NCBI GenBank assembly: GCA_023145965.1
Contig: JAGLDC010000035.1
Span: 14,462 to 78,461, forward strand
DNA from: a bacterium
GTDB lineage: Bacteria > UBP14 > UBA6098
Length of the DNA stretch: 64,000 bases
Reading direction: 5' to 3'
The notes under the pieces: generated by a model
Seen by the model: the letters and a program-made list of their open reading frames with translations, nothing else
Database searches by the model: none
Told to the model about the DNA's origin: nothing
Position numbers and translations under genes: made by a program
Part shown: positions 1 through 64,000 of the stretch, in pieces
Numbering within the stretch: the stretch's first letter is position 1
How the letters are laid out: each line of letters opens with the position of its first letter

Positions 1-840
1 CTCAATCGAAGGGCACTTGAATCTCTAGTTTGCGCTGGAGCTTTCGACTCATTAATCGACAACCGCGCCGAGTTAATGGCTTCAATACCGGAGGCATTGT
101 CCTGGGCTGCTAAAGCCAAAAACAGCGACATAGCGGCATCGGCGGGAGACCTTTTTGCCTCCGATGACACGCTAAAAAAATTCCCCGAACCCATTCATGC
201 TGAGCCGTGGAATAAAAAAACAACCTTAGATAAAGAAAAGGATGCCCTGGGTTTCTTTTTCAGTGGACATCCTTTAAATCGTTTCGTCGATGAAATATCG
301 GCATTCACGAATATAACAACATCTGAGCTTCAATCAAAAGGCGTTGGAACAGGCGTAGTTCTTATTGGAACTCTAGCTTCTCTGGAAAAAACAATTACGA
401 AAAAGAAAGATGAAATGGCCTATGGCACCTTCGAAGACCTCACTGGTTCAGCCTCTGTTGTGTTTTTTCCAGATACATATAGAAAATGTTCCAACTCTTT
501 AGAAAAAGACGCGATGTTTCTTATTCGTGGAAAATATCAGGAGGATAACAGGGGCAGTAAAATATTAGTGGAAGATGTTATCCCCCTTCAAAACGTCAGG
601 AATGAACTTGTAAATTGCCTCCACATCCGGCTTGATGCCGGTATTGCAACGGAAGAAATTGAAGAACTAAAAACGCTACTTAATAAACATGTAGGCGATA
701 AACGCCTTAAATTGCATATTGTCGGTAACGACCACACTTGGCGTGCAACAAGTTCGGAATTGGACAACACCGCAAGCAGAGAATTAATATCGGAACTGAG
801 GGAAATAATTGGGGAGGACAATGTATGGATAAGCAGTTAA
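1..840 (+). CDS. dnaE: DNA polymerase III alpha subunit, C-terminal portion (5' end outside the window)
   Basis: Frame 1 is open from base 1 (LNRRALESLVCAGAFDSLIDNRAEL...). The FFFSGHPL motif and the OB-fold/tau-binding tail are typical of the DnaE C-terminus. Stop codon at 838-840. Confidence 0.7.
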   Translation, partial: LNRRALESLVCAGAFDSLIDNRAELMASIPEALSWAAKAKNSDIAASAGDLFASDDTLKKFPEPIHAEPWNKKTTLDKEKDALGFFFSGHPLNRFVDEISAFTNITTSELQSKGVGTGVVLIGTLASLEKTITKKKDEMAYGTFEDLTGSASVVFFPDTYRKCSNSLEKDAMFLIRGKYQEDNRGSKILVEDVIPLQNVRNELVNCLHIRLDAGIATEEIEELKTLLNKHVGDKRLKLHIVGNDHTWRATSSELDNTASRELISELREIIGEDNVWISS

Positions 841-3053
841 TAGCTATAATAAGCTTACTATCGATGCTATTATTTCAGTCCTGTGCCTTTATGGAAGGTA
901 ATAATCCGCTACCAACCAAAGAAAACCCATCTACTGGAATAAAAGCTGAGGAAACTCGCGTCCCTGTTATTGAATTATCCGCCGAATTTAAATGTGATAG
1001 CGTCGCTGCGCACCGCATCTCTCGATTGAGATGGCACGAGGCTGCTAGCATTATTGAAAGAAAAACGTCACACTCTATTTTTGATGTTTATCTTCTCGCA
1101 CTCGCAAAATCTAATTTGGGCAAAGATAAAGAGGCATGCGCTTTATTCGGTATGTCAATATCCGACACCGCTAATCCTATACGCGATTATTTCGTTTTTG
1201 ATTATGCTGAGGCCCTTTTCAAGACAGATTCGATAGATAAATCCATCGATCTATTGAAAAATATCGAAAATCCGGTGCTTCAAGAGAAAGCCCTCGTTAG
1301 AATTTTCGAATACACCCATGAAAAACGCGATTCACAGGCTACATTTAGCGCCCTAGACACCCTAAATTTAGAATTTCCTAAACATTTCTCCAAAAATGCA
1401 CTTAAACTCGTTAAGGCTCGATTGCACGCTGAATTTGGCGATACTGCGAAAGCAGTCGAATTTTATAATTCTGTAATCAAGGGAAATTCGAGCTCGAATA
1501 CTGTTAAAGCCGCACGAGCGTTGGAACTGCTCGGAAAACTCACTGGAGATAATCTTTTTCTTGCAGGTAAAGCAGCAGTTAATCGAAAATTTTATTCCTC
1601 CGGCGAGGAATGGCTCAAAAAATACATTTCAAATGGCGGAAAGGCAAACATTGGTGAAGCCAGTTATCTTCAAGCAAGGGCTATTTCTCGAAGAGGAAGA
1701 TACAGCGAAGCTGTGGCTTTGTATAAAAAGATCATAAAAGAAAAACTTTATAATACAGCCTGGTGTAATTTGGGTATCGGATATTGCTTTCGCAAACTGA
1801 GGAGATATGACGAGGCCAAGGCTCATATTGACCTAGCTATTAAAGAAGGCTCAGGATCCAATGCCGAGGCCGAGGCCCTTTGGGAAGGCTTGGAATTGAG
1901 CGAAGACAGGGACGATTATATTATGGCCGCCGATTATGCTACGAGACTGGTAAATAAATATTCTAAGCACGACTTAGGAGACAATGGCGCTATGTGGTCG
2001 GGGTTAGCTAACTTCATTGAAGGCGATTTCTCGGCAGCCGCAGATCGCTTCGCGGTGATTAATAAAAAATACAGCGACAAGACCTTCACCGAAACCGGTG
2101 AGTTTTGGCGTGCATTATCCATGATAGCAAACGGCGACACCACCGGCTTCGAGATACTTCGCGAAGTATCTAATTCTTCTGTAAGGCACTATTACAAATA
2201 TTATTCTAAGGAAATCCTTACAGATTTAGCCTTGCCAAATCCGGCATCGAGCCACTCGAGCGATTGGATAACCTACGGGGAAGCTATTAACATTGCGCAG
2301 GCTTCTCTCTCCGAGCTCGGATATAATCAAATAATCCTTTCATTGGACTCACCGTCCGCAACTCGGGCAAAGCTACTCGCTCGATGCGGTCAGATAGATA
2401 GAGCGCAGGTCGAATTCCGCATATGGTCACAAGAACTGAAAATAAATCCATCTATGCGTCTAGCTATGTTGTCACTTGCTTATGATTGGGACTTAACCGC
2501 TCTTGCCTATCAAATCGCTCTCGCCCTCGTTCGTGACATGGGCGGATATGCTTCGGCACCCATCGATGTTATTCGTCTTGCCTATCCTACATTTTATTGC
2601 GATTTGGTTTTCTCCTCGGCCGAAAGAGAATCCATAGATGCCGGATTATTATTTGCGGTCATGCGCAGGGAAAGCATGTTTAACCCACATATAGTCAGTT
2701 ATGCCGGTGCTATCGGCCTTTTTCAGATAATGCCCCAAACAGGTGAAAATCTGAGCGTTCGTCTAGAGGAAAGCAAATATTTTTCGACCACCGACCTATA
2801 CGACTACGAAACATCGATTAAATATGGCGCGCGATATTTGGCAGACCTTTTGCGAGAATATGGATTAGCGGAATATGCATTGGCGGAATATAATGCCGGT
2901 CCCACACCCCTGAAAAGGTGGAAGGAAACACCACATGAAGATTATCGATCCGTATTTGTCGAGAGCATAGATTTCCTTCAAACACGGCATTATGTTAAAA
3001 ATGTGCTCGGTGATTATTTCGCATATAAAGAACTATGGGATAATAGCCTTTAG
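825..3053 (+). CDS. Lipoprotein with TPR-like helical repeats and a C-terminal soluble lytic transglycosylase (SLT) domain
   Basis: Start moved to ATG 825, which has GGAGG 6 nt upstream. Signal peptide with lipobox (LLFQSC). The C-terminus has the SLT signature ESMFNPHIVSYAGAIGLFQIMPQTG. It overlaps dnaE by 16 nt. Confidence 0.7.
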   Translation: MDKQLIAIISLLSMLLFQSCAFMEGNNPLPTKENPSTGIKAEETRVPVIELSAEFKCDSVAAHRISRLRWHEAASIIERKTSHSIFDVYLLALAKSNLGKDKEACALFGMSISDTANPIRDYFVFDYAEALFKTDSIDKSIDLLKNIENPVLQEKALVRIFEYTHEKRDSQATFSALDTLNLEFPKHFSKNALKLVKARLHAEFGDTAKAVEFYNSVIKGNSSSNTVKAARALELLGKLTGDNLFLAGKAAVNRKFYSSGEEWLKKYISNGGKANIGEASYLQARAISRRGRYSEAVALYKKIIKEKLYNTAWCNLGIGYCFRKLRRYDEAKAHIDLAIKEGSGSNAEAEALWEGLELSEDRDDYIMAADYATRLVNKYSKHDLGDNGAMWSGLANFIEGDFSAAADRFAVINKKYSDKTFTETGEFWRALSMIANGDTTGFEILREVSNSSVRHYYKYYSKEILTDLALPNPASSHSSDWITYGEAINIAQASLSELGYNQIILSLDSPSATRAKLLARCGQIDRAQVEFRIWSQELKINPSMRLAMLSLAYDWDLTALAYQIALALVRDMGGYASAPIDVIRLAYPTFYCDLVFSSAERESIDAGLLFAVMRRESMFNPHIVSYAGAIGLFQIMPQTGENLSVRLEESKYFSTTDLYDYETSIKYGARYLADLLREYGLAEYALAEYNAGPTPLKRWKETPHEDYRSVFVESIDFLQTRHYVKNVLGDYFAYKELWDNSL

Positions 3054-3065
3054 CCCGAGGATCAA

Positions 3066-4373
3066 ATGTTAAAGTGGATATTAATTGTTTTTCTAGTAGC
3101 CTCTTCAGTAGTCTTCACCGCCGAAAAAGGTCTTCAGACACTTGTTTATCCACCTTTTAAACATAGCTGGGGAGTTCATAAAGGCACCGAGGCTAAGCTC
3201 GACATGCTTCTCGGAAATGCTACGGATTTCGACAATCCACAAGGCCTTGCTGTCGCTCGCTTGAGACGAACCGATAACCCTAAAGATGACCGAGACGATG
3301 ATGAGCTTTCTGCTTATGGTGTCAATGCTGGAAAAGATCAGATCATTTATAACATAAGCATGTATAACCTAGCGATTTACGGCTCCAGCGGCTCAGGGAA
3401 AGACCAATTCAACAGTCCCCGAGGGATTGCAGTTGATCCCTCGGGAGATGTCTTCGTTTGCGATACCGGCAATCGTCGAATTGTTCATCTGATCCACCAA
3501 AAAAAAGGGCTCTCATGGGTTTCCGCTTTTGGTGATGAGATTTTAATCGAACCACACGATGTCTCGATAACCGAGTCAGGCACCCTTTTTGTAACAGACC
3601 ATTCTCGAGGAACTATAGACCTCTTCACCTATGAAGGTAAGCATATTCGATCCATCGATGGTCTTGTCCAACCACGCGGAATCGATGTGGATAATCCAGC
3701 TATTGTAAAATCCCGCTATGCTGAAAAGGCTATTTTTGTCATCGACGGCGATGGCGCTCAGCTTCGCAAAATAAATTATCAAGGGCAGGTTATAGCCTCT
3801 TTCGAAGCGACAAAAATTGGCGATGGAACAGCCAGTCTCAATTTCATCGCTCTGGATTTTTACGACAACGCATGGATTACCGATTCCATTAATTGCCAAA
3901 TACACAAATTCGATAATAAACTTAATTATATCACTAGTATCGGGGAATGCGGCGATAAGGATTACCAGTTCGAAAATCCCACCGGAATAGCTATCTGGAG
4001 ACGCTTCGGACAGGTTGTTATAGCTGAAAGCCATTCGGCTCAATATTTTTGGATAGGTTGCGATATCGCAGGTTTTGATGTCAGTATGAGCGAAAACAGA
4101 GAGGGCAATATTGACGCCAAAATCGATGTGACACTCACTGACCGGGGTTACGTAAGTATCCTTGTTAAAAAAGATGGCGTTATCGTGCGCGATTTTCTCA
4201 CCCATAAGCGTTTTCGCCAGGGTCTTCGCTCGGTCAAATGGGATTTGAAAGATAATGCCGGTCAGCAAATCCCCAGCGGCGAATACGAATTCGAGTTGAA
4301 ACTCGAACCTACATATTCCAGCTACGGTTACTTCGAAAAAATTATCACAAAGAAGGTTAAAATCGATGCCTAA
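3066..4373 (+). CDS. Secreted NHL-repeat beta-propeller protein with a C-terminal Ig-like (FlgD/T9SS-like) domain
   Basis: Signal peptide present. Classic NHL repeat SPRGIAVDPSGDVFVCDTGNRRIVHL plus further repeats. RBS GAGGA upstream. Confidence 0.6.
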   Translation: MLKWILIVFLVASSVVFTAEKGLQTLVYPPFKHSWGVHKGTEAKLDMLLGNATDFDNPQGLAVARLRRTDNPKDDRDDDELSAYGVNAGKDQIIYNISMYNLAIYGSSGSGKDQFNSPRGIAVDPSGDVFVCDTGNRRIVHLIHQKKGLSWVSAFGDEILIEPHDVSITESGTLFVTDHSRGTIDLFTYEGKHIRSIDGLVQPRGIDVDNPAIVKSRYAEKAIFVIDGDGAQLRKINYQGQVIASFEATKIGDGTASLNFIALDFYDNAWITDSINCQIHKFDNKLNYITSIGECGDKDYQFENPTGIAIWRRFGQVVIAESHSAQYFWIGCDIAGFDVSMSENREGNIDAKIDVTLTDRGYVSILVKKDGVIVRDFLTHKRFRQGLRSVKWDLKDNAGQQIPSGEYEFELKLEPTYSSYGYFEKIITKKVKIDA

Positions 4374-5721
4374 ACCAAAACTTGGAGAGAAAATCGAGGT
4401 TAAAATAGAATCCCCTGCATTTGGTGGTTTCGGTGTAGCTCGTCATGATGGTATTGTTATTTTCGTGCGTTATGCCTACCCCGGTGAGGTCGTCATTGCG
4501 GAAATAACTAAACGCAAAAAGACTGCGCTTTTTGCGGATCAGGTCGATGTTATCGAAGCATCGCAATACAGAAAAAAACCACCATGCGAGGTTTTCGGTA
4601 TCTGCGGTGGATGCTCACTACAAGACCTCGATTTCGAAGCCCAATTTTCGCTCAAAGTCGAGGTTGTCGAGGATTGTTTAAGACATATAGGTAAATTGCA
4701 AGACCTCCCTGAAATCGAGGAAATAAAGGCCGATAGTGAATTCCGTTATCGTAATAAGATGGAGCTTTCATTCGGTGAAAGCAACGGTAACATCTTCTTA
4801 GGTCAACACATACGCGGGCGCTTCGATAGACTTGTGCCCGCAGAGAAATGCCTTCTCATGTTGCCCATAGGTAATCAAATTGCCACTCATATCTCTATGG
4901 AAGCTAACCGCCTCGGCCTAGAAGTATATAACTCCTATCAAAATACCGGACAACTTAGGCATCTTACTCTGAGGTTCTCCGAAACCGAGGGAAAAGTTTT
5001 GGCCGGCGTAACGGTTAAAAAACCAGAATTAAATGATATTAAATTACTCATGGATTCGGCGCACAAGGCTTTCCCCGAACTTGCCGGTTCATTTGCTGTT
5101 GTTAACTCAAGCACAGGCGACACGGCAAAAGGAGAAGTTATTCCACTATTCGGTATCGATCATATCGAGGAGGAAATGCTTGGCCTTAGGTTCAAAATCT
5201 CAATGGCGAGCTTCTTTCAGACCAATACTCGCATGGCTCGTATGTTTTATAATAAGATTCTTGAATTCGCAGAAACAACTCAAAATGGTATCGCTTTTGA
5301 CTTGTTCTCCGGCACAGGAACAATTACACAGTTACTTTCGAAGAAATTCGAAAAAGTTATTGCTATCGAGAACGTAGAACAAGCTGTTATCGATGCTCGA
5401 ATAAGCGCAATAAATAACGGCATTAATAATACCAGCTTCATTTTCGGCTCGGTGGAGAAACAACTTCCAAAAATAGTTTTGGAATTTTCTCCAGAGCTAG
5501 TGGTGCTCGATCCTCCACGGAGCGGTGTAGCAAAAAAAATCCTCAATAAAATAATCGAATGCCAGCCAAACACAATTGTTTATGCCTCCTGTAATCCCTC
5601 CACGCTCGCGCGCGATCTTTCGATCCTCTCCAAAGCTTATTCAATCTCGCGCTTGGCAATAGTTGACATGTTTCCTCAAACCTATCATATTGAATCTATT
5701 GTTCGCCTCGAATTAAGATGA
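4366..5721 (+). CDS. rlmD: 23S rRNA (uracil-5-)-methyltransferase, RumA/RlmD family (TRAM + 4Fe-4S + SAM MTase)
   Basis: N-terminal TRAM-like domain (EVKIESPAFGGFGVARHDG...GEVV). Cys cluster CEVFGICGGCSLQ. SAM motifs DLFSGTGTIT and the DPPRSG catalytic motif. Confidence 0.7.
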   Translation: MPKPKLGEKIEVKIESPAFGGFGVARHDGIVIFVRYAYPGEVVIAEITKRKKTALFADQVDVIEASQYRKKPPCEVFGICGGCSLQDLDFEAQFSLKVEVVEDCLRHIGKLQDLPEIEEIKADSEFRYRNKMELSFGESNGNIFLGQHIRGRFDRLVPAEKCLLMLPIGNQIATHISMEANRLGLEVYNSYQNTGQLRHLTLRFSETEGKVLAGVTVKKPELNDIKLLMDSAHKAFPELAGSFAVVNSSTGDTAKGEVIPLFGIDHIEEEMLGLRFKISMASFFQTNTRMARMFYNKILEFAETTQNGIAFDLFSGTGTITQLLSKKFEKVIAIENVEQAVIDARISAINNGINNTSFIFGSVEKQLPKIVLEFSPELVVLDPPRSGVAKKILNKIIECQPNTIVYASCNPSTLARDLSILSKAYSISRLAIVDMFPQTYHIESIVRLELR

Positions 5722-5793
5722 TAATTATGCGTATTATGATTTATTATGAATTAATACTTGATTATATATTCTTGATTAGATAATTTAAAACAT

Positions 5794-6603
5794 ATGTATC
5801 CAAGCAACGAAATATGCCCCTGGAGTAAATTCAATCCGGCTACTTTTTCTTTTTGGGAGGAGCGTCTTTGCGCGTGGGTATCCGAACCAGCTAACACCTG
5901 GTCGAATTTAGCTTACATTAGTGTCGGTATTTCACTTCTTCTTTATTATAGCAAGATTCGATGGTCTCCGGTTAAATTCTTTGCATGGATATGCATACTT
6001 GTAGGCATTACTTCTGGTTTATATCACGCCTCTTGCACCTTTATGTTCCAATGTGCGGACCTCGGCTCTATGTTCCTTGTTGTCACTTTAATGCTCACTT
6101 TAAACCTTAGGAGAATTGGTCTTATTAAGCCACGCGAGGTTTATTTCTTTTTTTGGGGCAGTTTCATAACTTCCTTAGCTGTATTACTTAAATATAACTT
6201 CGCAGGAAGAATAATATTCATAATACTTTTAACTCTCAGTCTTGCTATCGAGGGATACCAATATATAACCAAAAGTGATTACAAAATAAAACCTCTAATC
6301 ACTGCTATTGTGATTTTTGCCGTATCATTTGTATTCTGGCAGCTAGATTTAAAAGGCCTAATGGCAAGGCACGATAATCACGTTTTTCAAGGACATGCTC
6401 TTTGGCATATCGTTAATTCTTTATCTTTTATCTTTTTATACAAATTTTATGACCAATTTGCCATACTATCGCCAAGACGATTAAAACTTATTGAACAAGG
6501 TTCTTCGACCGCCCACGAGTGGCTCTATGGCCGTTTAATTAGGAAAAGAAAAACACTGGATAAATCCATTAATAACACTATTTGTAATAATAGTATTATC
6601 TGA
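5794..6603 (+). CDS. Seven-TM membrane hydrolase, alkaline-ceramidase-like (CREST superfamily)
   Basis: Multiple TM helices. The N-terminal motif CAWVSEPANTWSNLAY resembles the ceramidase C..E...EP.NT.SN signature. Conserved His residues (YHASC, HALWHIVNS). Confidence 0.4.
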   Translation: MYPSNEICPWSKFNPATFSFWEERLCAWVSEPANTWSNLAYISVGISLLLYYSKIRWSPVKFFAWICILVGITSGLYHASCTFMFQCADLGSMFLVVTLMLTLNLRRIGLIKPREVYFFFWGSFITSLAVLLKYNFAGRIIFIILLTLSLAIEGYQYITKSDYKIKPLITAIVIFAVSFVFWQLDLKGLMARHDNHVFQGHALWHIVNSLSFIFLYKFYDQFAILSPRRLKLIEQGSSTAHEWLYGRLIRKRKTLDKSINNTICNNSII

Positions 6604-6804
6604 AAAACCTAGCTCTATTATGCTTAAAGACCTTGTTATAAAAAGCCGAAGCACTCGCCGTTTCAAAGAAGATTGTAATATATCCAGAGATACTTTCTCA
6701 ATTTTGTCAATCTGGCTAGGCTTGGGCCTTCTGCCGCTAATCGCCAACCTTTAAAATTCTTTATTTCTTTCACAAAATCGAAGAACATTATCCTCGAGTA
6801 GAGC

Positions 6805-7614
6805 TTAATTCAAATCCCTGAAGATTTCAATAAAATGATCCGGTGATTCGTCTTTACGAATACCCAAGCGGGTTATCGCAAAGTCATATTTTGTGGGATC
6901 TTCTGGGTTAATTTCGGAAAAGGCTTGTGTTATCTCGAGCGCTGTCTTTAGATTTACATTTCTACGCAAAGTAAACCCGATAGCCTTGCATATCCGGTGC
7001 ATATGAGTGTCTATTGGAACAATTAATTTCGAGAATGAAACACCATCCCATCCTCCAGGATCGACTTCATCTTTTCTTATCATCCATTTTAAATACAGGT
7101 TCATACGCTTGCAGGCACTATTTTTGTTTGGCGAGGAAAGCAGGTATGTGCATCGGTTTTGAAATACACAGGATAATCTCTCAACAAATCTTGCTAATGC
7201 TGGGAAGATATTTCTCTCATTCAAAGAATGACCTTTTAAAAAGCACTCATTAAGCGACCCAAAATCCAATATAGCTCGCTTTATACCAATTAAAAGAACT
7301 CCTAGCTCTTCCCCAGTGGTAAACCTGTGTTTAAAACCTTTTAGAATATTACGTAAATCATCATCGTTAACACTCATGAGAAATTCTCTAGGATGAGGAC
7401 CTAGCGATTTCAATGCCCTCCGCACGCTTTGGACTATTTGGGTCACTCTTCCATAGGCTAGGCCTGCCGCGATTAGACCGACAATCTCTCTGTCACTTAT
7501 CAAAGGGTATTCGAGAACAACCTCTAGCGGATCAGGACTAATATATTTTGAATGGTTATATTTTGAGTAAAGCTGCTCGAGGATTTCGAGTTTTGTTATA
7601 TTTGTGATATCCAT
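6805..7614 (-). CDS. Conserved hypothetical protein (resembles the DUF2400/TIGR02757-type family; uncertain)
   Basis: 269-aa ORF with good coding appearance, in a divergent arrangement with the M1 peptidase gene. Family assignment is from memory of LAYGRV-type motifs only. Confidence 0.3.
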   Translation of the reverse strand: MDITNITKLEILEQLYSKYNHSKYISPDPLEVVLEYPLISDREIVGLIAAGLAYGRVTQIVQSVRRALKSLGPHPREFLMSVNDDDLRNILKGFKHRFTTGEELGVLLIGIKRAILDFGSLNECFLKGHSLNERNIFPALARFVERLSCVFQNRCTYLLSSPNKNSACKRMNLYLKWMIRKDEVDPGGWDGVSFSKLIVPIDTHMHRICKAIGFTLRRNVNLKTALEITQAFSEINPEDPTKYDFAITRLGIRKDESPDHFIEIFRDLN

Positions 7615-7689
7615 CTCGCTGTAATTCTAGAAAATTCTCAGAAATAATCAAGTTAATTCAATAAATTGACAAAAATGCATTTTTTAGTC

Positions 7690-7717
7690 TTGACCGGTTG
7701 GTCATAATTACTATATT
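7690..7717 (+). promoter_or_regulatory. Candidate sigma70-type promoter (TTGACC-16-TATATT) for the M1 peptidase gene
   Basis: TTGACC at 7690-7695, 16-nt spacer, TATATT at 7712-7717. A GGAG RBS and ATG 7747 lie downstream. Confidence 0.3.
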
Positions 7718-7746
7718 CTGCTATCACATAAAAAAAGGAGCTGACG

Positions 7747-10326
7747 ATGAGATTCCTATTTGCCCTGACTATCCTATTCGCATTGGCCTTTTCCGTTATC
7801 GCCATACCCTTTACATCGGCTCCTCCCGAAATCCGCCATTTCGCGGAAAACCCAGAAGAAGCGGAAAGACTTGCGCCACTCGAACCAACTTATGAAGGCG
7901 GTTTCGATGTGCTGCATTATGACCTCGCCATCTCGTTTCAATACCCGACAGATCTACTTTCTGGACGATCCGGCATTATTGTCGAAGCGACTTCCTCAGC
8001 CGAATCGATCTATAATTTCCATATCGGCAGTAATCTATCTGCCGATTCTGTCTCAGTGAACAGCGAACCTGTGGCATTCTCGGTTCATTCGGACAGCATT
8101 GCTGTTTCACTCATTTCTCCTTCGACCATTAGTGACACTCTGCGTATCGATATTTATTACCATAATTTAACTGGTGCCGGTTATCAATCTGATGCCAATC
8201 GCTATGGAGAAATCATCGGCTACAGCCATTCCCAACCCAATGATGCGCGCCTTTGGTGGCCCTGTCACGATGTTCCCTATGACAAGGCAACCTTGCGTTT
8301 CTCTATAACAGTTCCGGGAACACTCGATGTTCTATCCAATGGTGTTTGCGCTGATACACTTTTTTTTGGAGACTCAACAACATATATTTGGCAAACCGAT
8401 TACCATATACCGACCTATCTAGTCGTCGTTGATATCGGCGAATTCGATATAGTCGATTTTCCATACTATTTCCCGATGGGGACTTATTGCTACCCGGGAG
8501 ACCTTTCAATCGTTAATACCAAGTTTGGTTATGTAACAGATGCAATGGCTGTTTTCGAGGAGTTATTCGCTCCTTACCCTTTTGAAAAATATTACATGTC
8601 CGTTGTGCCTCTTGGCTATATGGCCATGGAAAACCAAACAGCGACCAGCATGGGCGAATCTTACCTGTATGACGATGAATATTTCGTCGTTGCGCACGAG
8701 CTTTCTCACCACTGGTGGGGTGATGCTCTAACCTGCGGCACATGGAAAGATATTTGGCTTAACGAAGGCTTCGCTAGTTACTGCGAGGCGCTATATATTG
8801 AGCAAGCATATACCTGGGATGATTTTCGTGAATATGTCTGGAATGACCAAATGGCCTATATCACCTCATGGGAATTTAATTCTTTCCCTATATACGATCC
8901 ATATTATATGTGGGGTAGAACGGTCTATCAAAAAGGCGCAAGTATTTTAGATATGCTTCGTTTTCAAACCGGCGATAGTCTATTCTTCGACATCATCAGA
9001 GACTACTTCTCGCGCTATATATACTCTAGCGCTGTTACTACGGATTTTATTGAAGTTTGCGAGGATAATTATGGCGATTCGCTCAGTTGGTTCTTTGATC
9101 AGTGGGTTTACAGCGCACACACTCCAACTTTACAATGGCGCTATTTCACAGATTTAATCAATCCTTTCCCCGATGATTCAATTTCGAGAATGGTATTAGT
9201 TCATCAAGACGAACCTGCCTATCGCATAAAGTTTGGGTTAAGTGTGGTCAACGATGCTGGAAGTATAATTGAACGGTTATCCGCCACTGTGACAGAAAAC
9301 GACCAACCTATTCATATCAAGCATGCCTCCAACAATAATATTATATTCGACAACGACCACCGCGCGCTTTACGCTTATGGGTTTGATATAACAGACCCAA
9401 TCGCCGAAGTCACAGGGCGGGATGTCAAACTCGATTGGGAACCTTTCGAGGATTGGATAGATATCACACATACAATTCTGATGAAGGTTAACGCGACGAC
9501 TTTGGAATTCGATACCATCGCGTGGCCCTTAGATACTTTTGCCACTGATTCAGATGTTGATCCGGGCGTTTACCAGTATTTCATCGCTGGAATATGGGAA
9601 CATGATTCGGCTTTTGCCACATTCCAGACACCAGAAGAGCTCGTCACAGTGCCCGAAGCAGGAGATGAATTCTCTATTCCGGTTAACACAATTGCTATGC
9701 TCGATGATTCGGCGGTCTATAAAATCTATTACTTTCCGTTAATTCAAGAGTGTGATGGTTTTAGAATTAGCATAAAAGCTATTGTTGCAACCGACTCTTT
9801 CCAAATATACTCTTGCCGCGATTCGTTGCCCGAAATCCTCAGCGGTGTTGTTTCAGAATACGATTTTGTTGATTACGGTGATAATATTGAACCGGCTCGG
9901 ATCAGTTATACCACTTCTTCATCTCCCTCGGCGGAGCTATATCATATTTACTATTTCGTTGTTAAAACAGGCCGTCCTTCGGCAATATTCAATTTCACAA
10001 CAGAGTATTTAACAATGGATATTGACGAAAATGCCACTGTTAGACCAGAGGAAATAGATGTTACTATTTATCCAAATCCCTTCAACTCCGCAATTACCCT
10101 TTCGATTCTTGAAACAAGCAATTTAAAAGCATATAATCAGATCGAAACCCAGATTTTCGACATTTCCGGAAGGTTAATCGCCGATCTTGACATGCTCTCG
10201 AATAAAACTGACAACTCAATATCAATTATCTGGGAACCTGACGCAACTGTCGAAAGCGGAGTATATTTTGCCCGAATAAAAATCGACAATATTGTCGTTA
10301 ATAAAAGAATAGTGTTCCTGAAATGA
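7747..10326 (+). CDS. Secreted M1-family zinc aminopeptidase with a type-A T9SS C-terminal sorting domain
   Basis: Signal peptide. GAMEN-like YMAMEN motif. HELSH-X18-E zinc-binding motif (HELSHHWWGDALTCGTWKDIWLNEGFASY). The C-terminus (YPNPFNSAITLSI...GVYFARIKI...VFLK) matches the T9SS sorting-domain pattern. Confidence 0.8.
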   Translation: MRFLFALTILFALAFSVIAIPFTSAPPEIRHFAENPEEAERLAPLEPTYEGGFDVLHYDLAISFQYPTDLLSGRSGIIVEATSSAESIYNFHIGSNLSADSVSVNSEPVAFSVHSDSIAVSLISPSTISDTLRIDIYYHNLTGAGYQSDANRYGEIIGYSHSQPNDARLWWPCHDVPYDKATLRFSITVPGTLDVLSNGVCADTLFFGDSTTYIWQTDYHIPTYLVVVDIGEFDIVDFPYYFPMGTYCYPGDLSIVNTKFGYVTDAMAVFEELFAPYPFEKYYMSVVPLGYMAMENQTATSMGESYLYDDEYFVVAHELSHHWWGDALTCGTWKDIWLNEGFASYCEALYIEQAYTWDDFREYVWNDQMAYITSWEFNSFPIYDPYYMWGRTVYQKGASILDMLRFQTGDSLFFDIIRDYFSRYIYSSAVTTDFIEVCEDNYGDSLSWFFDQWVYSAHTPTLQWRYFTDLINPFPDDSISRMVLVHQDEPAYRIKFGLSVVNDAGSIIERLSATVTENDQPIHIKHASNNNIIFDNDHRALYAYGFDITDPIAEVTGRDVKLDWEPFEDWIDITHTILMKVNATTLEFDTIAWPLDTFATDSDVDPGVYQYFIAGIWEHDSAFATFQTPEELVTVPEAGDEFSIPVNTIAMLDDSAVYKIYYFPLIQECDGFRISIKAIVATDSFQIYSCRDSLPEILSGVVSEYDFVDYGDNIEPARISYTTSSSPSAELYHIYYFVVKTGRPSAIFNFTTEYLTMDIDENATVRPEEIDVTIYPNPFNSAITLSILETSNLKAYNQIETQIFDISGRLIADLDMLSNKTDNSISIIWEPDATVESGVYFARIKIDNIVVNKRIVFLK

Positions 10327-10517
10327 ATATCGTATTTCGCAAATAGTGGTTTTTTATGTGTTCGGCGAAAAGCCCTTGCGTTCTATATTTCATGAGTATT
10401 GAGTTTAAGTCAACTATAAACAGAATATTAAATTGCGAAAAGCCCCGATAAGATCATTTCTTGATATTACAAGCTGTCTAAAGACTGATAAAAGCCGACA
10501 ATGCCAGTTAAAATTCT

Positions 10518-10546
10518 TTGACTAATACACTAAAAATTTCTATATT
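10518..10546 (+). promoter_or_regulatory. Candidate sigma70-type promoter (TTGACT-17-TATATT) upstream of the GAF/GGDEF sensor gene
   Basis: TTGACT at 10518-10523 and TATATT at 10541-10546, in a 280-bp AT-rich intergenic region. Confidence 0.3.
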
Positions 10547-10606
10547 CATAAGATTTAATTTAAAAAATTATCAAATAAAAGAAAGCTAAAGCGAGTCTGA
10601 AAAACT

Positions 10607-12895
10607 ATGGAAAGTGCAGTGAGGGAAAATACCATAAATAGGAGTAAGTCTATTATACTGTCATGGATAGCAATAATAGGATATTTCTTCATGTTTTTCT
10701 TCATCTCTGGGGTAATGGTAGTCTTTTTCAATTATAGTATCCAAAGGCGCGATTTTGCAAAAGGTCATAATGACCTTTTTGAAGAAAACACAGCGCGATT
10801 TTTCCAGAGAGAAGGCCTTTTGCAAGATATCGATAATATTATCGATAACGAAACTCTCAACAAAAACCTCGATATTGATGAAAATTATAAGTCTTTCGCC
10901 CTTTTTGAATGGAATAAAGACTGGGAACCTATCTTGGTTACCTCCCCTGCTTTGTCTGTTGTAGAATTTACCCCAACTCAAATTAATAAAGACTTTTACA
11001 GATACTATGGATCACTGTTTTGGAAAGACAACATAGATGCAATATTAACTAAAACACCTTTCCTTTATTCTGCGGTATGGAAAAAAGGTAGGCTTTTCCT
11101 TTTGGCAGTCGAACTACAACATTCTTGGCTCTACACTCATTTAATTTTCCCACGCCACGCAATTTCTTTGGGATTACTCGGGGTAATACCAAACAGCCTG
11201 TTTTTCGCATTCCTTTGCGCCTTCACCTTAAATCTTTTTGGACGGTTTTATCATTCTAAGCTTATGGAAACAATACAAGGCGGGAAATATCGAATGCCGA
11301 TTCCTGTCTTCCCTGGGTTCATTAAGTTGGTGGAATATGCTCTCTCCAACGCAACCGAAATCGAGCAACAGCGCCGGGAAAAACGCGTTGCGCTGATGGA
11401 AAAATATAACGAATTCGAAAAAGAAAGAGGAGATTTCGCCCTTATTAATGAAGTTTTCAGGGTAGCAGCTTTTGCTCCTGATCTGAAATCTTCGGTTAAT
11501 GCGGCACTCCAAGAGATAATCCGAAGACTGGGAGTGCGTTGCGGTTTCATCTTCACTTTAGATGCTACAGAACAACCCTTTTTTATTGGCGAATACAATC
11601 TTCCAGCCGATATTGCCCACGCCCTTCTGAAAGGAGAAAGCCTCCCAACGGCAACATTCTCGATTCAAGAAAAAAACAACGGCTATGCAATGCTACCCTT
11701 GAAGGCCTTGCCCGGAATAGAGATATCGCCAATACGTTCCCTTGCCGAAGAAGGCCTCACACACGCAATAATAATCCCACTTTACTATCGCGACAAAATA
11801 TGGGGTGGAATGCACCTCTATTCCCCGGGAAGACCAAGGATTCCAGATAGAGATAAAACCGTTCTTCTTACAATTTCAAATACCTTAGTTGTCATCTTGG
11901 AGAATAAGAGACTCCTCGGTGATCTTGACGAAAGAATCAAAGAGAACGTCCATTATTACGAACTCAGTAAAATGCTTATTTCCACATCGGAGTTCGACAT
12001 TTTACTTGAAAATATCCTCTGGATAATTCATGAGTCTATAGATATTGACCACTGTAGCATTATGCTAGCTGACGATGAGGGCGAAATTCTCTCTGTGAAG
12101 GCCGTGTGGGGTTACCCAAATGGTCACAAAAATCCAAGAGTCTCCTTCGGTTCAGGTGTTGTTGGATGGGTGGCCCAAAATGGACAATCTGCTCTGCTTC
12201 ACGATGTTTCCCTTGATACGAGATATATTGAAAACACTGAGGATGCCCGGTCTGAATTGACAGTGCCCCTTCTGGCTGACGGCAAAGTAATCGGTGTCAT
12301 CGACTGTGAATCTAACATCGAATATACATTCAACGAAGCCGACCTACGTTTTCTTACTCAACTCTCAGGGCCGGTAGGACTTGCTATTCAAAGGACTTTG
12401 GTTCAGACTGCTCTGGCAAAGCAATACATTATCGATTCCATTTCACAAACCTACAATAGAAATTACTTCGATGAATATATTTCAAAACACGGAAAAGAGA
12501 CTCTGCTGAGACACGGAAGGGTTTCGATAGCCATTGTCGGCGTTTCGAATCTGAAAGAAATCGAAAAAGAATACGGACAACCTGCATCCAATTTGATAAT
12601 AAAACAAACAGCCAATATGCTGGAGGAGCTTTTTCCAGAGGCAGTGATAGCTCGATATACTGATTCTGAGTTTTATATTCTTCTTCCCGGTTTAGGAGAG
12701 GAAGCTATGGAAAAACTCATCGATTCTATAAGAAAGCGTTCTCTTAAATGGTCACGCGAACACGCCGATACCCGTCCGCTTTCATTCACAGCCGGGTATG
12801 CCACTGCCACACGTTTTGACGAACTGGAGAGTCTTATCCAGAGAACAGACAAAGAAAGCGCTTGGATCAAAGATAAAAAACACCATGAAAACTAA
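10607..12895 (+). CDS. Membrane-anchored signalling protein: 2 TM + periplasmic region + two GAF domains + degenerate GGDEF domain
   Basis: Two hydrophobic helices flank an extracytoplasmic region of about 130 aa. Two GAF-like domains (VVGWVAQNGQSALLHDV...LTVPLLADGKVIGVIDCES). The C-terminal GGDEF-like fold has RYTDSEF in place of RYGGDEF and VGVS in place of the DID metal site, so it is probably catalytically inactive. Confidence 0.65.
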   Translation: MESAVRENTINRSKSIILSWIAIIGYFFMFFFISGVMVVFFNYSIQRRDFAKGHNDLFEENTARFFQREGLLQDIDNIIDNETLNKNLDIDENYKSFALFEWNKDWEPILVTSPALSVVEFTPTQINKDFYRYYGSLFWKDNIDAILTKTPFLYSAVWKKGRLFLLAVELQHSWLYTHLIFPRHAISLGLLGVIPNSLFFAFLCAFTLNLFGRFYHSKLMETIQGGKYRMPIPVFPGFIKLVEYALSNATEIEQQRREKRVALMEKYNEFEKERGDFALINEVFRVAAFAPDLKSSVNAALQEIIRRLGVRCGFIFTLDATEQPFFIGEYNLPADIAHALLKGESLPTATFSIQEKNNGYAMLPLKALPGIEISPIRSLAEEGLTHAIIIPLYYRDKIWGGMHLYSPGRPRIPDRDKTVLLTISNTLVVILENKRLLGDLDERIKENVHYYELSKMLISTSEFDILLENILWIIHESIDIDHCSIMLADDEGEILSVKAVWGYPNGHKNPRVSFGSGVVGWVAQNGQSALLHDVSLDTRYIENTEDARSELTVPLLADGKVIGVIDCESNIEYTFNEADLRFLTQLSGPVGLAIQRTLVQTALAKQYIIDSISQTYNRNYFDEYISKHGKETLLRHGRVSIAIVGVSNLKEIEKEYGQPASNLIIKQTANMLEELFPEAVIARYTDSEFYILLPGLGEEAMEKLIDSIRKRSLKWSREHADTRPLSFTAGYATATRFDELESLIQRTDKESAWIKDKKHHEN

Positions 12896-13907
12896 AATAC
12901 ACAGCTTTAATTTTTCCCTCCTTATTGCATTAATAATTTTCCTGGGCTACCTTGGAGGGTGTGCGCATATACAAGTCGAAAGCCCCGCTGCTGGTTTCGT
13001 TCGCGAAGGCACCAGTTTATTTAACGCGGATAAAATCGATGAATCGGCTATCCTTTTTCGTAAAGCCTATGCCGCCGATCCATTTTTTGCTCCAGCCTAT
13101 AAAATGCTCGGAAGAGTCTATCTTGCTAAAGGCGATAACTACCGCGCTGAAATGTTCTTTCGAAAATCGCTTGCTCTGGATAGCTCGAACTCCGAAATAT
13201 ATGGCTGGATAGGCGATATTTATTGGGCAGATGGTGATACTGCAGGTGCTTTTGAATACTACCAGAAATGTCCAAAAGAAGACCCTCATTATGCGATCTT
13301 GCACTATAGGCTAGGTGTGAGAGAATATCAGAATGGACATATCGATAAGGCTAGAAACGAGTTTGAAAAAGCTCTAGAATATCCAGAGTTTTGGGGCGGG
13401 CATTTCGGTCTTGGACTTATCTCATTCTCCAATGGCGAATACCAGAATGCAGCAACATATTTCCATGAGGCGGAAAGATCTTGTGCTGAGCCAGAGGTCT
13501 CCTTTTGGCTTGCCAAATCTTATAGGATGCAAGCACGCGATGCCGAAGCGTATTTTTATTTTAAACAGTTTACAAATTCCATTCAGGGCGAATGCTTGCT
13601 TTGCCCCGAGGCCGAGGAATCTGCAAAACAATTGAAGAGCGCTGTAGTTGATTCATCCCTTGAAATAGACACATCTCTTGTTATACCCTTTACAGTCCTC
13701 GAACACGATGTTCTCGAGGTCGGGATCTTCGATCTTGAGGGACGTCTTGTTAAATCTCTTTTTAATGGTTGGATAACAAAAGGAGATTATACTTTGGAGT
13801 GGAACGGCGAAAACTCAAATGGAGAGCTCATGGACAACGGTGTTTATCTTGGATGTGTTGAGCGCAAATTTGATCTCGAACTTAAACCTATTCTTCTCGA
13901 AAAATAA
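12885..13907 (+). CDS. TPR-repeat lipoprotein with a C-terminal Ig-like (FlgD/T9SS-like) beta-sandwich domain
   Basis: Start at internal ATG 12885 (MKTKIHSF...LGYLGGCAH lipobox). The original call overlaps the upstream stop. TPR-like repeats (AYKMLGRVYLAKGDNYRAEMFFRKSLALD). C-terminal GIFDLEGRLVKSLF...GVYLG. Confidence 0.55.
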   Translation: MKTKIHSFNFSLLIALIIFLGYLGGCAHIQVESPAAGFVREGTSLFNADKIDESAILFRKAYAADPFFAPAYKMLGRVYLAKGDNYRAEMFFRKSLALDSSNSEIYGWIGDIYWADGDTAGAFEYYQKCPKEDPHYAILHYRLGVREYQNGHIDKARNEFEKALEYPEFWGGHFGLGLISFSNGEYQNAATYFHEAERSCAEPEVSFWLAKSYRMQARDAEAYFYFKQFTNSIQGECLLCPEAEESAKQLKSAVVDSSLEIDTSLVIPFTVLEHDVLEVGIFDLEGRLVKSLFNGWITKGDYTLEWNGENSNGELMDNGVYLGCVERKFDLELKPILLEK

Positions 13908-13909
13908 AA

Positions 13910-16900
13910 GTGGAACGTTTCATTGATAAAAACCTTTTTAGAAGCGCAATTGCGCTTCTTTTTTTCCTGATAGGTTCAGTTTGCGCACTCGACTCTTATT
14001 ATTTGTCATTCGATCCTATCGACTTAGCCACGCTCAGAAAATATGAAAATCTATCTTTCGAAGAGAGAAAACATATAACAGTAGGTATTCTTCGAGCATA
14101 CTCGGAAAAAGCCCAAGCAGAAGCTCTCATTCTGTTAGATGAATTAACACGCAATGGTGAAATCTCCGATGTCCGTCCCCTTTGGATATGCAACTGCATT
14201 CGTTTTTCGGCTACAACATCAGCAATCGATCAAATCGAATCATCACAACTGGATGCTCGTCTTGTTAAGAGTATTCCAAAAGAAGCAATGCTGTTTAATC
14301 CCGCAAAAACCTCAGAATATGAGGCTTCGGTGGATAGCATAGCATGGGGATTGGAGCAAGTTGGGGTGCCAACCATATGGCGCAGTTTTGGGCTGGACGG
14401 AAAAGGCACACTCGTAGCAATTCTCGACAGTGGAACTGACTTCGGCAACCCAAACCTTATAGGCTCTTTTTGGGAAAACACCAGCGAGATACCTTTAAAC
14501 AACATCGATGACGATAGTAACGGTTACATAGATGACTGGCGCGGTTACGATTGGACAGAAGACGATCCATGGCCTTACGATGAGCGCGGCCATGGCACCC
14601 ATGTTTCAGGGATTGTTGCGGGACGAGGTATTATGGGCATGGCCACAGGAATGGCTCCGGCATGCAAGATAATGCCTCTTAAAGTGCTAAACTATTCCGG
14701 AACTGGAGAGGAAGCAGATGTTTGGGAGGCTATCCAATACGCTATTGAGAATGGTGCTCGAGTTATGAATCTCTCTATCGGTTGGCGCTACAGCAGCTCA
14801 CCAGACAGGTCGGCCTGGCGTGCTGCTGTCGAATCCGCATGTGAAATCGGCGTGGTAATGTGCATTGCAGGGGGCAATGAAGGCGGAACTGATGGCGCTC
14901 CGAATAACCTTCGCACACCCGGAGATGTCCCTCGAGCTCTCACTGTTGGGGCCACGGACATACTCGATGAACGCGCGAGTTTTAGTTCCCTCGGACCGGT
15001 TGCGTGGGGAGAAGTTGCTCCGTATTTCGATCATCCATACCCTCCGGGTCTCATTAAACCGGATATTGTAGCGCCGGGGGATTCGGTTCCAAGCTCAACT
15101 TTAGGCGGCGGTGTCGAATATTGGGATGGCACCAGCATGGCCTGTCCTCATCTAGCTGGCGCATCTGCTATTATTCTCCAGCTATGCCCCGACATCTCGC
15201 ACGATTCTGTTAAAGCACTTATTGAAACCTCGGCGTTTGACCTCGGTCCAACCGGCAAGGATAGTATTTACGGTTCTGGAAGACTCGACCTTATTAACCT
15301 ATTTAACCGGCTTGATAATATCGGCTGGCTGCGCGGCAATACCGAACCTTTGGCGCAGATATGCTCGACCCCTTCCCAAGCCAAAATCCAAGCCGATAGT
15401 CTTGGCCATTTCTTCATTGCGATGAAAGAGGGAACTTATACAATCACAGCCGATAAATTTGGATTTTCATCTACGACATCCCTCGTGAGTGTAGTCGCTG
15501 GAGACACTTCCTTCATCAATTTACCAATTTCCCCCGGAATTCCTAACAACCTTCAATTTGTAGTCAGGGATTTCGACAATGGTGCTCCAATAGGCGATGC
15601 CATCTTGACTTTCCCGCTGTGGCCATTAGATAGTTTTTACACCCTTTCCGACGGCAGAATTGCAATAAGCATCTCAGAATCGGACACTACAACCGTGCAA
15701 ATAAACAAATCTGGTTGGACAACCTATGAATTCACAGCTAACGAAATCTACCCAGATACTATGCTTCACACAATTTATTTACAACGCGCCCTTGACTTTG
15801 AATTGGATTCCGGTCTAACACATTGGGGCATAAGTGATTCCATATATAGCGACGATTGGGAGTGGGGAACACCTTCGACAGGGCCATCTCCTCGAAGCGG
15901 CGATAGACTTTGGGCTACACGATTGGACACCACCTATTCAAATTCAAGCGACAGTTGGCTTAGTCTTGGACAAGTTGATCTTTCTTCGGATGCGGAAGCT
16001 CCTCGCCTTGAATTTTTCCAATGGTTCGAGCTGGAGGCCAGCTCGCGTGCTTGCTGGGATGGAGGAAACATCAAGGCTCGAATTCCTGACAGTGAATGGA
16101 ATATTATCGAACCTCAGGGTGGGTATCCTATCTTCATCGATGACTATAATCCCATCACAGGTGGACAACCCGGATTTTCAGGTGAGTTCAGTGGCGCACA
16201 TTGGCACAGGGTTGTTTTTTCGCTCGATGCCTTCATTGGTGACACAGTCGAACTAGCAGCACACATGGGTTCCGATAACAATACAGTTTATTCTGGATGG
16301 TTTATCGACGATGTAGCGATTCTTCCAAAAACACTTCGAGAACCCATATTTCGAAGTGTTTCCACTGAATTTACAGCAGGTGAGGTTGTAATTTCAGGGA
16401 CATTATTCGCTGTAAACTCGGAAATTGTCGAGGACTCTCTCCTGGCACATTTTGGGGGCGCAGCCTCTGGAACAGCATCCATGATTTCGATTGGTGAGTA
16501 TTTCGAATGCTCAATAGAAGGTCCTTTTTCGAGTGAAAGCCTATTTATATGGCTTTCGGTAGTCGATAGCGAAGCCCGAAAAGCTATTTATCCACATAGC
16601 GCCCCAGATTCGATGATAACGGTCTTGATCGATTTTTCTGAAGATACAACCTCACCTATTATCGAACGATGGGCATACTGGCCTAATCGAATAATTGGAT
16701 TGGATTCCACCGTTTTCGTATTTATAATCGAGGACAGCTCGCCGACAACCTCAATATTTACCTTCGAGCAAGACTCCATAATCGACAGTATAATTATCCC
16801 CGGCTCTTTTTATGACACATTATTGATTACCATTCCGCTTACTTCGTCGAGTGCCCTCGAATGGCATATTACCTCCAGAGATAGCTTTGGTAATATCGCA

Positions 16901-17650
16901 TCAGATTCTTCGACTGTTACTTTTGCGACTGAAGTCTCTTTAGATTTTCATACAACATCCTCGCCCTTCGAAATATCCGACAGCACAAATTGGCGGTGGC
17001 TCCCCGATAGTGGATGGCTTTTTTCAAGCGAAGGCCCAATTCTAGAATTTCTCGATCTTCCACTTCTCGAGTGCCCTGGAACCTTAGCCATCGAGATAAT
17101 TGGTGAATACCATTTTGATGGCAACAGCGCGGGTGCGCTTATCTTCAAGGGTTTTCCGGGCGATAGTTTTGCATCTTTACCAGATACCATTCCTTCCGGA
17201 AATCCTTTCTTTCCTGGACTGCCCGGTGTTATCGGCACAGGGAATATTGTATCGACTATACTTCCATCAGTTTCTGGTGGAATCTTCACTTTTCAACTTG
17301 CCGCTGCCATTCCTGATAGCGATTTCGCATATTGGCTTATAGACTCCATCTGTTTCTTAACCGAATCGAAGATTACGCAAGCTTTAACACCAAAGGATTT
17401 ATCGATTTCTGTTTTTCCAAATCCCTTTAACGATGCATGTAAAATATGTATCGATAACCTCGATAAACCATCGGTGATAGATATTTTCGACATCTGCGGA
17501 AGACGTGTTTATTCACGAAATCTTACCTCCGAAACCTCATCTTTCGTCTGGGATGGCTGTTCTACAACTCGAAAGTGCCTGCCCTCCGGAGTTTATTTGA
17601 TTAAGTTGGCCGACTCGATTGAGATTGCTAAGATCACTTTACTTCATTAA
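13910..17650 (+). CDS. Large secreted subtilisin-like S8 serine peptidase (1246 aa) with a type-A T9SS sorting domain
   Basis: GTG start. Catalytic triad motifs AILDSGTD, HGTHVSGIVAG and GTSMACPHLAG. The C-terminal sorting domain (FPNPFNDACKICI...GVYLIKLA...ITLLH). Confidence 0.8.
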   Translation: MERFIDKNLFRSAIALLFFLIGSVCALDSYYLSFDPIDLATLRKYENLSFEERKHITVGILRAYSEKAQAEALILLDELTRNGEISDVRPLWICNCIRFSATTSAIDQIESSQLDARLVKSIPKEAMLFNPAKTSEYEASVDSIAWGLEQVGVPTIWRSFGLDGKGTLVAILDSGTDFGNPNLIGSFWENTSEIPLNNIDDDSNGYIDDWRGYDWTEDDPWPYDERGHGTHVSGIVAGRGIMGMATGMAPACKIMPLKVLNYSGTGEEADVWEAIQYAIENGARVMNLSIGWRYSSSPDRSAWRAAVESACEIGVVMCIAGGNEGGTDGAPNNLRTPGDVPRALTVGATDILDERASFSSLGPVAWGEVAPYFDHPYPPGLIKPDIVAPGDSVPSSTLGGGVEYWDGTSMACPHLAGASAIILQLCPDISHDSVKALIETSAFDLGPTGKDSIYGSGRLDLINLFNRLDNIGWLRGNTEPLAQICSTPSQAKIQADSLGHFFIAMKEGTYTITADKFGFSSTTSLVSVVAGDTSFINLPISPGIPNNLQFVVRDFDNGAPIGDAILTFPLWPLDSFYTLSDGRIAISISESDTTTVQINKSGWTTYEFTANEIYPDTMLHTIYLQRALDFELDSGLTHWGISDSIYSDDWEWGTPSTGPSPRSGDRLWATRLDTTYSNSSDSWLSLGQVDLSSDAEAPRLEFFQWFELEASSRACWDGGNIKARIPDSEWNIIEPQGGYPIFIDDYNPITGGQPGFSGEFSGAHWHRVVFSLDAFIGDTVELAAHMGSDNNTVYSGWFIDDVAILPKTLREPIFRSVSTEFTAGEVVISGTLFAVNSEIVEDSLLAHFGGAASGTASMISIGEYFECSIEGPFSSESLFIWLSVVDSEARKAIYPHSAPDSMITVLIDFSEDTTSPIIERWAYWPNRIIGLDSTVFVFIIEDSSPTTSIFTFEQDSIIDSIIIPGSFYDTLLITIPLTSSSALEWHITSRDSFGNIASDSSTVTFATEVSLDFHTTSSPFEISDSTNWRWLPDSGWLFSSEGPILEFLDLPLLECPGTLAIEIIGEYHFDGNSAGALIFKGFPGDSFASLPDTIPSGNPFFPGLPGVIGTGNIVSTILPSVSGGIFTFQLAAAIPDSDFAYWLIDSICFLTESKITQALTPKDLSISVFPNPFNDACKICIDNLDKPSVIDIFDICGRRVYSRNLTSETSSFVWDGCSTTRKCLPSGVYLIKLADSIEIAKITLLH

Positions 17651-17835
17651 TAAAATCTTTCTATTAGAATGACTTTTCTTACTTAGCAGGGAGATCGCCA
17701 ATTTTGCTTTTTCATACCGGGCCTTTCATTCCATAATTTCACAAATCCGAAAAGCTTCACTTAATCTTTTCTACAGTTTCCTTAATTTCCTTAAATAACG
17801 ACCTACCTATAAAAATGGGATAGGAAGCGAGGTGC

Positions 17836-17862
17836 TTCAGCGCACAATTTTTGTGCGCTGAA
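17836..17862. promoter_or_regulatory. Perfect 12-bp-arm palindrome TTCAGCGCACAA-TTT-TTGTGCGCTGAA (operator-like), with a third TGTGCGC half-site at 17871-17877
   Basis: The inverted repeat was read directly. There is no U-run on either strand, so it is unlikely to be an intrinsic terminator. It lies about 120 bp upstream of the FN3-lipoprotein operon. Confidence 0.35.
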
Positions 17863-17983
17863 ATAAAATATGTGCGCCAATATATATTATAAAATACCAT
17901 ACTATATTGATTAGCAATACCTTACAGTTTGGCACGGCCAATGCGTTAATTCTTTGTGTAACAGAAATAAAACGGAGGTAAAT

Positions 17984-18862
17984 ATGGATTCTACACTAAA
18001 GATATTCGGCTTTTTAATCTGGATGACATCATTGATGTTGTTTTCTGGAGGTTGCGATACTTATATAGTGAATAATGATCCCTACTATCGCGACTGCGAC
18101 GGTTGTTGGTGCGATAATACACCTCCCCAAATTCCTTATAGTGTCCATTCTATCACTGGAGATAATAGCGTATATCTCTACTGGAATCCAATAACTAGCT
18201 GGGATATGGCGGGTTATGCTATTTATCGCGGTTCTTCACCAACCGGTTATTACGATTATATTGGAACGAGCTATTGCGCGAGCTTCACGGATATCTCGGT
18301 GCTAAACGGAGAAACATATTATTATGCTATAGCCAGCTATGATAACTGTGGAAACGAGAGCGAGCTTTCCACCGATTTGATTTATGATACACCTCGCCCG
18401 GAAGGTCATTCCTGGTATTTGTGGGCATCGGAAAGTTATTATTATGACGGTGGATACGATTTTTCGGAAGGCAACATCATTGAATGGGACCATCCGACTT
18501 GCGATGTCTTTTTTGGCCACGATTCCCTGGGCTATTACCTTTGTGCCGCGAACGATTATACTGATATTTTAGACTATGGCCCCGCTTCTAGTCTTTCTGA
18601 TGTCGATATAGCGCCGGAAACCGGATGGAGCTCAATCGCAGACCTAACCGCAGTCGAAGGGCATATTTATGTGCTTTGGACCGCAGATAACCACTTTGCA
18701 GCACTTCTAATTCGAGACATTTCTGGTGAATGCATGACCTTCGATTGGTCATATCAAATTGATACCGGTAATCCCGAACTACGACCATCGAGAAGCGTAG
18801 TCGAAAGAAGAAAAAACCGTCAAATCAAAAGAGGTCTTCGTTTAACCTTGGAAGGAGAATAA
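17984..18862 (+). CDS. Lipoprotein with a fibronectin type III-like domain
   Basis: Start at ATG 17984 with GGAGG 5 nt upstream. Lipobox LFSGGC. FN3-like segment (VYLYWNPI...YAIYRGSSPTGYYDYIGTS...ETYYYAIASYDNCGNES). Confidence 0.5.
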   Translation: MDSTLKIFGFLIWMTSLMLFSGGCDTYIVNNDPYYRDCDGCWCDNTPPQIPYSVHSITGDNSVYLYWNPITSWDMAGYAIYRGSSPTGYYDYIGTSYCASFTDISVLNGETYYYAIASYDNCGNESELSTDLIYDTPRPEGHSWYLWASESYYYDGGYDFSEGNIIEWDHPTCDVFFGHDSLGYYLCAANDYTDILDYGPASSLSDVDIAPETGWSSIADLTAVEGHIYVLWTADNHFAALLIRDISGECMTFDWSYQIDTGNPELRPSRSVVERRKNRQIKRGLRLTLEGE

Positions 18863-18863
18863 A

Positions 18864-19838
18864 ATGAAAAAACTACTTTTAATCGTCATTGCTTCGACAG
18901 CTCTTTTAATGATGCTTCCAGAAACTGCCTCCGCCAGATGGCACTTTGGATTCGGCGCTTATTATGAAGATTGCGATTGCTACTGGGGAGAACCCGATCC
19001 GTGGGATGCTTGGTGGGAATGCCCCTGCTATTGGGATATTTGGGAATGGTGCAGCTGGCATCCCTATTGGATGTGGCCGCGTTGGTGCCGTCGCTGGGTG
19101 GAGGCTTATTATAGCCCTTGTGGTAGATATTACTATGTCTATTACGATTACTTTGTTCCGCGCAGCACCAGGATATATGTCGATGGGCGCTACCGCTATC
19201 GCTACGATGTGCCACTTGGATCATCTTATAATACTACAGAGAGAATACCCCGCAGAAGCGGCCTCGAACGCCCAAGTGGATCACCTCCAAGACCCGAAAC
19301 AGTCACCAGAACTCTGGAGAACCTCGGCCCAGAATATAGGATAAAAACTGTCGCATCTCACGCAACACAACCTACACAAAGCTTGAGAAATTCCGGTTCC
19401 AGTGTAACACCTATTTCGCCTTCGCGCGAAAGACCTATTACTACAGAATCGATTCTCCCAAAAAGCACAACCGCGCCGTATATCGAGGAAAGCCCTAAAA
19501 AAGCTGTTACACTTAAGACCGTTCCGACTTCGATTTCGAGTTCGGTTAGGAACCTTTCAGATGGTTCGTTAACAATAACAAATTCCAAGATTGATAAACC
19601 TCGCGAAAAAGATATTTCAACCGAGGATGTTATTGATATACCGGTGAAGACAACCGTTAAATCGGACAATACAGACAAAAAGTCCTATCGCGCTAAAAAA
19701 GACGTGATTGAAAAATCATCAAAACAAAAAAACATTAAGGGTATATCTTCGACATCTGAGAGTTCATCGAGTTCCAGCCCCAGAGCTGAGAAAAGTTCTC
19801 CTTCGAGAAGCTCTTCTAAATCGATTAGAACCAAGTGA
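18864..19838 (+). CDS. Secreted protein with an extremely Trp/Cys/Tyr-rich N-terminal domain and a long Ser/Thr/Pro/Lys-rich disordered tail
   Basis: Signal peptide. The 70-residue region GFGAYYEDCDCYWGEPDPWDAWWECPCYWDIWEWCSWHPYWMWPRWCRRW has about 14 Trp and 8 Cys. RBS GGAGAA. 1-bp spacing from the upstream gene. Confidence 0.5.
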   Translation: MKKLLLIVIASTALLMMLPETASARWHFGFGAYYEDCDCYWGEPDPWDAWWECPCYWDIWEWCSWHPYWMWPRWCRRWVEAYYSPCGRYYYVYYDYFVPRSTRIYVDGRYRYRYDVPLGSSYNTTERIPRRSGLERPSGSPPRPETVTRTLENLGPEYRIKTVASHATQPTQSLRNSGSSVTPISPSRERPITTESILPKSTTAPYIEESPKKAVTLKTVPTSISSSVRNLSDGSLTITNSKIDKPREKDISTEDVIDIPVKTTVKSDNTDKKSYRAKKDVIEKSSKQKNIKGISSTSESSSSSSPRAEKSSPSRSSSKSIRTK

Positions 19839-19871
19839 TTCTTGACAACTCATAGTTCGTCGAATATATTT

Positions 19872-20351
19872 ATGAAAATGAAAAAAATATGTGAAATATT
19901 AATTCTGACTTTAGTCGCTGTGGCTGCCTTCGCCCAGAAACCAGATTCATCGGACTCTATTAGTAAAAAGGCTGCGGTAGTTCGAGATCAGTCAACAGGC
20001 GCAATAACTGTCGGTGAACCAGAAACAAGCCTCAGAAGTGCTCCTTCTTCTGCCAAAAACTCCACCAAGGATTCAGATTTCGATCTCGGTGGATTTCTTA
20101 AGGAACTTTTCGAGGCAGGGGAATCGACGCCAAAAAAAAGCCAACGGAGCTATGATTGTTCGAGCGACGAGGCCGAAACAAGAACCGCTCCAGCGCCTTC
20201 GGCAAAATCTCGAATATCCTCCGAGAGTTCCTCTGCCATTCCTACATCGAAGGGCAAAAGCTACGATACTTTCGAGGACAATAACAATAATGGAATCGAT
20301 GATCGTCTCGAGGGTGTAAAAACAATCAAAGCGAGTCGGAGTAAGAATTAA
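19872..20351 (+). CDS. Small secreted low-complexity (Ser/Asp/Lys-rich) protein
   Basis: Signal peptide MKMKKICEILILTLVAVAAFAQ. The start is chosen at the internal ATG. No recognisable domain. Last gene before the terminator. Confidence 0.4.
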   Translation: MKMKKICEILILTLVAVAAFAQKPDSSDSISKKAAVVRDQSTGAITVGEPETSLRSAPSSAKNSTKDSDFDLGGFLKELFEAGESTPKKSQRSYDCSSDEAETRTAPAPSAKSRISSESSSAIPTSKGKSYDTFEDNNNNGIDDRLEGVKTIKASRSKN

Positions 20352-20368
20352 TCTGGTTAGGCAAAATA

Positions 20369-20398
20369 AACCCCGCTCAATTAGGCGGGGTCTTTTTC
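20369..20398 (+). terminator. Rho-independent terminator (CCCCGC-loop-GCGGGG followed by TCTTTTTCT)
   Basis: Stem 20371-20376 / 20385-20390, followed by a T-run. Confidence 0.7.
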
Positions 20399-20402
20399 TA
20401 TT

Positions 20403-21131
20403 ATGAAATTCGTTTCAACTAGTTTTTTTATCCCTTCAAATTGCATCTCCCGTGGGCAAGTTAAATTTCCTAAGGATGAAAGCACCCATGTCTATAAAGT
20501 CATGCGTGCTTCTGTTGGGGATACAGTGCGCGCTGTCGATGGCAAGGGACATATATATTGGGTAAAAATCACTCGTGTTGATATTATGCACAGCAGAGGC
20601 GAGATAATCGAAACGACAACTACGGAGTTAGAACCACACACCCTCTTCTCGTTAGCTATGGGAACCATTTTACCAAAACGCATGGAAGCAGCTTGGGATT
20701 CATGCGTTCAGTTGGGAATTTCAACCCTAATTCCGGTAAGAACAAAATTCTCTCTTTCGCGTATAAGAGAGGATGGAAAATTCATCGATAGGTTAAATGC
20801 AGTTGGAAAAAGAGCTATGCTTCAAAGCGGTAGAGCTGTTCATCCGACCGTAGAAATGCCCTGCGAGTTGAGCGAAATTGTTATACACGATTTTAACACC
20901 ATACTTTTTGGCGACGAGGAAGGTTTGCCTACGCCACCATCAGAAAAACCAAAACTCGGGGAAAAAGTGCTCTTATTAGTTGGACCCGAAGGGGGGTTTT
21001 CAGCGGAGGAAAAGAGGATTATCGAACAAGCCGGTGGCGTCGGAATATCACTTGGGCCGAGAAAGTTAAGAGCGGAAACAGCTGCAGTAACGCTTTCTGT
21101 TTTGGCCTTAAGGTGGTCGAGGGACATATAA
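20403..21131 (+). CDS. rsmE: 16S rRNA (uracil1498-N3)-methyltransferase RsmE
   Basis: Length 242 aa. PUA-like N-terminus and the LLVGPEGGFSAEE motif. Confidence 0.75.
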   Translation: MKFVSTSFFIPSNCISRGQVKFPKDESTHVYKVMRASVGDTVRAVDGKGHIYWVKITRVDIMHSRGEIIETTTTELEPHTLFSLAMGTILPKRMEAAWDSCVQLGISTLIPVRTKFSLSRIREDGKFIDRLNAVGKRAMLQSGRAVHPTVEMPCELSEIVIHDFNTILFGDEEGLPTPPSEKPKLGEKVLLLVGPEGGFSAEEKRIIEQAGGVGISLGPRKLRAETAAVTLSVLALRWSRDI

Positions 21132-21223
21132 TTTGGGTCTTAATAATTTTATAAAGCATCAAATTGTAGGAATATCGCGTTTGCTTAGAAACTTATATTT
21201 TAAATAATTAAATTCATGGAGTT

Positions 21224-22636
21224 TTGATGAGATTTTTTGTTCTGATACTTTGCCTTTTTTTATTCGTTATCTCCGCTTTTTCAGCAGGGATGAACCTACC
21301 ATGTGTCGGGGCAAAAGCACTTTCTATGGGTGGCGCTTTCCGCGCTATCGCCGACGATGGTTCTGCAGTGTTTTGGAATCCAGCTGGATTGTCTGCTAAT
21401 GATGCTTCACAAGTAAATCTGCTCGGGCAATTACTTCTGACTTTTTCAACATATGTCGCCGACGACACGCTTATCGCAATAAATCAGCTTTTTCGCGAGG
21501 GAACAAACGAAAAAATCGATAAAACCTTTTTCCTTGGGAACGGCTATTTTACTTATGCCCCAAAGAAACTCGAGAGATGGCGCTTCGGCTTAGGTATATA
21601 TTCCCCTGCCGGAGTCGGAAGCACTTGGGATGTGCTTAAAGAGAACGGCAGCGGTGGAGTAGGAAAGATTAATCCAAGCGAGATGAACTCGATGTTCCCT
21701 GATTCCGATTACATTATGAGCACCACTGAATCCTTACCCTATAAGGATTTTCGAGGAACATTGGGGTGTTATTCGATCAACCCTGGAACGAGCTACAATT
21801 TAACTAATAAGGTTTCTCTGGGTATATCCGCAATTTGGACCTTCGCAGTTCTAGATATTGGGATACCATCATCAGATTACGATAAAATGCAAACAGATAC
21901 CGGCGTAGTTTTTCAGGAAGGTGAATTTTCCGGAGAAAGCTACGGCTTTAATTTGGGTGTGCTTTATAAACCGAACAAAAGACTATCGTTTGGAGGAAAT
22001 CTCAAGTATCAGACAGATTTTTCATTCGAAGGCGATTTAACCGAGACTGTATATAAATTCTACAACGAGGATCTTCACAATCTTGGCTTGTTTATAGGGG
22101 ACACGATCCTTTCTGGTGGAAAGCTTATCAAACCCCCAGTGCGCGCGTATGCGGAACTCTCGCGTCCATTTGAATTGGGCGTGGGATCAGCTTATAAATT
22201 GGGAGAAAAATTAACAATTTCTCTCGATTTGTCATATACTTACTGGTCTTCTGTCGATTCGATAATCCTAAAATCCCGCGAAGGCGAACAACTGGTAACC
22301 ATGGCGATGCATTGGGTTGATACATATAGAATTTCTGTTGGTGGAGAATATCAATTTTCGGCGCTTTCAGCGCGATTGGGTGCTTTCTATGAACCCAATC
22401 CTTCCGTTTTGGATTTTCAGAATCTTTTCATACCAGAGATGAATGACAGAGTTGCCTTCACTGGAGGACTTGGACTACATCTCAAAGATTTTCTTTTGGA
22501 ATTTTCTGCGGAGACAGAATTCTTTGGAGAGATAATCGCAAGCCCAAATTTTGAGGGAGATTTTCCGGTCAACATCCCGGGAACATACACAGGTAAAGTT
22601 GGGGATTTAATCTTATCGGCAACATATATTTTTTAG
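21224..22636 (+). CDS. Outer-membrane beta-barrel transporter of the FadL/OmpP1/TodX family
   Basis: Signal peptide. N-terminal motif GAKALSMGGAFRAIADDGSAVFWNPAGL. C-terminal aromatic residue (…ATYIF). Confidence 0.6.
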   Translation: MMRFFVLILCLFLFVISAFSAGMNLPCVGAKALSMGGAFRAIADDGSAVFWNPAGLSANDASQVNLLGQLLLTFSTYVADDTLIAINQLFREGTNEKIDKTFFLGNGYFTYAPKKLERWRFGLGIYSPAGVGSTWDVLKENGSGGVGKINPSEMNSMFPDSDYIMSTTESLPYKDFRGTLGCYSINPGTSYNLTNKVSLGISAIWTFAVLDIGIPSSDYDKMQTDTGVVFQEGEFSGESYGFNLGVLYKPNKRLSFGGNLKYQTDFSFEGDLTETVYKFYNEDLHNLGLFIGDTILSGGKLIKPPVRAYAELSRPFELGVGSAYKLGEKLTISLDLSYTYWSSVDSIILKSREGEQLVTMAMHWVDTYRISVGGEYQFSALSARLGAFYEPNPSVLDFQNLFIPEMNDRVAFTGGLGLHLKDFLLEFSAETEFFGEIIASPNFEGDFPVNIPGTYTGKVGDLILSATYIF

Positions 22637-22645
22637 GTGTAATGA

Positions 22646-24199
22646 ATGTTTGTTGACACACACGCACATATAGATTTCGAGGATTTCACCGATGAGCTTG
22701 ATAACGTTATCTCGAGGGCATGGGATGTCGGCGTTAGGACAATAGTGATTCCGTCGATAGAGGCGAAAACAATGCAAAAAGCGGCCTCGATAGCTGAAAG
22801 TTTCCCCCACATATGGTTTGCCGCTGGATGGCATCCAAGTGATGCGGATTCCTTCGATGAAAGCTTGTTTAAGCATTATCTCGGCCATCCAAAATGCATT
22901 GCCATTGGAGAAATAGGCCTTGATTTTTACCGAGAACACACTGAGAAATCGCTACAAATAGAGGTTTTTAGAAAACAACTTGGGATAGCAGCGGATAGAT
23001 CGCTTCCTGTTATAATCCATATTCGTGAGGCTTGGGACGAGGCTCGAAAGATAATTGATGAATTCCCGGAAGTTGTTTGCGATTTTCATGCCTTTTCGGG
23101 CGGGGCCGAGGAGGTTGAGTGGATAGTGCAAAGAAGCGGATATATGGGGCTTGGAGGGCCATTAACCTTCAAGAATTTTAAAAGAAGCGAGACAATCGAA
23201 ACCATCCCTATGGGAAATATCCTCCTTGAAACGGATTGCCCTTTTCTCGCACCACACCCCCATAGAGGAAATCGAAATGAACCGTCATTCATTCCTTTAA
23301 TCGCCGATAAGGTGGCTGAATTCAAATCAGTCGAATTGGACAAGGTCGAAATGGTAACAACTGCAAATCTTAAGCGGTTTTTAGGTATTCCGATGCCGAT
23401 TTCCATTAGCAACAAGAATATTGCAAAAAGATCACTATCTCAGAATTTTTTATGCGATGATAATATTATCAAGAAATTTGTTAGCATCATCAATAAAACA
23501 GATTTAATCATCGAAATTGGAGCTGGCAATGGCGAGATTACTTCATATTTACCCGAGAAATCTCTCAATATCTGGGTAACAGAACCTGATTGGGGGCGCA
23601 TCCCGGCATTAAAAAAGGCTGCGCCGGAAACGATCATTCTTCCAATGAAAGTCCAGAACATCGACCTAAAAGGGCTTTGCTCTTTCGAGGGCAAAAAAGC
23701 GACAATAGTCGGCAACCTTCCATATGCTGATAGTTCTCAAATAATTTTTCAAATTATCGAGCATCGTGATATTATCGATAGGGCTATCATTATGATACAA
23801 AAGGAGTTTGCCGAAAGACTGTGTGCCTGTCCGGGTTCTAAAAAATATGGCATCCCGAGTGTGCTTCTGTCATTATTTTTTGATGTTAATTATCAATTCG
23901 ATGTCTCGCCGCATTGTTTTAAACCTGTGCCAAGGGTTGATTCCTCCGTTATATCAATGGTGCCAAGAAAAGAAACACCTGCCCAAAAAGTTGAATACCA
24001 TTTATTGAAAGACATCATTAAATCTGCATTCTCGCACAGGCGAAAAACCATAGCTAATTCGATGAAATGGGCTTTCGGGCAATATGATCTAATTCCAATC
24101 TTGAAGACCGTAGGAATAAATCCCTCGGACAGAGCGGAAAATATATCGCCAGAGAGTTTCGTAAACTTAGCGATAGCCCTCGGAAAGACAGTGCTCTGA
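22646..24199 (+). CDS. In-frame fusion of TatD-family metal-dependent DNase/hydrolase (N-terminal half) with 16S rRNA (adenine1518/1519-N6)-dimethyltransferase RsmA/KsgA (C-terminal half)
   Basis: N-terminus MFVDTHAHIDF...GEIGLDFY...ETDCPFLAP is TatD. From about residue 255 the sequence MPISISNKNIAKRSLSQNFL...IEIGAGNGEIT...VGNLPY is KsgA. There is no stop between them. The stop overlaps the pgsB start (TGATG). Confidence 0.65.
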   Translation: MFVDTHAHIDFEDFTDELDNVISRAWDVGVRTIVIPSIEAKTMQKAASIAESFPHIWFAAGWHPSDADSFDESLFKHYLGHPKCIAIGEIGLDFYREHTEKSLQIEVFRKQLGIAADRSLPVIIHIREAWDEARKIIDEFPEVVCDFHAFSGGAEEVEWIVQRSGYMGLGGPLTFKNFKRSETIETIPMGNILLETDCPFLAPHPHRGNRNEPSFIPLIADKVAEFKSVELDKVEMVTTANLKRFLGIPMPISISNKNIAKRSLSQNFLCDDNIIKKFVSIINKTDLIIEIGAGNGEITSYLPEKSLNIWVTEPDWGRIPALKKAAPETIILPMKVQNIDLKGLCSFEGKKATIVGNLPYADSSQIIFQIIEHRDIIDRAIIMIQKEFAERLCACPGSKKYGIPSVLLSLFFDVNYQFDVSPHCFKPVPRVDSSVISMVPRKETPAQKVEYHLLKDIIKSAFSHRRKTIANSMKWAFGQYDLIPILKTVGINPSDRAENISPESFVNLAIALGKTVL

Positions 24200-25407
24200 T
24201 GGAATTATTCCTCATTCTGCTTATAATTGCGCTAATCGTCTGGTGGGTTTTGGAATATCGCCGGCATTCTATGAATGTAGATAGAATAAAAATTCGAATC
24301 CATGTCAACGGCACTAGAGGAAAATCCTCTGTAACTAGGCTTATCGCTGGCGCGCTTCGCGAGGGTGGAATTCACACGGTTGCAAAAACTACCGGCACAA
24401 TTCCGAGGCTTATTCTTCCAGATGGCACCGAGGAACCCATAGTGCGTCTCGGCTCGCCAAATATTCACGAACAGGTTGCAATCGTTCGCCGGGCTGTCGA
24501 TCTCGATGCAGAGGCACTTGTTATTGAATGTATGGCGCTACTTCCAGAGTATCAAGAAATATCTGAGCGCAAAATCATTAAAAGCACCATCGATGTCATA
24601 ACCAACGCACGCCCCGATCATCTAGATGTGATGGGACCAACCGGACATGATGTAATCGATGCGCTTTGCGGCACAATCTCGAAGGGGAACATCTGTTTTA
24701 CTTCTGAAAAGGAGCATTTTGACCATATAGAGAAAAATGCCATCGATAACGGAGCGACAATTGTGCAAGCAGTTCCCTCCACTATTGAAAAAACCGATAT
24801 GGCTGGATTTTCATACATCGAACACGAGGAAAATGTTGCATTAGCGCTTAAAGTGGCTGAACATTTGGGGATTTCTCGCGAAACTGCCATTCGAGGAATG
24901 CAAAAAGCGACCCCTGATATCGGCGCATTGACCGTTTATAAAGTTGAATTCTTCGGGAAAGTAGCAATATTCTATAATGCTTTTGCCGCCAACGATCCCG
25001 AATCTACCGGTGCGCTCTGGGTCAAGCTTAAACTCGATACAGACCCAACCTTCCCAACAATTGTGCTAGCGAATAACCGTGCAGACCGTGCAAGCCGAAC
25101 TTCACAGCTTGCAGAAATGTTAGTGGATAAAGTCCATGCTAATTATTATATATTAACAGGAACGAATACTAAGCTTCTCGTCGAGAAGCTCGATCGGCAT
25201 GGTATGAATATGACCGCAGTTTACGATATGGGTGGAGTGGAGGTCGAAGATATATTCGAGCTTTGCATGGAATTGACGCCCACACACAGTTCCATAGTGG
25301 GTGTAGGGAATATTGGTGGTATAGGCAGGGAAATTTTGGCCTATTTCGAGGCAAGAGCTTTGCCTCGTAAAACACACCACCATGACGACAGCGCAAATGG
25401 GGTATAA
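24199..25407 (+). CDS. pgsB: Poly-gamma-glutamate synthase, amide ligase subunit PgsB/CapB
   Basis: N-terminal TM followed by IRIHVNGTRGKSSVTRLIAGAL (Mur-ligase-like P-loop), matching the B. subtilis PgsB N-terminus. Further collinear motifs ECMA, DHLDVMGPT and GVGNIGG. Confidence 0.85.
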   Translation: MELFLILLIIALIVWWVLEYRRHSMNVDRIKIRIHVNGTRGKSSVTRLIAGALREGGIHTVAKTTGTIPRLILPDGTEEPIVRLGSPNIHEQVAIVRRAVDLDAEALVIECMALLPEYQEISERKIIKSTIDVITNARPDHLDVMGPTGHDVIDALCGTISKGNICFTSEKEHFDHIEKNAIDNGATIVQAVPSTIEKTDMAGFSYIEHEENVALALKVAEHLGISRETAIRGMQKATPDIGALTVYKVEFFGKVAIFYNAFAANDPESTGALWVKLKLDTDPTFPTIVLANNRADRASRTSQLAEMLVDKVHANYYILTGTNTKLLVEKLDRHGMNMTAVYDMGGVEVEDIFELCMELTPTHSSIVGVGNIGGIGREILAYFEARALPRKTHHHDDSANGV

Positions 25408-25458
25408 AGAATAAGTTCGTAAGTATAATGCTGTTTTAACCAATTTTCGGAGTTTATT

Positions 25459-25926
25459 ATGCTCTGGTTGTCTGTAGGTCTTGGATTGGTATTATCGCTC
25501 GGCTTCGCCGAATGGTTTGGACTTGCCGCTGGTGGGCTTGTAGTCCCGGGCTATATCGCTCTTTTCTGGAGCGAACCACTTAAAGTGGTGGGAACGGTAA
25601 TTATTGCCATAGCCGCGTTCGGTTCGATAAAAGTAATAAGCCAATACACACTTATTTATGGAAGACGCAAACTGGTTCTAACTGTGCTTATTGCATTTGT
25701 TTATGCTTGGCTTTTCAGGGTTCTTTTACAAGGCGAATACGGATTGTTTCTTAATTCTTTCGACCCCATCGGTTTTATAATTCCCGGCCTTTTAGCCTAC
25801 TGGATGGATAAGCAGGGAGTTATCGATACACTCAGCACTATGGTAATTGCCAGTATTGTCGTCCGGCTAATGCTTATTATTTTTAGAGGAGGTGAGCTTC
25901 TTGAAGTGGCACTCCCGACGAGTTAA
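25459..25926 (+). CDS. pgsC: Poly-gamma-glutamate synthase membrane subunit PgsC/CapC
   Basis: 155-aa polytopic membrane protein. AGGLVVPGYIAL...YGRRK...IIPGLLA is collinear with B. subtilis PgsC. Confidence 0.8.
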   Translation: MLWLSVGLGLVLSLGFAEWFGLAAGGLVVPGYIALFWSEPLKVVGTVIIAIAAFGSIKVISQYTLIYGRRKLVLTVLIAFVYAWLFRVLLQGEYGLFLNSFDPIGFIIPGLLAYWMDKQGVIDTLSTMVIASIVVRLMLIIFRGGELLEVALPTS

Positions 25927-27001
25927 TCTAGGCGCTTTAGTTTTCCTTGCACTCATAGGTATAGCAATCATGGCTATTGTCGAGCTTTCCAAGGTACGTG
26001 TGAAGAAACCATATTTTGAAGAGAAAGTCGAAGCCTCTAATCTCACTCAAATAGCTTTTTTAACGATCAACAATACCGGCGGTGATTGTGTGGTAATTGA
26101 CTCGGTGGTCGATAGGAACGGAACCGGCCTTATCGGTGAGCAGTTCACATTAATTACCACCGATAGAGGAAATTTAACATCTAAATTAACCACAACAAAT
26201 CCCAACTGGGGCGCGGTAGTTGTCGATATGTTACGCGAAGTTGGTGTTGACGCCGGAGATTACGTCGCCGTGGCATACACTGGCTCGATGCCCGCATTAA
26301 ATATCGCTGTCATCACTGCGGTGCAAACTATCGGTGCGATTCCAGTTATTGTTTCCAGTGTTGGAGCCTCTATGTGGGGCGCGAACAACCCAAATTTCGC
26401 ATGGCTCGATATGGAAAATACTCTTTTTGATAAAGGGGTATTCAAGTATAAAAGCATAGCCGCATCTTTGGGTGGAAGAGGCGACATTGGCGGTAATGTC
26501 TCTCCTGAAGGAAGAAGAATTCTCCGCGAAATAATCGAGCGAAACTCGATTCCCTTCATAAACGCGGCGACGCTGGACGAGTCGATAGATAAACGGGTGC
26601 AAATCTATGAAGAGGCCTTGCCTCAAGAAAAAAGATATTCGGCTTATGTAAATGTCGGTGGTGGTTTAGGCTCTATCGGGAGTGGCCAAAACCTCGTTGC
26701 GCTGCGCTCTGGGATCAATATGCGTGTCCCGGTGGGCAATTACTCTCGAAAAGGCGCGATGATTAAATTCGGAGAAAAGGGAATACCGATGATAGTCCTT
26801 TCGGATATTAACAATATAGCCGCTCGATACGGCCTGCCGATTGCACCAGAACCTTTACCGGATATTCCTCATGGAGATGTTTATTCCGAACTAAAATATA
26901 GATTATGGCTTGTGATAGTTGGCTTAGTATTTTATTTGTCATTGGTTTTTGTTATTGTTAGAGTGGATCTGAAAGGTATAATTTTCAGAAGGAAGAGATA
27001 A
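25892..27001 (+). CDS. Membrane-anchored PGA-system protein (PgsAA-like, non-CapA third component as in Fusobacterium-type PGA loci)
   Basis: N-terminal TM. No metallophosphatase (CapA) motifs. Immediately follows pgsB-pgsC. Assignment to the 'poly-gamma-glutamate system protein' family rests on context and recalled family features. The start may be an internal GTG/ATG. Confidence 0.45.
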   Translation: MSFLKWHSRRVNLGALVFLALIGIAIMAIVELSKVRVKKPYFEEKVEASNLTQIAFLTINNTGGDCVVIDSVVDRNGTGLIGEQFTLITTDRGNLTSKLTTTNPNWGAVVVDMLREVGVDAGDYVAVAYTGSMPALNIAVITAVQTIGAIPVIVSSVGASMWGANNPNFAWLDMENTLFDKGVFKYKSIAASLGGRGDIGGNVSPEGRRILREIIERNSIPFINAATLDESIDKRVQIYEEALPQEKRYSAYVNVGGGLGSIGSGQNLVALRSGINMRVPVGNYSRKGAMIKFGEKGIPMIVLSDINNIAARYGLPIAPEPLPDIPHGDVYSELKYRLWLVIVGLVFYLSLVFVIVRVDLKGIIFRRKR

Positions 27002-27075
27002 ACACTCTGTCCGAGTTTTGTTTGACATTTTAGGGTATCGAATATACTTTTCCTTTAAATAAGGTTAAAGCAACT

Positions 27076-28320
27076 ATGAAAAAAATTATTATTCTTTCTG
27101 TTTTATTTGCATCGATAGCTTTCTGTTCGGGAAGTTATGTGCACGTGGGTCAAATTGACTTATTCTCTATCGAGCAGGCCGGAGGAGGTTTTTCTTCGAT
27201 TAAGCGAGCAAACCTGGCCACTCGCGCCATCGAAATGGTGATGGAAAACCCCAATTCCTCGACTGATTCTATTCTTATTGCAAATAATGGCAGCCTTGTT
27301 ACTGTCAATTTTAAACGAACTAGATTATTCACTGTTCATCCCGCTGATACGACCGGAACCGGGCTCACTCAGATGGAACTCGCCGAACGCTGGCGCAAAG
27401 CAACAATCGAGGGCATCGAAACCGAGAGGAAGAGATCCATCTCGGCTGGTAACCTCGCCAAATTTGCTCTCGGAGTGCTTTTCCCATTTCTCGTCATAGT
27501 AATATATATTTTAGTTCAAAAGCTCTATTCATCACTTTGTAAAAGCGCAATCAAGAAAGAAGGAACATTCTTTAAAGGAATTAGCTTCCGTAATGTAGAG
27601 GTTATTCCAGCCAAACTACAGGTCAATATTGTACTTAAGCTATTGGTATTTTTCAAATGGGCATTGCTCACTTTAATCTTCTATGTAATGATATTGGTTT
27701 TCTTCAATCTGTTTCCAGCTACCAAGATCTATACCGAGGCGATACTTGAAACAAGCCTACATTGGCTGAGGAATATCGGCAATCTAATGGCCGATGTCCT
27801 AAAATTTATCGTATTCAGTCTGGTGTTCTATCTAATCGCCCGAGTTCTATGGGGTTTGTCGGACATGACATTCAGACACTATGCCACTTCTCCCACAACA
27901 ATAAAGATACCTCAGGCAGCTTTAGAACCTCTTCGTCGCTTAACCAAGATAATTATTGTATTTATCTTCCTTTTACTGCTATTAGCAGCAATTCCTGGGC
28001 CGGGGAATTATTTCGCGCTTGTTCTTTTTGTGGCACTTTTAATAGTAACTTCCATAGCCGCAATGCCCTTCATTACGAGTGCTATCGCAGGCTTATCGAT
28101 ACTCCTAACCCGACAGATCAAAACCGAGGATAGAGTGGAAGTCGATGGTATAATTGGCCAAGTTAAATCTATCGGTTTACTCTGGACCACAATCGAGATC
28201 GATGAAAATAAAACAGCGATACTAATGAACCACAGTCTCCTTGCTGAAAAAACGATACGCTTTCGAAACGATAAGGTCGAACTATCTGATAATAAAACAC
28301 CCGGGGATTCCGATAAATGA
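27076..28320 (+). CDS. MscS-like mechanosensitive channel family membrane protein with an N-terminal periplasmic domain
   Basis: Signal peptide, about 140-aa periplasmic region, several TM helices. MscS beta-domain signature EDRVEVDGIIGQVKSIGLLWTTIEIDENKTAILMNHSLLAEKTIRFRN. The C-terminal alpha/beta cap appears truncated. Confidence 0.45.
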   Translation: MKKIIILSVLFASIAFCSGSYVHVGQIDLFSIEQAGGGFSSIKRANLATRAIEMVMENPNSSTDSILIANNGSLVTVNFKRTRLFTVHPADTTGTGLTQMELAERWRKATIEGIETERKRSISAGNLAKFALGVLFPFLVIVIYILVQKLYSSLCKSAIKKEGTFFKGISFRNVEVIPAKLQVNIVLKLLVFFKWALLTLIFYVMILVFFNLFPATKIYTEAILETSLHWLRNIGNLMADVLKFIVFSLVFYLIARVLWGLSDMTFRHYATSPTTIKIPQAALEPLRRLTKIIIVFIFLLLLLAAIPGPGNYFALVLFVALLIVTSIAAMPFITSAIAGLSILLTRQIKTEDRVEVDGIIGQVKSIGLLWTTIEIDENKTAILMNHSLLAEKTIRFRNDKVELSDNKTPGDSDK

Positions 28321-30101
28321 AAACAATCGTAATGTCACTCTGCCTTTTGTCTATTGCGGTAGCATTTGGAGCGCCAAATTGGGTTTTCTTTGAGGATAAG
28401 GGTTTTCAGCGCGGAGGTCGCGCTGAAAAGGAAGCAATATCATCGGTGGAAAATCGAGTATCTCAACGAAGTCTTCACCGAAGAGCACTCAGAGGAAATC
28501 CTTTAGATTATGAGGACATTCCGGTTTTTCCAAAATATATCGAACGAATAGAAAATTCAGGGGCTAAAATCCGAGTAATATCGAAATTTCTGAATGCGGT
28601 TAGTGTCGAGGCCGACGAAACTGCACTTTCCATGATTATTGAATTACCATTTGTGGAGCATACCAAACCGGTGGCAAGCTTTCGTAGGGATAGGCCTTTC
28701 GATCTCCATGAGTCTGTCCCATCCTACGGTGATTATGGCACCAGTTGGACACAAAACCGTATGATTGGCGCCGACAGAGCACACTCTTTGGGGCTAACAG
28801 GAGATGGAGTTCTTGTGTGCATCACCGATACGGGATTCAAACTCGATCACCTTGCTTTGGACTCTTCTGAGGTGCTTGGGGCATACGATTTTATTGATGA
28901 TGATAGTATAGTAAGCTTCGAACCGGGCGACCCAAGTCCCTCAGAATCCCATGGAACCATGACATGGTCGGTTATAGGAGGCTACTACCCCGGCGATCTA
29001 ATCGGCACAGCTTATGGTGTGTCTGTTCTCCTCGCGAGAACAGAACACTATACAATGGAATCGCCTGTCGAGGAGGATTATTGGATTGCAGCTGGAGAAT
29101 GGGCGGATAGCGCCGGCGCGGATGTTATCTCAGTGAGCCTCGGGTATTCTGACTGGTACACACCCGATTCCATGACTGGCGATATTGCACCAATCAGCAT
29201 AGTCGCCGATATTCTTGCCGAGCACGGTATTTGCTGCGTGATATGTTCAGGTAACCATGGGAGTGCTGGCGCGACTAGTGTTACTGTTCCGGGCGATGCT
29301 GATTCGGTTATTACCGTTGGAGCAGTTGATATGTATGGAAATCGCTTAAGTTTTTCAGGCCAAGGGCCGACAGCCGATGGTCGAATCAAACCCGAGTTAT
29401 CGGCTCTGGGAATCGGAGTTAAAGCCGCAAGTAGCAGTGGCATATCGGATTTCAGAACAAGCTCCGGCACCAGTGCCTCCACACCTTTAGTAGCCGGACT
29501 CACTGCTCTCATGTTGGAAGCGCGCCCGGAACTCGCGCCGATGGATATTAGGACAGCCCTTATATCCACTGCATCGAACAATGAAACACCGAATAACGAG
29601 ATAGGTTGGGGCATTCCTGATATCATGGCCGCTTTAAGCTATCCTGTTGGCGGTGAAGCCGCAATACCGATTTATACAGGATGGAATCTCGTTAGTATTC
29701 CATTAGCGGACACCATCACCTGTGATGCTGCTTTCCCTGGACACATCGGTGATATATGGCTTTGGGAACCCGATTCCGCCGCTTATATCGAGGCTACAGT
29801 TATCGAACCGGGTAAGGGGTATTTTGTGCTTTATGATTGCGACACGCTTCTTATTATAAACGGCGATACCCCCCTTAACTCTATCGATCTCGAACTCTCG
29901 TCTGGCTGGCACGCAATTGGCGCTGTGGCTAGCACTAACTCGTTGGGGACTATCGCAAGTCGTTCAACAGCGAGTATTCACAATGATTTCTATCTATTTA
30001 GCAAAGACACAGATCAATATAAACAAACAAAGCAATTTCCACCGGGGCATGGCGGATTCCTTCTTGTAACCGTTGGAGGTTCAGTCAGGTTGGCAGAATG
30101 A
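28317..30101 (+). CDS. Secreted subtilisin-like S8 serine peptidase with an N-terminal I9-like propeptide
   Basis: ATGA start/stop overlap with the upstream gene. Catalytic motifs VLVCITDTGF, SHGTMTW and SSGTSASTPLVAG. Signal peptide present. Confidence 0.75.
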   Translation: MKTIVMSLCLLSIAVAFGAPNWVFFEDKGFQRGGRAEKEAISSVENRVSQRSLHRRALRGNPLDYEDIPVFPKYIERIENSGAKIRVISKFLNAVSVEADETALSMIIELPFVEHTKPVASFRRDRPFDLHESVPSYGDYGTSWTQNRMIGADRAHSLGLTGDGVLVCITDTGFKLDHLALDSSEVLGAYDFIDDDSIVSFEPGDPSPSESHGTMTWSVIGGYYPGDLIGTAYGVSVLLARTEHYTMESPVEEDYWIAAGEWADSAGADVISVSLGYSDWYTPDSMTGDIAPISIVADILAEHGICCVICSGNHGSAGATSVTVPGDADSVITVGAVDMYGNRLSFSGQGPTADGRIKPELSALGIGVKAASSSGISDFRTSSGTSASTPLVAGLTALMLEARPELAPMDIRTALISTASNNETPNNEIGWGIPDIMAALSYPVGGEAAIPIYTGWNLVSIPLADTITCDAAFPGHIGDIWLWEPDSAAYIEATVIEPGKGYFVLYDCDTLLIINGDTPLNSIDLELSSGWHAIGAVASTNSLGTIASRSTASIHNDFYLFSKDTDQYKQTKQFPPGHGGFLLVTVGGSVRLAE

Positions 30102-31381
30102 AATTTAGAAGACCATTTATTATAATAGCTGGCGCACTTGCATTATCTTGTAGCGGTGAACCTAAATTATCTGTAGAAGAACCGATTTATACAGCTGGCC
30201 AACTTGCGCCTCGAGAGCGGAAGACCGTCTGGTTTAAACTATCTAACGAAGGCGACAAAGAGCTTGTCATAGAAAATATTCGTTCGCTTTGCGACTGCAT
30301 TGTTGTCGAGCAGGCACCCGAGACAATACAGCCACAGTCAAGCGACAGCCTGAAGGTGGTTTACACTGCGCCGGATAGCGCAGGCCCGGATGAAAGTTAC
30401 CTTATGCTCAGGACCAACTCAGACCCGAAAAACATGAAACTTGGCATCAAATCGACTGTTCTCGAAGTCAAGCTTACTCGCGAGGATAGCTCGATAGTCA
30501 TATTCCCGTTTCAGGTTAGTGGTCTTGCCGATGGGCAGAAGTTTTCGCTTGATATATTTCAATACCTTATCGAACATGTTCCGCCGGGTTACACCGCCAA
30601 AAACCCTAATGAAATGACCAATAAATTCCGTGACGATCCAGCTTTCGAAAAGGAACCGCTCAACGACGTCGCACGCAAATGGTCGAATCTATTGGGCATA
30701 CGCTTTGTTGTTCTCGGTGATGCAAGGCCTTCAGTAACCGGCGAGGGCCTAGACCTCAGCATTATGCTTGTCGATGGCACATTCCGTCTGCCTATTGGTA
30801 AACGAATTACCGGTATCGAGATGGAAAACGCCTTCAAAGCAACCTCGGATACTATCGCTTACATACTGTCAAATCTTGGTGAATTGGAAAAACAGGCGTT
30901 TATTGCAGACCTTCAGAGGAAATGGGCGGAGCAGCGTGCCGCAATGATTGGCAAACCAGCTCCACCGCTGGCCGCTGAAAATATTATTTCAGGAAAAACC
31001 ATAGGAATAGATAATTTTAAAGGAAGCCCGCTTATCATTCAGTTTTTCTCCTCAGATTGCGATCACTGCGAAGAGGAGATGGAATGGCTTAAAGGGCTTA
31101 TCCAGGAGCATTCAGATATCGCGGCACTTGGCGTCTCGGTGGATGTCGGCGAAATCGACTCCGTGAAGAATTTTATCAAGGGCAAAGAACTTAATTATCC
31201 AGTTATACTTCCGACCGAGGAAAACGAGAAACAACTCGACCCCTATTATGGTGGTGCTACGCCGCAAACGGTCATTATTTCGCCCGAGGGCATTGTTGTC
31301 GAGTATTTCATGGGCGCAAATTCCAGAACTTATGCCAAATTTGAGAAACTGCTTATAGGCATGCTTGCCGATAAGCAGTAA
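30098..31381 (+). CDS. Lipoprotein with an N-terminal DUF1573-like domain and a C-terminal TlpA/ResA-like thioredoxin-fold domain (CxxC)
   Basis: Lipobox ALSCS. DUF1573-like KLSNEGDKELVIENIRSLCDCIVVE. Thioredoxin-like GSPLIIQFFSSDCDHCEEEMEWLKGL. ATGA overlap with the upstream subtilase gene. Confidence 0.6.
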   Translation: MKFRRPFIIIAGALALSCSGEPKLSVEEPIYTAGQLAPRERKTVWFKLSNEGDKELVIENIRSLCDCIVVEQAPETIQPQSSDSLKVVYTAPDSAGPDESYLMLRTNSDPKNMKLGIKSTVLEVKLTREDSSIVIFPFQVSGLADGQKFSLDIFQYLIEHVPPGYTAKNPNEMTNKFRDDPAFEKEPLNDVARKWSNLLGIRFVVLGDARPSVTGEGLDLSIMLVDGTFRLPIGKRITGIEMENAFKATSDTIAYILSNLGELEKQAFIADLQRKWAEQRAAMIGKPAPPLAAENIISGKTIGIDNFKGSPLIIQFFSSDCDHCEEEMEWLKGLIQEHSDIAALGVSVDVGEIDSVKNFIKGKELNYPVILPTEENEKQLDPYYGGATPQTVIISPEGIVVEYFMGANSRTYAKFEKLLIGMLADKQ

Positions 31382-31505
31382 AATGATCTATATTAAACAC
31401 GGGTTTAAGCCAGCTTTTAGAATATATCATTTGAGCATCATAGAATGGAAAATCCCCGGTCTAATGGGATGATAAAATGTGCTAAAGTATTATCATTGGA
31501 GTTGA

Positions 31506-33818
31506 ATGGGTATTAGGAAAGCTGTTTTTTCTATTCTTGCATTAACGACTTTGCTTTTCGGGGCGGACAAATGCATTCTTTCGGGTTTCGTGCGTTCGGC
31601 GGCTTCGGGTGAGGCTATTGCAGGGGCGAATGTATATATTGAAGGGGAACCTTTTGGCGCGGCAGCAAATATATATGGTTATTATACTATAACCTCGGTG
31701 CCATCGGGTGGGCCACACAACCTTATAATTTCGGCGATTGGTTATGCACCTCAAAAAATCCAAATAATTTGTGAAGGCAAACCTTTACGTAATGATTTTG
31801 AGCTAATGTTGCAAGCTATTAAGGGTAAGGAGATTGTTGTCCAAGCACAGAGGGTTGGTGGGATGAAAGATCCTTATATTGGACATATGCTGATCAAAAG
31901 CGATCTTATTCGTCATGCACCGGTTCTTGCCGAACCTGATCTTTTCCGCACACTTCAGATGTTACCCGGTATAACTTCCATCTCGGATTTCTCAAGTGGG
32001 CTTTATATATGGGGTGGGACGCCGAGTGACAATCTAATACTTCTTGATAACATAGAGGTTTATAATCCGACTCACCTTATGGGCTTTTTCAGCACATTTA
32101 TTGTCGATGCTGTGCGCGAGGCCAACCTCGTCAAAGGTGGTTATCCTGCTAAATGGGGCGGGAGATTAGGTTCTGTTTTAGAGGTAACCAACAAGGATGG
32201 TAACCGAAAAGAATTCCACGGAAACGCGGAATTATCGCTTTTATCCGGCAAGGTATTCCTTGAAGGTCCTATAAAAAACGGAAGTTATGTTATCGCTGGG
32301 CGAAGGACTTGGATCGATGCTGCTACAGCCCTTCTCGAGCGCAACGACATTATGGATGAAAACTTGCCATATTATTTCTACGACCTTCAGGGAAGGTTCA
32401 ATCGTGATCTCGGCAATAGAGATAAACTCTCTTTTAGCTTTTATTGTGGCGATGATGTTTTTGCTATCGAGGATGATGAGGATGAAGCTCAATCTAGCGA
32501 TTCCATGATCTATAGCGAAAATGAAAATGACGATTTCGAGTATCGTTGGGGCAATTTGACATTGAGCACACAGTGGACACACATATTCAGTGAAAAGCTA
32601 TTCAGCCACATGGTTTTAGCAGGAAGCAAGTTTAGAACTAAACTCGATTCCGATGCCGATGATATGGAATTGAACGACCGAATTGGGGACCTAACACTTA
32701 AAGGCGATATGTCCTATGCTTATAATGAAGAGCATTTTTTAAACTTCGGTGGTATGGTTAAATGGCGCGAGGTGAAAAACTATTTTAATGTGCGCGAATT
32801 CGACGACGAGGGCATAGCTACCAGCACATTCGAGATGAACGATTACACTGGAGCTTCATTGCTCGCAGGCTATATTCAAGATGAATATAGCCCGAATATA
32901 CAATGGAAAGTTCAAGGTGGTTTTCGTTTAGAATATGCTACAAACGGTGGTTATTTTACAATTGGGCCAAGGCTTTCGGGGCAAAGGCTTTTAGATGATA
33001 AAACTACGCTAAGAGCAGCTTACGGCCATTATTACCAATATATTCACCTTATTAATCCGCTGGAGGAAATCGGCATAGCTACATTCGATAGTTGGGTGCC
33101 CTGCAATGATGATCTTAAACCAGCGGTTTCAGATCATTTCGTTTTGGGGATGGAAACAGATTATCTTCCGGTTCATATATCGATGAATGCATATTTCAAG
33201 CACATGAACAGACTCATAGAATCGCGCGACGAGGTTATTTTTAACAGCGATGGTGACATCGATGCTCGTTTCCATATCGGCACAGGATGGGCTTCGGGAT
33301 TTGATATTTCTATAGAGGGCAAAATAGGGCAATTCGCTGGTTGGGCGGGTTATGCCCTTGGATTTACCATGCGTAAGATGCCTGGAAAAAATGGCGGTGA
33401 GTTCTATCCGCCAAAATACGACCGACGCCACAGTTTCAAGTTGTATACTGCTTATAAACCATCGGATCGTGTCACACTGGCTGCGTCCTTTAATTATGGA
33501 ACTGGACAGCCTTCTACTGAACCTATCGATTTTGAAGAGGAGGTGTTGGGCGGTTACAAATATTATTGGCCGATTTGGGATGATAATGCTTACCATAATG
33601 GAAGATTACCGGATTATCATAGACTGGATTTGAGTTTAAACTGGGTAGCCTATACCGGCAACTGGAAGCTTATCCCGTATTTCCAGATATTAAATATCTA
33701 CAATAGGAGCAATGTTCTTTTTCGGGAGTGGGATGAGCCTATGTATGACAAGATTGAAGCAGACGATAGCTGTATGCTACCTTTCTTGCCAACCTTTGGT
33801 ATCAGGGCAGAATTTTAA
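31506..33818 (+). CDS. TonB-dependent receptor-like outer-membrane protein with an N-terminal carboxypeptidase-regulatory-like domain
   Basis: Signal peptide. CarbopepD_reg-like GFVRSAASGEAIAGANVYIEG...GYYTITSVPSG. Plug-domain-like segment (LIRHAPVLAEPDLFRTLQMLPGITS...LLDNIEVYNP). C-terminal beta-barrel signature ending in phenylalanine (…IRAEF). Confidence 0.6.
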   Translation: MGIRKAVFSILALTTLLFGADKCILSGFVRSAASGEAIAGANVYIEGEPFGAAANIYGYYTITSVPSGGPHNLIISAIGYAPQKIQIICEGKPLRNDFELMLQAIKGKEIVVQAQRVGGMKDPYIGHMLIKSDLIRHAPVLAEPDLFRTLQMLPGITSISDFSSGLYIWGGTPSDNLILLDNIEVYNPTHLMGFFSTFIVDAVREANLVKGGYPAKWGGRLGSVLEVTNKDGNRKEFHGNAELSLLSGKVFLEGPIKNGSYVIAGRRTWIDAATALLERNDIMDENLPYYFYDLQGRFNRDLGNRDKLSFSFYCGDDVFAIEDDEDEAQSSDSMIYSENENDDFEYRWGNLTLSTQWTHIFSEKLFSHMVLAGSKFRTKLDSDADDMELNDRIGDLTLKGDMSYAYNEEHFLNFGGMVKWREVKNYFNVREFDDEGIATSTFEMNDYTGASLLAGYIQDEYSPNIQWKVQGGFRLEYATNGGYFTIGPRLSGQRLLDDKTTLRAAYGHYYQYIHLINPLEEIGIATFDSWVPCNDDLKPAVSDHFVLGMETDYLPVHISMNAYFKHMNRLIESRDEVIFNSDGDIDARFHIGTGWASGFDISIEGKIGQFAGWAGYALGFTMRKMPGKNGGEFYPPKYDRRHSFKLYTAYKPSDRVTLAASFNYGTGQPSTEPIDFEEEVLGGYKYYWPIWDDNAYHNGRLPDYHRLDLSLNWVAYTGNWKLIPYFQILNIYNRSNVLFREWDEPMYDKIEADDSCMLPFLPTFGIRAEF

Positions 33819-34088
33819 CCTGCCTTCACATATTGACCTTGGCAAGACGATCTTTTCGCGTTATACACCAGCGCTGTCGTTGCTATTTTTTTTAGAGGAG
33901 ATCATTCTTTTAATATTTTAGGTTGTTATAAATTGCAATTTTTTATTAAATACTTATAGATTGGCGTTGACTTTTTTGTTAAAGGCCTTTAATTTATATT
34001 TGATTAGAGTTCTTCGATTGGGATAGTATCTATCTTGATTTTTGGAGAATTGTTTAGTTATGCTATTAAAACCATTTAAGGAGGAGAT

Positions 34089-37000
34089 ATGAGACGGAAT
34101 TTGTTTATTGGATTGTCTCTATTGTTGTGTATTATTGGGGTGTCGGTTGCCAATTCTCGGTCGCCGCTTTCGGCTGGGAATATGAATTTTGTTTGTCAAG
34201 GAAGAACATATGCTGGTCAAAACACTTTTGAGACCGGCGCTTATGCTTCCGAAGACTTTAATTTCTTCATCAGTTGTCATTTCGATACTGGTGGTGTCGA
34301 TGTTGGTTTTGTTATCGACTCTTCCGGTTCGATGTCTGGAACACTCACTGCGGTCAAAGCGACCATAGGCTCATTTGCTACGGGTTTAGACACTGCGGGT
34401 TATGATGCGCGTTATGGTGGATGTCCTTATGCTGACAGCACTCGTGGCATGTGGGATTTCAATGCGAGCACTCCACATCCTGATTATGAGATGACGAATA
34501 ACATATCCACTTTTCAGACTAGACTTGCGACCTGTGGTGCTTCTGGCGGTGGCGATACACCGGAAGAATACCTCGATGCTCTTGCTGCAGTGATGCGTCA
34601 CTACGACTGGCGGCTTCTTTCGATGAAGATTATCATAGGTTTCACCGATGCTGTTTTCTGCGAGCTTGGCAATTCTTGTTTTGACTGCCGCTCCAATGAG
34701 AACAAGGACGACATTCTCGATGAGCTTATCGATGGTGGTTTCATTTTATTTAACATCACAAAGATACCGCCATACTGGAGTTCTTGTGTTCCAGCCTCTC
34801 CGTATCACTCTGATTGGTATCAACTATCGGCTGACACAACAGGTGGACAATGGTATAATCTTACTACTACACCGTGGACTACTATTTTCTCTGATGTTAT
34901 CACCTTCATTCGCGACTATCAGAGTATCGGTGTTGCGGTTATCAACTCGGGAACAGACACTATTTATGATGTTACAGGCGAGCTTATTGCGAGCGACTGC
35001 TTCGAGGTTATCACCGCTCCGGCGGTCAACCCTGCTATCGCTCCTGGTGACACTGTGATTTTCAATTGGAGACTCGAGCCATTCGATCCTGTTACCTGTC
35101 CGATGGACAGTTCTGAAGAGTTCTGCTTCCTTACTGTTTTTCATGCTACCGATGGCGTCGCTCCAATATCTGACTTTGTTACCGGAGGATGTGTTTTCTT
35201 CGGAGCGGATTGCGGGTGCGATGGAACCAATGCAGAGAAGGAATTCCCTCCCAACCTAGCAATTACTTCCTGTCCTGACCAGCTCGTCCGCTATTCGATG
35301 TCCACGAAGTGCTATCTTGACACTACTTCGTTTATATTTAAAGTTAACTCCGGTTCTGGATGGATAATGATTCCCTGGAACGGCGATGGCATGACCATGC
35401 TTTCAGATACTGGTTTTGTGTGGGCACCAGCCGAGTCACTTTTGTTCTTCGAGCACGGCGACACCACCCTACACGAGCTTTATCAACTAAACGATGTTTC
35501 TGGCCTTGGGCTCCATAGCAGACCTTCCGGCAATTTCGTTGTCGATCTGTTGCCTCCGGTCTATGACACTCCTTATCCTGTCGATGGTGCTCTCATCGGC
35601 GGACCTCCAGCCTATGTTAGGATCAATGTCACCGATGATCTTTCCGGTGTGGATCCGGGCGAAGGCTGGTGGTTATCTGTCAATGATACAGAGGTTCCCA
35701 CAACTGACTCACACCTCACCTTCGATGGCATGATGATCAGCCTCGAGGTTGCGGGTTCGATTACATCGATGTTCCCTCCGGGTGATACCATCGAGATTTG
35801 CGTTGGTGCTCAGGATTCACCGGATCTTTGCGATCCGAATGTTAGCTCAATCTGTTGGAGCTTCATTATCGATTATCTAGACTTCGATTTACCAGAAATG
35901 ATCGTTGAACCGAACGATACATTCTTGGTGCCAATAATCGCTTACAATCCCAATAGATTTGTTCTCCACGATTTCTCGGTTTCCTTTGAGTATAATCCCG
36001 ATATACTTATTTTCACCGGCACAGATAGAACTGGCAGCGCCTTACCGACCTCCTGGATTACCAGCGTGGACACCGCCGCCGGTGTGGCAACAGTTTGGGG
36101 TAGCGGCACTGGAGCGCTAGCCGATGTTGACACACTTATATTCCTTTCTGCCATTGTTAAACCTGAGGCTCCAAGCGCTTCATTCACACCGCTTATTTAC
36201 ACAGAAGATGGCATTGTCCTCGACAGCGGATATATCGGTTACAGGATTATTGATAACGGTTGGGTGCTCGTTGGTTGGTCACCAGAAACTTGGGTTCATG
36301 ATCTAACCTTCGATTCTGATACAAGGCCATTGAATACTATTCTCACTTTTGGTATGCAAAACGCAGCTAGTGCAAGCTATGATCTTGGTATCGATATTCC
36401 TTTCTACCCACCACCTGCCAATAGAACAAATTCTTATTTCCCGATTTCGGACTCTGTTTATCCTCTGGTTACCAAACTCGAGCGAGACCTCAGAGCTCCT
36501 GCGCCACTTCCTGTAGAATGGAAGATAGCAACTGTTGGTGAAGCTGGCATCCTCACTTGGTCAACCGCCGGCCTCCCAGAAGGAGAACTCACGCTTAATG
36601 GCATGATCGAGATGCACCTTCACGATACCTATCATTATGCAGCCAACGAGACTATCACTATTGTCTATGACCGTCCCGAACCGATTATCAACGAGATCAG
36701 CATTGATGTTGGATGGAATCTTGTAGGCTTCCCGTGCATCCCCACTGTCGATGTTGTCCCGAATATTATCCCGGGCGGTTTGTATCATCTTTACGGATAT
36801 AACCCCTTTGACCTTGCCTATTTCTCAACCAATAGAGCCGAAGCCGGTCATGGTTATTGGGTTTATTCCATGGAAGAGGGCACATATAACATGGGCGGAA
36901 TTCCGGTTGCCAGCTATGAAGTTCCTTTGAACACCGGTTGGAACCTGGTTGGTTGCGCAAATGTCTCCAGTGCCACATACACAAGCACGCCAGCCATTTC

Positions 37001-37745
37001 CGGATTGCCCCAATTCTATAATACGACAACTGGTATGTATGAGACCTCCTCGTTTATCGAAGCAGGCATGGGCTACTGGATTCTTGTTACCTCACCGGGA
37101 ACCTTCCAAGTTCCGGGTGCCAGGTCCTTCAAAGCAAACAATCCCGATTGGAGTGCTAATTTCGAGTTTGATGAGAAAATATATACTATCGGCCAGGGCT
37201 CATCCGAGAATAGCCTCGGTATTCCACCGATAACACCCGATGGTGAAACCGTTATCCCTGGCGCATTGATGATGGATGGTTTCAAGATGTGGAGTCTTAT
37301 CTCACCCGATGCTGAGACTTGGACCTTCCACTCAGATGAATCGGGTTGGCTTCTCTGGAATGGCACAGATAATCCGCGTATTGCTGTTACAATACACGGC
37401 AAAAAAACCGTCCTCGAAAATGGTATGCAGTTATTCTTGAGTAAGGGTGATTTCGCAGTGTTCAACAAAGCAGGATCACTTCCAGAGGTTTACGGTGTTA
37501 TGGTCAAACCGAACCCCGCCAATGCGGCGTTTATGGTCACTGTGGATGTTCCTCAGCAGAGTGATGTAACTGTCGGTCTTTACGACATGCTCGGAAAACG
37601 CATCGACCGCATCGCTGACGAGAAACTCACCGCAGGAACACATAGCTTCAATTGGCATAGCAAATCCGAACCCAGTGGCGTGTATTTTGTTCGCGTCAAC
37701 TGGGATGGTGGCGAAGTTGTTCAGAAAGTCGTTTTACTCAAATAA
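34089..37745 (+). CDS. Large secreted von Willebrand factor type A (vWA) domain protein with a type-A T9SS sorting domain
   Basis: Strong RBS AAGGAGG. Signal peptide. MIDAS motif FVIDSSGSMSG. The C-terminal sorting domain (VKPNPANAAFMVTV...SGVYFVRVNW...VVLLK). Internal PDLCDPNVSSICWSFIIDYL motif is shared with the giant adhesin. Confidence 0.7.
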   Translation: MRRNLFIGLSLLLCIIGVSVANSRSPLSAGNMNFVCQGRTYAGQNTFETGAYASEDFNFFISCHFDTGGVDVGFVIDSSGSMSGTLTAVKATIGSFATGLDTAGYDARYGGCPYADSTRGMWDFNASTPHPDYEMTNNISTFQTRLATCGASGGGDTPEEYLDALAAVMRHYDWRLLSMKIIIGFTDAVFCELGNSCFDCRSNENKDDILDELIDGGFILFNITKIPPYWSSCVPASPYHSDWYQLSADTTGGQWYNLTTTPWTTIFSDVITFIRDYQSIGVAVINSGTDTIYDVTGELIASDCFEVITAPAVNPAIAPGDTVIFNWRLEPFDPVTCPMDSSEEFCFLTVFHATDGVAPISDFVTGGCVFFGADCGCDGTNAEKEFPPNLAITSCPDQLVRYSMSTKCYLDTTSFIFKVNSGSGWIMIPWNGDGMTMLSDTGFVWAPAESLLFFEHGDTTLHELYQLNDVSGLGLHSRPSGNFVVDLLPPVYDTPYPVDGALIGGPPAYVRINVTDDLSGVDPGEGWWLSVNDTEVPTTDSHLTFDGMMISLEVAGSITSMFPPGDTIEICVGAQDSPDLCDPNVSSICWSFIIDYLDFDLPEMIVEPNDTFLVPIIAYNPNRFVLHDFSVSFEYNPDILIFTGTDRTGSALPTSWITSVDTAAGVATVWGSGTGALADVDTLIFLSAIVKPEAPSASFTPLIYTEDGIVLDSGYIGYRIIDNGWVLVGWSPETWVHDLTFDSDTRPLNTILTFGMQNAASASYDLGIDIPFYPPPANRTNSYFPISDSVYPLVTKLERDLRAPAPLPVEWKIATVGEAGILTWSTAGLPEGELTLNGMIEMHLHDTYHYAANETITIVYDRPEPIINEISIDVGWNLVGFPCIPTVDVVPNIIPGGLYHLYGYNPFDLAYFSTNRAEAGHGYWVYSMEEGTYNMGGIPVASYEVPLNTGWNLVGCANVSSATYTSTPAISGLPQFYNTTTGMYETSSFIEAGMGYWILVTSPGTFQVPGARSFKANNPDWSANFEFDEKIYTIGQGSSENSLGIPPITPDGETVIPGALMMDGFKMWSLISPDAETWTFHSDESGWLLWNGTDNPRIAVTIHGKKTVLENGMQLFLSKGDFAVFNKAGSLPEVYGVMVKPNPANAAFMVTVDVPQQSDVTVGLYDMLGKRIDRIADEKLTAGTHSFNWHSKSEPSGVYFVRVNWDGGEVVQKVVLLK

Positions 37746-37760
37746 AACGAATTGCAGAAT

Positions 37761-37797
37761 AAAAAAAGCCCCGGCCAAATGGTTGGGGCTTTTTTTA
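37761..37797. terminator. Bidirectional rho-independent terminator (A7-GCCCCGGCC-AAAT-GGTTGGGGC-T7)
   Basis: A hairpin flanked by an A-run and a T-run, lying between convergent genes. Confidence 0.65.
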
Positions 37798-37813
37798 TAA
37801 TACGGGAAACGAA

Positions 37814-38038
37814 TTAAAGTCGATATTTACTTCTGGGTTTAGTTTTTTTCGGTTGTAATGCCTTCTTAATAAAAAAATATGCCACACATCCAATCACTCC
37901 AACAACCGCCCCTATACTCAAGCCCCACACAACCGAATCGGTGGCCATTCCAATGGAAAAGCCAAGGCCTATCCCTATTGCAAGTATCACTAAATAAACT
38001 GGATCGTGTCCCCATGCCTTTTTCTTCTTTTTTCCCAT
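37814..38038 (-). CDS. Small two-TM membrane protein (possibly YeaQ/YmgE 'transglycosylase-associated' type)
   Basis: 74 aa. Lys-rich N-terminus, two Gly-rich hydrophobic helices, basic C-terminus. Confidence 0.35.
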   Translation of the reverse strand: MGKKKKKAWGHDPVYLVILAIGIGLGFSIGMATDSVVWGLSIGAVVGVIGCVAYFFIKKALQPKKTKPRSKYRL

Positions 38039-38080
38039 AATCTCGCTTTGTTTATAATTATTTATCTATTGGGTTTTTTC

Positions 38081-39433
38081 TTATTTGGGCTCTTTATCAC
38101 TACCCATAACCTTTTCTATTTCCTTAAGCCTTTTATTAATTCGCTCTTCGAGGCCCTGATCCGATGGAATATAATATGTCGGTGGCACCATGCCCTCGGG
38201 GAAATGTTCGTTTTTTGCAAGATGATTTTCGTAATCATGAGCATATTTATACCCTTTTCCGTAGCCAATTTCTTTCATCAGGTTGGTCGTTGCGTTGCGA
38301 ATAACAAGCGGCACAGGGCCTGTCATGCCAGCGCGTATATCCTTTGTGGCGCGCTTTTGAGCTATATATACAGAATTCGATTTAGGCGCGATTGCAAGAT
38401 AAATAGCTAATTGAAAAAAGGCGATATCCCCCTCGGGCGAACCCAAAAAATTGTAAAACTCTTTTGCCGCGACAGCATGGCGCACAGCGTTGGGGTCAGC
38501 AAGACCGACATCCTCCACAGCCATACGCATCATTCTTCGTGCTATATATAGTCTATCCTCACCAGCTTCTAACATACGTGCGAGCCAATAAACGGCTGCA
38601 TCCGCGTCTGAATCCCGAATAGACTTATGGAGTGCGGAAATGAGATTGTAATGCTCCTCCCCGTTTTTATCATAAAGAAGCCTCCCGCGCTGAAGCACTT
38701 GTGCAACATGCTCTTCTGTAATATTCCGGTCTGGAGCAGTATTCGCAGCAACCTCGAGAGTCGAGAGAGCAAAGCGAGCATCACCGGCGGAAAGTTGCGC
38801 TATCTTTTCAAGAACATCGCTATCGGCAGAAATATCGTTAGCGCCTAAACCTCGCTCTTCATCCTCGATTGCCTTTTTTAAAAGGCTAACAATGCTTTCC
38901 GGCCTCAGCGGTTCAAGCATAAACACCGTGAGTCGTGATAAAAGTGGAGAGATTATTTCAAAGCTAGGGTTTTCCGTAGTCGCGCCGATAAAAATTATTG
39001 TCCCTCGCTCGACATAAGGTAAAAAAGCATCCTGTTGAGCTTTATTAAAGCGATGCACTTCATCGACAAACAGAATACTTCTCTTGCCTGTATTTGCGAG
39101 CCTCCTCTCGGCTACTTTAATAACCTCTTTAATCTCCTTTATGCCTGAAAGCACGGCTGAATAGCTCAAAAAACGCATTCCAGTCTCATTCGCGATCACA
39201 CGGGCGAGTGTAGTTTTACCACAGCCGGGAGGACCCCAAAAAACCATACTGGATATCTTCTTATTTTCGATAGCATATCTAAGAGGAGTTCCCAAGCCAA
39301 TAAGTTTCTCCTGACCTAAGACCTCATTGAGACTTCGCGGACGCATACGGTCGGCAAGCGTGAACGAATCGTTGAATTCGACAATATCTTTCCCAAATAA
39401 ATCCATGCATATATAGTAATGTATTGGAGGCAA
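38081..39433 (-). CDS. rarA: Replication-associated recombination protein A (AAA+ ATPase RarA/MgsA)
   Basis: Walker A GPPGCGKTTLARVIA. Walker B FVDEVHRFNKAQQD. Collinear over the full length with the RarA family. Confidence 0.85.
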   Translation of the reverse strand: MPPIHYYICMDLFGKDIVEFNDSFTLADRMRPRSLNEVLGQEKLIGLGTPLRYAIENKKISSMVFWGPPGCGKTTLARVIANETGMRFLSYSAVLSGIKEIKEVIKVAERRLANTGKRSILFVDEVHRFNKAQQDAFLPYVERGTIIFIGATTENPSFEIISPLLSRLTVFMLEPLRPESIVSLLKKAIEDEERGLGANDISADSDVLEKIAQLSAGDARFALSTLEVAANTAPDRNITEEHVAQVLQRGRLLYDKNGEEHYNLISALHKSIRDSDADAAVYWLARMLEAGEDRLYIARRMMRMAVEDVGLADPNAVRHAVAAKEFYNFLGSPEGDIAFFQLAIYLAIAPKSNSVYIAQKRATKDIRAGMTGPVPLVIRNATTNLMKEIGYGKGYKYAHDYENHLAKNEHFPEGMVPPTYYIPSDQGLEERINKRLKEIEKVMGSDKEPK

Positions 39434-39613
39434 AAATCAATAATAAAAGGTGTTTGATTTTATCTTCGACGCTTCGGGTTTGAAGGCTTCAAGAGAACTC
39501 CCGGCGCCTATTATTATTAATATAGGCTCCGAGCGGCTATCCACGGACAAAACATAAAAAGCACGAGCACAAACTCTTTTTTATGTAGCGGCTTTATATC
39601 GGCCCATCGAAGT

Positions 39614-40963
39614 TTATGAATTCGTGCGAGCCAGGCTTTTAAGGCTACGACTCACGAAAAAGTAGGTGATAATAGCTGAGCTGAAATCAGCTATAGGAAA
39701 TGACCAAAAAACCCCATCGATGCCAAGAAACTTTGGAAGAATCAATATAAGAGGAATAAGCACTATCGCCTGTCGAGAAAGGGTTAAAACAAAGGCCTTG
39801 AAGGCTTTTCCTATAGCTTGAAAATATGCTCCACCCATCATCTGAAGGCCAATCATAGGGAAAAGAAGAACCACTTTCCTAAACGCTGGAACTCCACTCT
39901 CGATAAGATTTGGGTCATTTGAAAAGAGATTTATTATCTGATTTGGAAAAAGCATCACGATAGTGAAAGTGAATAGGCTTATTACAACAGCCCTAATATA
40001 AGCTTTTTTCACAACCTCGGTCACTTTATCGAAACGCTTAGCACCAAAATTAAAACCTACAATCGGTTGCAAACCCTGCGAAACTCCCATTATGGGCGTA
40101 GAAAAGAGAAATATAACACGATTAATAATCCCATAAATAGCAATTCCAATTTGGAAATCGAGACCAGCAAAGACATTGTTCATTATAATGATCAATGCAC
40201 TAGAAGAGAGGTTACGGCCAAGCGAGGCCATACCTATCGATACTATTTCGCGAATGATTTTAAAATCTGGCTTTAATTTTATCCTCTTAAACTGAATAAT
40301 GCTCTTCTCAGAATTGAAAAATGCCAGCGCATAGATGGCAACAGCAAATTGAGATATTACCGTGGCGATAGCTGCACCCTTCACTCCCATATCTAACACA
40401 AAAATGAAAATTGGATCGAGAATAACATTGAGAATAGCGGCGATGATCATCAATGTCATAGATATCTTCGCTCGCCCTTCAGAACGAATGATATTATTCG
40501 ACGAAATCGCGAAGCACCTAAAAACAGTCCCAAGAAGTATAATACTTAAATAATCTATAGCGTAGGGCATGACATCGGGCGTTGCTCCGAGGAATTTAGC
40601 GAATGTATTTATAAAAATAAGGCCTGGAATAGCGACCATAAACGATAATATTGTGGTAGAAAAAACGACATTCCCAAAAGTTTTATTTACCTTAGCAAGA
40701 TCACCAGTGCCGATAGCTCTTGAAATAATCGATGCTCCCCCCATGCCGAAAAGCTGAGCTATTGCTAAAACTAGTATTTGCACAGGAAAACATATAGCCA
40801 CTCCAGCAATGCCTAGCATTCCAACTCCACGACCAACAAAGATCGTATCTACCACATTAAAGCTCGACATAACGAACATGCCAATAGTGGAAGGAATAGA
40901 GAGTTTTATTAGAAGTTTTCCGACATCATTCTCGGCCAATATATGCTTATCTGTTGATCTCAT
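39614..40963 (-). CDS. MATE family multidrug/sodium efflux transporter
   Basis: 12-TM protein of 449 aa. The N-terminus LLIKLSIPSTIGMFVMSSFNVVDTIFVGR is typical of NorM/MATE. Confidence 0.8.
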   Translation of the reverse strand: MRSTDKHILAENDVGKLLIKLSIPSTIGMFVMSSFNVVDTIFVGRGVGMLGIAGVAICFPVQILVLAIAQLFGMGGASIISRAIGTGDLAKVNKTFGNVVFSTTILSFMVAIPGLIFINTFAKFLGATPDVMPYAIDYLSIILLGTVFRCFAISSNNIIRSEGRAKISMTLMIIAAILNVILDPIFIFVLDMGVKGAAIATVISQFAVAIYALAFFNSEKSIIQFKRIKLKPDFKIIREIVSIGMASLGRNLSSSALIIIMNNVFAGLDFQIGIAIYGIINRVIFLFSTPIMGVSQGLQPIVGFNFGAKRFDKVTEVVKKAYIRAVVISLFTFTIVMLFPNQIINLFSNDPNLIESGVPAFRKVVLLFPMIGLQMMGGAYFQAIGKAFKAFVLTLSRQAIVLIPLILILPKFLGIDGVFWSFPIADFSSAIITYFFVSRSLKSLARTNS

Positions 40964-41055
40964 AAGGCTTATTAATGTAAGATAATTTGTTATGAATTCA
41001 ATAATAATAATTATATATCAGGGAAACATCGGTTCCGGCAACATGGCAGAATTCT

Positions 41056-41442
41056 ATGCTTTCACTGTCTTCTTTTGCCGGATCGAATATCTATATCGCT
41101 TTCCATAATGTATCTGTGGATGAGTTTATACTTAAAGTCGATGACATTAAAATTGGGAATCAACCGACACACGATATTGGAATTTCGGGGGTTGAAGGTG
41201 TAGAGATTTTTGACATCTCTGGAAGACTTGCGTTACGATTGCTCGAAGACGAAAACACAGTGGAGAGTCCCTATACCTTCCCTCCCTCTGACTACCAAAA
41301 CCATAGCACATGTAGCTACTCCCCCGCAACCCACGAATTTACATGGATACCCTCGACATCTATCACATCCGGTGTTTATCTTGTTCGCGCACAAACCACC
41401 AATGGACAAACCGTATCAAAGTGCATTATATATTTGAAATAA
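41056..41442 (+). pseudogene. Orphan fragment encoding only a T9SS type-A sorting domain (no signal peptide, no catalytic or adhesin domain). Probable 5'-truncated remnant of a T9SS cargo gene
   Basis: The C-terminal about 80 aa (VEIFDISGRLALRLL...SGVYLVRAQTTNGQTVSKCIIYLK) match the sorting-domain pattern. The upstream 48 aa are not signal-like. Only 92 bp separate it from the divergent MATE gene start. Confidence 0.4.
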
Positions 41443-41463
41443 CTTCTTATCGGGAAAAATATC

Positions 41464-41492
41464 GAGGGCGGTCAGATACCGCCCTTTTTTTA
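41464..41492 (+). terminator. Rho-independent terminator (GAGGGCGGT-CAGAT-ACCGCCC-TTTTTTT)
   Basis: Hairpin followed by a T7 run, directly after the orphan fragment. Confidence 0.65.
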
Positions 41493-41515
41493 TTAAAGAC
41501 TTTTTTATTTGCACT

Positions 41516-41674
41516 CCGGGGGGCGTCGGAATTTCTAGTTTAGCGGAAAACCAGTTTTCCGCTAAACTAGAAATCGGCATCCGGCCGGAGCAAAATTCTT
41601 ATTTTTTTCGAAATAGTATCGACCGGCCGGACGCCCACGTTGCGCTTTTTGGCGCAACGCCCGACGCCCCCCTG
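41516..41674. repeat. 159-bp GC-rich nested-palindrome element (MITE-like or structured RNA) bounded by a 14-bp imperfect inverted repeat CCGGGGGGCGTCGG / CCGACGCCCCCC
   Basis: Internal perfect 21-bp-arm hairpin at 41531-41551 / 41554-41574. Two self-complementary TCCGGCCGGA boxes. A CGTTGCGC-TTTTT-GCGCAACG hairpin at 41638-41659. Local GC is far above the surrounding level. Confidence 0.5.
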
Positions 41675-41707
41675 CGATGGTTGTCGATACATCTTCTTAA
41701 CGCATGA

Positions 41708-42676
41708 TTATTTTATATGATTGAATGCCATAGCCGCAGCACCAATAACACCGCAGTTTTGGCCTTTTTCTGAGATGTCTATAGTACAGGAATTATACAA
41801 CGATTTCAGTGCCCTACAATGCGCTTCATTGCGAATAGTTTTTAGGAGAATATCTTTGCCCCAACCGGTTACACCTCCGGCGAATATTATACACTCCGGG
41901 TTGAGGATATTTATCATATTAGCTGTAGCAACACCAAGTGCGCGTGAAACCTCGCGTGTCACCTTAAGAGCAGTTTTATCTCCTTCTCGTGCTGTATCCC
42001 CGATCATTTCAGGGTCTAGGGAACCATAATCCCCACCCATTAAATCCCATAAGAGAGAGCCTTTATCCTTCTTAAGATATTCCCAGGCCAATGTTACAAT
42101 TCCTTTTGCCCCTGCATATGCCTCGATACAACCCCGATTACCGCAGGTGCATTGTCGTCCGTTCATTTCAATGACATGGTGCCCAATCTCCCCAGCACCA
42201 CCCCATTTACCACGGAATATTTGCCCATCGATTATTATTCCACCACCCACTCCTGTCCCAAGAGTAAAAATAACAAGTGGATCGGCACCTTTATGCTTAC
42301 CCCATAGATATTCGCCATATGCTGCTGCATTGGCATCATTATCGATGATTATCTTAGGGCCAAATACATCTTCAAAAATGCTCTTAACTCCAAGCCCGCG
42401 CCAGCTTTTAAGATTAGGAGAGGCTTCAATAATACCCTCTTCGATAGTAACTGCACCCGGGAAACCCACGCCCACACCGGCTATATCTTCGAGATTAGTC
42501 TCACAGTCTTCGAGAAACTCACAAATATCATCGATAATTATCGACAAGGCCACATCCGGAGGACTCTGCGGAGTCGGGAATATATCCATGTCAAGAATCT
42601 CGCCCGATCCATCCACGGTAGCTACCTTTACAAATGTCCCGCCGATATCTACTCCGAGTGTAATTTTATTCTCCAC
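41708..42676 (-). CDS. glcK: ROK-family glucokinase
   Basis: N-terminal LGVDIGGTFVKVATVD ATP-binding motif. ROK zinc motif CTCGNRGCIEAYAGA. Confidence 0.75.
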   Translation of the reverse strand: MENKITLGVDIGGTFVKVATVDGSGEILDMDIFPTPQSPPDVALSIIIDDICEFLEDCETNLEDIAGVGVGFPGAVTIEEGIIEASPNLKSWRGLGVKSIFEDVFGPKIIIDNDANAAAYGEYLWGKHKGADPLVIFTLGTGVGGGIIIDGQIFRGKWGGAGEIGHHVIEMNGRQCTCGNRGCIEAYAGAKGIVTLAWEYLKKDKGSLLWDLMGGDYGSLDPEMIGDTAREGDKTALKVTREVSRALGVATANMINILNPECIIFAGGVTGWGKDILLKTIRNEAHCRALKSLYNSCTIDISEKGQNCGVIGAAAMAFNHIK

Positions 42677-44273
42677 TGTGAAACTCCCATTTTAATATAG
42701 CGATTGTGGAATATGGTATAAGCCTTTCAGTTGAAAGATCGAGCATTGCCCCATTCGCCCAAGGTGTTATATCCTTTTGGTTCTCGCTAGAATGAATCTG
42801 GCTTTCGATCTCGATAATAACCGACTTATTTTCAAAGAACTTCGCTAACTCGTCAAGATTCTCCATGTCGAATACCGCCATCAGGGCCGAGCTTAACCTA
42901 AACCATAGGAAATCGGCTCTGGCTATAGCAAGAGAATCCGCATTAAATTCGCGCTCGTTGCTATGTCCGTTTATCCGGATAGTCAATTCGCCATCCTGCT
43001 TACATAAATATTGTATTCTCGATATTACCTCAGGAAAGCTGCTTTCCCAATGACAACATGGCTTAACACTATTGAAAACAAAAGGGATTATCGGCAAAAT
43101 AGCCATTTCCGAATAATTTTTCCCTAAATCGATCTTGACTGATTTCCATTCTGAACGCTCGACCTCGCCACCATTTCCCCAGCAAAGCATCGAGAAATCG
43201 CATCGAGGTGGAATAACCAATATCTTGCCCTCAGATAACTTGATCATCGACATTTTATTTGGCTGCCGCATTCCCCAATCAACTGGAATGCGGCTCCGGT
43301 GTAAATCTCTGTCTATCCTATAGGCCAGCACCTCGGAGGAAGTATCTACACTCACATCGAGCCTTATAGGCTCTACATCATTTGATGGCGACTCACACCA
43401 CAGATATCTGCCATTGAGTGGCTCAGGCGCAAAAAACGAAGGTCTTAAATCAATTCGCATCTCTCCCGGCTCAGAATTCCCTCCATCAACTGCGATTATT
43501 TGTCTTGCATCCTTTTTCTTCATATCCTTTTTGAATCTTGAAACAACAATATCTATACGCTCCGCTCTCTCCACCGCTGAAGCATTCAATTCCCCTGAAG
43601 AAAAGACCAACAATAAATCTGGGTTTCGAGCAAGGATACTATCTAGAAACCCTCCCTGAGATTTGGATATAATCCTAAATCCTCTGCGCCAATAGGGCAT
43701 CGTCTCGGTAGCCACTAATACGCGAGATGTCCAATTTGGAACGGAAGGAATCAATTCTACTCTTAAATCATAAATCGAAGCGACATCGCCGTATGTTTCC
43801 GTAAACTCGTATCCCGATTCAGGGATTTCTAGACTCAATACCAACTGGGGTTCGGCCAAAAGCAAGGCCTCCCTCACCGCTTTCGCCCTATTAGAAGCCA
43901 ATTCTTCACCGGCAAATGGAGACACTATACCATCGAATTCATGGGAATAGAACCCTCTAACAACACAATCTATATCGGGATTTTGCACCATTCGAGTAGC
44001 CAACTCCGCTAAAAGCGGTTTATATGCTTCATCGAGCTTAGCCTTCCCAGGGTCAAAAAATATAACATTTGGAAGATACCCCCCTACCCACGCAATATCC
44101 CAACCCGAAAAATCGATTTCCTTCACACGTGGTTCAATATAGGGTGATATCGGGGGCTTCTCAAGCGAATCGATTGGTAATTCCTGCGTAAAACAAACAA
44201 CACAAACTATACATATCAACAAAATCAGACTATAAACCCTCATAAAACTCCGGCCTCCTATCCAAAATAACAT
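42666..44273 (-). CDS. Secreted/membrane protein with two OmpA-like peptidoglycan-binding domains
   Basis: N-terminal hydrophobic signal. OmpA-like segments (...ASNRAKAVREALL... and ...NADSLAIARADFLWFRL...). Confidence 0.45.
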   Translation of the reverse strand: MLFWIGGRSFMRVYSLILLICIVCVVCFTQELPIDSLEKPPISPYIEPRVKEIDFSGWDIAWVGGYLPNVIFFDPGKAKLDEAYKPLLAELATRMVQNPDIDCVVRGFYSHEFDGIVSPFAGEELASNRAKAVREALLLAEPQLVLSLEIPESGYEFTETYGDVASIYDLRVELIPSVPNWTSRVLVATETMPYWRRGFRIISKSQGGFLDSILARNPDLLLVFSSGELNASAVERAERIDIVVSRFKKDMKKKDARQIIAVDGGNSEPGEMRIDLRPSFFAPEPLNGRYLWCESPSNDVEPIRLDVSVDTSSEVLAYRIDRDLHRSRIPVDWGMRQPNKMSMIKLSEGKILVIPPRCDFSMLCWGNGGEVERSEWKSVKIDLGKNYSEMAILPIIPFVFNSVKPCCHWESSFPEVISRIQYLCKQDGELTIRINGHSNEREFNADSLAIARADFLWFRLSSALMAVFDMENLDELAKFFENKSVIIEIESQIHSSENQKDITPWANGAMLDLSTERLIPYSTIAILKWEFHSGE

Positions 44274-45021
44274 CGTTGAACGGAGTTACCATCTTATCGA
44301 GCGCTTTCGAGGGATCTATCTCTATCACAAGCACACCCTCTTCATCCATACCCAACTCACCTAATACAGACCCATCCGGACCATACATAATACTTTTCCC
44401 AGTAAAATCTACTTTCCCGCCTCCGTTAACATCCGAACCTGTCCTGTTAGAAAGAGCAATAAAAATTCTGTTAGATACAGCATGAGCATATGAAGCCTTC
44501 TGGCAATGAGGCAAAACAAGGTTCGCACTATGGCAAACAAGCTGCGCGCCTTTTAATGCAAGGCTGCGATAAACTTCAGGGAAAAACCAGTCGAAACAGA
44601 TAATGAAAGCTATCTTTGTATCTCTGTATTCGACTAGAGGAAAGGGCAAATTCCCCGGTTCAAAAATCAGCTTCTCATTATTGAAAAGATGAACTTTCCT
44701 ATATAAAACCTTTTTCCCCCTAGGATAAATAAATGCCGACGAATTAAATATCTTCTCACCTGACAACTCAGGGAAACATCCGATAATTGCACAATCCTTT
44801 TCATATGCTATATCCGCTAAAAAAGTTAGTGTTTTGCTTTTTTGGAATTTTTCAGCAAAAGGCCTAATTTCATCCTTATCCTTAAAAAAATAACCTGTTG
44901 CAAACAACTCTGGTAAAACAAATAAATCTGCGTCATTGGCGCGAATAAGCCTTTCCGCAAGCCTTAAATTTCGTTCTACTTCGCGTAGTTTCGGCGCAAA
45001 TTGAACTATACCGATTCTCAT
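44230..45021 (-). CDS. Carbon-nitrogen hydrolase (nitrilase superfamily) protein
   Basis: MRIGIVQFAPKL...FVLPELFATGYFF and the overall 263-aa architecture typical of CN hydrolases. Confidence 0.7.
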   Translation of the reverse strand: MRIGIVQFAPKLREVERNLRLAERLIRANDADLFVLPELFATGYFFKDKDEIRPFAEKFQKSKTLTFLADIAYEKDCAIIGCFPELSGEKIFNSSAFIYPRGKKVLYRKVHLFNNEKLIFEPGNLPFPLVEYRDTKIAFIICFDWFFPEVYRSLALKGAQLVCHSANLVLPHCQKASYAHAVSNRIFIALSNRTGSDVNGGGKVDFTGKSIMYGPDGSVLGELGMDEEGVLVIEIDPSKALDKMVTPFNDVILDRRPEFYEGL

Positions 45022-45189
45022 AATTCACCATAAACCTTAATGTCCAATAGAATATAGATCCCTCGGGAAACAACTATTAATAAACCAGTTTTCTATAGAT
45101 ATAATAATATCCTATTTTAAATCGTCAAATTAAAATAAATAAAAACATATGAATATCAAGAGCTTTAGCCGCAATTTAAACCACACTGA

Positions 45190-45222
45190 ATAAAAAAGGC
45201 GCCTAAAAAGACGCCATTTTTA
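45190..45222. terminator. Weak bidirectional hairpin (GGCGCC-TAAAAA-GACGCC) with flanking A/T runs, downstream of the sigma factor gene
   Basis: Imperfect 6-bp stem with U-runs on both strands. Confidence 0.3.
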
Positions 45223-45242
45223 TGGGGAAAAGAAAATAAAAA

Positions 45243-46100
45243 TCAGCTTACGAATGCCCTGAGATTCTTCGATCTGGTGGCATGCCTAAGACGCTTAATC
45301 GCTTTTTCTTTGATCTGCCTAACACGCTCACGTGTGAGACTAAATCTATTGCCTATCTCTTCGAGTGTGAGAGCCCTTTCTCGGTTAAGGCCAAAATAAA
45401 GAGATATAACCTCGGCCTCTCGTTCCGTAAGTGTAGAAAGAACCTTCTCGATTTCACTGGAAAGAGCTGTCTTAAGAAGTTCCCTATCTGGCGATGGTGA
45501 GTGATTGTCCTTCAGAATGTCCTTTAGGGAATTCGTATCGCCCTCTGTGAAAGGCGCATCGAGAGAAAGATGGCTATTAGAAATCTGTAAGGTATCGGAA
45601 ACCTCTTCCGCAGCCATATTGAGCTTATCAGCTATCTCTTTAGTGCTGGGAGAACGACCATACTTCTGCTCCAACTTAGAGTGTGCTTTGCCGATTTTAT
45701 GTAAAGCACCTACTCTATTGAGCGGAAGCCTCACTATCCTCGATTGCTCGGCTAGCGCCTGAAGTATAGACTGGCGAATCCACCAAACAGCATACGAAAT
45801 AAACTTAAAACCCCTCTTTTCATCAAATCTCTTGGCAGCTTTAATCAAACCAATATTCCCCTCATTGATGAGGTCGGCGAGAGATAATCCTTGATTTTGA
45901 TACTGTTTGGCGACGCTAACTACAAACCTGAGATTTGCCTTAATAAGCTTTGGCATGGCTTCTTTGTCGCCATTACGGATTCCGACTGCGAGCTTAAATT
46001 CGTCTTCTGCGGTAATGAGTGGAGTTTTGCCTATCTCCTTGAGGTAAATGTCCAATGAACGATCAACATCTCGTCCGCTGATCTTTCGCTTTTTGTTCAT
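45243..46100 (-). CDS. rpoD: Primary-type sigma-70 family RNA polymerase sigma factor (short, 285 aa, Bacteroidota SigA-like; regions 2-4 present, no region 1.1)
   Basis: Region 2 ([10 protein letters not shown]), region 3 and region 4.2 HTH ([28 protein letters not shown]). Confidence 0.75.
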
Positions 46101-46232
46101 ACTCCTCCTTTGAAAGAGAAAAAAAGAGCTACACTGTTTGGATCATTGATCCTAAGATGGTCCCCCAAGACCGCTATGGAATATAGGAATTTTCCATCTA
46201 AAGTCAAGCCACCACAAACACCCAATAAAAAG

Positions 46233-49200
46233 CTATCTGCCAATCGTTAGAGTTCCATTGCATACTGTTTCGCCACTTTTCTGAATTAGATAAAGATACA
46301 ATCCCTCTTTTGCGATTTGCCCCCCACCCTCACGACAATTCCATACACGATTTGCAACATCGCCTAAATCTATGACCGGCCCTATCGTGGCCTGATAAAC
46401 AAGAATGTTTCTCTTATTAAAGATCAATAATTCAGCCGAACCGGAATACATCTCAGGATAGTCGAAAACAGCAACATCATTAATACCATCCCCGTTAGGT
46501 GTAATGGGATTTGGATAGTTATTACATGAGATCTTTGGCTCCATCAGGAACCACCAAGTAAACTGATTGGCGTTAGGCGAGCAATAATCCGGGGTATCCT
46601 GTGCATAAACCGTGATCATTACGGTATCTCCCGTAACAAACTCGATTCCTGCAATAGATGGATCGAAAGTGAGTCTTCCGCTAGAATAGGTCAATGCCGG
46701 TGAAGACAAATCATACGTTGACCGGTAAATATCCATCCTTAATTCATTGGGATCAACACCTGCGATATTATCTGCAACATCGATCCAAGCCTGAGTCTGG
46801 ACATTCCGAATAAGATCGGTTTGAAGCGGGAAATTATTTGCAAACGTCGGAGGAGTCAGGTCCATATAATAATTCCATTCGATAGGCGCATCGGTCAAAG
46901 GATTGCCCAGCATATCGTCTGCTGTTATAAGTCTAACATTGACCAAACCATCAGCCCAAACCGAGGGTGGTGTCCATGTCAAAACCGGGAAACTCCAATC
47001 AAGCTCCGTAGAAGATGTTGTATAAAGCACACCGTCAACCTCCAGCCCAATAGTCGCTTCATCGATACCGTTGCTATCATCGAGCGTAATAATTATTTGT
47101 TGAAGACTACACGCGCTAACAGTTCCATCGCCCGGCTCGATTATCTCGCCGACAGGCCCGCCGCGGCTTATTATTAGCATCCAACAATAGGTGGTATCGT
47201 TGGCATCGCAATAAGGCGCGGCAGTGTCTGGAAGATCGGCGATTTCGAGACAAAGCTCTATGCTATCGCCGCCAGTCCATAAAATCCCTAGGCTATCGGG
47301 GTCGAACGCCAATGTGTCACCGAGCCAATAAAGCCCAGTGCTCGTAGGATCGATGACGCCATAGCCCTCGACATCGAGCGAAACCGCATCGTAATCGATG
47401 CCCGCAGGCAAATCATCGAGAACCACACGAACAATAGGGCTTCTATCGTCAACTGGAACGGCCGAAATCGGAGTCACCGATACAAGCTCGGGAGGTTCAT
47501 AATCGACCGTGAAAATCCATCCAAGAGGCGCTTCAAGCTCGTTGCCGAGAATATCCGAGGCCGAAAGAAGCGAACAAACTACTGTCGAACCATGCGCGAA
47601 AAATCCCGCGCCACCATCGAAGGTAAGTGTGGGTTCGTCCCAGTCGATCTCGAGCTCACCGATGCCATATCTAACTCCATTTACCGAGAACACAACAGTC
47701 GAGTCATCCACGCCGTTGGAATCCTCGATACTAACCACTATTTCCTGAGGGTCGCAGCTTGTAATCACTCCATCGGTTGGATGTATAATAGAGCCGACAG
47801 GCCCGCCTGATTCTATGGAAAAGCTCCAGCACGAATCCAGTGTATTAGGCCCACAATAATCTGGTGAATCGTTGGCAATAACACAAATGTCTATCAAATC
47901 CCCTCCGGTCACGGAGATAACATCGCAAAGGTCGAAGCTAATGTTGCCGCCAATCCAGGTTACACGGCCATCTGAAACACCCAGATGCTCTGTGCCTTCT
48001 ATCGTAACATCAATAGAAAGCTCATCGAGACCGGAGCCGATATCAGCTAAATCGAATGTAACATTTGGACAAATTTCAGAAATAACTGATCCCGGTGAAG
48101 GACTTATGGCTCCGATAATCGGGGGTGAATAATCTAATATGAAGCTCCAAACAAGCGTATCCTCATTTGGATTAGCATATATGTCCTCGGCGTATAGAAG
48201 CGAACAAACTACCACCTCGCCATCGGTGAAAAAGCCCATGGGCGAGAAGAAAGTGAGCGTATCACTGGAATAAGACAACTCTGGACTCGCAGGAATGCCA
48301 TAACGAGTGCCATTCACAGAAAATAGTATCGATGTCTCTATGACGCCGTTGATATCTGATATGGTTAAAGATATCTCTTGCGGATCGCAGGCCGAATATG
48401 TCGAAGGTAAAGGTTCTATAACCGTGCCGATAGGCCCGCCTGTCGGAACCCAAAATAGCCAACAGGTATCCAGCACATTGGGCGGGCAAAGATCGGGTGT
48501 GTCCTCTGAATGGACACACACTCTAACAGTGTCTCCGCCGACAATCGTAAATGGAATTGCTGAAACATCGACCTGATAATTACCCCCTCCTGTATGAATA
48601 AATACAGAATGTGATATATCATACCAGGTGGTCCCAGCAGATGGGAAATAATCTATTGCGAAAAACGCGCTGTCATAATCGATACCCGCGCCTATATCTG
48701 CAAGTCTCCAGCTTATTGTTGGCACAAGAGTTCCAGTTGCGCCTACGGGCGAGGCCATCGAAAGCAATGGAGGCAAAAGGTCTATTGAATATATCCAACT
48801 GAGGCCTGTCGTTGCGAGCGGGTTTCCAACGCCATCTTCAGCCGAAACAAGCTCGACCGATATTGGTGCACCATCGGCCCAAAGCACTCCCGGAGAGAAA
48901 CAGAGTAAATCGGTGGAATAGCTCAATTCCGGAGAATCAGTGCCGTAATCCACACCGTTTACTCGAAGAACAATAGTCGATTCCTCGACGCCGTGTGAGA
49001 TAGGTGGGTCAATAAGAGGAATGCAGATTCCCTGATCATCGCAGGCCGAAATAAGACCATCAATGGGAACTTCCGATACCGGGTCTATTCCATCATCGGC
49101 CTCCGGTCCCTCTAAATCGACAAAAACCGTCCAGCAAACCTCTAATGTGTTAGGTTCACAATAATCCGGGCTATCAAAACCACCTACACAAATATTAAGT

Positions 49201-52106
49201 GTATCGTTATGCGCAGCAATTACTTCGTGAAGTGTGCTATCTACCCAAAGCGACATCCCTAGGCCTTCCCAAGTGTGAGAAAGCACGCCGAGACCATAAA
49301 AATATCTCGTGCCATTGACCGATATGTAGATACTCGAACTATCGAGACCAGACAGAGAATCGGCTATCCATGCTGAAATGAATGGGAATTCGTCACCAAT
49401 AACACTACTATCCGGCGGCTCGAATCCCCATGCCACCGGCGAACTGAGATCGACATAGAAAGTGCCGTGCGGGAGCAAGAATGTTGCTATCCCCAAATCG
49501 TCGGAAAGAGAATCCAGGCTCCATTCGATAGTGTCACCATCGGACCAAAGGGGTGATGGTGAATATACAAGTGTCGAATCATCCTCGATATATAAATTAG
49601 TGTGCAAAATCGAATATGTGATACCATCGACCGATAACCTTATCGACATAGTGTCGATCTCGACATCATCATTAACAATAAGCCTTATCTCCTGATCATT
49701 ACAGGATGTCCAAGCATAGTCGAAGGGATCCAACAGACTACTCCACGGCGGATCACAATCTACTACCGAATATTCCCATATCTCTGATGTATCGTAACCG
49801 CAAATATTCTGCGCGATAACCATCCAATGAATATTCTCGCTACAACTTGCAGCAGTATCGAAATAGGTTTCCGAGAGGTCCTCGCCAACGAGATCACCAT
49901 TCATATATACATCGTAGGTAATCGGCTCTTCACCGAGAGCAGGCTCCCAGAGTAAACTCAAATAACCTGGGATCATATCCGTTGTATCATCCGGAGGATA
50001 GGCCAAACTGAAATCAGAAGGCTTTTGAGCTATCAAAATCACAACCGTATCGCTTGCTGAACAACCGACACCATCCACTACATTCAAAACATATGTCGTT
50101 GTCGAATCGGGAGCGGCGTTTGGATTACCCATATAAGGATCATCAAGCCCATCTACTGGTGACCAATTGTAGTAATATAACCCATCACCGCCATCAGCCG
50201 TCGGAAATCCCCCAATCACAACGGTATCTCCATAACACACAGCCTGATCGGGTCCGGCATCTGCCACAAGAATTGGATCGATAGCCACCCGAGCTTCATC
50301 GTATCCGATACAACCCCCCGGCGAAATTACCGCAAGACCGTAAACAGTCATGGATGTGGGCGAAGCCGTTATTTCGCGTGTCGTTTGTCCATCGGGTGAC
50401 CATTGGTATGTATATCCCGGGAAATCCGGAGTAATCGTTGGGGTTAGAGTAACTGACTCTCCATCGCAAATAACCGTATCGCGTATATCCACTATTGGAT
50501 TAGGCTCAACGGTAATAGTAACAAACTGAGAATCTATACAATCGATTCTATCTGTAACGACAAGCCAATACGTCATGGTGCTTTCGGGGCAAGCAATTGG
50601 ATGAGGGTCGGTCGGATCAGAAAGAAAGTCCGCTGGGTGCCAGTTATAATACCAGTTATGGCCGGACACTTCGGTTGTATCTAGAACTGCATGAAGGATT
50701 GTGCAATCGTCTGTACAAAGAAGAGTTTCCTCTGCGTAGACGCCAACTCCGAAGTCCGCTGGCGCGGGAATATCGAAGCAGAAATTCTCTGTTACCGGAC
50801 CACCTCCAGTCCAGGTTACATTTACATCGTAACAAACGCGCGTTCCAACAACTGAAGGGCCTATAGCAATCGACCAATTCGCGAGACTGCTACCTCCGTA
50901 GCCCGCTAGCGTGCCAAGATTTTGAGGATTCGCACCAGATACTATACTAAGCCCCGGCGGTAAGGTAATCGCAACCTGAACATTGCTTGCTGAAGTAGAA
51001 CCTGGATTAGTAATAAGCGCATTAAGGGTAAAAGGATTCGGTAAAACCGTTACACATCCGGCATTGAAAGCTGGCGTGCTCGAAGTTATCGTTAAATCGG
51101 TTCCAGCAGAGATTTCTCCGATACCGTAGTAAGTAACGAATACAGCCGAATCGCCTTCACAAACTGAGCGGGGATACCATTTTACCATAGTTGCAGAATC
51201 CCCAAATGTTGATCCAGTGTCTATAATCCAATCGCCATCTGCCCAACCGTTACCAGCACTCGAACCCCAACTCCCATACCAGAAAACATCAGGCATTTCC
51301 GCTTCGAAACCAATCAAAATACCCAGAGCTGTCAGCGCTCCTGGGGCTGGAGGAAAACCTCCTTCATAAGCTCGCCAAATCGAAGGAATATCCGGTGCGA
51401 AAAATATCTCTGCGATACCTGTGTATCCATAGGCCGTGGAGATATCAGCAGCATCATCAGTGTCGAGCTTTGTATCGTAATAAACGATACAACCCACTTC
51501 ATGACAACTGCCATCGGCTGGTTTCATAACTGTTTTAAATTTTACTTGCTCGTTCTCACCGGGCACCCCCCCTAAGCTAACCGCCGATATTTCTTGCCTA
51601 ATATAAACTCCATGCCAGTTATCCCAAATCGAATAGGCAACGCTACCAGATATATAATTCGAGCTTGTATTCGGCATTGTTGCGGAGGTTTTAGCACTGT
51701 AACCATCGACATAATACATTATCCATTCTGTTCCGGGTGAATCAGGGAAAGAGAAGGTGAGTTTCTGGTAACTTCCTACACCAGCGGGATCGCCGCCCTC
51801 ATCGAACTCACCACTGGTCTCATCAACATCGGCACGCACATAACCATTAGCAGGACGCCAGTCCATAGGAGACGATGGGCGTTCCACTCTAGGACTTCTA
51901 TCCATGGAGGTTACCTCGGCAAATTCAAGCTTCCAATCTAAGTATGCCTCAGGGTCGGCATCGACATTTGGCATCAGAGAAAGAAGCGAATCGAGTGTAA
52001 TTCGCGCGGGATTATCGAGATCCGCAAAATCCGATTGTATCATCATTTCTGCAGCCATTGCCGCACAAATAAAGAATATTAAATAAAATATTATTAAAGC
52101 TTTCAT
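46233..52106 (-). CDS. Giant (1957 aa) secreted repeat adhesin-like protein with a type-B T9SS ('gliding motility-associated C-terminal') sorting domain
   Basis: Signal peptide. At least five tandem repeats of about 150 aa (…CDPQEI..., ...SVNG.RYG..., ...PDYC.PNTL..CW.F...). The C-terminus NNYPNPITPNGDGINDVAVFDYPE matches the type-B sorting-domain pattern (PN.FTPNGDG.ND). Confidence 0.8.
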   Translation of the reverse strand: MKALIIFYLIFFICAAMAAEMMIQSDFADLDNPARITLDSLLSLMPNVDADPEAYLDWKLEFAEVTSMDRSPRVERPSSPMDWRPANGYVRADVDETSGEFDEGGDPAGVGSYQKLTFSFPDSPGTEWIMYYVDGYSAKTSATMPNTSSNYISGSVAYSIWDNWHGVYIRQEISAVSLGGVPGENEQVKFKTVMKPADGSCHEVGCIVYYDTKLDTDDAADISTAYGYTGIAEIFFAPDIPSIWRAYEGGFPPAPGALTALGILIGFEAEMPDVFWYGSWGSSAGNGWADGDWIIDTGSTFGDSATMVKWYPRSVCEGDSAVFVTYYGIGEISAGTDLTITSSTPAFNAGCVTVLPNPFTLNALITNPGSTSASNVQVAITLPPGLSIVSGANPQNLGTLAGYGGSSLANWSIAIGPSVVGTRVCYDVNVTWTGGGPVTENFCFDIPAPADFGVGVYAEETLLCTDDCTILHAVLDTTEVSGHNWYYNWHPADFLSDPTDPHPIACPESTMTYWLVVTDRIDCIDSQFVTITVEPNPIVDIRDTVICDGESVTLTPTITPDFPGYTYQWSPDGQTTREITASPTSMTVYGLAVISPGGCIGYDEARVAIDPILVADAGPDQAVCYGDTVVIGGFPTADGGDGLYYYNWSPVDGLDDPYMGNPNAAPDSTTTYVLNVVDGVGCSASDTVVILIAQKPSDFSLAYPPDDTTDMIPGYLSLLWEPALGEEPITYDVYMNGDLVGEDLSETYFDTAASCSENIHWMVIAQNICGYDTSEIWEYSVVDCDPPWSSLLDPFDYAWTSCNDQEIRLIVNDDVEIDTMSIRLSVDGITYSILHTNLYIEDDSTLVYSPSPLWSDGDTIEWSLDSLSDDLGIATFLLPHGTFYVDLSSPVAWGFEPPDSSVIGDEFPFISAWIADSLSGLDSSSIYISVNGTRYFYGLGVLSHTWEGLGMSLWVDSTLHEVIAAHNDTLNICVGGFDSPDYCEPNTLEVCWTVFVDLEGPEADDGIDPVSEVPIDGLISACDDQGICIPLIDPPISHGVEESTIVLRVNGVDYGTDSPELSYSTDLLCFSPGVLWADGAPISVELVSAEDGVGNPLATTGLSWIYSIDLLPPLLSMASPVGATGTLVPTISWRLADIGAGIDYDSAFFAIDYFPSAGTTWYDISHSVFIHTGGGNYQVDVSAIPFTIVGGDTVRVCVHSEDTPDLCPPNVLDTCWLFWVPTGGPIGTVIEPLPSTYSACDPQEISLTISDINGVIETSILFSVNGTRYGIPASPELSYSSDTLTFFSPMGFFTDGEVVVCSLLYAEDIYANPNEDTLVWSFILDYSPPIIGAISPSPGSVISEICPNVTFDLADIGSGLDELSIDVTIEGTEHLGVSDGRVTWIGGNISFDLCDVISVTGGDLIDICVIANDSPDYCGPNTLDSCWSFSIESGGPVGSIIHPTDGVITSCDPQEIVVSIEDSNGVDDSTVVFSVNGVRYGIGELEIDWDEPTLTFDGGAGFFAHGSTVVCSLLSASDILGNELEAPLGWIFTVDYEPPELVSVTPISAVPVDDRSPIVRVVLDDLPAGIDYDAVSLDVEGYGVIDPTSTGLYWLGDTLAFDPDSLGILWTGGDSIELCLEIADLPDTAAPYCDANDTTYCWMLIISRGGPVGEIIEPGDGTVSACSLQQIIITLDDSNGIDEATIGLEVDGVLYTTSSTELDWSFPVLTWTPPSVWADGLVNVRLITADDMLGNPLTDAPIEWNYYMDLTPPTFANNFPLQTDLIRNVQTQAWIDVADNIAGVDPNELRMDIYRSTYDLSSPALTYSSGRLTFDPSIAGIEFVTGDTVMITVYAQDTPDYCSPNANQFTWWFLMEPKISCNNYPNPITPNGDGINDVAVFDYPEMYSGSAELLIFNKRNILVYQATIGPVIDLGDVANRVWNCREGGGQIAKEGLYLYLIQKSGETVCNGTLTIGR

Positions 52107-52275
52107 AAAAAATACTCCTGATCATTAATATACTATTCAATCAAATATATTTATTACATTCGCTAAATCAACAATTCTAATTCTCGGGAAAAAATCGATT
52201 GCTGTTAAATTTAACTTACCTAATGTTTTAGACTCCATTTTTTCTTTTTTATTAATATGCTCATCAATTTTTCCA

Positions 52276-52392
52276 TGCCGCTGTCACGATTTTTGCTATT
52301 CAAATCACTTTGTTTTATAAGCCACATTTTCTTATGCAAAAATCTCCACCAAGCCACCCCCTCGCTCGCGCCAGCGGCTCTATTTTTTTAGT
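52276..52392 (+). promoter_or_regulatory. Intergenic element copy 1: sigma54-like -24/-12 motif TGTCACG-ATTT-TTGC, conserved C-rich tract CCACCCCCTC, GC clamp and T8 run (candidate sRNA or regulatory cassette)
   Basis: A 22-bp identical core (CGCTGTCACGATTTTTGCTATT) and further conserved blocks are shared with 62370-62530. It lies in the divergent region between the giant adhesin gene and the PQQ-repeat lipoprotein gene. Confidence 0.4.
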
Positions 52393-52514
52393 GGGGAAAT
52401 ATAGACTTTGGTTTTTTAATTTACACCGAGAGCGAATAGTATTTAATTCCCGAACAATGACAACCACGATAGATGTTGCAAAGACATTCCTTTTGGATTA
52501 ACTTATAGCGATTT

Positions 52515-53672
52515 ATGAGGATTTGGACTTTGACATATTCGGTTTTGGTTGTTGCGCTATTGACATTATCATGCGCCGCGAGGTTCTCCATTCCAAGGGA
52601 ATTGCCTTCTGAGGAAAATCAATGGAGAGCGGTTCGTGGTGATAATTCAGGTTGGGCTTATGCTGGTGAGGGCACCGGCAAAGCGGCTATCCTTTGGCGG
52701 GTTAAAACCAAGATACCAATTATTTCGGCTCCGGTAGCTGGAGATGGCGCCATATTTGTGCCCTCGCCAAACCGGAGAGTATTGGTTTATGGTGCTGAAA
52801 CAGGCAAACGTATCGGACGCCTTTGGGTTGATGCTATGCCCGACAATGGTCTCGCGCTGGGAGGGGGACTTTTAGCTATTGCCGGTCGTGGTGAGTTTAA
52901 TCGCATTAGGGTATATGATTACCATGAAGGCACATTTCTCTGGGACAGGGATTCCGAACGCTCTTTCGCCGCGCCTATTCTTGTTGACAGCATCCTATAT
53001 TTCGCTATATCTACCGGTGCGATATTCTCTCTCGATGCTCGCACTGGAGAGAAGAATTGGCGCTATAAGATAGACGGGGCAGTTATCGACCATGAGCCAG
53101 CTTTCCGAGACAGCCTACTTTTCCTTGTGGACTCAAACAAGCGACTCTTAGCTCTCTCCGCTGATTCGGGCACAGTTCGTTGGTCGCTCGATTTACCATC
53201 CCCACCCTCTGGACAAGCTGTAGTCATCCCAGACCATGTTATTGTTTCAACAATGTCCGGCAAAATTCTTGCGGTTTTACTCGATGGTTCGGTGCGTGTT
53301 TCCATCGATGCTCCCGGCGAGCTTGGTTCCCCTGTTGCTTGTTCGGGTCCGACAATATATGGTGTAACCAAAAAAGGAATTGTTTTCGCTGGAGACCTTG
53401 GTCATGGAGGCATTCTATGGCAAACAAACCTCAGCGCACCAGTTATTGCGCCACCCGTCATTTGGGGTAAACAAATTGTTATCGTTACAGCCGAGGGCAA
53501 AATTTATCTGCTCTATTTTTCCGACGGTGCGATCGAACATACAATTGATCTTGAAGAGCCTGTTACAGCCCCACCGATTATCTATAATTCCAATTTATAT
53601 ATTGCAACAGAAACCGGCGAACTTATAGCCATTACTAGAAATATACAATCTTTGGAGCACAACAATGAATGA
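52515..53672 (+). CDS. PQQ-like beta-propeller repeat lipoprotein (BamB-like)
   Basis: Lipobox LTLSCAA. Repeated PQQ/BamB-type motifs (ILYFAISTGAIFSLDARTGEKNWRYKIDG, KIYLLYFSDGAIEHTIDL). Confidence 0.5.
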   Translation: MRIWTLTYSVLVVALLTLSCAARFSIPRELPSEENQWRAVRGDNSGWAYAGEGTGKAAILWRVKTKIPIISAPVAGDGAIFVPSPNRRVLVYGAETGKRIGRLWVDAMPDNGLALGGGLLAIAGRGEFNRIRVYDYHEGTFLWDRDSERSFAAPILVDSILYFAISTGAIFSLDARTGEKNWRYKIDGAVIDHEPAFRDSLLFLVDSNKRLLALSADSGTVRWSLDLPSPPSGQAVVIPDHVIVSTMSGKILAVLLDGSVRVSIDAPGELGSPVACSGPTIYGVTKKGIVFAGDLGHGGILWQTNLSAPVIAPPVIWGKQIVIVTAEGKIYLLYFSDGAIEHTIDLEEPVTAPPIIYNSNLYIATETGELIAITRNIQSLEHNNE

Positions 53673-55248
53673 AATAGACCCGAGAGACCAAAGACAGATA
53701 AGAATTGCCAAACTTGAAAAACTCCGCGAGACCGGGATAGATCCCTATCCATCGAGGATTGCTGAAGGCCGAGTGACAATCGAATTTGTTCTTCACGAAT
53801 GGGAACAACTAAAGCAAATAACCGACGAATCCGGCCAAGTAATCCGTGCTGGTTCTGTCGTGCATTTAGCTGGAAGGATAACCGCGCTTCGTATCCACGG
53901 TAAATCCATGTTTATCGGTATTGCCGATGGAACGGGCTCGTTTCAGCTATACCTTCGCATGAACACCCTTCTCGAACATAACCCGGAAGATACCGACAAT
54001 TATATACGCGCAAAAGACCTCGATCTTGGGGACTTTATTTCTGCAACGGGTGAGCTATTTACTACAAGAACTGGTGAACCAACCCTCGCGGCCCAAAAAT
54101 GGGAACTCGCGGCTAAGACACTTCTCCAACTCCCTGAAAAATACCATGGTCTCACCGACCCCGACCTTCGTCTTCGACAAAGATATTTGGATCTTCTCTC
54201 GAATCCTGAGGTTAAATATAATTTACAAAAGCGTGCGCTTATTATAAAAACTATCCGCACATATCTCGAGGAAGAAGGCTATATCGAGCTTGAAACTCCT
54301 ACACTGACTTCTCTTTATGGGGGCGCGGCAGCACGCCCATTTACTACTCATCACAACGCTCTCGATATCGACCTTTACCTTCGGATAGCCACAGAGCTTT
54401 ACCTAAAACGACTTATCGTGGGTGGCTTCGAGCGGATTTTTGAGATGGGTAAGGTTTTTCGCAACGAAGGAATAGATCGTAATCACAACCCGGAGTTCAC
54501 ACTTCTGGAGCTCTATGAGGCCTTCGCCGATTATAACCGCATGATGCAAATCGCCGAAGGACTCGTGGTAGCATCTGCTGTTGAAGTAGCCAAGTTTGGC
54601 GAGAAAAATAAAGAAAATTACATAAGAACTCTCGCCGATGGAACCGTCGTTATCGAGAGGGAGAACGCAATAATCACCTTCAATCGTCCATTCGAGCGCA
54701 TCAGCTTTGTGGATTCGATTATCGAGCTTACCAGCATTGATGTCCTTAACGCGGAAAAAACTGAACTAATTGAATTTTTCAAATCTCATGATATAGATTT
54801 CGATCCTAAGACTCCATTTTGGCCTTTGGTTGACAAGCTTTTTTCGGAAACTGTCGAGCCAAAGCTTATAAAACCTACTTTCGTCCTCGACTATCCCGTA
54901 GGCCTTTCGCCTCTGGCCAAACGCAAGGCCGATGCGCCAGAACTTACTGAACGCTTCGAACTTTTCATTGGCGGAGTAGAGATTGCCAATGCATTCAGCG
55001 AGCTTAACGATCCCCTCGACCAACGCGGGCGTATGGAAGCACAGCTTCTTCAGCGTGCCGAGGGCGATGAAGAAGCACCAAACCAAATCGACGAGGATTT
55101 CCTCACAGCCCTCGAACATGGAATGCCACCGACAGGTGGCATGGGTATCGGTATTGGAAGGCTTGTTACCTTACTCTCTGGTGCTCATAGTCTCAAAGAA
55201 GTTATACCATTTCCACTTCTCAAGCCAAAATCGATTGAACACGCGTGA
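53665..55248 (+). CDS. lysS: Lysine--tRNA ligase (class II)
   Basis: N-terminal anticodon-binding OB fold. Class II motifs (FRNEG, ELYEAF, GGMGIGIGRLVTLL). Full-length collinearity. Confidence 0.9.
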   Translation: MNEIDPRDQRQIRIAKLEKLRETGIDPYPSRIAEGRVTIEFVLHEWEQLKQITDESGQVIRAGSVVHLAGRITALRIHGKSMFIGIADGTGSFQLYLRMNTLLEHNPEDTDNYIRAKDLDLGDFISATGELFTTRTGEPTLAAQKWELAAKTLLQLPEKYHGLTDPDLRLRQRYLDLLSNPEVKYNLQKRALIIKTIRTYLEEEGYIELETPTLTSLYGGAAARPFTTHHNALDIDLYLRIATELYLKRLIVGGFERIFEMGKVFRNEGIDRNHNPEFTLLELYEAFADYNRMMQIAEGLVVASAVEVAKFGEKNKENYIRTLADGTVVIERENAIITFNRPFERISFVDSIIELTSIDVLNAEKTELIEFFKSHDIDFDPKTPFWPLVDKLFSETVEPKLIKPTFVLDYPVGLSPLAKRKADAPELTERFELFIGGVEIANAFSELNDPLDQRGRMEAQLLQRAEGDEEAPNQIDEDFLTALEHGMPPTGGMGIGIGRLVTLLSGAHSLKEVIPFPLLKPKSIEHA

Positions 55249-56471
55249 AGGTGCAGCTTTACATAGCGCTTAAGTTTTTGAGAGCACGTCACAGAAACCG
55301 CTTTGTCTCTCTGGTGGCAGTATTTGCCATAATCGGTATAGCCATTGGAGTTTCCGCCCTTATCGTTAGCCTATCCGTGATGAACGGTTTTGAAGGAGAG
55401 GTTCGAAGTCGAATCATTGGAACAGTATCTCATGTTAATGTATATTCCCTTCGAGCGGAGAGTATCGGTGACTGGGAACCTCTTCTCGAAACTCTTTCCC
55501 AAAGAGAAGATGTCGTTGCTGCTGCACCATTCGTTTATGGGAAAGTCCCCATTGCAAACGATGGTCTCTTCGACGGTATAATGCTTCGGGGGATTATACC
55601 CTCGCGCGAGGTATTTATAGGCAATCCCGAGAGCACCCTAGTCGATGGCGACTGGCTCCCCGAAATACCAGACTCTAACATCCCGCCAATAGCCTTAGGA
55701 TTATATCTTGCCCAAAACCTTTCCGCTAAACCCGGAGATACTGTCGTGATCTATGGTCTCGATGGTGCACGCGGAACACGCATCACCCCTAAGCTACACC
55801 GTTTTATCGTATGCGGCATCTTTGAAACAGGTATGTTCGACTTCGATGCCGCCCTCGGTTATATTAATCTTGAATCCGCACAGAGGATTTTCGATTTGGG
55901 TGAATCAGTTACCGGGATTGAACTTCGCATAAAGAATTTCTATGAAGCCGATAAAATCGCCTCCCATATTGAAGACGATCTCGCTTTCCCTTACTATGCT
56001 ATGTCCTGGGCCGAGATGAACAAGAACCTTTTCTCGTGGATGACTCTCGAAAAGTGGGGGCTTTTCTTGCTTTTGAGTCTTATAATCGCAGTTGCAGCAT
56101 TCAACATCGCCAGCACCTTGATTATGGTAGTTATGGAGAAAACTACCCAAATCGGCATACTGCGAGCTATGGGCGCAACATCGAAACTTATAGGTAAGGT
56201 TTTCTTCATTCAAGGCCTCATGCTTGGAGTTATAGGCACTTTCATCGGCGCTGTTATCGGCGTGGTTTTAGCATTTATTCAAAACCGCTGGGAAATTATC
56301 TCTCTCCCGGCAGATATATATTCAATTTCATCTCTACCGGTCAATATGCATCTCCTAGATGTCACTATTATCTGCATAATTTCTGTTTTGATAACCCTTC
56401 TCTCGAGTATCTACCCCGCGCTCAGAGCTGCAAAGTCCAACCCAATAGAGGCTATCCGTATGAACACCTAA
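55245..56471 (+). CDS. lolE: Lipoprotein-releasing system transmembrane permease (LolC/LolE, FtsX family)
   Basis: MKVQLYIALKFLRARHRNRFVS N-terminus. Four-TM FtsX architecture with a large periplasmic loop. Overlaps the lysS stop. Confidence 0.8.
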   Translation: MKVQLYIALKFLRARHRNRFVSLVAVFAIIGIAIGVSALIVSLSVMNGFEGEVRSRIIGTVSHVNVYSLRAESIGDWEPLLETLSQREDVVAAAPFVYGKVPIANDGLFDGIMLRGIIPSREVFIGNPESTLVDGDWLPEIPDSNIPPIALGLYLAQNLSAKPGDTVVIYGLDGARGTRITPKLHRFIVCGIFETGMFDFDAALGYINLESAQRIFDLGESVTGIELRIKNFYEADKIASHIEDDLAFPYYAMSWAEMNKNLFSWMTLEKWGLFLLLSLIIAVAAFNIASTLIMVVMEKTTQIGILRAMGATSKLIGKVFFIQGLMLGVIGTFIGAVIGVVLAFIQNRWEIISLPADIYSISSLPVNMHLLDVTIICIISVLITLLSSIYPALRAAKSNPIEAIRMNT

Positions 56472-56494
56472 CAATATCCAATAAAGGGGGATTT

Positions 56495-58462
56495 ATGTTT
56501 ATCATTGTGGTGGTTTTGAGTTTATCTCTTTCTACTTTTGCTCTCGATACGCTATGGACTCCTATCGATATTCCAACACGAACCGGCGATTCACTTGCCG
56601 CAGATATCTACACCCTAGACTCGACCGCCGCAAAGCCGGTTATCCTAATTCAAACGCCATATAATAAGGCCGATTATAGATTCGCTTCATTTATGCTCGA
56701 CACCTCGGACACCAGCGGATTCTGGGATATTCAGCACTACAATTTTGTAATCCTGGATTGGCGAGGTTTTTACGCCTCGACTTCTGCGGGAAGCACCGGC
56801 TATGATCGCGGCCTCGACGGCTACGATGCGGTCGAGTGGATAGCCTCGCAAAGCTGGTGCAACGGCAAAATCGGCACCTACGGCGGTTCGGCACTCGGCG
56901 ATATTCAGTTCAAAACCGCGCACCACCAACCTTCGAATCTCCTTTGCGCCGCCCCATGGATAAAGACCTATAAAACCCGCTATACGAATTACTATTATGG
57001 CGGTGTTTACAAGAAAGAATATGTGGAAGCGCTTGATTTTCTGGGCTTTATAGCGACCAGTGTTATTCTTTCGCGACCCTTATATTCTTTTGTCTGGCAG
57101 TATATCGAAAATAATTCCGACTATCCCGAGGATTTCAAAGTGCCGATGCTCATGCTTAGCGGATGGTTCGATCATTATCCCGCAGATATTATCGAGGATT
57201 TTCACGAAATACGTTCGCGAAGCGATATTTCTGTGAGGGATAAACACAAGCTAATCATGGGGCCATGGACGCACAGCGGAGTCGGGCAGTCGATGCAGGG
57301 AGAACTTGAATATCCCGCAGCGGCTGATTTCGAGAAACCAATAACAAAAAAATTCTTCGATCACTACCTTCGCGGCGCGGATAATGATTATGAATCCGAA
57401 CCGGTAGGGCAATATTTTTTGATGGGCAGCAACATATGGATAGAAACGGATAATTGGTATTCGCTTATCGACGATACCGATACGCTTTACATTCATCAAG
57501 ACGGCCATCTATTTCCATTGGTTGCACCGATATGGGGCACACCTCCGGATTCGTTCGTTTACGATCCGCGTGATCCCTCACCAGCTTATGGGTTCAACAG
57601 ATTCAATCCAGCGGAACCGGGGCTTATATCCGGTCCGCGCGATATGCGCGATTCTGTGGAAAACCGGGATGACAATCTAATCTACTCGACCGATATACTA
57701 ACCGAACCTTTGACTATTATCGGAAGGATCAAAGCGAAATTATTCGTCGAGTCGAATTGCCTCGATACGGATTTCGCGATCCGCATCTCAGATGTCTATC
57801 CAGACGGACGCTCGATGATTTTAACTCAAGGCATTCTTAGAGGCCGTCTTCGCGATACGCTTGGAGTCGAACACCTTATGGTTCTCGATAGCATTTATGA
57901 AATCGATATTGAAACCGAGGTTATTGCGCAGACTTTTCTTCCGGGACACAAGCTTCGTTTAGTAATTACATCGTCAATATATCCTCATTTTCATGCGAAT
58001 ATCAACGATGGCGGTTCTATGTATGATGAAGGCGACACAACTGTTGCAACGAATTTCATTCATCATAACGAGGCACTGCCCTCCGCGCTGATCTTGCCAT
58101 TGAGTAGCGAGCTTCGCATTTCAGAGCGTTCAATAGCAACTAAACCGAACGATTTCTCCCTCCGTGCCTACCCGAATCCGTTCAATTCGGCGGTGCGGAT
58201 AAGCCTCGACTTCGGAAGCAAATCGGCGAAGGCGTTGAGCACGTCGCCCCCCAGCGCGTGCCGGGTCGAGATTTACGATATAAACGGACGGCGCGTCGCG
58301 GAAATTTCTGTTAACGGGAGCGAATCGGCGAAGGCGTTGAGCACGAACGCCTCCGGCGCGTGCCGGTGGCAACCCGACGCCGCAATCGGCTCTGGGGTCT
58401 ATTTCGTGAGAGCGCATTTTAATGATGCGACTGCATCACGCAGAATCTTGTATATAAGATAA
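56495..58462 (+). CDS. Secreted CocE/NonD (S15 X-Pro dipeptidyl-peptidase) family hydrolase with a type-A T9SS sorting domain carrying two in-frame GC-rich insertions
   Basis: Signal peptide. NFVILDWRGFYAS...GKIGTYGGSALG nucleophile elbow. The sorting domain YPNPFNSAVRISLDFG...VEIYDINGRRVAEISVNG...WQPDAAIGSGVYFVRAHF is interrupted twice by S(K/E)SAKALST....ACR. Confidence 0.65.
   Translation: MFIIVVVLSLSLSTFALDTLWTPIDIPTRTGDSLAADIYTLDSTAAKPVILIQTPYNKADYRFASFMLDTSDTSGFWDIQHYNFVILDWRGFYASTSAGSTGYDRGLDGYDAVEWIASQSWCNGKIGTYGGSALGDIQFKTAHHQPSNLLCAAPWIKTYKTRYTNYYYGGVYKKEYVEALDFLGFIATSVILSRPLYSFVWQYIENNSDYPEDFKVPMLMLSGWFDHYPADIIEDFHEIRSRSDISVRDKHKLIMGPWTHSGVGQSMQGELEYPAAADFEKPITKKFFDHYLRGADNDYESEPVGQYFLMGSNIWIETDNWYSLIDDTDTLYIHQDGHLFPLVAPIWGTPPDSFVYDPRDPSPAYGFNRFNPAEPGLISGPRDMRDSVENRDDNLIYSTDILTEPLTIIGRIKAKLFVESNCLDTDFAIRISDVYPDGRSMILTQGILRGRLRDTLGVEHLMVLDSIYEIDIETEVIAQTFLPGHKLRLVITSSIYPHFHANINDGGSMYDEGDTTVATNFIHHNEALPSALILPLSSELRISERSIATKPNDFSLRAYPNPFNSAVRISLDFGSKSAKALSTSPPSACRVEIYDINGRRVAEISVNGSESAKALSTNASGACRWQPDAAIGSGVYFVRAHFNDATASRRILYIR
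58221..58366 (+). repeat. Two direct copies (58221-58265 and 58323-58366) of a GC-rich hairpin-containing element AATCGGCGAAGGCGTTGAGCACG..GCGCGTGCCGG embedded in-frame in the sorting-domain coding region. A third degenerate copy lies at 60287-60349
   Basis: Direct sequence comparison. Each copy contains a GGCG(G)TT...AACGCC stem. Local GC content is much higher than in the flanking coding sequence. Confidence 0.5.
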
Positions 58463-58622
58463 TATCAGGAGAGTCCGGCAGTGCGTCACCAGTGTAATTA
58501 GAGGATTATTAACAGATAACCACCCTTCTCCTCACTTACAATTAAATTCCGTTGCAATAATTGCCTGAATCCTTTATTGTATAATTAGAGATTAAAATAA
58601 AAAACCTGTTAGGAGAATTCGA

Positions 58623-60275
58623 ATGAGTCGAAAAACATTTATTGCAGCAGTTGTTTGCTGTTGCGCCTTTTCTGTCATTGCGGAAGTTAAACAAATTGGA
58701 TTCATGACACAGGGAATATCGCATTCGACATATGATAATATGACGTCTGTGCTCGAAAGCGCAGATTTTCATTGCGAAATCCACGAGTTTTGGGATTTCA
58801 CTACTGCAACAGCCGATACCTTCGATTCGCTGGATATTTTTATCGTCCCTAATGCTTCGTATCTAACCACTCCGGACGCCATACGCGATCATTTCGGGCC
58901 GATCATACGCCCATGGGTCGAGTCCGGTGGTTTGTTGATTGTTTTTTACAGGGTTGGCATCTGCTTCATCAACGATGTCAGCCTTTCGCGAATCGGCGAC
59001 TATTCCTCCTTCGACAGCACGCTCTATATTGCAGATGCTGGCCATCCGGTTGCCTCCGGGGTTGATCCCTCTTTCCTTGGAACCGGTAATTGTTGCATTA
59101 CAGACGATTGCCCCGATTACACTCCAATTCTAACAAATCATGCCGAAATACGCGTTAACTCGGGATTCGAAGAACTTGTCTCCGGTTGCGTTGTCTTTCT
59201 CGGATGGGATTATACATTCCGTTCGGAAAATCAAGATTCAATTTTCACGAATGCAATTCGCTATTGGTCGATGGTTTCCGAAGGCCCGATTTGCAGGAGT
59301 GTTTTCCCTCACGATGGCTCCTGGGTTTCATCGGACACGGCAATTGTGCTGGATTTCTTCGACTCCGATGGTCTCGACGCCGCGACAGCCTCGGTAATCG
59401 TAAACGGTGTTACCTATAGCGTTCTCGATCCTGAGTTGACCATATCCGGTGATAGCCTTATTTTCGAACCTACAACATCCTGGGTCGATGGCGATACGAT
59501 CACATTCGAACTTGTGGGTATCGAAGACGCACTCGGTCACGAATCCCCAGACAGCGGCCTCAGTGTAACATATTATATCGATAAAGCAACGCCGTTTATT
59601 ACATATCGCGAACCCGACTCTGCAGTCGTTTTCACCGAGACGCCGACCGGCGCACTCATTCGTTTTGCGGATGCTGGTTGCGGTATTGACAGCATTGGCT
59701 GGAGCCTTAATATCGAGGGCGTCGATGTCGATCCTTCCGGTGCTGGGGTCTATCTCGAAGGCGATTCTACGGTGATCTTGGATTTTGCTAGCGCGGGGAT
59801 ATCCATTACTTCGGGCGATACTGCGTTTATTTCGCTTTCATTATGGGATGCACCGGATGTCGGCGCGGCGAATACTGTGGAACTATCCTGGTGGTTCCTC
59901 GTAGCCACCGGTATCGCGGATGTAGCCACGCCGGATAATTTTGCAATCTCGGCGTATCCGAACCCCTTCAATTCGGCGGTTACAATTTCTTTCGACGGCA
60001 TAGGGGCAATTCATGAATTGCCCCTATGCGTGGAAATCTTCGACCTCGCCGGTCGGCGCGTAGCGCGTTTGCCCTCACCCTCGGTCCCTCTCCCAGGGGG
60101 AGAGGGAGGGAATTCCTTCTCCCTTTGGGAGAAGGTGGCCGAAGGCCGGATGAGGGCCGAATATATCTGGCAACCCGACGCCGCAATCGGTTCCGGCGTC
60201 TATCTCGTCCGCGCAACATTTCCGCAACAGACGACTTCAGCCGCCTGCACGAAGCGGGTGGTGTATTTGAAATGA
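58623..60275 (+). CDS. Secreted hypothetical protein with a type-A T9SS sorting domain that carries a palindromic GC-rich insertion
   Basis: Signal peptide. No recognisable catalytic domain. The sorting domain YPNPFNSAVTISFDG...VEIFDLAGRRVA[RLPSPSVPLPGGEGGNSFSLWEKVAEGRMRAEY]IWQPDAAIGSGVYLVRATF. The 3' end is about 80% identical at the DNA level to the 3' end of the preceding gene. Confidence 0.55.
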   Translation: MSRKTFIAAVVCCCAFSVIAEVKQIGFMTQGISHSTYDNMTSVLESADFHCEIHEFWDFTTATADTFDSLDIFIVPNASYLTTPDAIRDHFGPIIRPWVESGGLLIVFYRVGICFINDVSLSRIGDYSSFDSTLYIADAGHPVASGVDPSFLGTGNCCITDDCPDYTPILTNHAEIRVNSGFEELVSGCVVFLGWDYTFRSENQDSIFTNAIRYWSMVSEGPICRSVFPHDGSWVSSDTAIVLDFFDSDGLDAATASVIVNGVTYSVLDPELTISGDSLIFEPTTSWVDGDTITFELVGIEDALGHESPDSGLSVTYYIDKATPFITYREPDSAVVFTETPTGALIRFADAGCGIDSIGWSLNIEGVDVDPSGAGVYLEGDSTVILDFASAGISITSGDTAFISLSLWDAPDVGAANTVELSWWFLVATGIADVATPDNFAISAYPNPFNSAVTISFDGIGAIHELPLCVEIFDLAGRRVARLPSPSVPLPGGEGGNSFSLWEKVAEGRMRAEYIWQPDAAIGSGVYLVRATFPQQTTSAACTKRVVYLK

Positions 60276-60497
60276 CGCCGACTCCGCCAAAGGCGGTTGA
60301 GGCCAAACGCCCGTCGGCGCGTGCCGACCGAAACGGGTGGTGTATCTAAAGTAGTATTATGTCATTAGATTACAGATTTAGTTGAGACCTTAGGTTAAGG
60401 CCGCAGTTGTGGTAATCAGGTATCAAAATTGCTTCCTCATTGGAAGGACATCGATTATTTCTAATACCCACTACCTTTTAACTTTTTAAATTATAAC

Positions 60498-60524
60498 TTG
60501 ACAATTCAAAAACCTGTGTATAGT
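60498..60524 (+). promoter_or_regulatory. Candidate sigma70-type promoter TTGACA-15-TATAGT upstream of rpmE
   Basis: TTGACA at 60498-60503, TG-extended TATAGT at 60519-60524, about 40 nt before the rpmE start. Confidence 0.35.
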
Positions 60525-60562
60525 ATTTCGTTTCTAGAATCAACCGATATGGAGGTAACGAT

Positions 60563-60796
60563 ATGAGAAAAAAAATACATCCTAAATACTACCAGGCGAA
60601 GGTCACCTGCGCTTGTGGAAGTAGTTGGACTGTTGGAAGCACCAAAAAAGAGATACAGCTTGATCTATGTTCCGCATGCCATCCTTTCTTCACAGGAAAA
60701 CAGAAAATGGTTGACACCGCCGGTCGTGTGGAAAAATTCCGCAGAAAGTATGGCATCGTCGATAAAACGGCTGAAGCCATACAGAAAAAGAAATAA
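60563..60796 (+). CDS. rpmE: 50S ribosomal protein L31
   Basis: MRKKIHPKYYQAKVTCACGSSW...CSACHPFFTGKQK, full L31 zinc-ribbon signature. Confidence 0.9.
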   Translation: MRKKIHPKYYQAKVTCACGSSWTVGSTKKEIQLDLCSACHPFFTGKQKMVDTAGRVEKFRRKYGIVDKTAEAIQKKK

Positions 60797-60819
60797 CTCG
60801 ATTTCGAGCTTGGTTTCAA

Positions 60820-60848
60820 AAAAACCGCCATCATTGGCGGTTTTTTGT
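60820..60848 (+). terminator. Rho-independent terminator (AAAAACCGCCA-TCAT-TGGCGGTTTTTTG)
   Basis: A 7-bp GC-rich stem at 60824-60830 / 60834-60840 followed by a T6 run, just after the rpmE stop. Confidence 0.75.
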
Positions 60849-60905
60849 TGTTTTATATTTCTAAAGCTATATTTTAAAAAGTTAATTCTTTGCAAGGAGA
60901 AAAAT

Positions 60906-61724
60906 ATGAATGATTTCTTTAGAAAAATTGAAACCAATTTCAAAAGCAGGGGAACATGCCTTTGTGTCGGACTCGACCCTGATCCTCTTAGAATCCCCGA
61001 GCGATATAAATCAAGCACAACCCCGATTTACGATTTTCTCGCGGACATTGTAAATGCAACCTCCGACTTGGTTTGTTCATATAAACCTAACATGGCCTTT
61101 TTCGAGTCTGCCGGCCCCGAAGGCCTTATTCAGCTTGCTAAGCTAATCGAACACATTCGCAATGTCGATCCGGAGATACCGATTATACTCGATGCCAAAC
61201 GCGGCGACATCGGTAACACAGCAAAACATTATGCCACGACTATTTTCGATACCTATTCCGCCGATGGCACCACAGTCAATCCATACATGGGTGCAGATAC
61301 ACTAGAATCCTTTACTGATCGGCAAGAAAAAGGTGTCTTCGTCCTTTGCCTCACTAGCAATCCCGGCTACATCGATTTCGAAAACCTATCCGTTAAGGGC
61401 GATCCATTGTTCATCCATGTTGCGCGGAAGATGGCCGAGATAAACAGGAATGAGAATATCGCGCTGGTTGTAGGTGCAACACATCCGGCTGAGGCCGAAA
61501 AAATCCGCAATATCGCACCCGATCTACCTTTCTTGATGCCCGGCATAGGAGCTCAAGGCGGCGATCCCGCAATGATTATGAAGATTGGTAAAACCGCGAG
61601 CGGGCTTCCACCGATAGTTAACAGCTCCCGGAGCATCCTTTATCCAAAGGATGCTACTACTGCCTCCACGCGTGAAGCTGCACTCAAAACAAGAGACTTA
61701 TTAAACAAATATATTAATTCCTAA
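60906..61724 (+). CDS. pyrF: Orotidine 5'-phosphate decarboxylase
   Basis: Start at ATG 60906 with AAGGAGA RBS. The upstream part of the 60615 ORF overlaps rpmE and its terminator and is rejected. Motifs CVGLDPD and LDAKRGDIGNT. Confidence 0.85.
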   Translation: MNDFFRKIETNFKSRGTCLCVGLDPDPLRIPERYKSSTTPIYDFLADIVNATSDLVCSYKPNMAFFESAGPEGLIQLAKLIEHIRNVDPEIPIILDAKRGDIGNTAKHYATTIFDTYSADGTTVNPYMGADTLESFTDRQEKGVFVLCLTSNPGYIDFENLSVKGDPLFIHVARKMAEINRNENIALVVGATHPAEAEKIRNIAPDLPFLMPGIGAQGGDPAMIMKIGKTASGLPPIVNSSRSILYPKDATTASTREAALKTRDLLNKYINS

Positions 61725-61733
61725 GGAGATAAA

Positions 61734-62309
61734 ATGCCGGAAAAAGATATTCTACAACGCCTTACAGAAACCGAAGCCATGCTCGAAGGGCACTTCCTTC
61801 TCAGCTCGGGTTTGCACTCGAATAAGTATATCCAATGTGCCAAGCTCCTTCAATATCCCGATAATGCCACCTGGGTTGGCGAAAAACTCGCTGAAAAGGT
61901 TTCAGTCGATGGTATAGAATTGGTCGTCAGCCCTGCAATTGGGGGGATAGTTATTGGCCAGGAGGTTGCCAAGGCGCTAGGAGTGCCTCATATATTCGTT
62001 GAAAAGGTTAACGGCACACCAACGCTTAGACGCGGTTTTTCAGTCAAGCCGGGGGCTAAGATTCTTGTTGTGGAGGATGTTATCACCACTGGTAAATCGA
62101 CTAAAGAGGTTATCGATGTCATCGATGGCACAGGTGGCAAAGTCGTTGCTTTTAGCGCCATGGTTGACCGTGGTGGTTCAGCAAATATAAAGCTTCCTTT
62201 TGCGGCGCTATTGAAACTCGATATCGAGGTTTTTCAGCCTAACGACTGCCCTCTATGTAAATCCGGTATCCCGGTGGTTAAACCCGGCAGCAGAATACAA
62301 AAGAAATAG
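61734..62309 (+). CDS. pyrE: Orotate phosphoribosyltransferase
   Basis: PRPP-binding motif ILVVEDVITTGKST. Full-length OPRTase architecture. Adjacent to pyrF. Confidence 0.85.
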   Translation: MPEKDILQRLTETEAMLEGHFLLSSGLHSNKYIQCAKLLQYPDNATWVGEKLAEKVSVDGIELVVSPAIGGIVIGQEVAKALGVPHIFVEKVNGTPTLRRGFSVKPGAKILVVEDVITTGKSTKEVIDVIDGTGGKVVAFSAMVDRGGSANIKLPFAALLKLDIEVFQPNDCPLCKSGIPVVKPGSRIQKK

Positions 62310-62369
62310 GCCAATTTTTTCACTTCTTACAACTATTTGATTGCTTAAAGAAGGCGCTTTTCTCAGCTA

Positions 62370-62530
62370 CATCTCGCTGTCACGATTTTTGCTATTTTTA
62401 AGTTTTTGGTAGTAATATACATTTTCCCGCGCAAAAATCCCCATCGACCACCCCTCTGTCACGAAATTTGCATAGCGGGCAAATTTCGTGACATCGTCCT
62501 TCCCCGCGCCAGCGAGGGTTTTTTCTGGCG
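62370..62530 (+). promoter_or_regulatory. Intergenic element copy 2: same TGTCACG-ATTT-TTGC core as copy 1 plus a 37-bp perfect palindrome TGTCACGAAATTTGC-ATAGCGG-GCAAATTTCGTGACA, C-rich tract and T-run
   Basis: Shared blocks with 52276-52392. The palindrome repeats the same half-site in inverted orientation. It sits between pyrE and moxR. Confidence 0.4.
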
Positions 62531-62732
62531 AAATAACAGCTTTTTTTATATTTGGGATTGCCTCTTATATATATTCTTTTACATATTGCTGAAATAATAA
62601 ACTGCAATTAAATATACTGTTTTGGTTAGGGCTGGCATTTGAATCGCTTGTGTAAAAGATGTTTAGCGATTGACACACGATGTCGATAATCATATAATTT
62701 ATCGAATTTTAAATCGATATGTGGAGGCAAAT

Positions 62733-63734
62733 ATGACTGAAATGAAAACTGATGTTCTTGCGATAAAAGAACTTGCAAACTCTGCTGATAAAATAAAAAA
62801 AGAAATTGCAAAAGTCATTGTCGGGCAAGAGAAGGTTATCGATGAGATGATGGTTGCACTTCTCTCGGGTGGCCATGTTCTTTTAATCGGTGTGCCTGGG
62901 CTTGCTAAAACACTCATGATCTCGACTTTGGCGCAGGCTTTAGATCTCAAGTTTAACCGTATTCAGTTCACGCCAGATTTAATGCCATCGGATATTACTG
63001 GCACAGAGATTCTCGAAGAGGATAGAACTAGCGGGACCCGGGTTTTCCGTTTCTTGAGCGGTCCAGTTTTCTGTAATATTCTTTTAACTGATGAAATAAA
63101 CCGCACACCTCCAAAAACGCAAGCTGCGCTTCTTCAAGCGATGCAAGAACATGAGGTTTCTGCCGGGGATAAGACATTCAAGCTTGATATGCCGTTTTTT
63201 GTTCTTTCGACACAGAATCCCATTGAACAAGAAGGCACATACCCTCTCCCCGAGGCTCAACTCGACCGTTTCATGTTGAATATTTACATAGATTATCCCA
63301 CAGAGAAAGAGGAGATGGAGATAGTCCGCTATACAACCGGTGCACGAATTCCTGTTGTTGAGAGTGTTTTAGATGCTACAAAGATAATCGAACTTCAGAA
63401 CCTTGTTCGGCGTATCCCTGCAGCAGATTACGTAATTCAGTATGCAATCGATCTTGTGCGCAATAGCAGACCGGAGACAACGACACTCGACTATATCAAG
63501 AAGTGGGTTCGCTGGGGTGCTGGCCCTCGTGCAGGACAATTCTTAACACTTGGAGCAAAAACCGTTGCGGCTCTCGATGGTAGGGTTACACCGGGGATCG
63601 AAGATATTCAACAAATAATACTTCCGGTTTTAAGACACAGGATTATAACTAGCTTCACAGCCGATGCCGAGGGCATAACAACCGACGATATCATCAAAAA
63701 ACTGGTGAAGGATATAGTTCCTCCAAAAAAATAA
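62733..63734 (+). CDS. MoxR-family AAA+ ATPase
   Basis: Start at ATG 62733 with GGAGG 8 nt upstream. Walker A GVPGLAKT, Walker B LLTDEINR, and the MoxR-typical length and motifs. Confidence 0.85.
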   Translation: MTEMKTDVLAIKELANSADKIKKEIAKVIVGQEKVIDEMMVALLSGGHVLLIGVPGLAKTLMISTLAQALDLKFNRIQFTPDLMPSDITGTEILEEDRTSGTRVFRFLSGPVFCNILLTDEINRTPPKTQAALLQAMQEHEVSAGDKTFKLDMPFFVLSTQNPIEQEGTYPLPEAQLDRFMLNIYIDYPTEKEEMEIVRYTTGARIPVVESVLDATKIIELQNLVRRIPAADYVIQYAIDLVRNSRPETTTLDYIKKWVRWGAGPRAGQFLTLGAKTVAALDGRVTPGIEDIQQIILPVLRHRIITSFTADAEGITTDDIIKKLVKDIVPPKK

Positions 63735-63868
63735 ATAATCGAAATCGGTTAATAAAAATATTTCAAATTATTTGTTTTCTCGTAGAAGCACGAATTCGAG
63801 GTATGTGTTTAGTTCCCTAAATATAATGCGTTAATAAAAAAAGTGAATTTTCAGGGCCAATTCTTTAA

Positions 63869-64000
63869 ATGCGCGAGATCGAAAACAACATAAAACAGTT
63901 TATCGATGAAAGCCAGTTCTTCGAGCTTAAATCGATACTCAACGAACTCGAGCCGATAGAGGTCGAGGAGCTTCTCAACGATCTGCCTCAAACGGATTGG
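63869..64000 (+). CDS. Partial ORF (3' end outside window), possibly an MgtE-type magnesium transporter N-terminal domain
   Basis: MREIENNIKQFIDESQFFELKSILNELEPIEVEELLNDLP resembles the MgtE_N helix bundle. Only 44 codons are visible. Confidence 0.3.
   Translation, partial: MREIENNIKQFIDESQFFELKSILNELEPIEVEELLNDLPQTDW

Follow-up and report, generated by a model that had tools for sequence, protein, structure and literature searches.

Short palindromic repeats that lie inside protein-coding genes have been described before. GTAG- and CGTC-tagged REPs, which are GC-rich stem-loops, are mostly extragenic and occur singly or in groups by the 3' ends of ORFs, with a minority located in genes, in frame, where they encode 20–30 extra residues; several families are present per genome (Di Nocera et al., 2013; PMC3733652). 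Rickettsia palindromic elements (RPEs) also lie in frame in protein genes and are translated, and it has been proposed that they occupy places where the fold tolerates them (PMC10969869). Translated intragenic repeats are usually seen as rare accidents. Here we describe a whole domain family, the T9SS sorting domain of one deep, uncultured bacterial lineage, that carries many such repeats at fixed structural positions. This domain is the export tag on dozens of secreted enzymes per genome, and our search of the literature for repeats within T9SS sorting domains found none.

The window analysed here is a 64-kb stretch of bacterial DNA that includes two neighbouring genes, gene 1 and gene 2, whose products both end at the extreme C-terminus in a T9SS type A sorting domain (TIGR04183/PF18962) scoring above the TIGR04183 cut-off (Table 1). 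Gene 1 matches Peptidase_S15, PepX_C and Por_Secre_tail in Pfam, and NCBI names its product (MCK5832780.1) a CocE/NonD family hydrolase. Its C-terminal domain reaches 35.7 bits against TIGR04183 (cut-off 23) and, taken alone, 32.9 bits against PF18962 (cut-off 27), with a YPNPF start, a GxY motif and a K-x-x-x-K-like tail. In the AlphaFold model of gene 1 (overall pLDDT 91.9), this domain is predicted to be a seven-strand beta-sandwich with strands at residues 554–559, 567–573, 589–594, 600–605, 621–625, 634–642 and 645–653.

Table 1. Sorting-domain genes, repeat units and tails discussed in the text (positions within the window).
Feature	Position	Strand	Basis
Gene 1: CocE/NonD (peptidase S15-like) hydrolase, C-terminal T9SS type A sorting domain at aa 554-655	56495..58462	+	Pfam, TIGR04183, NCBI name, AlphaFold
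Antisense 95-aa ORF, most likely spurious	58130..58417	-	Wholly inside GC-rich sorting-domain DNA; domain models and orthologues back the + frame
Unit (a) copy 1, in frame, reads GSKSAKALSTSPPSACR; connection of strands 2-3, gene 1 sorting domain	58214..58264	+	Covariance model, 51 nt
Unit (a) copy 2, in frame, reads GSESAKALSTNASGACR; connection of strands 4-5, gene 1 sorting domain	58316..58366	+	Covariance model, 51 nt
Gene 2: hypothetical secreted protein, T9SS type A sorting domain with two other palindromic units	58623..60275	+	TIGR04183 24.9 bits, cut-off 23
Unit (b): perfect 32-nt palindrome GCATAGGGGCAATTCATGAATTGCCCCTATGC, translated IGAIHELPLC; loop 1 of gene 2 sorting domain	59998..60029	+	Folding
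Unit (c): three-hairpin composite, translated PSPSVPLPGGEGGNSFSLWEKVAEGRMRA; loop 2 of gene 2 sorting domain	60072..60158	+	Folding z = -4.9
Functional tail of gene 2: RVVYLK + TGA	60255..60275	+	Translation
Unit (a) copy 3, intergenic type; begins at first base past gene 2 TGA	60276..60333	+	Covariance model, 53 bits; centroid fold has both hairpins
Second tail copy CGGGTGGTGTATCTAAAGTAG: RVVYLK + TAG, out of frame with gene 2	60334..60354	+	Directly after unit (a) copy 3

A preliminary description of this locus had reported two repeats inserted in frame in the sorting-domain coding sequence of gene 1, each able to fold into a GGCGTT...AACGCC hairpin, and a third copy past the stop of the next gene, followed by a duplicate of that gene's last codons. 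The repeats, their preserved reading frame, the third copy and the duplicated codons are all borne out by our analysis; the hairpin as drawn forms in copy 2 and not in copy 1. The 23-nt core AATCGGCGAAGGCGTTGAGCACG has two exact occurrences, at 58221 and 58323, where shuffled sequences give an expectation of 0, and the extended copies (58213–58264 and 58315–58366) are 85% identical. A covariance model trained without copy 1 still matches it at 36 bits (E 6e-6), and the match to copy 2 reaches 55 bits. What is translated in the in-frame segments is a small repeat made of two hairpins, which we call unit (a). In copy 3, hairpin 1 is CCGCC-AAA-GGCGG and hairpin 2 is GTCGGC-GCGT-GCCGAC. A covariance-model scan of the whole 64 kb returned no fourth copy. 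By the same model the unit is missing from the approximately 4 kb of intergenic DNA in the window, so it may persist in this genome only as relics linked to sorting domains.

In the AlphaFold model, copy 1 is placed as a weak helix or loop (pLDDT about 70) between the second and third strands. The copy 2 region drops below a pLDDT of 50 at residues 609–618 and then leads into the fifth strand, which is provided by the 3' end of the copy (GACRW). Both units fall between strands in the model, at low pLDDT. When the units are removed in silico, what remains of the domain gives a single contiguous match to positions 1–70 of the 72 in TIGR04183, so the units are extra to the canonical sorting domain. 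Distant orthologues have short, canonical loops, and this comparison likewise identifies the units as insertions. Because of such repeat-derived loops, sorting domains in this lineage are 100–115 residues long, compared to about 72–75 positions in the canonical domain.

The sorting domain of gene 2 contains two other units, (b) and (c), which are much stronger palindromes than unit (a) and had been overlooked in the earlier account. Unit (b) has a 14-bp stem (DNA folding z = -7.4), and the related peptides GAIRESPLQ and GAIHELPLQ occupy the same loop in other proteins. Many sorting domains have unit (c) in this very place, with 96–100% DNA identity among six paralogues, and the third hairpin of the unit covaries (GGCC-GAA-GGCC versus GTCC-GAA-GGAC) by way of a synonymous Gly codon. 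Against Pfam PF18962 the gene 2 domain scores 23.3 bits, under the cut-off of 27. Repeat-filled loops lower profile scores, so that T9SS cargo is under-annotated in lineages of this kind.

Beyond unit (a) copy 3, the second tail is identical to the last 21 nt of gene 2 at 16 of 21 positions, and all five differences, stop for stop included, are synonymous. A duplicated tail is also seen at loci L155, L130, L134, L136, L137 and L150, and L155 has the very layout of the window, with unit (a) after the stop and then the second tail. We considered read-through from the first tail into the second and rejected it: the stop-to-stop offsets are 79 nt in the window, 74 nt in L155 and 92 nt in L150, none a multiple of 3, and the 156-nt offset in L136 is the only in-frame case.

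Across its family, unit (a) is a bipartite, REP-like element of about 48 nt that reads RAAGCGAATC, a 3–6 bp stem on a GNA triloop, TTGAGCAC, 6–8 nt and a second hairpin of 5–6 bp. Folding energies for copies 1 and 2 are no better than for shuffled sequence (z -0.5 and -1.0), and those for the unit by itself are non-significant (z -0.5 to -1.4), so the case for a hairpin rests on covariation in the family. Hairpin 1 is paired at 97.7%, compared to 89.9% in shuffles and 20–53% in slid controls, and its covariation score of 0.132 (against 0.033) was matched by none of 500 shuffles. Three of its six pairs have changes on both sides, and the stem is found as CCGCC, CCGC, CCC, CGGC, CGCC and CGTGCC. 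In coding copies an Ala/Pro swap corresponds to a G-C to C-G compensation (SAKP 23, SPxA 5, PP 0; Fisher p 1.5e-4). This covariation, in segments that are extra to the canonical domain, supports the initial view that they are short repetitive hairpin elements. In the coding copies of the window stem 1 is mismatched; the two share one hybrid stem (CGGC...GGCG) in which the loop-2 and loop-1 types of the orthologue L154 are combined. Coding copies of unit (a) that preserve the frame have a 4 bp stem instead of 5 bp, whereby an in-frame TGA is lost.

Unit (a) is present well beyond this locus, as the preliminary reading required: we found it in 40 proteins, nearly all of them in distinct clusters, and at 28 loci in a metagenome scan, where it is mostly intergenic and forms head-to-tail arrays with a period of 46–49 nt. 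In related genomes it is found mainly between genes and just 3' of them, single or in tandem, mixed with other palindromic units. We count 55 non-redundant copies (7 in sorting domains, 14 within 260 nt past a sorting-domain stop and 34 elsewhere), in a sample biased by its origin in roughly 30 short loci retrieved via the unit or via sorting domains. The 21 copies linked to sorting domains (about 40%) are all in sense orientation, with none antisense inside a sorting domain. All 43 intragenic copies share one frame and one orientation, though five of the six frames are open, which fits a few ancient insertions followed by domain duplication better than repeated insertion. Rfam searches of the window (E up to 1) and of 11 related loci (gathering threshold) assigned neither the units nor the arrays to a family, and a terminator and promoter scan flagged no unit as terminator-like. 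A contig scan with the 17-base pattern CGAAGGCGN{0,1}TTGAGCACG, which is too short, gave single chance matches only, in GC-rich genomes.

Unit (a) is one of many. The sorting domains of the lineage bear a dozen or more families of hairpin repeats, with units of 30–90 nt, at the same inter-strand connections: strands 2–3, 4–5 and 6–7. The density of perfect GC-rich hairpins is 3.25 per kb for sorting domains, 0.21 for other coding DNA and 1.78 between genes (p 9e-15), so that sorting domains exceed other coding DNA 15-fold. Hairpin-free domains exist as well. Some sorting domains in the clade have short loops and no hairpin, and four other sorting-domain genes in the window are without GC-rich hairpin units.

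It had been suggested that the repeats could diversify sorting domains. The striking feature of the units is instead their conservation at the nucleotide level. In three orthologues at 60–62% identity, 16 of 17 identical unit residues use identical codons, compared to 82 of 280 (29%) in the catalytic part (p 1e-7), and the position of copy 2 is the same in orthologues P0010 and P0012. Similarly, when six paralogous sorting domains from cargo genes of unrelated kinds are compared, the units are 96–100% identical and the framework 54–85%. The DNA of the repeats varies less than the protein framework that they interrupt. Homogenisation of whole domains is excluded as the source of this conservation, since the strands beside the unit show normal synonymous divergence between orthologues. 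The three orthologue genomes differ in GC content, and conservation across them could equally reflect purifying selection on a nucleic-acid function.

Several features of the sorting-domain genes look like traces of recombination. The hybrid stem that both copies in gene 1 share, a combination of two loop types of L154, is one of them. In L155, two sorting domains that lie next to each other share 87% identity, but only from strand 3 onward. At seven or more loci the last codons of the gene recur on the far side of the post-stop units; these duplicated tails are imperfect and 14–21 nt long, the upstream copy being the family consensus GTGTATTTGAAATGA and the downstream copy looking native in the window and in L155. 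In L130, L150 and L136, complete sorting domains are followed in tandem by silent partial ones that start from loop 1 and contain an in-frame stop, and the window itself has a truncated sorting-domain ORF without strands 1–2 (41056–41442). Finally, a 3' flank made up of AAATCTAATTTGC and unit (a) is common to several unrelated cargo genes. These traces suggest swapping of sorting domains. A strain difference between L154 and L155 had been a candidate for a loop-1 breakpoint and was dropped, as base-level alignment puts the start of divergence 75–250 nt upstream of the sorting domain. The proposal that the elements target the 3' ends of T9SS cargo genes as domain-swapping cassettes holds up in part: the association is strong, with 21 of the 55 copies linked, and for targeting and cassettes the recombination evidence is circumstantial.

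We lean towards the view that these are REP-like elements tolerated in the loops of a cleavable tag and kept uniform by hairpin-centred gene conversion or structural selection, which we regard as reasonably probable. Many repeat families have colonised the three inter-strand connections, frame-preserving variants alone surviving, and the units are translated into loops that are modelled with low confidence, in a domain that continues to fit its family model. In Bacteroidota the T9SS cleaves off the sorting domain through the sortase PorU, and we assume the same for this lineage; loop insertions would then be cheap because the domain is removed after export. The units do not seem to be drifting, given that they are more uniform than nearby codons and that their stems appear to be held by compensatory changes. 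Their uniformity probably comes mainly from hairpin-stimulated gene conversion among copies and paralogues, that is, concerted evolution centred on palindromes, with a possible contribution from selection on the hairpin itself. Ectopic recombination of this kind would also give rise to mosaic sorting domains, last codons repeated around post-stop units and truncated, silent relics.

Another explanation for the conservation is that the hairpins are nucleic-acid signals in the 3' coding region, acting in ribosome pausing, mRNA 3'-end stability or the coupling of translation to export, and kept by purifying selection. Nucleotide-level conservation over three genomes of different GC content is what such signals would give, as is the greater conservation of units than of framework among paralogues. 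The compensatory stem changes in coding copies, one of them through a synonymous Gly codon, and the uniform sense orientation of the copies linked to sorting domains point the same way, and REPs by gene 3' ends are thought to be RNA elements (PMC3733652). However, many unrelated hairpins are found in any one loop position and the clade also has sorting domains with short loops and no hairpin, so no single signal is required. The four hairpin-free sorting-domain genes of the window, the mismatched stem 1 and shuffle-like folding of its unit (a) copies, and the lack of any terminator-like feature or Rfam match in our scans also argue against a signal, which we consider unlikely.

Less likely still is a dedicated cassette exchange, with the units as its recombination sites, by which 3' sorting-domain parts and their post-stop arrays pass from one cargo gene to another. 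The second copies of last codons, the silent partial domains, the truncated ORF of the window and the shared 3' flank on unrelated genes could all be read in this way. Yet ordinary ectopic homologous recombination among paralogous domains, as in the reading we favour, accounts for the same relics, and the tails differ in length and identity, unlike att sites. We found no recombinase gene, conserved crossover core or circular intermediate. The strands of orthologous sorting domains show ordinary synonymous divergence, which means that whole domains are seldom replaced, and the sole strain difference examined, that between L154 and L155, has its break elsewhere than at a unit.

We assign a lower chance again to the units being passive selfish DNA like the RPEs, tolerated and neutrally decaying, with conservation that merely reflects recent common ancestry. 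In-frame translated intragenic REPs and RPEs are documented in several phyla (PMC3733652; PMC10969869), the single frame of unit (a) copies fits descent from few insertions, and the stem is degraded in the window copies. On the other hand, neutral loops should outpace the framework in divergence, the opposite of what both the orthologue and the paralogue comparisons give, and the stems are preserved through compensatory changes. An origin of the insertions in chimeric assembly or sequencing error is close to impossible, even though these are short-read metagenome assemblies and a related contig (L002) ends in adapter sequence. When the sample was re-assembled independently, 9968 bp came out identical except for two SNPs, both outside the units, which agree base for base. 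Orthologues from other samples, put together with other assemblers, have the unit at the same codon, and the 40 proteins with the unit fall nearly all into distinct clusters.

These sorting domains offer a natural system in which to study the persistence of hairpin repeats, whether concerted evolution and domain shuffling in paralogues are driven by palindromes, and the loop tolerance of a T9SS signal. In metagenomic databases, peptides derived from the repeats also give rise to protein clusters that are spurious. A bolder possibility, which we hold to be doubtful but worth stating, is that the units are working parts of secretion-tag shuffling, with palindromes as break or crossover points and with duplicated tails and silent partial domains as by-products, or else nucleic-acid signals needed for the expression of T9SS cargo. 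If true, shuffling or the reading of a signal would account for units that are conserved above the protein they interrupt.

Among known kinds of mobile or repetitive DNA, several do not fit. Integron attC sites pair an inverse core (RYYYAAC) with a core (GTTRRRY) into a bulged hairpin of 57–141 nt beside an integron integrase; GTTGAGC in unit (a) fits the core, but the inverse core is absent from the unit and its stems are 3–6 bp. A MITE has terminal inverted repeats together with a short target-site duplication; unit (a) is without such inverted repeats, and the duplicated tails occur at sorting-domain stops only and at no other insertion sites. The arrays are not CRISPR arrays either, as the 'spacers' between copies of module 1 are themselves a repeated hairpin module. 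Similar to REP/BIME elements, unit (a) is a short imperfect palindrome with compensatory stem changes. REP/BIME elements also reach high copy numbers, mainly outside genes near their 3' ends and often in clusters; for unit (a) the count is about 55 from short loci only and three in the window, and most of those in the short loci are intergenic, past stops or terminators, and in arrays. The likeness to REPIN–RAYT systems is in populations of short hairpin repeats that for long periods stay near a master sequence in each genome. REPINs are inverted extragenic REP doublets tied to a single-copy RAYT, an IS200/IS605-like Y1 transposase flanked by the repeat, whereas unit (a) is head-to-tail and forms no doublet.

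The likeness to RPEs is an analogy only. Those elements are about 100–150 bp, comprise RPE-1 to RPE-10, are specific to Rickettsia and lie in many unrelated genes, whereas unit (a) is shorter and belongs to another lineage, and the units here are concentrated in the loops of a secretion tag and conserved above the host coding sequence. In the GTAG- and CGTC-tagged REPs the conserved tetranucleotide stands at one end. Here, some loop units open with GTAGGGGC, units (b) and (d) with GTAGGGGC or ATAGGGGC, and in unit (a) the second hairpin is often CGTCGGC...GCCGAC, with CTCCGGC in the coding copies. Unit (a) differs from these REPs in being bipartite, with two conserved single-stranded motifs, GCGAATC and TTGAGCAC, and with very short stems on GNA triloops, and its arrays run head-to-tail rather than as inverted dimers. 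While the intragenic REPs are scattered, for example over replication and repair genes (PMC3733652), the repeats described here occupy one domain, at fixed positions between its strands.

The sorting domain of the hydrolase gene (gene 1) comprises its C-terminal ~100 residues, which match the T9SS type A model TIGR04183 with 35.7 bits (cut-off 23). The preliminary description had placed two repeat copies in frame within this domain, and we find the 23-nt core AATCGGCGAAGGCGTTGAGCACG there exactly twice, with none expected and both copies ORF-compatible. The extended copies of this repeat, unit (a), are 85% identical to each other. A covariance model from other copies recovered copy 1 (E 6e-6) and, over the 64 kb, no unit (a) beyond the known copies, and no copy has a significant folding energy when this is taken by itself. 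The GGCG(G)TT...AACGCC hairpin claimed for each copy is present in copy 2 and not in copy 1.

In distant hydrolase orthologues (43-47% identity; from Zixibacteria, Bacteroidota and Ignavibacteria), the loops are short and canonical (LPVNSH and DGELAAGEHQVTF), and deleting the units in silico leaves a single contiguous TIGR04183 match (positions 1-70 of 72) with unchanged score. An AlphaFold model (81-sequence alignment; pLDDT 91.9) predicts a seven-strand sandwich for the sorting domain, with copy 1 between strands 2 and 3 (loop 1; pLDDT ~70) and copy 2 between strands 4 and 5 (loop 2; pLDDT <50), its last residues GACRW being strand 5. These results bear out the proposed loop insertions: the units occupy loops of a still recognisable sorting domain and are extra to its canonical form.

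The next gene (gene 2) likewise has a C-terminal type A sorting domain (TIGR04183, 24.9 bits). It contains units (b) and (c), which had gone unremarked and are far stronger palindromes than unit (a). The third copy of unit (a) and the duplicated tail reported past its stop are both present: downstream of copy 3, CGGGTGGTGTATCTAAAGTAG gives a second RVVYLK-stop that differs from the true gene 2 tail at 5/21 positions, all synonymous.

Coordinates of the features discussed, in the window and in related metagenome loci (L numbers)
Feature	Locus	Position	Strand	Remarks
Gene 1, CocE/NonD (peptidase S15-like) hydrolase	window	56495-58462	+	655 aa; Pfam Peptidase_S15, PepX_C, Por_Secre_tail
Unit (a) copy 1, extended	window	58213-58264		in frame, aa 574-590, reads GSKSAKALSTSPPSACR
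Unit (a) copy 2, extended	window	58315-58366		in frame, aa 608-624, reads GSESAKALSTNASGACR
Gene 2	window	58623-60275		
Unit (b), perfect 32-nt palindrome	window	59998-60029		folding z -7.4; translated IGAIHELPLC
Unit (c), three-hairpin unit	window	60072-60158		folding z -4.9; translated PSPSVPLPGGEGGNSFSLWEKVAEGRMRA
Unit (a) copy 3	window	60276-60333		directly after gene 2 TGA
Remnant ORF	window	41056-41442	+	128 aa; sorting domain without strands 1-2
Strong terminator hairpin	window	41465-41486		downstream of remnant ORF
Perfect 20-bp-stem palindrome	window	41531-41575		ATTTCTAGTTTAGCGGAAAACCAGTTTTCCGCTAAACTAGAAAT; intergenic, between convergent genes
Further hairpin	window	41638-41660		
Repetitive surface protein	window	46233-52106	-	1957 aa
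27-nt motif	window	52274-52300; 62370-62396		93% identity
15-bp-stem hairpin	window	62457-62494		contains GTCACGAAATTTGC
Silent partial sorting domain	L130	~4790-4540	-	tandem behind complete domain
Silent partial sorting domain	L150			tandem behind complete domain
Silent partial sorting domain	L136	1720-1900	-	tandem behind complete domain
In-frame TGA	L001	5381-5383		
Nextera adapter sequence	L002	1474-1547		CTGTCTCTTATACACATCT; contig end
CBAH-family gene	L154	10441-12138		
CBAH-family gene	L155	4344-6026		

Scanning metagenome contigs for an exact pattern located unit (a) at 28 loci, mainly intergenic. In the unit, RAAGCGAATC is followed by a short stem closed on a GNA triloop (CCGCC-GAA-GGCGG is typical), TTGAGCAC and, after 6-8 nt, another hairpin, for example GTCGGC-ATT-GCCGAC. 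Copies stand singly or in head-to-tail arrays with a period of 46-49 nt, in either orientation, 3' of a stop codon or terminator, and are intermingled with further palindromic units. Compensatory changes underlie the variants of stem 1 (CCGCC, CCGC, CCC, CGGC, CGCC, CGTGCC); pairing of this stem is 97.7% in a 31-sequence alignment, compared to 20-53% in slid controls, and its covariation score exceeds all 500 shuffles. Unit (a) is a structurally constrained, REP-like repeat family that behaves like REP/BIME-type repeats. Intergenic copies have a 5-bp stem with a TGA in the sorting-domain frame (GGC GGT TGA), whereas the 4-bp stem of coding copies removes it, so coding copies have been filtered for open-frame compatibility.

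Lysyl-tRNA synthetase places the window in a small clade, a deep lineage, yet one with T9SS-type sorting domains: ~13 sequences are 59-80% identical to the window's and no others exceed 52%. Searching the full library with the sorting domain of gene 1 yielded 698 matches (120 below 1e-10). Almost all of the ~140 top-ranking sorting-domain representatives contain peptides that can be recognised as palindromes in translated form, at the same three inter-strand connections and in many combinations (for example PVGAGLRPAR, GAIRESPLQ, ETQNLASLQ, CHSRENGNPE, KSPLSKGDLGG, VGAGFTPAR...GARPSPT, EISRQARNDN and RSLSGAETT), and a minority keep the short loop 1 (APxGAEIEIFD). Many repeat families have colonised these loops across the lineage. 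Unit (a) itself is found in 40 proteins, which with few exceptions belong to distinct clusters, 28 times in loop 1 and 15 times in loop 2, in one frame and one orientation throughout. In the window and 11 related loci (180 kb), whose choice biases these figures, perfect GC-rich hairpins number 3.25 per kb in sorting-domain coding DNA, 0.21 in other coding DNA (p 9e-15) and 1.78 in intergenic DNA. A non-redundant set of 55 unit (a) copies includes 7 inside sorting domains and 14 within 260 nt past a sorting-domain stop, all 21 in sense orientation. Unit (a) is associated with sorting-domain 3' ends far above expectation from the small share of such DNA.

The units are conserved above their surroundings. 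Two orthologues with 60-62% identity (P0010, P0012) have unit (a) at the same loop-2 position, and across the three genes identical residues share the same codon at 82/280 sites in the catalytic part and 16/17 in unit (a) (p 1e-7). The adjoining strands (VEIFDINGR, GSGVYLVRA) show ordinary synonymous divergence, which rules out whole-domain replacement as the cause. Six unrelated cargo genes of one metagenome have a sorting-domain module in common, with similarity setting in abruptly ~9 nt before YPNPF; the module's DNA identity is 83-85% in the framework strands, 98% in the loop-1 unit, 96-100% in unit (c), 54-74% in strands 6-7 and 89% in the post-stop unit (a). In coding unit (a), the S-x-K-y positions are Ala/Pro in 23 cases, Pro/Ala in 5 and never Pro/Pro, with Ala/Ala in the window protein only; the swap is a G-C to C-G exchange that keeps the stem. 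In unit (c), the third hairpin takes one of two forms, GGCC-GAA-GGCC (Ala, Gly GGC) or GTCC-GAA-GGAC (Ser, Gly GGA), a pairing predicted from proteins and confirmed on two further contigs.

Several features bear signs of recombination. Window copies 1 and 2 share 23 identical nt and an unusual stem of hybrid type (CGGC...GGCG, containing a G-G mismatch), which combines the 5' arm of the loop-2 type with the 3' arm of the loop-1 type (orthologue L154); this points to conversion between the two copies, 102 bp apart. Two adjacent genes of L155 have sorting domains that are unrelated up to loop 1 and share 87% identity from strand 3 as far as the stop. In the same locus a duplicated tail runs from KRIVYLK-TGA through unit (a) to AGAATCGCATATTTAAAATAG (RIAYLK-TAG), abutting the next gene's ribosome-binding site. 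Duplicated tails with longer arrays also occur in L130, L134, L136, L137 and L150. In L130, L150 and L136 a silent partial sorting domain, beginning at a loop-1 palindrome, follows in frame after the second tail (array, VYLK*, then PPVGATLVVSRT*IFDI(S/A)GRRVAQLPSPS...), with an in-frame TAG at the Glu codon of VEIFD; that of L136 is degenerate past TWTP. The window's remnant ORF reads ...DDIKIGNQPTHDIGISGVEGVEIFDISGR...GVYLVRAQ...KCIIYLK* and resembles a leftover 3' part of a T9SS cargo gene; it is AT-rich and lacks GC-rich units. The terminator hairpin behind it is one of two further hairpins near the intergenic palindrome.

Some observations stand apart. The CBAH-family gene is shared by 96%-identical strains (L154, L155), in which linkers, sorting domains and downstream genes are entirely different, the divergence starting 75-250 nt upstream of its sorting domain. 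In a related sorting domain of L001, the conserved WQPD motif has TGA in place of its Trp codon, directly 3' of unit (a) (...GAYR*IPDKSLGSGVFLVRA...KIVYLR*; gene called truncated, P0003); possible explanations are a nonsense mutation or pseudogene, an error of sequencing, and UGA read through as Trp. Untrimmed reads, evident from the adapter at the end of L002, account for the artefactual C-terminus (...GGSLSLIHI) of protein P0001. The 1957-aa surface protein ends in ...YPNPITPNGDGINDVAVFDYPEMY...GTLTIGR, which looks like another T9SS sorting signal (type B, CHU_C-like); L140 and L152 have similar tails, and GC-rich hairpin units occur in none. The 27-nt motif CAT(G/C)(C/T)CGCTGTCACGATTTTTGCTATT, upstream of two unrelated genes and with the 15-bp-stem hairpin nearby, may be regulatory.

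In Bacteroidota, the T9SS sorting domain is a removable tag, and by analogy its loops would tolerate insertions. Palindrome-triggered gene conversion among many copies and paralogues would mainly keep the units uniform, with selection for the hairpin possibly adding to this, and the duplicated tails and truncated domains would be scars of the same ectopic recombination. We consider this combination the most likely explanation, and a probable one. That the hairpins are host-level RNA or DNA signals is unlikely. In favour of this, stem pairing is kept; against it, an Rfam search gave no family matching the units and none is terminator-like. Quite doubtful is the dedicated cassette-exchange mechanism originally suggested; the duplicated tails and silent partial domains would suit it, the ordinary divergence of adjoining strands less so. 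We disfavour purely passive junk as improbable, as neutral decay does not fit the units' conservation. An artefact is hardly credible, since the region came out identical in a second assembly made independently from this sample.

Membership of REPIN-RAYT, MITE, attC or CRISPR elements failed in each case on the features tested; the comparison with REP repeats covered part of their features. Our literature search turned up no description of repeat elements within T9SS sorting domains. The functionally nearest known systems are intragenic, translated REPs (PMC3733652) and Rickettsia RPEs (PMC10969869), both established precedents. New here are the concentration of many repeat families on the loops of a single domain, a unit conservation exceeding that of the host coding sequence, and the recurrent post-stop unit with duplicated tail codons.
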